DNA of 32,000 bases from Pseudomonas aeruginosa (GCF_001457615.1 NZ_LN831024.1:930001-962000); one strand, 5' to 3'. Counted from the stretch's first letter, positions 1 to 32,000 are shown. The notes: a model not told the origin generated them from the letters alone. Numbers and translations: made by a program.

Positions 1-119
1 CCCCTCACCTCCAGTGGTTGCAGATCGCCGAAGGCGCTCTGCATATCGCTCCGCTGCTCGTCCTGGGTCTCGTGCGCACATGCCATTCCCGCACGCGGAA
101 TACCGATATTGCGTATGGG

Positions 120-410
120 CGAAGGCTTTCTGAGGGATATGCAAGTTTCCTGGGTAGGATTTCGCGCAAATAAACGAACGCTATTTTCCAGTCGATAGTT
201 TCAGCTTGTCGCGGAACTCTTTTTTCAAACTTTTTTCTGCTCTGGCTTGTCCGTTTCGTATTTCATCGTTTTTCATAAATGTCTACGTAGACGTTTTTCG
301 GGGGCTGTTTCAAGTGTCTTTGTTGTTAGTTTACGAGGCGAAAAAATAGTAGTTTTACTATATTAAATATCGTCGGTTTCACTAGAAAATACACATGTTC
401 ACTTTGAACC
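120..410. promoter_or_regulatory. AT-rich intergenic island upstream of the response-regulator gene; contains a 12-bp perfect palindrome GTCTACGTAGAC (281-292) and direct TTCACT repeats (377-382, 397-402)
   Basis: Hand count over 181-410 gives about 37% G+C (84/230), against clearly GC-rich flanks. No credible ORF. The palindrome and repeats were read directly from the sequence. The function (promoter or xenogeneic-silencer target) is inferred. Confidence 0.4.
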
Positions 411-555
411 GGGGCAGTGGCGTCGGCGGATTCCGGACCGCGCTTTCCTCCTTGCCGGCCGAGCGGCGGCCGCCTGCCTGCGGCAGGCATGACCGAGACC
501 ACAGGTTTCCTGGTAACGCTTTCGCCTGCCGTGTACCGCTTAAGGAGACGCAAGG

Positions 556-1200
556 ATGTCCCTACATCGCATTCGCGTAATGGTTGCGGATGATCATCCC
601 GCCATTTCGCTGGGTATTTCCTACGAACTGAGTCAGTGCGGTTCTCTGGAGATGCTCGGTCAAGTTTCCAATTCTACCGAGTTGATCGGTCGGCTCAACG
701 AAGGCGACTGCGATGTCGTTATCGTCGACTATACGATGCCGGGCGGGAAATATGGCGATGGACTGGCATTGTTGTCATTGCTGCGGCGACGTTATCCGCA
801 TCTGCAATTGGTTGTCTTTACCATGCTGAACAATCCGGGCCTTATCCGGGCCATTCTCAAGCAGGGTATCAATTGCATCCTCAGCAAGTCCGACTCGACC
901 AGTCACCTGCTGGCGGCGGTGAGCGCGGCCTATTCGCGAAACCAGTATTTCTCGCCGTCGATCAGGGACATCTTCGTCAACCAGGTGCTTTCCTCGCACA
1001 ACGAACGGCTGACGCCCCGGGAGGCGGAAATCGTCCGTCTGTTCGGCTCCGGACTGACCATCACCGAGATCGCCGAGCGCTCGCATCGCAGCGTGCAGAC
1101 CATCAGTACGCAGAAGGTCAGTGCCATGAAGAAGCTCGGCATCAAGCGCGATGCCGACCTAATCAGGTATGCGGCGGAGGGCTATTGCCGGATGCCCTGA
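556..1200 (+). CDS. Orphan two-component response regulator, NarL/FixJ (LuxR-HTH) family, RcsB-like
   Basis: ATG at 556, with AAGGAG at 542-547. Receiver domain (RVMVADDHP..., DVVIVDYTMPGGKYGDG, VVFTMLNNP) resembles the RcsB PGxKYGDG loop. C-terminal GerE/LuxR HTH (LTPREAEIVRLFGSGLTITEIAERSHRSVQTISTQKVSAMKKLG). No sensor kinase in the window. Confidence 0.9.
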   Translation: MSLHRIRVMVADDHPAISLGISYELSQCGSLEMLGQVSNSTELIGRLNEGDCDVVIVDYTMPGGKYGDGLALLSLLRRRYPHLQLVVFTMLNNPGLIRAILKQGINCILSKSDSTSHLLAAVSAAYSRNQYFSPSIRDIFVNQVLSSHNERLTPREAEIVRLFGSGLTITEIAERSHRSVQTISTQKVSAMKKLGIKRDADLIRYAAEGYCRMP

Positions 1201-1214
1201 CGGATCGGCCCGCT

Positions 1215-1904
1215 TCACCAGGGCAGCGGCTGGTTCCGATAATCGACGAAGCGACAGGCATTCACGCCCGCGGCATCCTCCACCGTCGCGACCAGTCCGG
1301 CGGCGCTTTCCTCGACGCTCAGCGGCGCGCTGTCGCCGCCCATTTCGGTACGCACCCAGCCGGGATGCAGGAGCAACAGGCTGAACGGCAACTCCTCGAA
1401 CTCGCCCTCCCAACTGCGTACCAGGCTGTTCAGCGCCGCCTTGCTGGCGCCGTAGAGCGGCATCGTGGCCGACAGGCCCAGCGCCAGGCTGGCCATCTGC
1501 GAACTCATGAACGCCACCACGCCACCCCGGCTAACCCGTCCGGACAGTGCCCTGGCCAGGCGCAGCGGCGCGATGGCGTTGGTCAGGAATAGCTGGGCGG
1601 TCTGCTCGGCGTCGATTTCCGCCACATCCTGTTGCTGCGGGCCGTAGATGCCGGCGTTGACGATCAGGCGATCGATCCGCCGCTCGCCCAGCATCTCGCC
1701 GATGCGTTCGGCGCAATCGTGTTGGTTGAGGTCGCCGGTCACCGCTTGCAAGCGCTCCCCGGCCCGCTCCGCCAGTGCCTGCAGCCCGGGAGAGCCTTGC
1801 GGTCGCCGGGCGACGGCGAATACCTGTGCGCCACGTTGCAGGAAGGCATCCGCCAGTCCCAGGCCGATGCCGCGCGAGGCGCCGACGATCAGAACGTTGT
1901 GCAT
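1215..1904 (-). CDS. Short-chain dehydrogenase/reductase (SDR, CsgA/C-factor-like)
   Basis: 229-aa ORF with typical GC3-rich codons. Cofactor motif VGASRGIGLG and catalytic YGASK. GGAG lies 6 nt upstream of the ATG (1904). It sits 88 bp downstream of the NRPS-like gene on the same strand. Confidence 0.9.
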   Translation of the reverse strand: MHNVLIVGASRGIGLGLADAFLQRGAQVFAVARRPQGSPGLQALAERAGERLQAVTGDLNQHDCAERIGEMLGERRIDRLIVNAGIYGPQQQDVAEIDAEQTAQLFLTNAIAPLRLARALSGRVSRGGVVAFMSSQMASLALGLSATMPLYGASKAALNSLVRSWEGEFEELPFSLLLLHPGWVRTEMGGDSAPLSVEESAAGLVATVEDAAGVNACRFVDYRNQPLPW

Positions 1905-1992
1905 GAGGTTCTCCGGGCGATAAAGCGGACAGGATACCCAAGCGCGTCCCGCTGCGTAACCGCCGCGGCGACCGGCCGCGGCGGCCTCGACC

Positions 1993-4968
1993 TTACCGCA
2001 TGGCGCTGCCGCCCAGGCCGGCGAGGTACAGGTCGAGCAGGCGGTCGTCGAACTCCGGCTCGCGCACGGCGCTCCCGCGCAGGTGTTCCTCGACGTTGGT
2101 GCAGTCCCAGAGATAGGTGTCCTGGTACAACTCGACGGTGCTGCGGCCGGCGTACATGTTGTCGCGGAACATGCTCAGCAGGGGATAGAGCGGGGCGTCG
2201 CGATTGTCTTCCCAGAGACTTACCCAGTCGTCGAACGGCATCTGCCGAAGGGGACGCCCGGCGCGTCGCCCGAGACGGCCGAAGAACTCGTCCAGGGTCA
2301 GGCAGCGCGGAATGCTCGGCACCAGGTTGAATTTCTTGCCCAGCGCCGAAGGCTGGCGGGCGATGACGCTGATCGCCTCTACCATGTAGTCCACCGTGGT
2401 CAGGCCCTCGCGCAGCTCGCGCAGGAGCGGCACGGCCCGGTACTCCAGGCAGGTCCGCGCCAGCCGGCTCCACCACTGGTAGTCGGCGTAGGCGCCGGTA
2501 CGGCTGTGGCAGGTGGCGTAGCCGAGGCGGAAGGTCATCAGCGGCAGGCCGCGTTCGGCGGCGAGGTCGGCGATCTTTTCCATCACCCATTTGCTGCGCA
2601 CGTAGCCCATGTCGGTGACCACCGCCGGCAGGTTCTGGTCGATGTCGTCGTCCTCGCGCATCAGGCGCTTGCCGGTATGCAGGTGGCCCCAGCTGTACAC
2701 CGAGATGCTCGACAGCAGCATCAGCGGCTTGCAGCGGCCGCTGGCGCAGAAGCGCAGGACCTGGCCGAGCCCCTCGACGTTGTCGCGCTTCATGTAGCTG
2801 TATGGCTGGATGAAGTTCACCGCGCTGGCGGAATGGAAGACCTGGTCGACGCTGCCGGCCAGCTCGCGATAGGTTTCCGCCGGTAGTCCGAAACCTGGTT
2901 CGGCGAGGTCGGCGGCGTAGGCCCTGACCCGTCGCCAGTCCGTCTCGGCGAGTTCGATGCGGTGCTGCCGGGCGGCCTGGCGCAGGCGTTCGAGGGCATG
3001 GGCGTCGTTTTGCGCACGGACCGGACAATGCAGGTCGGCCTCGCGGCTGGCCAGCAGCTCGGCGAGCAGGTGGGCGCCCATCAGCCCGCTGGCGCCGGTG
3101 AGCAGGATGTGCCGTGGCGCCAGCAATTGGGCGGTGTCCATGGGGCGGCTGAAATCCACGTCGGCGGGCAGGCGCACGTCCCGTTGCAGCTCCTGGGCCG
3201 GTTCGCTGTCCAGCGCCGGCGGCGCTTCGCCGGCGCGCCGCGCCAGGCTGGCCGCCAGTTGGCGCACGCTCGGGGTGCGGTAGATGTCGTGGATGTAGGC
3301 ACGGTTGCCGAAGCGTCGGCTCAATTCGCGCACCAGGGCGGCGGCCAGCAGGGAATGGCCGCCGACCTCGAAGAAGCTGTCGTCCAGGCCGAAGTCGGTA
3401 TGCCCCAGCACTTCCTGCCAGGACAGGGCCACTTGCAGTTCGCCGGGGGTGCCGAAGCGTTGCTCGTCGAGTCGTTCCTGGCATTGTTCGTCCAGGTGTC
3501 GACGCAGGGCCTGGCGGTCGATCTTGCCGTTGACCGTGGTCGGCAGGCTGTCCAGCGACAGGTAGCGGCTGGGCAGCATGTAGTCGGGCAGTTCCTGGCG
3601 CAGTGCGGTCTTGATGGCGGCGAGCACGGCCCTGGCATCGCCGTCCTGCTGGCGGGGGACCACGAAGGCGCTCAATTGCTGGCTACCGGAGCGTGGGTCG
3701 GCATGCGCCAGCACCACCGCGCCGTGGATAGCCGGCTGGCGCAACAGCGCGGCCTCGACGTCGCCGAGTTCGACGCGGTGGCCGCGGATCTTCACCTGGT
3801 CGTCCAGCCGACCGAGGAACTGCAGGCTGCCATCGGCCAGGCAGCGGGCCTTGTCGCCGGTGCGGTAGAGCCGACGCCGCAGTGCCTGCGAGTAGTGGAA
3901 GCGCCTGGCGGTCATGTCCGGGTCGCGCAGGTATTCGCGCGCCAGGCAGACGCCCGCCAGGTTCAGCTCACCGGGTCGGTCGCCATGGCAAGGCCGGTCG
4001 TCGGCGTCGAGGATGAATGCCTCGCAGCCGTCGATGGGCGTGCCGATCGAGGCGGGTCGCCGATGTGCTTCGGCGTCGACGATGCGGCAGGTGGCGAAGA
4101 CCGTGGCCTCGGTCGGGCCGTAGTAATCCACCACGGTATAGGGCAGCCCGCCGGTTGCGACCGGCGGCAGTTTTTCCCCGGCGCAGAACAGGTAGCGCAG
4201 CGCCAGCGACGGCGGGGCGGGCTGCTCCGCCAGCGCGGGCACCATCACGGTAGGCGCGAAGGCGTGGCTGATCCGCTGCTCGGCGAAGAATGCCAGCAGC
4301 GCCGCCGGGTCTGGGCGCACCTCGTCGGGCACCAGGTGGAGGCAGGCGCCTGCGCACAGGGTGGACCAGATTTCCCATTGGGAAACGTCGAAGCCGACGC
4401 CGGCCATCAGGGTGGTGCGGCTCCGTTGATCCATATTGAAGCGCCGGTTGTGCCAGCTCACGAGGTTGGCCAGGGAGCGACTCTCGATCACCACGCCCTT
4501 GGGTTCGCCGGTGGTGCCCGAGGTGAAGATCACATACAGCGCTTCGCTGCCGTCGAGCGCCGGTCTCGGCGCGGCACCCGCCGCACTCGTCGCGAGCGCC
4601 TGTGCGATGACCTCCACCGGTTGCCCCGGCAGGTCCTCGGCCTGGGTGGCGAGGGCCAAGGGGGCCTGGCACTGGCGGAGGATTTCCCGCTTGCGCCTGT
4701 CGGGTTGTCGACGGTCCACCGGTACGTAGGCCGCTGCGCACTTGGCGGCCGCCAGGATGGCGATGACCAGTTCGGCCGAGCGTTCGGCCAGCAGGGGCAG
4801 CAGCTCGCCCTGGGCGACGCCGCGCCTGGCCAGGTGGGCGGCCAGCCGGTCGCTGAGCCGGTCGAGTTCGCGGTAGCTGAACGAGCGCTCGCGATCGACG
4901 AGGGCGGGGCGTTCGGGATGGGTATCTGCGTGTTGCCTGAATAAGCCAAGAACAGAATCTTTCGACAT
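1993..4968 (-). CDS. Single-module NRPS-like enzyme, adenylation - carrier (PCP) - terminal thioester reductase (A-T-R); no condensation domain
   Basis: 991 aa. A-domain motifs: LYVIFTSGTTGEPKGV, FDVSQW, YYGPTE, YRTGD, GRLDDQVKIRGHRVELGDVE, NGKIDR. Carrier motif FFEVGGHSLLAAAL (Ser539). Reductase Rossmann motif ILLTGASGLMGAHLL and YVRSK. GGAG lies 8 nt upstream of the ATG (4968). Confidence 0.93.
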   Translation of the reverse strand: MSKDSVLGLFRQHADTHPERPALVDRERSFSYRELDRLSDRLAAHLARRGVAQGELLPLLAERSAELVIAILAAAKCAAAYVPVDRRQPDRRKREILRQCQAPLALATQAEDLPGQPVEVIAQALATSAAGAAPRPALDGSEALYVIFTSGTTGEPKGVVIESRSLANLVSWHNRRFNMDQRSRTTLMAGVGFDVSQWEIWSTLCAGACLHLVPDEVRPDPAALLAFFAEQRISHAFAPTVMVPALAEQPAPPSLALRYLFCAGEKLPPVATGGLPYTVVDYYGPTEATVFATCRIVDAEAHRRPASIGTPIDGCEAFILDADDRPCHGDRPGELNLAGVCLAREYLRDPDMTARRFHYSQALRRRLYRTGDKARCLADGSLQFLGRLDDQVKIRGHRVELGDVEAALLRQPAIHGAVVLAHADPRSGSQQLSAFVVPRQQDGDARAVLAAIKTALRQELPDYMLPSRYLSLDSLPTTVNGKIDRQALRRHLDEQCQERLDEQRFGTPGELQVALSWQEVLGHTDFGLDDSFFEVGGHSLLAAALVRELSRRFGNRAYIHDIYRTPSVRQLAASLARRAGEAPPALDSEPAQELQRDVRLPADVDFSRPMDTAQLLAPRHILLTGASGLMGAHLLAELLASREADLHCPVRAQNDAHALERLRQAARQHRIELAETDWRRVRAYAADLAEPGFGLPAETYRELAGSVDQVFHSASAVNFIQPYSYMKRDNVEGLGQVLRFCASGRCKPLMLLSSISVYSWGHLHTGKRLMREDDDIDQNLPAVVTDMGYVRSKWVMEKIADLAAERGLPLMTFRLGYATCHSRTGAYADYQWWSRLARTCLEYRAVPLLRELREGLTTVDYMVEAISVIARQPSALGKKFNLVPSIPRCLTLDEFFGRLGRRAGRPLRQMPFDDWVSLWEDNRDAPLYPLLSMFRDNMYAGRSTVELYQDTYLWDCTNVEEHLRGSAVREPEFDDRLLDLYLAGLGGSAMR

Positions 4969-5093
4969 GGCTGAGACTCCTGTCTTGCCGGTGGAAAAGA
5001 CGTTATCCGTGGTTTTTCAGCGTATCGAGCGGGGACCAGGGGGAAGGCTGGCGATAGGCCTGGTCCAAGGCTAGCCCCGAGGGGAAATGCGGC

Positions 5094-5113
5094 AACTGCC
5101 ATTTGGTACAGGG
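5094..5113 (-). promoter_or_regulatory. Candidate las/rhl (lux-type) box AACTGCCATTTGGTACAGGG, about 130 bp upstream of the NRPS-like start
   Basis: Has the CT-N12-AG core. By eye, the reverse complement CCCTGTACCAAATGGCAGTT matches 14 of 20 positions of the remembered rhlA box TCCTGTGAAATCTGGCAGTT. This is a pattern match only. Confidence 0.3.
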
Positions 5114-5177
5114 TAAGGGGGGCTTGCCGCCGGGGTCGCCAGGGGCGCCCCGGACGTTTTCGGAAGCGGGACCGGAC

Positions 5178-5384
5178 TCAGTCCAACTGGCCTTCCCGGT
5201 CGTCGAAGATCGCTTCTATGGCCAGTCCGAACACCCGGGCGAGCTTGAACGCCAAGGGCAGGCTTGGATCGTAGCGGCCGGTTTCGATGGCGTTCACCGT
5301 CTGCCGCGATACCTCCAGCTTTCCGGCCAGCTCCGCCTGTGACCAACCGCGCTCCGCGCGCAACTCGCGAACGCGGTTCCTCAT
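5178..5384 (-). CDS. Small XRE/Cro-type HTH transcriptional regulator (68 aa, YozG-like)
   Basis: MRNRVRELRAERGWSQAELAGKLEVSRQTVNAIETGRYDPSLPLAFKLARVFG is a canonical HTH_3 sequence. The ATG at 5382-5384 overlaps the TGA of the upstream membrane-protein gene (ATGA). The 544-aa track ORF is an upstream artefact extension. Confidence 0.88.
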   Translation of the reverse strand: MRNRVRELRAERGWSQAELAGKLEVSRQTVNAIETGRYDPSLPLAFKLARVFGLAIEAIFDDREGQLD

Positions 5385-5770
5385 GCGTAGCGCCTCAGTC
5401 CCAGGACGCAGCCGATGACCCAGAACGCGCCCATCAGGGGCCAGACGAAGAACATCGAGAGTTTCGGAAAGCCGGTGGTTTCGAGGAAACCGTAGGTGAA
5501 GGTGAGCAGGGCGGTGCCGACGAAGGCCAGGGCGAGGGCTTCGAGATGGATGCGCCGGGCCATTTCGTCGAGGCGCCGCAGGTAACGGATCACCACCAGC
5601 GCCAGGGCGACCATCGGTGGCACCGGCAGCAGGGCGAGGAAGACCCGGCCGGCGCCCGGTTCCGTGCCTGCCAGCAACTGGCCGCTGATCAGAACGGCAG
5701 CGGCATAGCCGACCAGCGCGAGAAGCAGTTCGAGGAAGAAACGTTTGTGGGTCATGGTTGAACCGTCCAT
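5381..5770 (-). CDS. Small integral membrane protein (about 4 TM) co-transcribed with the XRE regulator
   Basis: 129-aa ORF (alternative start at 5755, MTHKRFF). Hydrophobic segments: LLLALVGYAAAVLISGQLL, VFLALLPVPPMVALALVVI, LALAFVGTALLTF, FFVWPLMGAFWVIGCVL. 4-nt stop/start overlap with the XRE gene. Confidence 0.75.
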   Translation of the reverse strand: MDGSTMTHKRFFLELLLALVGYAAAVLISGQLLAGTEPGAGRVFLALLPVPPMVALALVVIRYLRRLDEMARRIHLEALALAFVGTALLTFTYGFLETTGFPKLSMFFVWPLMGAFWVIGCVLGLRRYA

Positions 5771-5827
5771 GTAAAGGGGGCTTTACATTGGCCGGGATGC
5801 TCTTCTTTGTCAAGCAAGCTTTACATT
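5768..5827. promoter_or_regulatory. Three copies of CTTTACAT in the divergent promoter region: an inverted pair ATGTAAAG-N5-CTTTACAT (5769-5789) plus a direct copy within GCTTTACATT (5818-5827). Candidate XRE operator.
   Basis: Repeats read directly from the sequence. They lie between the membrane/XRE operon (minus strand) and the methyltransferase gene (plus strand). Assigning them to the XRE protein is inference. Confidence 0.4.
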
Positions 5828-5861
5828 CTCTATGGGCTTGCCTTGGCGAGGAGACTCGGGG

Positions 5862-6698
5862 ATGGTAGCGGGCGGTCTCTGGGAGAACGGCGAAATGGCG
5901 ACGGGCGACGAATTCGACGCGCTGCTGGTGGAAGCCGGCCGCACACCGATGCGCGGCTGGGAATACGACTATGGCGGACGCATCCGCCTGGAACCGCCGC
6001 CATGGGATTTCCCGGGGCGCATGCTGGAGCGCTGCCGGGCCGCCGCCAGCCTGCTGGACATGGGCACCGGCGGCGGCGAATGGTTGAGCCGGCTGCCGTA
6101 TCGTCCGCCGCTCACCGTGGCTACCGAGGGCTGGGCGCCCAACCTGGAGATTGCCCGGGGTCGCCTGGAGCCCCTGGGCATCCGCGTGGTCGAGGTGGAG
6201 GGCGCGCCGGACAACCATCGCCAGGGCCGGGAGGGCGATGGCGGCGGGGCGTTGCCGTTCGCCGATGGCACCTTCGACCTGGTCGGCAACCGCCACGAGT
6301 CCTATCTGCCATCGGAGGTCCGGCGGGTGCTGGCGCCCGGCGGCTGTTTCCTCACCCAGCAGGTGGCCGGCGACTTCAACCGCGAGTTCTATGCGTTGCT
6401 CGGCGAACCGGCGCCGCCGCCGGAGGCACCGCACTGGAATCTGGGTTTCGCCCGCGCCCAGCTGGAGGCCGCGGAGTTGCCGCCGGTGGCAGGCGGCGAA
6501 GGTTGGGAGGTGTTGCACTTCGCCGATGTCGGCGCCCTGGCCTGGTACCTGTTGAACCTGCCCTGGGTATTTCCCGGTTTTTCCTTCAGGCGCCACCGCA
6601 AGGGCCTGCGCGGCCTGCACGAGAGCGGCGAGCCGCTGGCGGTGCGGCAGTTCCTCTTCTGGCTGGAGGCGCGCAACCCCCAGGCCGCGCGCGGCTAG
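5862..6698 (+). CDS. Class I SAM-dependent methyltransferase
   Basis: Motif I LLDMGTGGGEWL and post-I/II region LAPGGCFLTQQV. The ORF is open from 5832. The ATG at 5862 has GAGGAG at 5848-5853, and ATG 5895 is also possible. The stop overlaps the stop of the convergent LuxR gene. Confidence 0.82.
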   Translation: MVAGGLWENGEMATGDEFDALLVEAGRTPMRGWEYDYGGRIRLEPPPWDFPGRMLERCRAAASLLDMGTGGGEWLSRLPYRPPLTVATEGWAPNLEIARGRLEPLGIRVVEVEGAPDNHRQGREGDGGGALPFADGTFDLVGNRHESYLPSEVRRVLAPGGCFLTQQVAGDFNREFYALLGEPAPPPEAPHWNLGFARAQLEAAELPPVAGGEGWEVLHFADVGALAWYLLNLPWVFPGFSFRRHRKGLRGLHESGEPLAVRQFLFWLEARNPQAARG

Positions 6699-7363
6699 AG
6701 GAAGAGTCGCTTCACCAGCTCGGTGCGGCTGCGCGCACCGGTCTTGCGGAACAGGTTGAGCAGGTGGGTCTTCACCGTCGGCAGGCCGAGTCCGAGGCAC
6801 TGCGCCAGGCATTTGTTGCTGACGCCGTCACGCAGCAGCAGGGCGATCTCCCGTTCCCTCGGCGTCAGGCCTTGCAGGCGCTCGGCGCTGGCCGCTGGCG
6901 TGGCGCATGCCTGCGCCGCCAGCTCCATCAGGCCATGCAGGGCGCGCAACTGTCGCAGCTCCTGGTCGGAGAAGGCCCCTAGGCGGGCGTCGCGCAGTAA
7001 CGACAGGGCCGCCACCGGACGCTGCTGCGCATGCGCCAGTACCTCGACCACGTCGCAGATCCCGTGGCGTCGCAGGAAGCCCTGGTACAGCGCGCTGTCC
7101 TTCGCGGGCTGGCGGGCGATGCCCTGGCGCAGCGGCACTACCGGCGAAGCGCTGGCCAGGCAGTGGCGCGGCTGCAGCGGATCGTAGTCGCGGTAGTGGC
7201 GCAGGTAGTCGCGGTGCATGCCGGCCGGCATCCGCAGGAGCTGGAAGTCGTGTGCGCGACAGTCCTCGTCGATGCGATAGAACACGCACAGGCTGGCCGG
7301 CACCACCTGGGTGAAGGCCTGCATGCAGCGCAGGCCGAGGTCGGGCGACAGGGTCGAAGACAT
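6695..7363 (-). CDS. LuxR/GerE-family transcriptional regulator (222 aa), with an uncharacterised N-terminal domain
   Basis: C-terminal HTH LTPREREIALLLRDGVSNKCLAQCLGLGLPTVKTHLLNLFRKTGARSRTELV. ATG at 7361-7363. The rest of the 777-aa track ORF is antisense to the aldehyde dehydrogenase gene and was rejected. Confidence 0.85.
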   Translation of the reverse strand: MSSTLSPDLGLRCMQAFTQVVPASLCVFYRIDEDCRAHDFQLLRMPAGMHRDYLRHYRDYDPLQPRHCLASASPVVPLRQGIARQPAKDSALYQGFLRRHGICDVVEVLAHAQQRPVAALSLLRDARLGAFSDQELRQLRALHGLMELAAQACATPAASAERLQGLTPREREIALLLRDGVSNKCLAQCLGLGLPTVKTHLLNLFRKTGARSRTELVKRLFL

Positions 7364-7591
7364 GGCGCGGGGCTCCCGTGGGACGAGGCGGCGGGACGTC
7401 CACTGTCCCGCCTGCCGGGCAGAATGTCCATGCCCCGGCGTGCCGTCTTGTCTTTCTCTGCCTGGCTTGGCAGGCAGCGGCAAGAAACCCGGCAGGCTGG
7501 AGCAAGCGAGCGGGGGAGCGGCGGGTCCAGAGTATTCCCGGGTAGTAGGCGCATGCACGACGCAGCGCCGTCGCCAAGCCGAGGAGCACAC

Positions 7592-9079
7592 ATGAGTATT
7601 GCCATCGACCCGTCCGTCAGCGCCTTCTTGCGCAGTCCCCATGGCCTGCTGATCGACGGTGAGTCCGGGCCGGCGCGTTCCGGCGCCGACATGCCGCTGT
7701 ACGACCCGGCGACCGGCGCCGAGCTGGCTCGCGTGGCCCGCGCCGGCGCCGAAGACGTCGATCGGGCGGTCGCTGCCGCGCGGCGCGCGTTCGAAGGCAA
7801 CTGGGCAGGCCAGCGCCCGGCCGATCGCGAGCGCCTGCTGCTGCGACTGGCGGAACGGGTCGAGGCGCATGGCGAGCAACTGGCGCAGTTGGAAACCCTG
7901 AACAACGGCAAGTCGATCAACCTGTCGCGGGCCCTGGAGGTCGGCGCCTCGGTGGAGTTCATCCGCTACATGGCCGGCTGGGCGACCAAGATCGAGGGTC
8001 GCAGCCTCGACCTGTCGATCGCCGCGGTCCCAGGCGCGCGCTACCGGGCCTACACGGTGCCGGAGCCGGTGGGCGTGGTCGGAGCCATCGTGCCGTGGAA
8101 TTTCCCCTTGCTGATGGCGATCTGGAAGATCGTCCCGGCCCTGGCCTGCGGCTGCACCGTGGTCCTCAAGCCGGCCGACGAAACCCCGCTGACCGCCCTG
8201 CGCCTCGGCCAGTTGTGCCTGGAGGCGGGGATTCCGCCAGGAGTGGTGAACATCGTCACCGGCACGGGCGCCGAGGCCGGCGCGGCACTGGCGGCGCACC
8301 CGGGCATCGACAAGCTGGCGTTCACCGGCTCGACCCCGGTGGGCAAGCTGATCGGGCATGCGGCGGTGGAGAACATGACGCGTTTTTCCCTCGAACTCGG
8401 CGGCAAATCCCCGGTGATCATCCTCGATGACACCAGCCTGGACATGGCTGCCGCCGGTTCCGCCGGCGCGATCTTCTTCAACCAGGGGCAGGTCTGCACC
8501 GCTGGCTCGCGCCTCTATGTGCAGCGCAAGCGTTTCGACCAGGTGCTGGAGCGCCTGGTGGCCATCGCCGGCGACCTGAGCATCGGCCCCGGCCTGGATC
8601 CGACCACGCAGATCAACCCGCTGGTCTCGGCCAGGCAGCAGGAGCGGGTGCTGGGGATGATCGAAAGCGGGGTGGCCGAGGGCGCCAGCGTGGTCTGCGG
8701 TGGGGCGCGCCAGGGCGAGACGGGGTTCTACGTGCAGCCGACGATCCTTGCCGACGTCACCCCGGGGATGCAGGTGGTGCGCGAGGAAATCTTCGGGCCG
8801 GTGCTGGTGGCGACGCCCTTCGACGATCTCGACGAAGCGGTGCGCCTGGCCAACGACAGCATCTACGGGCTCGGTGCGAGCATCTGGTCCAACGACCTGC
8901 GCCAGGTCATGGACCTGGTACCCAGGATCAAGGCCGGCACGGTATGGGTGAACGCCCACAACCTGCTCGACCCGTCGATGCCGTTCGGCGGCTTCAAGCA
9001 GTCCGGCATCGGACGCGAGATGGGCCATGCGGCGATCGAGGCGTACACCGAGAACAAGTCGGTGTGCATCGCCTACTGA
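7592..9079 (+). CDS. NAD(P)-dependent aldehyde dehydrogenase, FeaB/PadA (phenylacetaldehyde dehydrogenase)-like
   Basis: 495 aa. GAGGAG at 7581-7586. ALDH motifs: VPWNFPL, ELGGKSP, FFNQGQVCTAGSR (catalytic Cys), EEIFGPV, PFGGFKQSGIGRE. The N- and C-termini (LAQLETLNNGKSI ... TENKSVCIAY) resemble E. coli FeaB as I remember it. Confidence 0.93.
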   Translation: MSIAIDPSVSAFLRSPHGLLIDGESGPARSGADMPLYDPATGAELARVARAGAEDVDRAVAAARRAFEGNWAGQRPADRERLLLRLAERVEAHGEQLAQLETLNNGKSINLSRALEVGASVEFIRYMAGWATKIEGRSLDLSIAAVPGARYRAYTVPEPVGVVGAIVPWNFPLLMAIWKIVPALACGCTVVLKPADETPLTALRLGQLCLEAGIPPGVVNIVTGTGAEAGAALAAHPGIDKLAFTGSTPVGKLIGHAAVENMTRFSLELGGKSPVIILDDTSLDMAAAGSAGAIFFNQGQVCTAGSRLYVQRKRFDQVLERLVAIAGDLSIGPGLDPTTQINPLVSARQQERVLGMIESGVAEGASVVCGGARQGETGFYVQPTILADVTPGMQVVREEIFGPVLVATPFDDLDEAVRLANDSIYGLGASIWSNDLRQVMDLVPRIKAGTVWVNAHNLLDPSMPFGGFKQSGIGREMGHAAIEAYTENKSVCIAY

Positions 9080-9095
9080 TATCGATGAATCGGGG

Positions 9096-9117
9096 GAGCC
9101 GATTCGTTCGGCTCTTT
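9096..9117 (+). terminator. Weak hairpin GAGCCGA-TTCGT-TCGGCTC followed by TTT, after the aldehyde dehydrogenase gene
   Basis: 7-bp stem and a short T-run, read from the sequence. It could be only a partial terminator or attenuator, since the permease follows on the same strand. Confidence 0.3.
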
Positions 9118-9227
9118 CGCTGCCCTCCGCGGCAGCCTTTTGTTCGACACGCCTCGCCTGCCGGCGGAGCGTACGGGACGCCGGTGCGTCCCGCAGGGCG
9201 CCTGGCGCGCCCTGGCAGGGCCTGACG

Positions 9228-9246
9228 CAAGAACAACAACAGCAAC
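9228..9246 (+). promoter_or_regulatory. CA-rich (ARN)n tract CAAGAACAACAACAGCAAC, 22-40 nt upstream of the permease ATG. Candidate Hfq/Crc catabolite-repression site.
   Basis: Matches the AAnAAnAA-type A-rich motif known for Pseudomonas Hfq/Crc targets. It lies just upstream of the SD GAGGA (9256-9260). Confidence 0.35.
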
Positions 9247-9267
9247 GCTGCCGTCGAGGATACGTCG

Positions 9268-10758
9268 ATGTCCAATTCCAGACTCACCCAGCACCTGCTC
9301 CGCGGGCGGGTTGGTTTCCCCACCGCCCTGGCCAGTTCGGTCGGGTTGATCATGGCCAGCCCGGTGATCCTCACCGCCACCACCGGCTTCGGCCTGGGCG
9401 GCGGAACCTTCGCCGTGGCGATGCTGGTGGCGCTGCTGCTGATGCTGGCGCAATCCACCACCTTCGCCGAGGCCGCTTGCCTGCTGCCGACCCGTGGCTC
9501 GGTCTACGACTACCTGTCGTGCGGCCTCGGGCGCTTCTTCGCGATCACCGGCACGCTGTCGGCCTACCTGATCGTCCATGTGTTCGCCGGCACCGCCGAG
9601 ACCATGCTCAGCGGCACCATGGCGCTGGTCAACTTCGAGTCGCTGAATACCCTCACCGAGCCGGGCGGCAGCGCCTGGCTGGTGGGCGTCGGCATGGTGC
9701 TCTGCTTCGGCCTGCTGAATGCGCTGGGGATCACCGCCTTCGGTCGCGCCGAAGTGATCCTCACCTTCGGCATGTGGAGCACCCTGATGATCTTCGCCGT
9801 GGCCGGCCTGTTGCGCCTGCCCGCGGTGGAGTTGCAGGGCTGGTTCGGGGCCTCGATGGTCGGCGACGACCTGCCGACCCTGCTGTCGCTGGTGGGCATG
9901 GCGATGTTCATGTTCGTCGGTTGCGAATTCGTCACGCCGCTGGCGCCGGAGGTGCGCCACGCTTCGCGGACCCTGCCGCGGGCGATGGCCCTGGGGTTGA
10001 TCGGGGTGGCCTGCTGCATGTTCCTCTATGGCGCGGCGATGCGCCGGCAGGTGGAAAACCTCGACCTCGGCGGCGGCCTGCACCTGCTGGAGACGCCGAT
10101 GGCGATCCCGCGATTCGCCGAGCAGGTGATGGGACCGTTCGGACGCATCTGGCTGGGCGTGGGCCTGCTGTTCGCCGGGGCCGCCACCATCAACACCCTG
10201 ATGGCCGGCCTGCCGCGGATTCTCTACGGGATGGCGCTGGATGGCGCCTTGCCGAAGGCCTTCACCTACCTGCACCCGCGCTTCAAGACACCGTTGCTGT
10301 GCATCGCCGTGGCAGCGGCGATTCCCTGCCTGCACGCCTGGTGGCTGGGCGGCGACAGCGAAGGGATCATCCACCTGGTCCTGGCTGCGGTCTGCGCCTG
10401 GGGCACCGCCTACCTGCTGGTGACCCTCTCCGTGGTGCTGCTGCGCATCCGTCGCCCGGACCTGCCGCGCGCCTACCGCTCGCCGCTGTTCCCGTTGCCG
10501 CAGCTATTCTCCAGCGCCGGAATCCTGCTGGGGATGTTCTACATCACGCCGCCGGGGATGAACCCCGTCGACATCTACCTGCCGTTCGCCCTGATGCTCG
10601 GCCTGGCGGCCGCCTACGCCCTGTTCTGGACCCTGTGCGTAAAGCGGGTGAATCCGTTCCGTCCGCTGGCGGTGGAAGAGGTGCTGGAGAAGGAATTCGC
10701 CGAAGAGGACCAGCAGCAGCGGGAGAGGGCGCATGTCCGCCTGGGCGCGCTGGTATGA
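9268..10758 (+). CDS. APC-superfamily amino acid/amine permease (about 12 TM)
   Basis: 496-aa highly hydrophobic ORF with GC3-rich codons. SD GAGGA lies upstream. The overall pattern is typical of amino acid/polyamine/organocation transporters. Confidence 0.88.
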   Translation: MSNSRLTQHLLRGRVGFPTALASSVGLIMASPVILTATTGFGLGGGTFAVAMLVALLLMLAQSTTFAEAACLLPTRGSVYDYLSCGLGRFFAITGTLSAYLIVHVFAGTAETMLSGTMALVNFESLNTLTEPGGSAWLVGVGMVLCFGLLNALGITAFGRAEVILTFGMWSTLMIFAVAGLLRLPAVELQGWFGASMVGDDLPTLLSLVGMAMFMFVGCEFVTPLAPEVRHASRTLPRAMALGLIGVACCMFLYGAAMRRQVENLDLGGGLHLLETPMAIPRFAEQVMGPFGRIWLGVGLLFAGAATINTLMAGLPRILYGMALDGALPKAFTYLHPRFKTPLLCIAVAAAIPCLHAWWLGGDSEGIIHLVLAAVCAWGTAYLLVTLSVVLLRIRRPDLPRAYRSPLFPLPQLFSSAGILLGMFYITPPGMNPVDIYLPFALMLGLAAAYALFWTLCVKRVNPFRPLAVEEVLEKEFAEEDQQQRERAHVRLGALV

Positions 10759-11311
10759 GCGTAACTGGCGCGACTGGCGGCCAGCCGCCTATCGCCCCGG
10801 AGCCACCCTGGCCCTGGTGCGGCGCAACCTGGCTGCGTGCGACGGCGAGGCGCAGGACGGCAGGCTGTTGCTGCGTACGAAAAAGCTGAGCCTCGAGGTT
10901 CGCGAGCGGGTCCAGGCGCACCTGTTCATGCATATCGTCAGCACCGAGTTCAGCCTGTTCGTGGCGGCGCCCGGGGGGCCGCCGGCCAGCCTGGAGCTGC
11001 GTCACGCCGGTTGTTTGCGGCGTCGCGGCATCCTTTGCAAGGTACGCAGCGGGAGCGGGCTCGAGCCGTTGCGGGAGGCCTTGCAGGGGGGCGACCGGGT
11101 CTTGCTGGAGCAGCTCATGCCGCTGGACTTCCGGAGTTTGCGCCTCTGCCGCGACGACAGGGGCTGGACCGTGAGCCTGGAACACCTGGGGGCGTGCGAG
11201 GTGGTCAACCGCTTCCCCGCCTATCGCCGCTACATCCCTCTGGTCGCCGAGCAGCGCCTGGCCCTGCTGGGCGCCTTCGTCCAATTGCAGCGCCTGCTTT
11301 CTCCCGCCTGA
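10733..11311 (+). CDS. Hypothetical protein (192 aa), translationally coupled to the permease
   Basis: ATG at 10733 with GGGAGAGGG at 10721-10729. It overlaps the permease 3' end by 26 nt. Codon usage is GC3-rich. I recognise no motifs. Confidence 0.65.
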   Translation: MSAWARWYERNWRDWRPAAYRPGATLALVRRNLAACDGEAQDGRLLLRTKKLSLEVRERVQAHLFMHIVSTEFSLFVAAPGGPPASLELRHAGCLRRRGILCKVRSGSGLEPLREALQGGDRVLLEQLMPLDFRSLRLCRDDRGWTVSLEHLGACEVVNRFPAYRRYIPLVAEQRLALLGAFVQLQRLLSPA

Positions 11312-11471
11312 ACGGCCCTTGCCGGCTCTCCCGGATGCGTATCCGCCGGTCCATTTGCGCTAGCTTGTGGGTATATCGATAACATGTTAATCATATCGGC
11401 AGCGCTGCGTGGCTCGGTAATTGCCGCGCCATACAACAATAACGATGGCCGTTGCCGTCAGGAGGTGCCCG

Positions 11472-12422
11472 GTGCATACCCTGTCTTCCGCACACAACAG
11501 CTTCGAAGCCTGGAACCAGGCGTTGCGCCAGGTCTGCGGGCGCTTCGAGTCGCAGCCCGCGCTGAACCGGACGCTGTTCATCGGCGATATCTCGCGGCAG
11601 GACCTCGGCGGTCTGGAGTTGGCGCAGATCCGCACCAACGCAGGGCGCATCGCCCGCCAGGCCACCCATGCCGATCATGACGACGACCGCCACTGCTTCC
11701 TGGTCGTCCAGCGCAGCGGCCATGCGCAACTGCGCCAGGGTGGGGACAGCATAGAGCTGGCGCCAGGGGAAATGGCGCTGATGGACTCCGCGGGCGGCTG
11801 CGAGATCATTCCCCACGGACTCATCGAACACACCTCGTTCCATCTCTCCCGCGAAGAGGTATGCCGGCACCTGCCACCCAGCCAGCGGGCCTTCGGCAAA
11901 CTCTCGCCGAACTGCGCCAGCGGTCGCCTGCTGAGCCTGCTGGTGCAGCAGGTGTGCGCCGGAGAACTGCAGCCGTGGGCGGTGGCGGACGAGGGCGGGG
12001 CGTTGCAGGAGGCGCTGATCGCCCTGCTCGGGCCGGCGCTACAGCACGCCGGCGAGGAATTGGAGGGACCGCTGGCCGGGCTCTATGGCTACAGTCTGCG
12101 CCGGCACGCGGAGCGTCTGATCGAGCAATCCCTGCAGGAGCCGCGCCTGAGTCCGGACATGCTCGCCGGCCGCCTGCGCATCTCGGTGCGCCAGTTGTAC
12201 CGGTTGTTCGAGGAGCAGGGCGACAGCGTCTGCCGCTACATTCTCCGCCAGCGCCTCAGCCGCAGCGCCGCCGACCTCGGCAACCCACGGCTGCGCGGCG
12301 AATCGATCACCTCCATCGCCTTCAAGTGGGGTTTCAGCGACTCGGCGCATTTCAGCCGGGCGTTCAAGAAGCAGTTCGAGGTTTCGCCCAAGGACTATCG
12401 GGCCGGCGCGCTACCGGCCTGA
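11472..12422 (+). CDS. AraC/XylS-family transcriptional regulator, FeaR-like
   Basis: C-terminal AraC HTH (SITSIAFKWGFSDSAHFSRAFKKQFEVSPKDYR). The N-terminus SFEAWNQALRQVCGRF resembles E. coli FeaR (FQQWLSQINQVCGNF). GTG at 11472 has AGGAGG at 11460-11465. Alternative starts are ATG 11445 and TTG 11421. Confidence 0.88.
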   Translation: MHTLSSAHNSFEAWNQALRQVCGRFESQPALNRTLFIGDISRQDLGGLELAQIRTNAGRIARQATHADHDDDRHCFLVVQRSGHAQLRQGGDSIELAPGEMALMDSAGGCEIIPHGLIEHTSFHLSREEVCRHLPPSQRAFGKLSPNCASGRLLSLLVQQVCAGELQPWAVADEGGALQEALIALLGPALQHAGEELEGPLAGLYGYSLRRHAERLIEQSLQEPRLSPDMLAGRLRISVRQLYRLFEEQGDSVCRYILRQRLSRSAADLGNPRLRGESITSIAFKWGFSDSAHFSRAFKKQFEVSPKDYRAGALPA

Positions 12423-12690
12423 CGCCGCCGCGCGCTGCCATTCGTCCCGCCGATCCGCGCCGCAGGCGGAGCTGGCCCGGTGAATGCTTGACGCTTCACC
12501 GGAGGCACAGCAAGAATGCGGCGTGTCAGGTTGCATGAAAATAACGGCGGCGCTGTCCGGGGTACCTGCCGCGACAAGCAGCACCCGATGCCCGCACCTT
12601 TCATGTCGCCAGCGAGGCGCAGGATGTCATTGCCTTGGGGCGTGCGCCGCGTCGCTATTCACTATCAGATTTCGAGTGCCCCCCTACACC

Positions 12691-13575
12691 ATGCGAATGC
12701 GCCTGATGCTTTTGGGCGGCGGTAATGCCCTTGGACAGGCGCTGATCCGCCTAGGGGCGGAGGAAGACATCGGTTTCCTCGCGCCCAGACCACCCGAGCA
12801 GGGCTGGGATGCCGCCAGCCTCACCACCCTGCTGGACGAAACGCGCCCCGACGCGGTGATCAACCTCGCCTTCTACCACGACTGGTTCCAGGCCGAGCAG
12901 GTCGAGGCGGAGCGCCTGGGCGCCCAGGAGCGCGCCGTCGAGCGCCTCGCGGAGCTCTGCCAGCACTACGAGATTCTGCTGGTCCAGCCGTCCAGCTACC
13001 GGGTCTTCGACGGCGCCCGCGCCACCGCCTACAGCGAGAAGGACGAGCCCCTTCCGCTGGGCCTGCGTGGCCAGGCGCTCTGGCGCATGGAGCAGAGCGT
13101 GCGCGCGGCCTGCCCGCGACATGTGCTGATCCGCTTCGGCTGGCTGCTGGACGAAAGCCCGAACGGCTTGCTGGGACGTTTCCTCAGCCGCGCCGAGCAA
13201 CCGCAGCCGCTGTTCCTCGCCGACGACCGGCGCGGCAACCCGACGCCGGTGGACGACGCCGCGCGGGTGGTGCTCTCGGTGCTCAAGCAGCTCGACTGCC
13301 AGGCGCCGCTGTGGGGCACCTACCACTACGGCGGACTGGAAGCGACCACCACCCTGGCGCTGGGGCAGGTGATCCTCAACGAGGCGCGTACCTATCGCTC
13401 CAACCTGATCCAGGAGCCTTCGGCGGAGGCCCATGCCGCGCGTCCGGACGCGCTCGACGAGCCGCAGCACGCGGTGATGGTCTGCAAGAAGATCCTCCAC
13501 ACCTTCGGCATCAAGCCGCGCGCCTGGCGCGCAGGTTTGCCGGCTCTATTGGACAGGTACTACAGGCATGTTTGA
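12691..13575 (+). CDS. RmlD-like (dTDP-4-dehydrorhamnose reductase-fold) sugar-nucleotide-binding protein
   Basis: MRMRLMLLGGGNALGQALIRL is an N-terminal Rossmann-like motif. 294 aa. The upstream part of the track ORF (12484-12690) has poor coding character. The 3' end overlaps the epimerase start by 8 nt. Confidence 0.7.
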   Translation: MRMRLMLLGGGNALGQALIRLGAEEDIGFLAPRPPEQGWDAASLTTLLDETRPDAVINLAFYHDWFQAEQVEAERLGAQERAVERLAELCQHYEILLVQPSSYRVFDGARATAYSEKDEPLPLGLRGQALWRMEQSVRAACPRHVLIRFGWLLDESPNGLLGRFLSRAEQPQPLFLADDRRGNPTPVDDAARVVLSVLKQLDCQAPLWGTYHYGGLEATTTLALGQVILNEARTYRSNLIQEPSAEAHAARPDALDEPQHAVMVCKKILHTFGIKPRAWRAGLPALLDRYYRHV

Positions 13576-14497
13576 ACGCCCCATCCTGATCACTGGCGGC
13601 GCCGGTTTCATCGGCTCCCACCTGACCGACGCGCTGCTGGCGCGCGGCTACCGCGTGCGTGTGCTGGACAACCTGTCCACCGGCAAGCGCGACAACCTGC
13701 CCCTGGACGACGAACGGGTAGAGCTGCTCGAAGGCGACGCCGCCGACGCGGCGACCCTGGCGGCCGCCCTGAAGGGCTGCGCGGCGGTTGCCCACCTGGC
13801 CGCGGTCGCCTCGGTACAGGCCTCGGTGGACGACCCGGTCGCCACCCACCAGAGCAATTTCATCGCCACCCTGAACCTCTGCGAAGCGATGCGCGAGCAG
13901 GGCGTGAAGCGCGTGGTGTTCGCTTCCAGCGCAGCGGTCTACGGGCAGAACGGCGAAGGCACGGCGATCGACGAAGACACCCCGAAGTCGCCGCTGACGC
14001 CCTACGCGTCGGACAAGCTGGCCAGCGAGTACTACCTCGATTTCTATCGCCGCCAGCATGGGCTGGAGCCGGCGATCTTCCGCTTCTTCAACGTCTACGG
14101 GCCGCGCCAGGACCCGTCCTCGCCCTATTCCGGGGTGATCAGCATATTCACCGAGCGCGCCCTGAAGGGGACGCCGATCACCGTGTTCGGCGACGGCGAG
14201 CAGACCCGCGACTTCATCTACGTCGCCGACCTGGTCGATTTCCTGGTCCAGGCGCTGGAGGCGACGGCGGTGGAGCCCGGGGCGGTGAACGTCGGCCTGA
14301 ATCGCAGCATCAGCCTGAAGCAGTTGCTGGCGGAGATCGGCCAGGTGCTCGGTGGCCTGCCGCCGGTGACCCACGCCGACGCGCGAGCCGGTGACATCAG
14401 GCATTCGCGGGCGAACAACGAGCGCCTGCTGCGGCGTTTCCGCTTCGACCAGCCGACGCCGATGGACGTGGGGCTGGCGCGCCTGCTCGGCCGCTGA
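13568..14497 (+). CDS. NAD-dependent epimerase/dehydratase (UDP-glucose 4-epimerase-like extended SDR)
   Basis: ILITGGAGFIGSHL (GxxGxxG), YASDKLASE (YxxxK), FNVYGPRQ. 309 aa. Confidence 0.92.
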   Translation: MFERPILITGGAGFIGSHLTDALLARGYRVRVLDNLSTGKRDNLPLDDERVELLEGDAADAATLAAALKGCAAVAHLAAVASVQASVDDPVATHQSNFIATLNLCEAMREQGVKRVVFASSAAVYGQNGEGTAIDEDTPKSPLTPYASDKLASEYYLDFYRRQHGLEPAIFRFFNVYGPRQDPSSPYSGVISIFTERALKGTPITVFGDGEQTRDFIYVADLVDFLVQALEATAVEPGAVNVGLNRSISLKQLLAEIGQVLGGLPPVTHADARAGDIRHSRANNERLLRRFRFDQPTPMDVGLARLLGR

Positions 14498-14854
14498 TCA
14501 CCACCAGGGCTTGTTCAGCGCCAGGTAGAAGATCCCGCCCAGCAGGGCGAGGCTGAGGACGCTGAGCAGGCCCTTGCCGGGGCCCCGCGCCATCCGCAGG
14601 GCGAACGCCGCGCAGACGATGTAGCCCAGCAACAGCCCCAGCTTCGCCAGCAGCCAGAGCGGCAGCGGCCAGGGCATCGCCAAGTGCACCAGGCCGAGCG
14701 CGCTGAGCAGCAGCAGGGTGTCCACCAGGTGCGGTCCCCAGCGGCGGATGCCGCTGGCCTTGCGCCCCGACCAGTTCCAGGCCAGGCGCCAGACGAACAG
14801 GGCGGCGCTGCTGAGGGCGAAGGTGATGTGCAGGGTCTTCAGCCAGAGGTACAT
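14498..14854 (-). CDS. SirB2/YchQ-family small inner-membrane protein
   Basis: 118 aa, 4 predicted TM, GC3-rich codons. KTLHITFALSSAALFVWR and PHLVDTLLLLSA resemble the SirB2 family signature as I remember it. Its stop codon directly abuts the epimerase stop codon. Confidence 0.7.
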   Translation of the reverse strand: MYLWLKTLHITFALSSAALFVWRLAWNWSGRKASGIRRWGPHLVDTLLLLSALGLVHLAMPWPLPLWLLAKLGLLLGYIVCAAFALRMARGPGKGLLSVLSLALLGGIFYLALNKPWW

Positions 14855-14874
14855 GGGCCCGTTTCCGCAGGATG

Positions 14875-14903
14875 AGAAAAGGCGCCCGAAGGCGCCTTTT
14901 TCC
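14875..14903 (-). terminator. Rho-independent terminator downstream of oprG (AAAAGGCGCC-CGAA-GGCGCCTTTTT on the plus strand; symmetric, so possibly bidirectional)
   Basis: Perfect GC-rich stem with A/T tracts on both sides, about 35 nt after the oprG stop codon. Confidence 0.8.
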
Positions 14904-14936
14904 GTTGGGGGCGCAAGCCCCGCGACAGTCTACGAC

Positions 14937-15635
14937 TCAGAACTTGTAGCCGAAACCGATCATGTAGACCCACGGATCGACGTCCACGTCGACCTTGGTC
15001 TTGTTCACGCCCAGGGCGCTCGGGCCGTTGATGCTGGCCTTGGTGTCGATGTCCATGTACCAGACGGCCATGTTGAACAGCGCGTGCTCGTTGAGCATGT
15101 AGTCGAAGCCCAGTTCGCCGGCCAGGCCCCAGGAGTCCTGCAGCTTCATGCTGCTGAAACCCTGCGCCTTGCGGTTGCTGGCGAGGTCTTCGTCGAAGAA
15201 GGTGGTGTAGTTCACGCCCAGGCCGCCGTAGGGCTGGAAGGCGCTGTTGGTACCGCCCATGGGGTAGTACTGGAGCAGCAGGGTCGGCGGCAGTTGCTTG
15301 ATGTCGGCCAGCTTGCCGTCCAGGCCCGGGCCGAGGCCCTTGACGTCGACCTGGTGGTTGAACGGAGTGGCGGCGACCAGTTCCACGCCCCACTTGTCGG
15401 CGAACATGTAGGTGAAGGTCAGGCCGAGCTGGGTGTCGCTGTCGACAGTCGCCTTGGTACCGCGCTGCTTGGCGCCGTCCAGCTTGATGTCGGAACTGCT
15501 GTCGTCGGGATCGACGGTGGCGAAGCCGCCACGGATGATGAAGTCACCGGCCTTGTGTCCTTGAATATCCGCAGCGGCGAACGGGGAGGCGACGGTGAGG
15601 GCCAGCAGGGAAGCGGTAAGCCAGGACTTACGCAT
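14937..15635 (-). CDS. oprG: Outer membrane protein OprG (OmpW family)
   Basis: MRKSWLTASLLALTVASPFAAADIQGHKAGDFIIRGG ... YMIGFGYKF: signal peptide, beta-barrel pattern and a C-terminal aromatic residue. 232 aa from ATG 15635, with GGAG 6 nt upstream. Confidence 0.93.
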   Translation of the reverse strand: MRKSWLTASLLALTVASPFAAADIQGHKAGDFIIRGGFATVDPDDSSSDIKLDGAKQRGTKATVDSDTQLGLTFTYMFADKWGVELVAATPFNHQVDVKGLGPGLDGKLADIKQLPPTLLLQYYPMGGTNSAFQPYGGLGVNYTTFFDEDLASNRKAQGFSSMKLQDSWGLAGELGFDYMLNEHALFNMAVWYMDIDTKASINGPSALGVNKTKVDVDVDPWVYMIGFGYKF

Positions 15636-15705
15636 GATGAGCTCCATTCCTTGTATTAGAAAGTGTTGGTGCTGCTAATGGTCAGCCAGCTAACAGTTGC
15701 CTTCC

Positions 15706-15719
15706 TTGACACAGCTCAA
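15706..15719. promoter_or_regulatory. Candidate Anr/Fnr box TTGACACAGCTCAA (TTGA-N6-TCAA) upstream of oprG
   Basis: The core matches TTGAT-N4-ATCAA at 8/10 positions. It is centred about 77 nt upstream of the oprG ATG. Anaerobic, Anr-dependent oprG expression is reported, as far as I recall. Confidence 0.45.
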
Positions 15720-15782
15720 TCAATCCTAGGAGCAAATGTGACCGCCGCAACGTAAATGGCGCGGCGGATTGTCGCATGTCGT

Positions 15783-16322
15783 TCAGCCACCTTCGTATTC
15801 GTAGGGCGTCACCTTGCTCGCCTGCATGCGGTAGCCGGCCGCCGCAAGCTCGCTGCTGGCGTTCTCCACCTTGAAGGTGCCCTCGACCCAGAATGGCTGA
15901 TACAACTCGTCCATCTGCACGCCCTTGGCGGTCTTCACGTAGACGATCTGGTTCGACGGCGGCGGCGGTACGTGGATGCAGGCGCCGTAGTAGGGGACCA
16001 GGAGGAACTCGGTGACCAGCCCGGCCTCGCTGATTTCCAGCGGCACGATGTAGCCCGGCAGCTTGGCCTCGATGCCGTCCAGTGCCTTCACCACCGGGGC
16101 GTTGGGGCTCTGCTGGCTGGCCGCCGGACCGGCTTCGCTGAGGGCGTTGGCGAGGTCGTGGATCGGCAGCGGCGCCGGGGCGGGCGGGGCGCCGGCCGGG
16201 ATCAGTTGCGACCAAGTCAGTTCGCGCGGCGCGGCGCGCGCCACGGCACTGCCCAGGAGCAGGGCGAAAGCCAGCAGGAGGACGGTCAGGGAGCGCAGCA
16301 TCGGGGAATATCTCCGGGTCAT
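15783..16322 (-). CDS. DUF3299-type secreted protein, last gene of the zinc-type ABC operon
   Basis: Signal peptide MLRSLTVLLLAFALLLGSAVARA, then LVPYYGACIHVPPPP. ATG 16322 overlaps the permease TGA (ATGA). Alternative start ATG 16301. Confidence 0.8.
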   Translation of the reverse strand: MTRRYSPMLRSLTVLLLAFALLLGSAVARAAPRELTWSQLIPAGAPPAPAPLPIHDLANALSEAGPAASQQSPNAPVVKALDGIEAKLPGYIVPLEISEAGLVTEFLLVPYYGACIHVPPPPSNQIVYVKTAKGVQMDELYQPFWVEGTFKVENASSELAAAGYRMQASKVTPYEYEGG

Positions 16323-17584
16323 AGGCGGATCGACAGGCCATCGGCCAGGGACTGGCGGTAGGCGCGCCAGGCCGGCACGCAGCCGATCAGCACGGCGGCC
16401 GCCAGGATAGCCCCGAGCAGGCTCCACTCATAGTCGCTCGGCCAGGCCAGCGGCAGGTAGATGCCGTAGTTGGCCTGGACGTAGCCCTGGCTGGCGGCGA
16501 TGCCGAGGTAGAGCAGGCCGAGGCCGAGGGCGACGCCGGCCAGCGCCAGGCTGAAGGCCTCGGCCAGCAGCAGGCCGAAGATGTGCCAGGGGCGCGCGCC
16601 CACCGAGCGCAGGATGGCCATCTCCCGGCGGCGCTCGTTGAGGCTGGTGAGGATCGCCGTGAGCATGCCGATCAGGCCGGTGAGGACGACGAACAGCGAG
16701 ACCACGAACAGTGCCTTCTCGGCGGTGCCCATCAGGCCCCACAGTTCCTGCAGGGCGACACCGGGGAGGATCGCCATCAGCGGTTCGCCGGGATAGTCGT
16801 TGACCTCGCGTTGCAGGGCGAAGGTCGCCACCTTGCTCTTCAGGCCGACCAGGAACGCGGTGATCGCCTGTGGTTGCAGGTCCATGTGCCGCGCCTGCTC
16901 GGCACTGACGCGCCCGGCGCCCATCGCCGGCACCCCGTTGCGCCAGTCGACGTGCAGCGCCTCCATGCCGGCGAGGGATATGTGCAGGGTGCGGTCCACC
17001 GGGGTACCGGTGCGCTGGAGGATGCCGACCACGGTGAACGGCTTGTCGTCGTGCTTGACCAGGCTCACCGTGCTCACCCCATGGGCCAGCACGATCTTCT
17101 CGCCGAGCCTGTAGTGCAGGGCTTCGGCCACCTCGGCGCCGAGCACCACGTCGAACAGGTCCTGGCCGAAGGCGCGGCCCTCGGCCAGTTGCAGTTCCTG
17201 GCCGCGGCCGTAGCGGTAGTGCTCGAAATAGCCGGCATCGGTACCCATTACCCGGTAGCCGCGGTGCGAGTCGCCGAGGGAGATCGGGATCGCCCACTTC
17301 ACCCGCGGGTTTTCGGCGAAGTGCCGGTAGCTGTCCCAGCGGATGTTGTTGGTCGCGTTGCCGATGCGGAATACCGAGTAGAGCAGCAGGTTCACCGAGC
17401 CGGAGCGCGCGCCGACGATCAGGTCGGTTCCGGAGATGGTACTGGCGAAGCTGGCCTTGGCCTCGGTGCGGACCCGCTCCACCGCCAGCAGCAGGCAGGC
17501 GGAGAGGGCGATGGCGAAGATCGTCAGCAGGGCGGTGAAGCGGCGGTTGGCCAGGCTGGCCAGTGCCAGTCGGAAGAGATACAT
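16319..17584 (-). CDS. ABC transporter permease, FtsX/MacB-like
   Basis: MYLFRLALASLANRRFTALLTIFAIALSACLLLAV, a large periplasmic domain and a C-terminal 3-TM FtsX region. 421 aa from ATG 17584. The upstream part of the 462-aa track ORF was rejected. Confidence 0.88.
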   Translation of the reverse strand: MYLFRLALASLANRRFTALLTIFAIALSACLLLAVERVRTEAKASFASTISGTDLIVGARSGSVNLLLYSVFRIGNATNNIRWDSYRHFAENPRVKWAIPISLGDSHRGYRVMGTDAGYFEHYRYGRGQELQLAEGRAFGQDLFDVVLGAEVAEALHYRLGEKIVLAHGVSTVSLVKHDDKPFTVVGILQRTGTPVDRTLHISLAGMEALHVDWRNGVPAMGAGRVSAEQARHMDLQPQAITAFLVGLKSKVATFALQREVNDYPGEPLMAILPGVALQELWGLMGTAEKALFVVSLFVVLTGLIGMLTAILTSLNERRREMAILRSVGARPWHIFGLLLAEAFSLALAGVALGLGLLYLGIAASQGYVQANYGIYLPLAWPSDYEWSLLGAILAAAVLIGCVPAWRAYRQSLADGLSIRL

Positions 17585-17586
17585 GC

Positions 17587-18291
17587 TCAGAGTCCTGCCG
17601 GCCGGGCGGCGCGGTTGAGATCGGAAAGGGACAGGCTGCGGTCGAACAGCCCGGCCAGGCTCTGGTCGTGGCTGACGAACAGCAGGCTGGCGCCGGCCTC
17701 GCGGCATTCGGCGAAGAGCAACTGGAGAAACGCCTCGCGGCTGTCGGCGTCGAGCGCCGAGGTCGGCTCGTCGGCGATCACCAGCTCCGGCTGGCCGATC
17801 AGCGCGCGGGCGGCGGCGACCCGCTGCTGCTGGCCGATGGACAGGCTGTCGGCGCGGCGTTCGTGCAGTTCGCCGCCGAGGCCGAGCTGGCCGAGCAGAT
17901 GGCTGGCGGCCTGCGCCGGGCTACCGTGGCGTTCGCGGGCGCGCTGACGGCGCAACGCGGAAAAGTGACAGGGCAGCTCGACGTTCTCGCGTACCGAGAG
18001 GAATGGCAGCAGGTTGAACTGCTGGAAGATGTAGCCGGTGTGGTCGACGCGGAAATGGTCGCGGCGCGCGGCGGACAGCTTTTCCAGGTCCTCGCCGAGC
18101 AGGCGGATGCTGCCGCGGCCGGGCTTCTGCACGCCGCCGAGGAGGCCGAGCAGGGTGGTCTTGCCGCTGCCGGAAGGCCCCTTGAGGAACAGGCTCTCGC
18201 CGCGTTCGAGATGGAAGCTGGGAATGTCCAGCAACTCCGCCTGGCCGGGCCAGGCGAAGCCGAGGTTGGTCAGGGTGATCAGTGCGCTCAT
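17587..18291 (-). CDS. ABC transporter ATP-binding protein (LolD/MacB-type)
   Basis: Walker A GPSGSGKTT, signature LSIGQQQRV, Walker B LVIADEPTSALD, H-loop VSHD. Confidence 0.93.
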   Translation of the reverse strand: MSALITLTNLGFAWPGQAELLDIPSFHLERGESLFLKGPSGSGKTTLLGLLGGVQKPGRGSIRLLGEDLEKLSAARRDHFRVDHTGYIFQQFNLLPFLSVRENVELPCHFSALRRQRARERHGSPAQAASHLLGQLGLGGELHERRADSLSIGQQQRVAAARALIGQPELVIADEPTSALDADSREAFLQLLFAECREAGASLLFVSHDQSLAGLFDRSLSLSDLNRAARPAGL

Positions 18292-18334
18292 GGGGGTAGG
18301 GGCGGAACGCTCCGCCGGAGCCTCGAGAATGGAT

Positions 18335-18370
18335 GGAGGGGCGCCGCGCCGAATCCCTCGCGGCGCCTCC
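18335..18370 (-). other. GC-rich intercistronic stem-loop between the His-rich protein gene and the ABC ATPase gene
   Basis: GGAGGG-GCGCCGCG-(10 nt loop)-CGCGGCGC-CTCC, read from the sequence. The function (mRNA processing/stability or attenuation) is inferred. Confidence 0.3.
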
Positions 18371-18379
18371 GGAACGATC

Positions 18380-18958
18380 CTACAGCTTCAGCTCGGCGCT
18401 GGCCGGAGCCAGGTCGGCGCCTTTCTGGCCGTCGGGACCGATCAGTTGTACCTGAATTTTCTGGGTGGCGGGGAAGCGCTTGAAGAACTCGGCGAGGGTC
18501 AGCAGCTTGAGCAGCTCGGGCTTCTCGCAACTGAGCTGGTAATGGGCGTGGATATCGGCATGACCGTGTTCGTGTTCGTGTTCGTGGCCTGCCTTCTCCT
18601 TGTGCGCGTGGGCCGGCGCCTTGTCGCCGAACAGCGGACTCCGCAGTTCCTGGCTGGCCACCGAGCAGCCGGCGGTGACCGGCAGGGCGAACAGCTCCAG
18701 CGGTTTTTCCAGCTGCGCGCGGGCCTTGGCCACGGCGGCCTTGTCCGCGTCGGTGCTGGCGGCGTGTTCGAAACCGACCAGGTTCATCGCCGGGCTGTCC
18801 AGCTCCAGTTCGAGGGTCTTGCCGTCCAGCGCCACGTTCAACTGGGCGACGCCGTGCTCGTGCTTGCCCAGGCTGCCATGGGCGTGGTCATGGTCGTGGT
18901 CGTCATGGGCCTGGGCGGCGAACGGCAGCAAGACGAGGGCTAACAGCAGTGGGCGCAT
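18380..18958 (-). CDS. Periplasmic histidine-rich metal (zinc)-binding protein (DUF2796-like; matches PA4063 of PAO1 from memory)
   Basis: Signal peptide MRPLLLALVLLPFAAQA. His-rich tracts HDDHDHDHAHGSLGKHEHG and HAHKEKAGHEHEHEHGHADIHAH. GGAG lies 8 nt upstream of the ATG. Confidence 0.88.
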   Translation of the reverse strand: MRPLLLALVLLPFAAQAHDDHDHDHAHGSLGKHEHGVAQLNVALDGKTLELELDSPAMNLVGFEHAASTDADKAAVAKARAQLEKPLELFALPVTAGCSVASQELRSPLFGDKAPAHAHKEKAGHEHEHEHGHADIHAHYQLSCEKPELLKLLTLAEFFKRFPATQKIQVQLIGPDGQKGADLAPASAELKL

Positions 18959-18990
18959 GAACGGGACTCCGGCAAGGAAGGAAAAGAGCT

Positions 18991-19007
18991 TGTTACGTTA
19001 TAACGAA
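18991..19007. promoter_or_regulatory. Candidate Zur box TGTTACGTTATAACGAA (core 10-bp palindrome CGTTATAACG, 18996-19005)
   Basis: Resembles the gammaproteobacterial Zur consensus TGTTATAnTATAACA at about 11/16 positions, by eye. It lies 33-49 nt upstream of the His-rich protein ATG, in a divergent intergenic region. Confidence 0.5.
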
Positions 19008-19090
19008 TTTTTCCGCCTGCCTAGCCTGGCCGATTTGGCCCCTACGCGCCGACGTGGGAGCATGGCGCGATTCGCTTGTGGAGAAACGAG

Positions 19091-19447
19091 ATGGTGCGGA
19101 TTCGCGGAAGCATCGGCGACTGGCCGGTGGACCTGACCCTGGAACTGGACGCCGAGGATTGGCGCCAGCTGGCGCAACACGTGCCCCCGCCGCCGCTGGG
19201 CGAGCCGCAGGCCGCGGCGGCCAGGGCGCCGGCGCCGGCAGCGCCGGTGGATCGCCTGTGGCAGACCGCCCAGGACCTGCTGCGCGGCAGCGGGCGGATC
19301 GAGGGGCCGCAGTTGCTGGCGGAGTTGGAGGGGTTCAGCGGCAATGCCGGCGCCGCCAAGCAACTGCTGGTGCGCCTGCGGCACGACGCCCGGGTCAAGG
19401 TCGAGGTGGTCGACGGCACCCAGGTGTTCGTCTGGCTGGAGGACTGA
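19091..19447 (+). CDS. Hypothetical protein (118 aa) with a central Pro/Ala-rich linker
   Basis: ATG 19091 with GGAGA 6 nt upstream (the track start at 19076 is TTG). GC3-rich codons. No recognisable motif. Confidence 0.6.
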   Translation: MVRIRGSIGDWPVDLTLELDAEDWRQLAQHVPPPPLGEPQAAAARAPAPAAPVDRLWQTAQDLLRGSGRIEGPQLLAELEGFSGNAGAAKQLLVRLRHDARVKVEVVDGTQVFVWLED

Positions 19448-19465
19448 GCCCCGCGGACGGGGCTC
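19446..19465. terminator. GC-rich hairpin GAGCCCCG-CGGA-CGGGGCTC between convergent genes
   Basis: Perfect 8-bp stem. There is no U-tract on either strand, so terminator function is uncertain. Confidence 0.35.
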
Positions 19466-19471
19466 GGCGAC

Positions 19472-20341
19472 TCAGTAGAGCGCCTGGTACAGCTTGCGGC
19501 GGTAGGCGGTGACCAGCGGGTGGTCGTTGCCAAGCAGGTCGAAGACCTGCACCAGGGTCTTGCGCGGCAGGTCGTCCTGGTAGCCGCGGTTGCGCAGGAA
19601 CAGCTTGAGCAGTCCGTCCAGGGCCGCCTCGTACTGCTGCCGGGCGAGCTGCTGGACGGCCAACTGGTAGGCTGCCTCGTCGTCGCCGGCATCGGCCGCC
19701 AGGCGGCTCTTCAGCTCTGCGCTGTCGGGCAGGTCGGCAGCCTGGCGCAGGAAGGTCAGCTGCGCGCGGGCGCCGGCCAGGGCCTGCTTGTGCTCGTCGC
19801 TCTTCACCGCGTCGAGGATGGCCTGCGCCTCTTCCAGTTCGCCGCGCTCGGCCAGGCAGCGGGCGTAGAGGATCAGCGCCGCGGCGTTCTCGTTGTTCTC
19901 CGCCAGCAGGGCTTTCAGGGTCGCTTCGGCGTCGCCGATGCGGCCTTCGGCGAACAGCGCCTGGGCCACTTCCAGCGGGTCTTCGTCGGGCAGCGCCGGT
20001 GCTTTCACATGGGGTTCGAGCAGGGCGCGGATCTGCGATTCGGGCTGGGCGCCGGCGAAACCGTCGACCGGCTGGCCATCCTTGAACAGGACCACGGTCG
20101 GCAGGCTGCGGATGCCGAAGCGCATCACGATGTCCTGCTCGACGTCGCAGTTGACCTTGGCCAGCAGCAATTCGCCCTGGTAGGACTCGGCGATCTGCGC
20201 CAGCAGTGGCATCAGCGCCTTGCACGGGGCGCACCAGTCGGCCCAGAAGTCCACCAGGACCGGCTTGTGGAACGAGTTCTCGATGACCAGCTGCTCGAAG
20301 TTGGCGCCGGTGACGTCGAAGATGTAGGGCGTATCGCTCAT
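19472..20341 (-). CDS. Thioredoxin-domain plus TPR-repeat protein (YbbN/CnoX-like)
   Basis: N-terminal thioredoxin fold with an intact WCAPC motif (VDFWADWCAPCKALMP). The C-terminus is TPR-like and helical. 289 aa. Confidence 0.9.
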   Translation of the reverse strand: MSDTPYIFDVTGANFEQLVIENSFHKPVLVDFWADWCAPCKALMPLLAQIAESYQGELLLAKVNCDVEQDIVMRFGIRSLPTVVLFKDGQPVDGFAGAQPESQIRALLEPHVKAPALPDEDPLEVAQALFAEGRIGDAEATLKALLAENNENAAALILYARCLAERGELEEAQAILDAVKSDEHKQALAGARAQLTFLRQAADLPDSAELKSRLAADAGDDEAAYQLAVQQLARQQYEAALDGLLKLFLRNRGYQDDLPRKTLVQVFDLLGNDHPLVTAYRRKLYQALY

Positions 20342-20412
20342 GTCGATTCTCGGAAACGCAAGGTGGTGACCACTATAAGTGGGGGCGCGCCGCGCGCAAA
20401 CAAGCCCGTGCC

Positions 20413-21075
20413 TCAGGCTTGCCCGCGTTCGGCGTGATACAGGCTGACCAGGCGGAATTCGGCGGGCTCGGCGAGGTCCGGCCAGGTACAGGCTTCGAGC
20501 ACGTCCAGGCGCCGGTACAGCGGATGACGGAAGTCACGGACCCGCGAGTCGGCGACCAGCGCCTGGCGGCCGCGGCTGAGGAACTGGTCGAGCAGCGGCA
20601 GGTTGGCGCGGTCGTAGAGCACGTCGGCCACCAGGATCAGGTCGAAGCGATCGTCCTCGGCGAAGAAGTCCGCCGAATAGCTCAGCTCCACTCCGTTCAG
20701 TTCGGCGTTCGCCCGGCTCGCTGCCAGCGCCAGGGGATCCAGGTCGCAAGCCACCACCTCGGCGGCGCCGGCGCGGGCCGCGGCGATCGCCGCCACCCCG
20801 GAGCCGCTGCCGAAGTCCAGCACGCGCTTGTCGCGGACCCACTGCGGGCGCGCCGCCAGCCAGCGCGCCAGGACCAGCCCGCTGGCCCAGCAGAAGCACC
20901 AGTACGGCGGCTCTTCGAGGATGCGGCGGGTTTCCTCCGGGCTGAACTGGCGGTCCATGTTCTGCGCGTCGATCAGCCACAGGCGCAGGTCGGTGCCGGG
21001 CAGCGCGGTGGCGCTGAGCCGGGCGTCGCCGAGCAGCTCGCCCAGCGCCTGGGTCAGGGCTTGCGGTGCCGTCAC
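20413..21075 (-). CDS. Class I SAM-dependent methyltransferase (PrmA / protein-lysine methyltransferase-like)
   Basis: [30 protein letters not shown] is SAM motif I/II. The GTG start at 21073-21075 overlaps the TGA of the upstream lipoprotein gene (GTGA). The upstream part of the 399-aa track ORF was rejected. Confidence 0.8.
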
Positions 21076-21542
21076 GGCGCGCGTACCAGGCGCAGTTCGC
21101 CGAGGGACTGGGTGGTCGGCTGGGCGATCCGCAACGGATGCAGGCGCCAGGCCAACTGGCCGGACTGGATCACCCGCGCGTGCAGTTCGACGCGCAGCGC
21201 GCCACCGGCCGGCGGGAAGGATTCGGGGTTGAACGGCAGGCGGAAGGGCATGAGTTCGCCGGTGGCCAGCACCGTCTCGCTGGCCAGCAGCCGCTGTGGA
21301 CGGTCGCGCTCGTCGATCACCAGCAGTGCCATCTGCACCTCGCTGCCGCGTGGCAGGCTGCCCTGGATGCTGCTCAGCGTTCCGCTCAGCTCGCGCAGGT
21401 GGGCCGGTAGCACCGGCTCGACCATGGTCACGCTGCGCGAAGCTTGCGGCGTTGGCGCAGGCTTCGGCTTGTCGCTGGAACAAGCGGCGAGGAGAAGGAC
21501 GGCCAGCAGGGCGATCGGGCGCAGGGTCATGGGCTGCTCCAT
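21072..21542 (-). CDS. Putative lipoprotein
   Basis: Signal peptide with lipobox LLLAAC|SS ([24 protein letters not shown]). 156 aa (alternative start at 21530). Confidence 0.75.
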
Positions 21543-21727
21543 AGCGGTGGAATCCGGGCGGCGCTTGTATAGCGCAAAGTGTGATTCTTGTCGCGCTTCG
21601 CGTAGTCCGCAACGTCCGATTCCTCTCGCCTTTCCCAGCGTGCCGGCGCCGGTCGATTCTGCGGGTGCTCGGTCGGGCGCGGATGCGCTACCATGCGGCT
21701 TCCTTCAGCTACGCCTGTATCAGCACC

Positions 21728-22192
21728 ATGCATTGTCCCTTCTGCGGTGCCCATGACACCAAAGTGATTGACTCGCGACTGGTCGCCGAGGGCGATCAGG
21801 TGCGCCGGCGCCGCGAGTGCCTGGCCTGCGGCGAACGCTTCACCACCTTCGAGACCGCCGAGCTGGTCATGCCGCGCCTGATCAAGCAGGACGGCAGCCG
21901 CCAGCCGTTCGACGAGGACAAGCTGCGCGCCGGCATGCAGCGCGCCCTGGAGAAGCGTCCGGTCAGCGTCGAGCGGCTGGAAGCGGCCATCGGCCACATC
22001 AAGCACCAGTTGCGCGCCACCGGCGAGCGCGAGATCAAGTCGCGGGTGCTGGGCGAACTGGTGATGGCCGAGCTGCAGAAGCTCGACGAAGTCGCCTACA
22101 TCCGTTTCGCCTCGGTCTACCGGCGCTTCCAGGACCTCAACGAATTCCGCGAGGAGATCGAACGCCTCGCCCGCGAGCCGGCCAAGGAATGA
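21728..22192 (+). CDS. nrdR: Transcriptional repressor NrdR (zinc ribbon + ATP-cone)
   Basis: [19 protein letters not shown]...[17 protein letters not shown]. 154 aa. Its stop overlaps the ribD ATG (ATGA). Confidence 0.95.
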
Positions 22193-23310
22193 ACGCCGCC
22201 GACCCGCTGTACATGGCCCGCGCCCTGGAACTGGCGCGCCAGGGGCTGTACTCCACCCATCCGAATCCGCGTGTCGGCTGCGTGCTGGTCAAGGACGGCC
22301 AGGTGGTCGGCGAGGGCTGGCACGTCCGCGCCGGCGAGCCGCACGCCGAGGTCCATGCCCTGCGCCAGGCCGGCGAGAATGCACGCGGCGCCACCGCCTA
22401 CGTGACCCTCGAGCCCTGCAGCCACTTCGGCCGCACCCCGCCGTGCGCCGATGCGCTGGTGGGCGCCGGGGTGGCGCGGGTGGTCGCGGCGATGCAGGAT
22501 CCCAACCCCGAGGTCGCCGGTCGCGGCCTGCTGCGTCTGATGCAGGCCGGCATCGCGGTGCAGAGCGGCGTCCTCGAAGCCGAGGCGCGGGAACTCAACA
22601 TCGGTTTCATCAAGCGCATGGAACATGGCCTGCCGTTCGTCCGGGTCAAGCTGGCGATGAGCCTGGACGGGCGCACCGCCATGGCCAGCGGGGAAAGCCA
22701 GTGGATCACCGGGCCCTCCGCGCGTTCGGCGGTGCAGCGCTTGCGCGCTCGCTCCAGCGTGGTGTTGTCCGGCGCCGATACGCTGCTGGCGGACGATGCG
22801 CGGCTCAACGTACGCCCCGACGAACTGGGCCTGAACGCCGAGCTTACCGCGCTCGCCGCGGCTCGCCAGCCGTTGCGGGTGCTGGTCGACGGGCGCCTGC
22901 GGGTGCCGCTGGAGTCGGCGTTCTACCAGGCCGGTCCGGCGCTGGTGGCGACCTGCGCCGCCGCCTCGGCGCGCGAACGCTTCCAGGACGCCGGCCACGA
23001 ACTGCTGGCGCTGCCCTCCGCCGAGGGCCACGTCGATTTGCACAAGCTGCTCCTGGAACTGGCGGCGCGCGGCGCCAACGAAGTGCTGGTGGAGGCCGGC
23101 CCGCGTCTGGCCGGCGCCTTCGCCCGGCTGGGGCTGGTGGATGAGTACCGGCTGTTCGTCGCGCCGAAGTTCCTCGGCTCCAGCGCCCGTCCTTTGCTCG
23201 ACTGGCCGCTGGCGCGGATGGCCGATGCGGCGCAGTTGCGGATCGACGACATCCGCGCGGTGGGCGACGACTGGCTGGTCACCGCGCGGCCCCATCCGCG
23301 GGACGCCTGA
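22189..23310 (+). CDS. ribD: Bifunctional diaminohydroxyphosphoribosylaminopyrimidine deaminase / 5-amino-6-(5-phosphoribosylamino)uracil reductase
   Basis: Deaminase motif HAEVHAL...[15 protein letters not shown], with a C-terminal reductase domain. 373 aa. Confidence 0.95.
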
Positions 23311-23394
23311 ACTTCGCTGCGCGGCGACGCGGCGGACGATGCACAAGCGGCGCAACTGTGGTAAAACGCCACACGGCCATCTCGGTGGCCGTAA

Positions 23395-23551
23395 CGTTCT
23401 CAGGGCGGGGTGAAAGTCCCCACCGGCGGTAATGGCGCGCAAGGCGCCTAGCCCGCGAGCGCTTGCCGGACCGGCCACCGCCGGACGACAAGGTCAGCAG
23501 ACCCGGTGCGATTCCGGGGCCGACGGTCATAGTCCGGATAAAGAGAGAACG
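23395..23551 (+). promoter_or_regulatory. FMN riboswitch (RFN element) aptamer
   Basis: P1 strands CGTTCTC (23395-23401) and GAGAACG (23545-23551). Conserved cores: CAGGGCGGGGTGAAAGTCCCCACCGGCGGTAA, AGCCCGCGAGCG, GGTCAGCAGACCCGGTG and CCGACGGTCATAGTCCGGATAAAGAGAG. Confidence 0.92.
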
Positions 23552-23737
23552 GGATTGCCTGCCTGGGCGTACCCTGTGCGCCCGCAAGATCCCCTTCGAT
23601 CCAAAAAGCCCTGTTTTTCACGAAACAGGAGTTCGTCATATGTCTTCATCTTGGAATACCCGCGCTATGGCACGCAGGCCGCTCGGCGTCGCGCCGGCCA
23701 TGCTGTGCGCCTGTGCGGCGGAAAAACGGGAGGTCGC

Positions 23738-24397
23738 ATGTTCACCGGCATAATCGAGTCGATCGGCAGCGTCCGCGCAATGACGCCCAAGGGCGGCGAC
23801 CTGCGGGTCTACATCGCCACCGGCAAGCTCGACCTGGGCGACGTCAAGCTCGGCGACAGCATCGCGGTCAACGGCGTCTGCCTGACCGCGGTGGAACTGC
23901 CCGGCGATGGCTTCTGGGCCGACGTCAGCCGCGAGAGCCTGGCGCGCACCGCCTTCCAGCACCTGAAGGTGGGCAGCCGGGTGAACCTGGAAAAGGCCCT
24001 GACGCCGACCACCCGCCTCGGCGGACACCTGGTGAGCGGCCACGTCGACGGCGTCGGCGAGGTGCTCAAGCGCGAGGAGAACGCCCGCGCCATCCAGTTC
24101 ACCGTGCGTGCCCCGCGCGAACTGGCCAGGTACATCGCGCACAAGGGCTCGATCACCGTCGACGGCACCAGCCTCACGGTGAACGCGGTGAACGGCGCGG
24201 AGTTCGAGCTGACCATCGTCCCGCATACGCTCAGCGAAACCATCATGGCCGAGTACCAGCCCGGACGCCGGGTCAACCTCGAGGTCGACCTGCTGGCCCG
24301 TTACCTGGAGCGCCTGCTGCTTGGCGACAAGGCCGCCGAGCCCAGCGCCTCCGGCATCAGCGAAGCGTTTCTCGCCGAGAACGGTTTTCTCAAGTAA
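23738..24397 (+). CDS. ribE: Riboflavin synthase alpha chain (called ribC in older PAO1 nomenclature)
   Basis: MFTGIIESIGSV... with the internal duplicated lumazine-binding repeat (GDSIAVNGVCLT / GSITVDGTSLT). GGGAGG at 23728-23733. 219 aa. Confidence 0.95.
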   Translation: MFTGIIESIGSVRAMTPKGGDLRVYIATGKLDLGDVKLGDSIAVNGVCLTAVELPGDGFWADVSRESLARTAFQHLKVGSRVNLEKALTPTTRLGGHLVSGHVDGVGEVLKREENARAIQFTVRAPRELARYIAHKGSITVDGTSLTVNAVNGAEFELTIVPHTLSETIMAEYQPGRRVNLEVDLLARYLERLLLGDKAAEPSASGISEAFLAENGFLK

Positions 24398-24423
24398 CCC
24401 ACGAATTGCATAAGGGGGTGCCC

Positions 24424-25521
24424 ATGGCACTCAACACGATCGACGAACTGATCGAAGACATCCGCCAAGGCAAGATGGTCATCCTGATGGATGACGAGGA
24501 CCGCGAGAACGAAGGCGACCTGATCATGGCCGCCGAATGCGTCCGCACCGAAGACATCAACTTCATGGTCAAGCATGCCCGCGGCCTGGTCTGCATGCCG
24601 ATGACCCGCGAGCGTTGCGAGCGCCTCGGCCTGCCGCTGATGGTGCAGCGCAACGGCTCCGGCTTCGGCACCAAGTTCACTGTCTCCATCGAGGCCGCCG
24701 AGGGCGTCACCACCGGCATCTCCGCCGCGGACCGCGCCCGCACCGTGCAGGCTGCGGCGGCGAAGAACGCCGTGGCCGCCGACATCGTCAGCCCCGGCCA
24801 CATCTTCCCGCTGATGGCCCAGCCGGGCGGTACCCTGGCTCGCGCCGGGCACACCGAGGCGGCCTGCGACCTGGCGCGGATGGCCGGGTTCGAGCCGTCC
24901 GGGGTGATCTGCGAGGTGATGAACGACGACGGCAGCATGGCTCGCCGGCCCGAACTGGAGGCGTTCGCCGCCGAGCACGGGATCAAGATCGGCACCATCG
25001 CCGACCTGATCCACTACCGGCTGATCCACGAGCGCACCGTCGAGCGCATCGCCGAGCAGCCGCTCGACAGCGAACTGGGCCACTTCAACCTGATCACCTA
25101 CCGCGACTCGGTGGAGGGCGACGTGCACCTGGCGCTGACCCTCGGCAAGGTCTGCGCGGAAGAGCCGACCCTGGTCCGCGTGCATAACATGGACCCGCTG
25201 CGCGACCTGCTGCAGGTCAACCAGCCGGGCCGCTGGAGCCTGCGCGCGGCGATGACCAAGGTCGCCGAGGCGGGCAGCGGCGTGGTGCTGCTGCTCGGTC
25301 ACCAGATCGGCGGCGACGACCTGCTCGCCCATGTCCGCGAGATCGCTTCGGCGCCGGCTCCGGCGCCCAAGGCCACCACCACCTACAGCACCGTCGGTGC
25401 CGGTTCGCAGATCCTGCGCGACCTCGGCGTGCGCAAGATGCGCCTGCTGAGTGCGCCGATGCGCTTCAATGCGATATCCGGTTTCGACCTGGAAGTTGTA
25501 GAATACCTGCCCGCCGAATAA
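24424..25521 (+). CDS. ribBA: 3,4-dihydroxy-2-butanone-4-phosphate synthase fused to a degenerate GTP cyclohydrolase II-like domain (RibBA/RibBX type)
   Basis: The N-terminal DHBP synthase domain is intact (MDDEDRENEGDLIMAAE, GHTEAACDL). The C-terminal domain aligns to RibA but lacks the zinc-binding Cys triad (see findings). 365 aa. Confidence 0.92.
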   Translation: MALNTIDELIEDIRQGKMVILMDDEDRENEGDLIMAAECVRTEDINFMVKHARGLVCMPMTRERCERLGLPLMVQRNGSGFGTKFTVSIEAAEGVTTGISAADRARTVQAAAAKNAVAADIVSPGHIFPLMAQPGGTLARAGHTEAACDLARMAGFEPSGVICEVMNDDGSMARRPELEAFAAEHGIKIGTIADLIHYRLIHERTVERIAEQPLDSELGHFNLITYRDSVEGDVHLALTLGKVCAEEPTLVRVHNMDPLRDLLQVNQPGRWSLRAAMTKVAEAGSGVVLLLGHQIGGDDLLAHVREIASAPAPAPKATTTYSTVGAGSQILRDLGVRKMRLLSAPMRFNAISGFDLEVVEYLPAE

Positions 25522-25638
25522 GGCCTGTCCCGCCCGCCGCGTGCAAGATCGCGGTGGGCGCTATGCTGGACGGACCTTTCGACCCTTTTCGCTCGGGGCG
25601 CAACGGCGTCCCGGCTCTTTAACAGATGAGACCTGCTC

Positions 25639-26115
25639 ATGACCCTGAAGACCATCGAAGGTACCTTCATTGCCCCCAAAGGCCGCTACGCCCTGGTGGT
25701 CGGCCGCTTCAACAGCTTCGTCGTGGAAAGCCTGGTCAGCGGCGCCGTCGACGCCCTGGTCCGCCACGGCGTGGCTGAAAGCGAGATCACCATCATCCGC
25801 GCCCCGGGTGCCTTCGAGATCCCGCTGGTGACCCAGAAGGTCGCCCAGCAAGGCGGCTTCGACGCCATCATCGCCCTCGGCGCGGTGATCCGTGGCGGCA
25901 CCCCGCACTTCGAATACGTGGCTGGCGAGTGCACCAAGGGCCTGGCCCAGGTGTCCCTGCAGTTCGGCATCCCGGTCGCCTTCGGCGTCCTCACCGTCGA
26001 CTCCATCGAGCAGGCCATCGAGCGCTCCGGCACCAAGGCCGGCAACAAGGGCGCCGAAGCCGCGCTGTCGGCCCTGGAAATGGTCAGCCTGCTGGCGCAG
26101 TTGGAGGCCAAGTGA
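25639..26115 (+). CDS. ribH: 6,7-dimethyl-8-ribityllumazine synthase (called ribE in older PAO1 nomenclature)
   Basis: 158 aa. [39 protein letters not shown]. Confidence 0.95.
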
Positions 26116-26591
26116 GCAATCAAGACAGCGGCAACCCGGCAGCCAAGCCGCCGAAAGGCAAGACCGCCGCTCGCCGCAAGGCCCGCAGCCTGGCCGTCCA
26201 GGCCCTGTACTCCTGGCAGATCGCCGGCCAGCCCCTGCACGAGATCGAGGCGCAGTTCCGCACCGACAACGACTTCTCCGAGGTCGACGGCGCCTACTTC
26301 CACGAGATCCTGCACGGCGTGCCGCGACAGAAGAGCGAGCTGGACTCCACCTTCGAGCCCTGCCTGGACCGCCCGCTGGCCGAGATCGACCCGGTCGAGC
26401 TGGCCATCCTGCGGCTGTCCACCTACGAGCTGCGCAACCGCATCGACGTGCCCTACAAGGTAGTGATCAACGAGGGCATCGAGCTGGCCAAGACCTTCGG
26501 CGCCACCGACGGCCACAAGTTCGTCAACGGCGTGCTCGACAAGCTGGCGCCGCGCCTGCGCGCCGCCGAGCTGCGCGGCGGCAAGCGCTGA
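26112..26591 (+). CDS. nusB: Transcription antitermination factor NusB
   Basis: The GTG at 26112 overlaps the ribH TGA (GTGA). [20 protein letters not shown] and [10 protein letters not shown]. 159 aa. Confidence 0.92.
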
Positions 26592-26609
26592 TCCCGCGCC
26601 GGCGGCGTC

Positions 26610-27578
26610 ATGGGTGAGTTCGAGCTGATCCGCCGCTTCTTCGCCGCGGCCGCCTGCGCGGCGCCGGCGGCGGACGTGGCCCTCGGCATCGGCGACGACT
26701 GCGCCCTGCTGGCGCCGCCAGCCGGCGAACAACTGGCGGTCTCCACCGATACCCTGGTGGAAGGCGTGCATTTTCCCGCCGGTTGCGACCCTTTCCTTCT
26801 TGCCCAGCGCGCCCTGGCGGTCTCCGCCAGCGACCTGGCGGCGATGGGCGCCGCGCCCCTGGCCTTCACCCTGGCCCTGACCTTGCCGCAGGCCGACGCC
26901 GAGTGGTTGCAGGGCTTCGCCCGCGGCCTCGACGCCATGGCCCGGCAGTGCGGCCTGGCCCTGGTCGGCGGCGACACCACGCGCGGCCCGCTGAGCATGA
27001 CCCTGACCGTATTCGGCAGGGTGCCGGCCGGCCAGGCGCTGACCCGCGCCGGTGCGCGCCCGGGCGACCTGCTCTGCGTCGGGGGCCCGCTCGGCGAGGC
27101 TGGAGCGGCGCTGGAACTGGTGCTGGAGCGAAGATCGGCGCCCGCCGAGGTGGCCGAACCGCTGCTGGCGCGCTACTGGACGCCGGCCCCGCAATTCGGT
27201 CTGGGCCTCGCCCTGCGCGGCAAGGCCAGCGCCGCCCTGGACATCTCCGACGGGCTGCTCGCCGACTGCGGGCATATCGCCCGCGCTTCCGGCGTTGCCC
27301 TGTTGGTCGAATGCCAGCGCTTGCAGGCAAGCGCCGCGTTGAGCGGCCTGCTCGCCGGCGAGGAAGCCTTGCGCCAGCAACTGGCCGCCGGCGACGACTA
27401 CGTGCTGGTTTTCACCCTGCCGCCTGAGTACCTTGGCGAGATTCGCGCCGCGTGGCCGGCCATGGCCGTCATCGGCCGGGTCGAGGCGGGACAGGGGGTG
27501 CACCTGCTCGACGCCGACGGAAAGGAACTCATACCGGCCGCGGCCGGTTACCAACATTTCGGAACCCAACGTGACTGA
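26610..27578 (+). CDS. thiL: Thiamine-monophosphate kinase
   Basis: MGEFELIRRFF...GIGDDCALL...AVSTDTLVEGVHF, typical of the AIR-synthase-like fold. 322 aa. Confidence 0.93.
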   Translation: MGEFELIRRFFAAAACAAPAADVALGIGDDCALLAPPAGEQLAVSTDTLVEGVHFPAGCDPFLLAQRALAVSASDLAAMGAAPLAFTLALTLPQADAEWLQGFARGLDAMARQCGLALVGGDTTRGPLSMTLTVFGRVPAGQALTRAGARPGDLLCVGGPLGEAGAALELVLERRSAPAEVAEPLLARYWTPAPQFGLGLALRGKASAALDISDGLLADCGHIARASGVALLVECQRLQASAALSGLLAGEEALRQQLAAGDDYVLVFTLPPEYLGEIRAAWPAMAVIGRVEAGQGVHLLDADGKELIPAAAGYQHFGTQRD

Positions 27579-28086
27579 GCATCCTGATCAGGCGCCGGCG
27601 CAGCCGGTGCCGCCGTCGGTCTGGCGCAATCCCTGGCATTTCCTCGCCTTCGGCTTCGGCTCCGGCACCCTGCCCAAGGCGCCGGGCACCTGGGGGTCGC
27701 TGGTGGCCATCCCGTTCATCCCGCTGTGGCAGATGCTGCCGGACTGGGGCTACTGGCTGATGCTGGGAGTGACCATGCTGTTCGGCTTCTGGCTGTGCGG
27801 CAAGGTCGCCGACGACCTGCGCGTGCACGACCACGAAGGCATCGTCTGGGACGAGATGGTCGGCATGTGGATAACCCTCTGGCTGGTGCCGGAGGGCTGG
27901 TGGTGGCTGCTGATCGGCTTCGTCGTGTTCCGCATCGTGGATATTCTCAAGCCCTGGCCGATCAGTTGGGTGGACCGCAACGTGCACGGCGGCGTCGGGA
28001 TCATGCTCGACGACGTCCTGGCCGGGGTATTCGCCTGGCTGGTCATGCAGGGTCTAGTCTGGGGATGGGTACACTGGCTGGTCTGA
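27571..28086 (+). CDS. pgpA: Phosphatidylglycerophosphatase A
   Basis: GFGSGTLPKAPGTWGSL and FRIVDILKPWPI motifs. The GTG at 27571 overlaps the thiL end by 8 nt. 171 aa. Confidence 0.88.
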   Translation: MTEHPDQAPAQPVPPSVWRNPWHFLAFGFGSGTLPKAPGTWGSLVAIPFIPLWQMLPDWGYWLMLGVTMLFGFWLCGKVADDLRVHDHEGIVWDEMVGMWITLWLVPEGWWWLLIGFVVFRIVDILKPWPISWVDRNVHGGVGIMLDDVLAGVFAWLVMQGLVWGWVHWLV

Positions 28087-28094
28087 GGCCTCCC

Positions 28095-28841
28095 ATGCGT
28101 CTGCTCGTCCTGTTCTGCTGCCTGTGGCTGCTGCCCGGCGTCGCTTCCGCCGCCCCCTCCGTGGGCGAGATCCGCGTGGTCAGCGAAACCTGGACGCGCT
28201 ACACCCAGGAGGACGGTCGCGGGGTGGCCTGGGACCTGCTGCGGGCCGTCTACGAGCCGGCCGGGGTACGCCTGCGGATCGCCAACGAGCCCTATACCCG
28301 GGCGGTCGGCCTGGTCCTGCGCGGCGAGGCCGACGCCTGGGTCGGCGCCTACCGCGGGGAAATCGACGAAGCGCTTTATCCTCGCTGGCCCTATGACGTC
28401 GATCCGATCGCCGTGCTTTCCCTGAAAGACAATCCGCCGCCGCCACTGGAGGGCCTGAGCCGGTTCCGCCTGTCATGGATGCGTGGCTACGCCTTCGCCC
28501 GCTATTTCCCTACCCTGACCCCGCACAGCGAGTTGCAGCGCCGCACCTCGGCGCTGCCGATGCTGCTCAACCACCGGGTCGACTATTTCATCGATTCGCG
28601 TCCGGAACTCGAGGAAATGCTCGCAGGGGCCGGAGCGCTGGCGGCTGAGTACCGCATCACCGACGTCACTCGGTTGCCGCTGTATCTTGGCTTCTCCGAT
28701 TCCCCCAGGGGCCGTGAGCTGCTGGCGCTGTTCGACCGGCGCATGCGGCAGTTGCATGCCAGCGGCGAGCTGGAGCGGATCTTCGCCCGCTGGAACTGGC
28801 CCTATGCGCCGTTGAAGGCAATCCTGCCACCCAAGGAGTGA
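28095..28841 (+). CDS. Periplasmic family-3-like substrate-binding-domain protein (orphan; no cognate ABC permease/ATPase adjacent)
   Basis: Signal peptide MRLLVLFCCLWLLPGVASA. YTRAVGLVLRGEADAWVG and a general type-2 periplasmic binding protein pattern. 248 aa. ATGA overlap with the next gene. Confidence 0.7.
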   Translation: MRLLVLFCCLWLLPGVASAAPSVGEIRVVSETWTRYTQEDGRGVAWDLLRAVYEPAGVRLRIANEPYTRAVGLVLRGEADAWVGAYRGEIDEALYPRWPYDVDPIAVLSLKDNPPPPLEGLSRFRLSWMRGYAFARYFPTLTPHSELQRRTSALPMLLNHRVDYFIDSRPELEEMLAGAGALAAEYRITDVTRLPLYLGFSDSPRGRELLALFDRRMRQLHASGELERIFARWNWPYAPLKAILPPKE

Positions 28842-29488
28842 TCATGCTGCGGCTGTGCGTCGCCCTGTTTTCCAGCGCTCTCGCGTTGTCCTCGCTGGCC
28901 GCGCCCCAGGTGTTCGTGGTCGGCCTGTTCCCCGGCGCGGCGGTACTCAACGTCGATGGCCAGCGCAAGCTGGTCAGGGTCGGCCAGACCGGCCCGCAGG
29001 GCGTCCAGGTGGTCAGCGCCGACAGCCGCAAGGCGGTGCTGCGGATCGACGGCGTCGAGCGCACCTACGAACTGAGCCGCGAATACAACGAGGCAGGCTA
29101 TTCGGCGCCGCAGCGGCAAAGCTTCAGCATAGCCCGCGGTACGGGCGGGCACTATTGGGTGGCTGGCTCGGTGAACGGGCAGAACATGCAGTTCCTGGTG
29201 GATACCGGCGCCACCAGCATCGCCATGAACGAGAACGAGGCGCGCCGCCTGGGTATCGATTACCGGGTGGACGGCAAGCCGATGGTCGCCTCCACTGCCA
29301 GCGGAACCTCGCGCGGCTGGCGGGTGACCCTGGACCGGGTGAAGATCGGCGGTATCGAGTTGCTGGGTGTCGAGGCGGCGGTGATCGAGGGTGGCTATCC
29401 GACCGAAGCCCTGCTCGGCATGAGTTTCCTCAACCGGGTGCGTTGGCGCGAGGAACAGGGAATGCTGCTTATCGAGGCCAAGCATTGA
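28838..29488 (+). CDS. Retropepsin-like (clan AA, single-lobe) aspartic protease with an N-terminal signal/anchor
   Basis: FLVDTGATSIAMN, with the catalytic D-T-G encoded at 29201-29209. A downstream GMSFL hydrophobic-Gly motif. N-terminal hydrophobic segment MLRLCVALFSSALALSSLAAP. 216 aa (alternative start at 28844). Confidence 0.8.
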   Translation: MIMLRLCVALFSSALALSSLAAPQVFVVGLFPGAAVLNVDGQRKLVRVGQTGPQGVQVVSADSRKAVLRIDGVERTYELSREYNEAGYSAPQRQSFSIARGTGGHYWVAGSVNGQNMQFLVDTGATSIAMNENEARRLGIDYRVDGKPMVASTASGTSRGWRVTLDRVKIGGIELLGVEAAVIEGGYPTEALLGMSFLNRVRWREEQGMLLIEAKH

Positions 29489-29618
29489 ATGTCGCTCGCT
29501 CATAACCCGGGGTTCTATTCATCGTCCATCTCGATAGGTATTTGCGGCATTTCGAGCTGACCGGGCGCCGGACGCTGCTGGTACAATGGCGGACTTCCGT
29601 TTCCCTAGGAGTTCCCCG

Positions 29619-30236
29619 GTGTCCGTCGTGTTCGTCGCCGCCTCCAAACTGCCGACTCCCTTCGGCGAATTCACCATGCATGGTTTCCTCGACGAGGAGA
29701 GCGGCAAGGAACATGTAGCCCTGAGCATGGGCGACATCGCCGATGGCGCGCCGGTGCTTGGTCGCCTGCATTCCGAATGCCTGACCGGCGACGCGCTGTT
29801 CAGCCTGCGCTGCGATTGCGGTTTCCAGCTGGAAGGCGCGCTTGCCGCCATCGCCGAGGAGGGCCGCGGCGTGCTCCTCTACCTGCGCCAGGAAGGTCGC
29901 GGCATCGGCCTGCTGAACAAGATCCGTGCCTATGAATTGCAGGATGGCGGTGCCGACACCGTCGAGGCGAACCTGCAACTGGGTTTTGGCGCCGACCAGC
30001 GCGACTACGCCATGTGCCAGCCGATGCTCGCGCACCTGGGCGTCTCCTCCCTGCGCCTGATGACCAACAATCCGCGCAAGGTCAAGGCGCTGGAAAGCTA
30101 CGCCATCACCGTGGCGGAGCGCGTGCCGCTGCAAAAGGGCCTGAACAAGCACAACAGGCGCTACCTGGCGACCAAGGCCGGCAAGCTCGGGCACATGCTC
30201 GGCAGCCTGCACCAGGGCGAGGCGGAAACCACGTGA
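29619..30236 (+). CDS. ribA: GTP cyclohydrolase II
   Basis: [21 protein letters not shown] (Cys triad intact), [19 protein letters not shown] at 29619 with AGGAG 7 nt upstream. 205 aa. The track ORF starts at 29586. Confidence 0.92.
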
Positions 30237-30652
30237 GTCGCCAGCAAGCCCGCGGCGCGCTGGGACGTGCCTGGTGGTTGCAACTGGCGTTGGCGCTGTT
30301 GCCGCTGATCCTGGTCGAGTTCTTCCTCGGCGAACTGCAACCCCTTCCCCATGGCCTGGCGATGCCGCTGTTCATCGCCGCGCTGCTGTCGATGTTCGTC
30401 AACCTGCCGCTGTTCGGTGCCTACAAGCGTGGTCTCATCGCCACCCAGAAAGCGCTGGATACGGCGGAGGAAGCCGCCGCCTGGACCCGTCTGGCGCAGG
30501 TGCGCCGCAAGGCCCTGTTCGGCGCCAGCCTGCCGGCCTGGATCGGCGTGCCGGGTGTGTTCGCCGGGCTCAACGGCGTTGCGCTGATCCTGCTCGGGAT
30601 CACCAGCCTGGTGCTGTTCTGGCTCTACCGTATTCCGCGTCAACTCGGTTGA
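30233..30652 (+). CDS. Small integral membrane protein (139 aa, about 4 TM), unknown function
   Basis: The GTG at 30233 overlaps the ribA TGA (GTGA). Hydrophobic segments [39 protein letters not shown] and [17 protein letters not shown]. Confidence 0.65.
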
Positions 30653-31449
30653 TGCGCTCGTTCTGGCTGCTCGCCTGCCTGCTCCTCAGCCTTTCCGCCG
30701 GGGCGGCGCAGCGGGTGGTCAGCCTGGCGCCTTCGCTGACCGACAGCGTCCTCGAACTCGGCGCCGCGCGCCGCCTGGTCGGCGTGCTGGATGGTGGCGA
30801 GCGTCCGGCGGCGATTGGCGACCTGCCTTCCGTCGGCCGCTACGGCCAGGTCAATCTCGAACGCCTGCTGGAACTGCAGCCCGATCTGATCCTGGTCTGG
30901 CCCGGCAGCGTGCCCGAGGCGCAGTTGCAGCGTCTGCGGGACTTCGGCATCGCCCTCTTCATCGCCGAACCGCACAGCCTCGACGAACTGGCCCTGCAAC
31001 TGGCTGCGCTGGGCGAGGCATTGGGCGAGGCCGAGGCCGGCCAGCGGCTGTCGACCAGGTTCCGCGAAGGCATGCGGCGCCTGGCCGAGCGCTACCGGCG
31101 GGACAAGCCGCTGAAGGTGTTCTACCAGGTCTGGGACCGGCCGCTGTACACCATTGGCGGACGCCAGGTGATCAGCGATGCGCTGCGCGTCTGCGGTGCC
31201 GAGAACCTGTTCGGCGACCTGCCGCAGCCGGCGCCGCAGGTCAGCGTCGAGGCGGTTCTGGCGCGCGATCCGGCGGTCATCGTCGCCGGCAGTCACGCCC
31301 AGCTCGAACTCTGGCGGCAATGGCCGGCGCTGGCGGCGACGCGGCGCGGACAGCTGTACCGGATCGAAGACAAGAACCTTGAGCGGCCGAGCTTCGCCAT
31401 GCTGGCGGCGACCGAGAAACTCTGCCGCTCGCTCGCCGGGGCGCGCTGA
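30652..31449 (+). CDS. btuF: Periplasmic cobalamin-binding protein, BtuF-like (class III SBP)
   Basis: Signal peptide [59 protein letters not shown] and PQVSVEAVLARDPAVIV parallel E. coli BtuF as I remember it. The ATG overlaps the previous stop by 1 nt (TGATG). Confidence 0.8.
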   Translation: MRSFWLLACLLLSLSAGAAQRVVSLAPSLTDSVLELGAARRLVGVLDGGERPAAIGDLPSVGRYGQVNLERLLELQPDLILVWPGSVPEAQLQRLRDFGIALFIAEPHSLDELALQLAALGEALGEAEAGQRLSTRFREGMRRLAERYRRDKPLKVFYQVWDRPLYTIGGRQVISDALRVCGAENLFGDLPQPAPQVSVEAVLARDPAVIVAGSHAQLELWRQWPALAATRRGQLYRIEDKNLERPSFAMLAATEKLCRSLAGAR

Positions 31450-31472
31450 ATGCTTGCCGGTATCGCGCTGTA

Positions 31473-31548
31473 CCGGCGAATAACGCCGGTGGCGTTATTC
31501 GCCCTACGGGCAATTGGGGGGTAGGGCGAATAACCGCAACGCGGTTAT
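31473..31548. repeat. REP-like cluster of nested inverted repeats built on the unit GTAGGGCGAATAAC(G/C)C
   Basis: Perfect 13-bp hairpin GGCGAATAACGCC-GGT-GGCGTTATTCGCC (31475-31503). A reverse copy GGCGTTATTCGCCCTAC (31491-31507) pairs with GTAGGGCGAATAAC (31521-31534). A further hairpin ATAACCGC-AAC-GCGGTTAT lies at 31530-31548. The cluster sits between the convergent btuF-like and dxs genes. Confidence 0.7.
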
Positions 31549-31572
31549 CCGCCGTTGTCGCTGGGTTTGGCG

Positions 31573-32000
31573 CTATTGCCGGTCGAGACGCTGGCGTACC
31601 GCCTTTTCGATGCCCGCGGCATCCAGGCCGCATTCGGCGAGCATCTCGCTGGGCTTGGCGTGTTCGACGTAGTAGTCGGGCAGGCCCAGTTGCAGCAGCG
31701 GGACTTCGAGGCCCTCGCTGGCGAGGAACTCGCCGACCGCCGAGCCGGCGCCGCCCATCACGGCGTTTTCCTCGATGGTCACCAGCAGTTCGTGGCTGCC
31801 CGCCAGTTCGCGTACCAGGGCTTCGTCGAGGGGTTTGACGAAACGCATGTCGACGACCGTGGCGTCGAGGCTTTCGGCGACCTTCATCGCCTCCGCCAAC
31901 TGCACGCCGAAGACCAGCAGTGCGACCCTGCCGCCGCGCCGACGGACCACGCCCTTGCCGATCTCCACCGGTTGCAGGTCCGGATCGATCGGATGGTTGG
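31573..32000 (-). CDS. dxs: 1-deoxy-D-xylulose-5-phosphate synthase, C-terminal part (the gene continues beyond the window end)
   Basis: The C-terminal transketolase-C domain sequence ([18 protein letters not shown]...[15 protein letters not shown]...[15 protein letters not shown]...[10 protein letters not shown]) is typical of Dxs. The stop is TAG at 31573-31575. Confidence 0.9.

Follow-up and report, generated by a model that had tools for sequence, protein, structure and literature searches.

PA4078 of Pseudomonas aeruginosa, a probable self-sufficient amino-acid reductase within a widespread family of stand-alone A-T-R proteins

We analysed a 32-kb window (the whole stretch of 32,000 nucleotides) of the P. 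aeruginosa chromosome and found that it encodes a 991-aa NRPS-like protein, PA4078, which is probably a self-sufficient single-module amino-acid reductase of a known kind, represented by PvfC, HamD, GupB and ATRed. We put the probability of this reading at roughly two in three. Comparison of gene neighbourhoods further indicates that the downstream short-chain dehydrogenase/reductase (SDR), PA4079, is a lineage-specific neighbour and not a built-in second half of PA4078. The locus numbers of the two genes are our putative assignment. Both genes have been catalogued before: PA4078 has long been listed and is annotated as "probable NRPS", and PA4079 has been crystallised. New here is the placement of PA4078, by sequence comparison, in a phylum-spanning family of stand-alone A-T-R proteins of about 990 aa.

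Results

PA4078 has a complete A-T-R architecture

The sequence-only reading had described a complete adenylation (A) domain, a carrier (T) domain with GGHS and Ser539, and a terminal thioester-reductase (R) domain, and profile searches and motif positions agreed with it. Pfam placed AMP-binding at residues 10-347 (E 7e-71), AMP-binding_C at 404-482, PP-binding at 516-573 and NAD_binding_4 at 623-866. The NCBIfam models for amino-acid adenylation (TIGR01733, 367 bits, cutoff 317) and thioester reductase (TIGR01746, residues 620-989, 400 bits, cutoff 213) were both exceeded. Core motifs A3-A10 of the A domain were present (SGTTG 150-154, FDVSQW 193-198, YGPTE 283-287, YRTGD 368-372 and NGKIDR 480-485), followed by the GGxS carrier serine and an SDR-type R domain, in which the reported TGASGLMG and YVRSK motifs were located at 624-631 and 789-793. 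The AlphaFold model had a mean pLDDT of 85.5, and its A domain superposed on GrsA PheA with a TM of 0.86 and an rmsd of 2.5. Feature coordinates are collected in Table 1.

Searches with Pfam and NCBIfam gave no match to a condensation (C), epimerisation (E) or thioesterase (TE) model, in line with the earlier description, and the unassigned stretches (residues 1-9, 483-515 and 574-619) are too short for a hidden C, E or TE domain. The absence of a partner module was also borne out, with no second NRPS module among the other ORFs of the 32-kb window. These ORFs are unrelated and encode regulators, an aldehyde dehydrogenase (ALDH), a permease, OprG, zinc uptake genes, riboflavin genes, nusB, thiL and similar functions; the neighbours of PA4078 are an XRE regulator, a small membrane protein, a methyltransferase-like ORF, a LuxR regulator, the ALDH and the SDR. 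The exact PA4078 protein is present in P. aeruginosa records, its 90% cluster comprises 2606 sequences, and none of its best 240 database relatives bears a functional name. In line with its description as an orphan, no assigned product of PA4078 was found in the searchable literature, which takes in only a minority of subscription journals.

The solved structure nearest to the R domain was 8V1X, the R domain of a type I PKS. Only this entry outscored the MxaA R domain (4U7W, E 1e-46), which is the nearest solved relative having a known function. MxaA carries out the whole four-electron reduction alone. The R domain of PA4078 may release either an aldehyde or an alcohol.

Table 1 Features of the PA4078-PA4079 region, in window coordinates
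Feature	Position	Strand	Basis
PA4079, 229-aa classical SDR, sniffer-type NAD(P)H carbonyl reductase	1215..1904	-	PF00106, PRK08177, PDB match
Stem-loop (GC-rich, no U tract) after the PA4078 stop, inside the 88-bp spacer	1958..1986	-	sequence, fold
PA4078 / PA14_11140, 991-aa stand-alone A-T-R NRPS-like reductase	1993..4968	-	ORF and translation, Pfam, NCBIfam
Thioester reductase (R) domain, residues 620-989	2002..3111	-	TIGR01746; TGASGLMG 624-631; Y789-x3-K793
Carrier (T/PCP) domain, residues 516-573	3250..3423	-	PF00550, GGHS 536-539
Phosphopantetheine Ser539 of the PA4078 carrier (codon)	3352-3354	-	GGHS motif
Adenylation domain, residues 10-482, amino-acid type	3523..4941	-	PF00501, PF13193, TIGR01733
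Shine-Dalgarno AGGAG, 8 nt upstream of the PA4078 start codon	4977..4981	-	read from sequence
Possible -10 hexamer TAGCCT	5068-5073	-	sequence, putative
Candidate las/rhl-type box CTGTACCAAATGGCAG (CT-N12-AG), some 135 bp 5' of the PA4078 ATG	5096..5111	-	sequence, putative

The A domain is predicted to activate a small neutral amino acid

The specificity code of PA4078 was read as D194, V195, W198, A236, F261, A263, Y282, V290, F291 and K482. As had been noted from the sequence, the A4 motif FDVSQW keeps the Asp that normally contacts an alpha-amino group: Asp194 aligns with D235 of GrsA, the A10 residue Lys482 is the K517 equivalent, and both are 100% conserved across the family. Together with the amino-acid type assigned by TIGR01733, these two residues favour the proposed activation of an amino acid, as a prediction of class. 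We know of no characterised code identical to D-V-W-A-F-A-Y-V-F-K. Added together, the pocket-lining residues occupy 1258 cubic angstroms, a volume within the span covered by codes specific for Gly, Ser, Thr or Cys, by a crude heuristic comparison of little weight (r = -0.64, n = 14). The substrate is probably a small neutral amino acid, since the predicted pocket is lined by W198, F261, Y282 and F291.

The A-T-R family is widespread and lacks conserved neighbours

Relatives of PA4078 were found in Proteobacteria, Actinobacteria and Bacteroidota, in at least 80 species, with a patchy distribution among species. Ser539, GxxGxxG and Y-x3-K were conserved in all 85 family members compared, and median identity was 56% in the R domain vs 45% in the A core. 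The specificity code hardly varied and contained many aromatic residues (D-[VI]-W-[AG]-F-[AG]-Y-[IV]-[FY]-K). A pocket with such an aromatic lining and an acidic residue would suit a quaternary-ammonium acid as well.

Gene neighbourhoods were compared at 84 loci, the window being left out, and a PA4079-like SDR was scored when found by tblastn (E <= 1e-10) within 10 kb of the A-T-R gene. Only one locus, that of P. paraeruginosa, had such an SDR. At the other 83, the A-T-R proteins have catalytic residues identical to those of PA4078 and a specificity code that hardly differs. Across genera, no neighbour of any kind was conserved, and the A-T-R gene usually looked monocistronic. These results weigh against the proposal in the sequence-only reading that the SDR is a dedicated, split-off second reductase (R2).

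PA4079 is a sniffer-type SDR behind a GC-rich hairpin

The reported SDR was found 88 bp downstream of PA4078 on the same strand, beyond a spacer at 1905-1992, and the same arrangement occurs in P. paraeruginosa. PA4079 has the cofactor motif GASRGIG at residue 8 and the catalytic Y-x3-K in YGASK at residue 151, and scored 326 bits against NCBIfam PRK08177 (cutoff 251), as expected of a classical SDR of the sniffer type. Its residues 1-229 match PDB entries 5WQM, 5WQN, 5WQO and 5WQP over the full length (E 1.7e-146), which are solved structures of PA4079 itself; further family matches were Drosophila Sniffer (1SNY) and bacterial NADPH carbonyl reductases. We found no evidence that PA4079-family members are paired with NRPS-like reductases elsewhere.

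The spacer had been reported to carry a 9-bp GC hairpin with a 7-nt loop at 1960-1984. The hairpin itself is real, but its perfect arms are longer, 10 nt each (1960-1969 and 1975-1984), and its loop is 5 nt. In the minimum-free-energy fold it forms 12 pairs, two of them G.U. Just two other perfect stem-loops in the 32 kb reach 10 bp and enclose a true loop, and all three sit outside coding ORFs, just beyond a stop codon. In P. paraeruginosa the hairpin is kept, with a C-to-T change that preserves a pair as G.U. Folding of the 101-nt spacer region overall was no better than that of shuffles (z -0.66). The hairpin has no U tract and was not scored as an intrinsic terminator, and no sigma-70-like promoter was predicted in the spacer; co-transcription of PA4078 and PA4079, and a functional link between them, are thus conceivable.

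PA4078 appears to have its own quorum-sensing-responsive promoter

Upstream of PA4078, the candidate box CTGTACCAAATGGCAG keeps 14 of its 16 positions in P. paraeruginosa, where the flanks have otherwise diverged. The pattern CTG-N10-CAG, however, occurs in the window at chance frequency (12 found vs 13.5 expected). Expression and regulation were taken from the literature. In the one accessible transcriptome table, PA4078 is listed as quorum-sensing-regulated, with changes of -2.1 and -3.9, while PA4079 is unflagged there and changes by just -1.4 in one condition. Transcripts of both genes drop in stationary phase under Tanreqing, a quorum-sensing-inhibiting herbal formula. Production of the PA4078 protein is documented, with higher levels in clinical-isolate biofilms and a change in level under beta-lactam treatment. 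PA4078 appears to be expressed from a putative quorum-sensing-responsive promoter of its own.

Discussion

PvfC of the Pseudomonas pvf cluster, HamD of the Burkholderia ham cluster and CmlP are precedents for PA4078 as stand-alone bacterial A-T-R enzymes whose released amino aldehydes go on to form pyrazines; PvfC and HamD load an amino acid, and the released aldehyde leads to pyrazine-type signals. PvfC and HamD are set apart from PA4078 by gene context, since they act inside their clusters, and genes of this kind are missing around PA4078 and around its homologues in B. cenocepacia and P. chlororaphis. The pvf and ham clusters include a diiron N-oxygenase. By gene context PA4078 does not qualify as a PvfC or HamD, as no pvfABCD or ham cluster with an N-oxygenase surrounds it or its homologues. 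GupB (Streptomyces guanipiperazine) and ATRed (Xenorhabdus indica xind01729) are likewise single-module A-T-R proteins; expressed alone, they reduce Tyr or Phe, and the amino aldehydes formed then dimerise into pyrazines. Their substrates are aromatic, whereas the crowded, aromatic-lined pocket of PA4078 suggests a smaller one. The operon encoding GupB, moreover, has four genes and includes an F420 reductase and two P450s. No Xenorhabdus protein was among the best 240 relatives of PA4078.

Carboxylic acid reductases (CAR) and fungal Lys2 share with PA4078 the A-T-R order and ATP-dependent activation followed by NADPH-dependent thioester reduction. PA4078 scored far below both models (CAR, NF041592, 141 bits vs cutoff 1300; Lys2, TIGR03443, 334 bits vs cutoff 1030), and the A domain of CAR is of the aryl/acyl type, whereas that of PA4078 is of the amino-acid type with the D235 equivalent. 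The best NCBIfam alignment over the whole of PA4078 was to the A-T-R part of the myxochelin synthetase MxcG, again far under its cutoff (NF038078, 517 bits vs 2300). The R domains of MxcG and of the myxalamid protein MxaA terminate synthetases that are multimodular or contain a C domain, whereas PA4078 has no C domain. Fungal ATRR (A-T-R1-R2) resembles the PA4078 family in being stand-alone, widely conserved, free of a conserved cluster and rich in aromatic pocket residues. Its second SDR-type reduction step is provided by a fused R2, whereas PA4078 has a single R domain and an SDR neighbour that the family does not conserve. An ATRR-type betaine reductase was rejected on the single R domain and the invariant D235-equivalent Asp. 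Sniffer-type reductases (1SNY, PRK08177), the class to which PA4079 belongs, are generic carbonyl-detoxifying enzymes.

Could PA4079 nevertheless complete the chemistry of PA4078? If the two formed a split four-electron module, the R domain would stop at the amino aldehyde and a co-transcribed SDR would make the amino alcohol, as the fused R2 does in fungal ATRR. The evidence weakly supports this. The genes lie on one strand across 88 bp, PA4079 has its own Shine-Dalgarno, no sigma-70-like promoter was found in the spacer, P. paraeruginosa conserves the arrangement, both family and annotation mark PA4079 as a carbonyl reductase, and Tanreqing lowers both transcripts in stationary phase. We nevertheless regard it as unlikely: 83 of 84 loci lack a nearby PA4079-like SDR even though their A-T-R proteins match PA4078 in catalytic residues and almost in code, MxaA, the nearest solved relative of known function to the R domain, is a four-electron reductase, a strong stem-loop separates the two genes, the quorum-sensing response of PA4079 is much weaker and unflagged, and PA4079 is part of a broad family of housekeeping type, with Drosophila Sniffer as a relative. 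A different role for PA4079 would be the reduction of C=N bonds, giving a piperazine from the cyclic bis-imine that the dimerised amino aldehyde forms, as with GupB and GupA. Fungal HqlA/HqlB and LnaA/LnaB follow the same piperazine logic. On its own, GupB yields a pyrazine as a shunt product; together with a separately encoded reductase it yields the piperazine, and in this lineage a reductase gene does lie directly downstream of the A-T-R gene. The case for a piperazine is nonetheless highly improbable, as sniffer-type PA4079 is unrelated to the F420-dependent GupA and its like is not conserved across the family, no P450 or methyltransferase tailoring enzyme shares an operon with PA4078, and the searchable literature attributes no piperazine to the locus.

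The remaining alternative concerns the substrate. The box of W198, F261, Y282 and F291 with Asp194 might bind a small acid that is N-methylated or carries a quaternary ammonium group, such as a betaine, and the family might be the bacterial equivalent of fungal ATRR or Lys2, acting in something like primary metabolism and not as a secondary-metabolite enzyme; we consider this alternative very unlikely. A phylum-spanning, context-free family with a nearly fixed code, in which the R domain is better conserved than the A core, does show a pattern typical of metabolic enzymes, ATRR binds glycine betaine by an aromatic cage and an acidic residue, and the PA4078 code equals no characterised amino-acid code known to us. 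ATRR, however, lacks the D235-equivalent Asp, a clue to its non-amino-acid substrate, whereas this Asp is invariant in the PA4078 family; PA4078 also passes the amino-acid adenylation model and has no fused R2, regulation by quorum sensing and in biofilms points to a secondary metabolite or signal, and the family is patchily distributed.

As a self-sufficient amino-acid reductase, PA4078 would adenylate one alpha-amino acid, most likely small and neutral, and transfer the acyl group onto the phosphopantetheine arm at Ser539. This arm is presumably installed by PcpS, the single PPTase of the cell. The C-terminal SDR-type R domain would then reduce the thioester with NAD(P)H to a free amino aldehyde, and maybe further to an amino alcohol, and the free alpha-amino aldehyde could self-dimerise to a dihydropyrazine or pyrazine, as for GupB and ATRed. 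PA4079, seemingly acquired only in the P. aeruginosa / P. paraeruginosa lineage, would be at most a carbonyl-reducing or -detoxifying accessory, not intrinsic to PA4078. Across the family, the usually solitary gene and the lack of any conserved neighbour fit an enzyme that needs no partner.

PA4078 encodes a complete stand-alone A-T-R protein

The window is chromosomal DNA with a GC content of about 68%. In PA4078, Pfam models delimited an adenylation (A), a carrier (T) and a thioester reductase (R) domain (table below). The NCBIfam amino-acid adenylation model TIGR01733 scored 367 bits (cutoff 317), and the thioester reductase model TIGR01746 covered residues 620-989 with 400 bits (cutoff 213). 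An HMM check for a condensation domain was run, and no condensation, epimerisation or thioesterase model of Pfam or NCBIfam matched the protein; a hidden domain of these kinds is not possible, because the unassigned stretches are too short. These results agree with the sequence-only reading, which had described a complete A-T-R protein without any of the three domains and had placed all its motifs, in this protein and in the adjacent short-chain reductase (SDR) PA4079, exactly where we located them. An AlphaFold model built from an 18-sequence alignment was confident (mean pLDDT 85.5), and its A domain superposed on GrsA PheA with a TM of 0.86 and an rmsd of 2.5 angstroms. Together with a Foldseek search, the model confirmed the expected NRPS folds and nothing beyond them.

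PA4078 agrees with the class of stand-alone A-T-R reductases at every sequence-level criterion, and it probably works like the known members. PvfC, HamD and CmlP share its architecture; PvfC and HamD have a cluster context, whereas PA4078 has no such cluster. The protein falls below the curated NCBIfam cutoffs for CAR, Lys2 and MxcG, and the defining features of ATRR, the fungal A-T-R1-R2 glycine betaine reductase, are absent from it.

The specificity code was derived by hand and checked against HMMER alignments. The pocket is lined by V195, W198, A236, F261, A263, Y282, V290 and F291, with zero charged residues and the Tyr hydroxyl as the sole polar group. The A4-motif Asp, which the sequence-only reading had reported as kept, is Asp194; it aligns with GrsA D235 and, like Lys482 in motif A10, is invariant in the family. 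By summed side-chain volume, a weak heuristic (r = -0.64) set against fourteen literature codes, the pocket ranks among Gly-, Ser-, Thr- and Cys-type pockets. With low confidence, the uncharged lining and the volume rank would favour a small neutral amino acid as substrate.

Features of the PA4078/PA4079 locus and of the rest of the window
Feature	Position	Strand	Basis or remark
RcsB-like response regulator	556-1200	+	convergent with PA4079; 14 bp between stop codons
PA4079, SDR	1215-1904	-	ORF, 229 aa
GASRGIG	PA4079 residue 8		motif location
YGASK	PA4079 residue 151		motif location
PA4078, A-T-R protein	1993-4968	-	ORF, 991 aa
AMP-binding	PA4078 residues 10-347		Pfam, E 7e-71
FDVSQW	PA4078 residues 193-198		motif location
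AMP-binding_C	PA4078 residues 404-482		Pfam
PP-binding	PA4078 residues 516-573		Pfam
GGHS with Ser539	PA4078		motif location
NAD_binding_4	PA4078 residues 623-866		Pfam
TGASGLMG	PA4078 residues 624-631		motif location
YVRSK	PA4078 residues 789-793		motif location
Possible -10 hexamer TAGCCT	5068-5073	-	about 22 nt past candidate las/rhl box
Candidate las/rhl-type CT-N12-AG box, CTGTACCAAATGGCAG	5096-5111	-	sequence, P. paraeruginosa conservation
XRE-type HTH regulator, 68 aa	5178-5384	-	4-bp overlap (ATGA) with membrane protein
Membrane protein, 129 aa	5381-5770	-	no family match
Methyltransferase-like ORF	5832-6698	+	weak Methyltransf_11 match
Aldehyde dehydrogenase	7589-9079	+	759 bits against Pseudomonas phenylacetaldehyde dehydrogenase StyD model (cutoff 850)
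Perfect stem-loop, AAAAGGCGCC-N4-GGCGCCTTTT	14877-14900		between epimerase and OmpW/OprG genes
Zinc-uptake-type cluster	15783-18958	-	DUF3299 protein, MacB/FtsX permease, ABC ATPase, ZrgA family protein; adjoins OmpW/OprG gene
FMN riboswitch	23392-23554	+	RF00050, 102 bits, E 7e-23; upstream of riboflavin synthase (lumazine-binding) gene
Perfect stem-loop, 13-nt arms	31475-31503		between convergent genes

PA4078 belongs to a widely distributed family with a near-fixed code

Relatives of PA4078 number in the hundreds; they are full-length, about 990 aa, of A-T-R architecture and 42-60% identical to it (84% in P. paraeruginosa). Besides P. paraeruginosa, the hosts include some fluorescent pseudomonads, the Burkholderia cepacia complex and Paraburkholderia; Serratia (including S. 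marcescens), Enterobacter, Pectobacterium, Pluralibacter, Buttiauxella, Shimwellia, Vibrio and Photobacterium; Halomonas, Dyella, Lysobacter, Bradyrhizobium, Nocardia, Amycolatopsis and Actinosynnema; and, among Bacteroidota, many Chryseobacterium, Sphingobacterium, Pedobacter and Flavobacterium. The best 240 database relatives do not include X. indica ATRed. None of these 240 carries a functional name and PA4078 passed no NCBIfam equivalog cutoff, and a link to a characterised enzyme was rejected on these grounds.

The family was aligned as 85 sequences, the window protein and those of 84 comparison loci. All 85 keep the phosphopantetheine serine, the GxxGxxG glycines and the R-domain Tyr and Lys. 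The ten Stachelhaus-type positions read DVWAFAY[IV]FK in 34 members, PA4078 among them, and DIWGF[GA]YV[YF]K in 33, all Bacteroidota; variants occur in Halomonas and fluorescent pseudomonads. Median identity to PA4078 was higher in the R domain (56%) than in the A core (45%). The conserved catalytic residues and near-fixed code point to a single substrate and reaction shared across the family.

Beyond P. aeruginosa and P. paraeruginosa, the closest relatives are metagenomic and actinobacterial (Nocardia, Amycolatopsis; 55-60% identity), and the other Pseudomonas members lie below the actinobacterial ones at 47-52%. Fluorescent-Pseudomonas members have the different code DL[SA][GA]Y[AC][CY]I[FY]K. 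The actinobacterial affinity and this deviating code suggest horizontal transfer or a substrate switch in the fluorescent-Pseudomonas clade.

The locus is catalogued and lies among unrelated genes

P. aeruginosa records contain exact copies of both proteins, and PA4078 falls in a 90%-identity cluster of 2606 sequences. The gene order runs from the RcsB-like response regulator through the SDR, the A-T-R gene, the small XRE regulator with its membrane protein, the methyltransferase-like ORF, a LuxR regulator, the aldehyde dehydrogenase, an amino-acid permease, a DUF3156 protein, an AraC regulator and two sugar-nucleotide-type reductases to OmpW/OprG. We take this to be the order of PAO1 from PA4080 down to PA4067, and the locus numbers PA4078 and PA4079 were assigned to the two ORFs because of it. 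The remaining ORFs are regulators, transporters or housekeeping genes, among them zinc uptake genes, ybbN, nrdR, riboflavin genes, nusB, thiL and pgpA; none is a partner NRPS module, as the sequence-only reading had held. Rfam and tRNA scans found nothing at the PA4078/PA4079 locus.

In the literature, PA4078 (PA14_11140) is annotated as a "probable non-ribosomal peptide synthetase". It has been flagged as quorum-sensing (QS) regulated, and the herbal formula Tanreqing, which inhibits QS, lowers its expression strongly; its protein level falls under beta-lactam treatment, and the protein is part of the soft-core biofilm proteome of clinical isolates. Openly searchable papers (most subscription journals lie outside this scope) mention PA4078, PA4079 and PA14_11140 in omics tables only, and we found none there that assigns a product to PA4078; a wider search on the family in other genera yielded nothing further. 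The locus is thus already catalogued, with PA4078 as an orphan "probable NRPS" and the structure of PA4079 solved, and the finding is therefore an uncharacterised A-T-R enzyme of an already known class.

The region upstream of PA4078 spans 209 bp. In P. paraeruginosa the block from the candidate las/rhl box to the start codon is well conserved, with 14 of the 16 box positions kept, and the region upstream of the block has diverged. This fits a LasR/RhlR-type promoter; within the window, however, the minimal CTG-N10-CAG pattern is about as frequent as chance predicts, and the box is therefore a candidate only.

Several further observations concern the surroundings. GC falls to 0.53 within the first kilobase of the window, which puts the A-T-R/SDR pair at the border of a segment of lower GC. 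Immediately upstream of PA4078, and co-oriented with it, lie the XRE regulator and membrane protein genes; they are kept in P. paraeruginosa and were not found beside other family members. The methyltransferase-like ORF is flanked by the genes of the LuxR regulator and the small membrane protein; in P. paraeruginosa these two are about 160 bp apart and the ORF is missing between them, which marks an insertion or deletion specific to one lineage. Some 2.6 kb upstream of PA4078, the aldehyde dehydrogenase and the adjoining permease look like a unit for amine or aldehyde catabolism; the A-T-R homologue of P. chlororaphis (L002/L026) also has orthologues of both, and of the LuxR regulator, within 10 kb. 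The FMN riboswitch overlaps the start of the listed ORF 23432-24397, whose 5' end is therefore drawn too far upstream.

The A-T-R gene has no neighbour conserved across genera

Nine neighbouring window proteins were searched by tblastn against the 84 comparison loci with flanks of up to 10 kb, ORFs within 4 kb were clustered, nearest neighbours were listed, and the called genes around four homologues were inspected. No neighbour was conserved across genera in the clustered loci or the four inspected contexts; synteny was confined to within a genus, in Chryseobacterium. The A-T-R genes usually have an upstream gap of more than 150 bp, and the downstream gene is often on the opposite strand. A PA4079-like SDR was found within 10 kb of the A-T-R gene only in P. 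paraeruginosa, where the XRE regulator, membrane protein and response regulator are syntenic too. The lack of a cross-genus neighbour and the restricted SDR argue that the family enzyme probably works without a dedicated partner and that the SDR was a later addition in the P. aeruginosa lineage.

Rejected as general partners were a LysR regulator and a glutathione-reductase-like gene, each recurring in 7 loci, and a methyltransferase common to two loci and found in no other. The latter is a SAM-methyltransferase-like gene (41% identity) downstream of the A-T-R gene on the same strand, 15 bp away in Photobacterium halotolerans (L019, 13004-13819) and about 480 bp away in Lysobacter enzymogenes (L014, 13474-14415).

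The spacer between PA4078 and PA4079 is 88 bp long and carries a GC hairpin, both as the sequence-only reading had stated; the hairpin is slightly longer than the 9-bp stem with 7-nt loop given there, having perfect 10-nt arms and a 5-nt loop, or 12 pairs once two G.U pairs are counted. In P. paraeruginosa one position has changed from C to T and still pairs, as G.U. Shuffled sequences fold as well as the spacer does. A role as terminator was rejected, the hairpin having no U tract and not being called by the terminator scan. Three such perfect hairpins occur in the 32 kb, all outside coding ORFs and just past a stop codon; the one at 14877-14900 looks like a bidirectional terminator.

Proposed reaction and alternative readings

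In the most likely mechanism, the A domain would activate an alpha-amino acid, in keeping with the alignment of Asp194 with GrsA D235 and with Lys482 in A10. The acyl group would then pass to Ser539, and the R domain would reduce the thioester with NAD(P)H and release the product. GupB and ATRed have been shown to release amino aldehydes that dimerise to pyrazines, and by analogy a freed amino aldehyde may do so here. A bolder and improbable reading, to which we give a probability of about 0.15, is that PA4078 stands for a family not recognised so far: self-contained reductases of amino acids (or small ammonium acids) that span several phyla, with one conserved aromatic-caged small-substrate pocket and no cluster partners, in Pseudomonas, the Burkholderia cepacia complex, Serratia, Vibrio, Nocardia, Chryseobacterium and others. 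One and the same small product, an amino aldehyde, an amino alcohol or a simple pyrazine, would come from all members and be under QS/biofilm control in P. aeruginosa. The family would then correspond in bacteria to fungal ATRR or Lys2 and would differ from conventional synthetases of secondary metabolites.

The sequence-only reading had instead cast PA4079 as the second reductase of a split four-electron module. Some observations favour a link in this lineage: the two genes share a strand across a short spacer without a promoter-like site, their arrangement and hairpin are kept in P. paraeruginosa, and both mRNAs are down in stationary phase under Tanreqing, although to unequal extents and with the QS flag on PA4078 alone. 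PA4079 itself matches PDB 5WQM to 5WQP over its full length (residues 1-229, E 1.7e-146). Two points tell against an obligatory second reductase. PA4079 belongs to a generic sniffer-type carbonyl-reductase family, and the closest solved relatives of the PA4078 R domain are the type I PKS R domain 8V1X and MxaA (4U7W). MxaA needs no second enzyme to take a thioester down to the primary alcohol. With such an SDR within 10 kb in 1 of 84 loci, the split module was not borne out, and we consider it unlikely. Less probable still is that the substrate is a non-canonical small ammonium acid and the family an analogue of ATRR: ATRR itself uses an aromatic cage and an acidic residue, but it has no D235 equivalent, whereas the Asp is invariant in the PA4078 family. 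Least probable of all, by a little, is that PA4079 acts as an imine reductase giving a piperazine, like GupB with GupA.

Implications

Two aspects are modestly new: the family-level picture of broad distribution, fixed code and absent partners, and the outcome against an SDR partnership. Both help in choosing the assay; the practical message is to assay the PA4078 protein alone and to regard the SDR as an optional accessory of this lineage rather than a component of the enzyme. PA4078 is one of few P. aeruginosa NRPS-type genes still without a product, and it is QS regulated and biofilm-enriched. Several other opportunistic pathogens and soil bacteria carry homologues that share its catalytic residues and nearly all of its code, and therefore identifying the substrate would annotate hundreds of genomes at once and might expose a common small amino-aldehyde, amino-alcohol or pyrazine metabolite.
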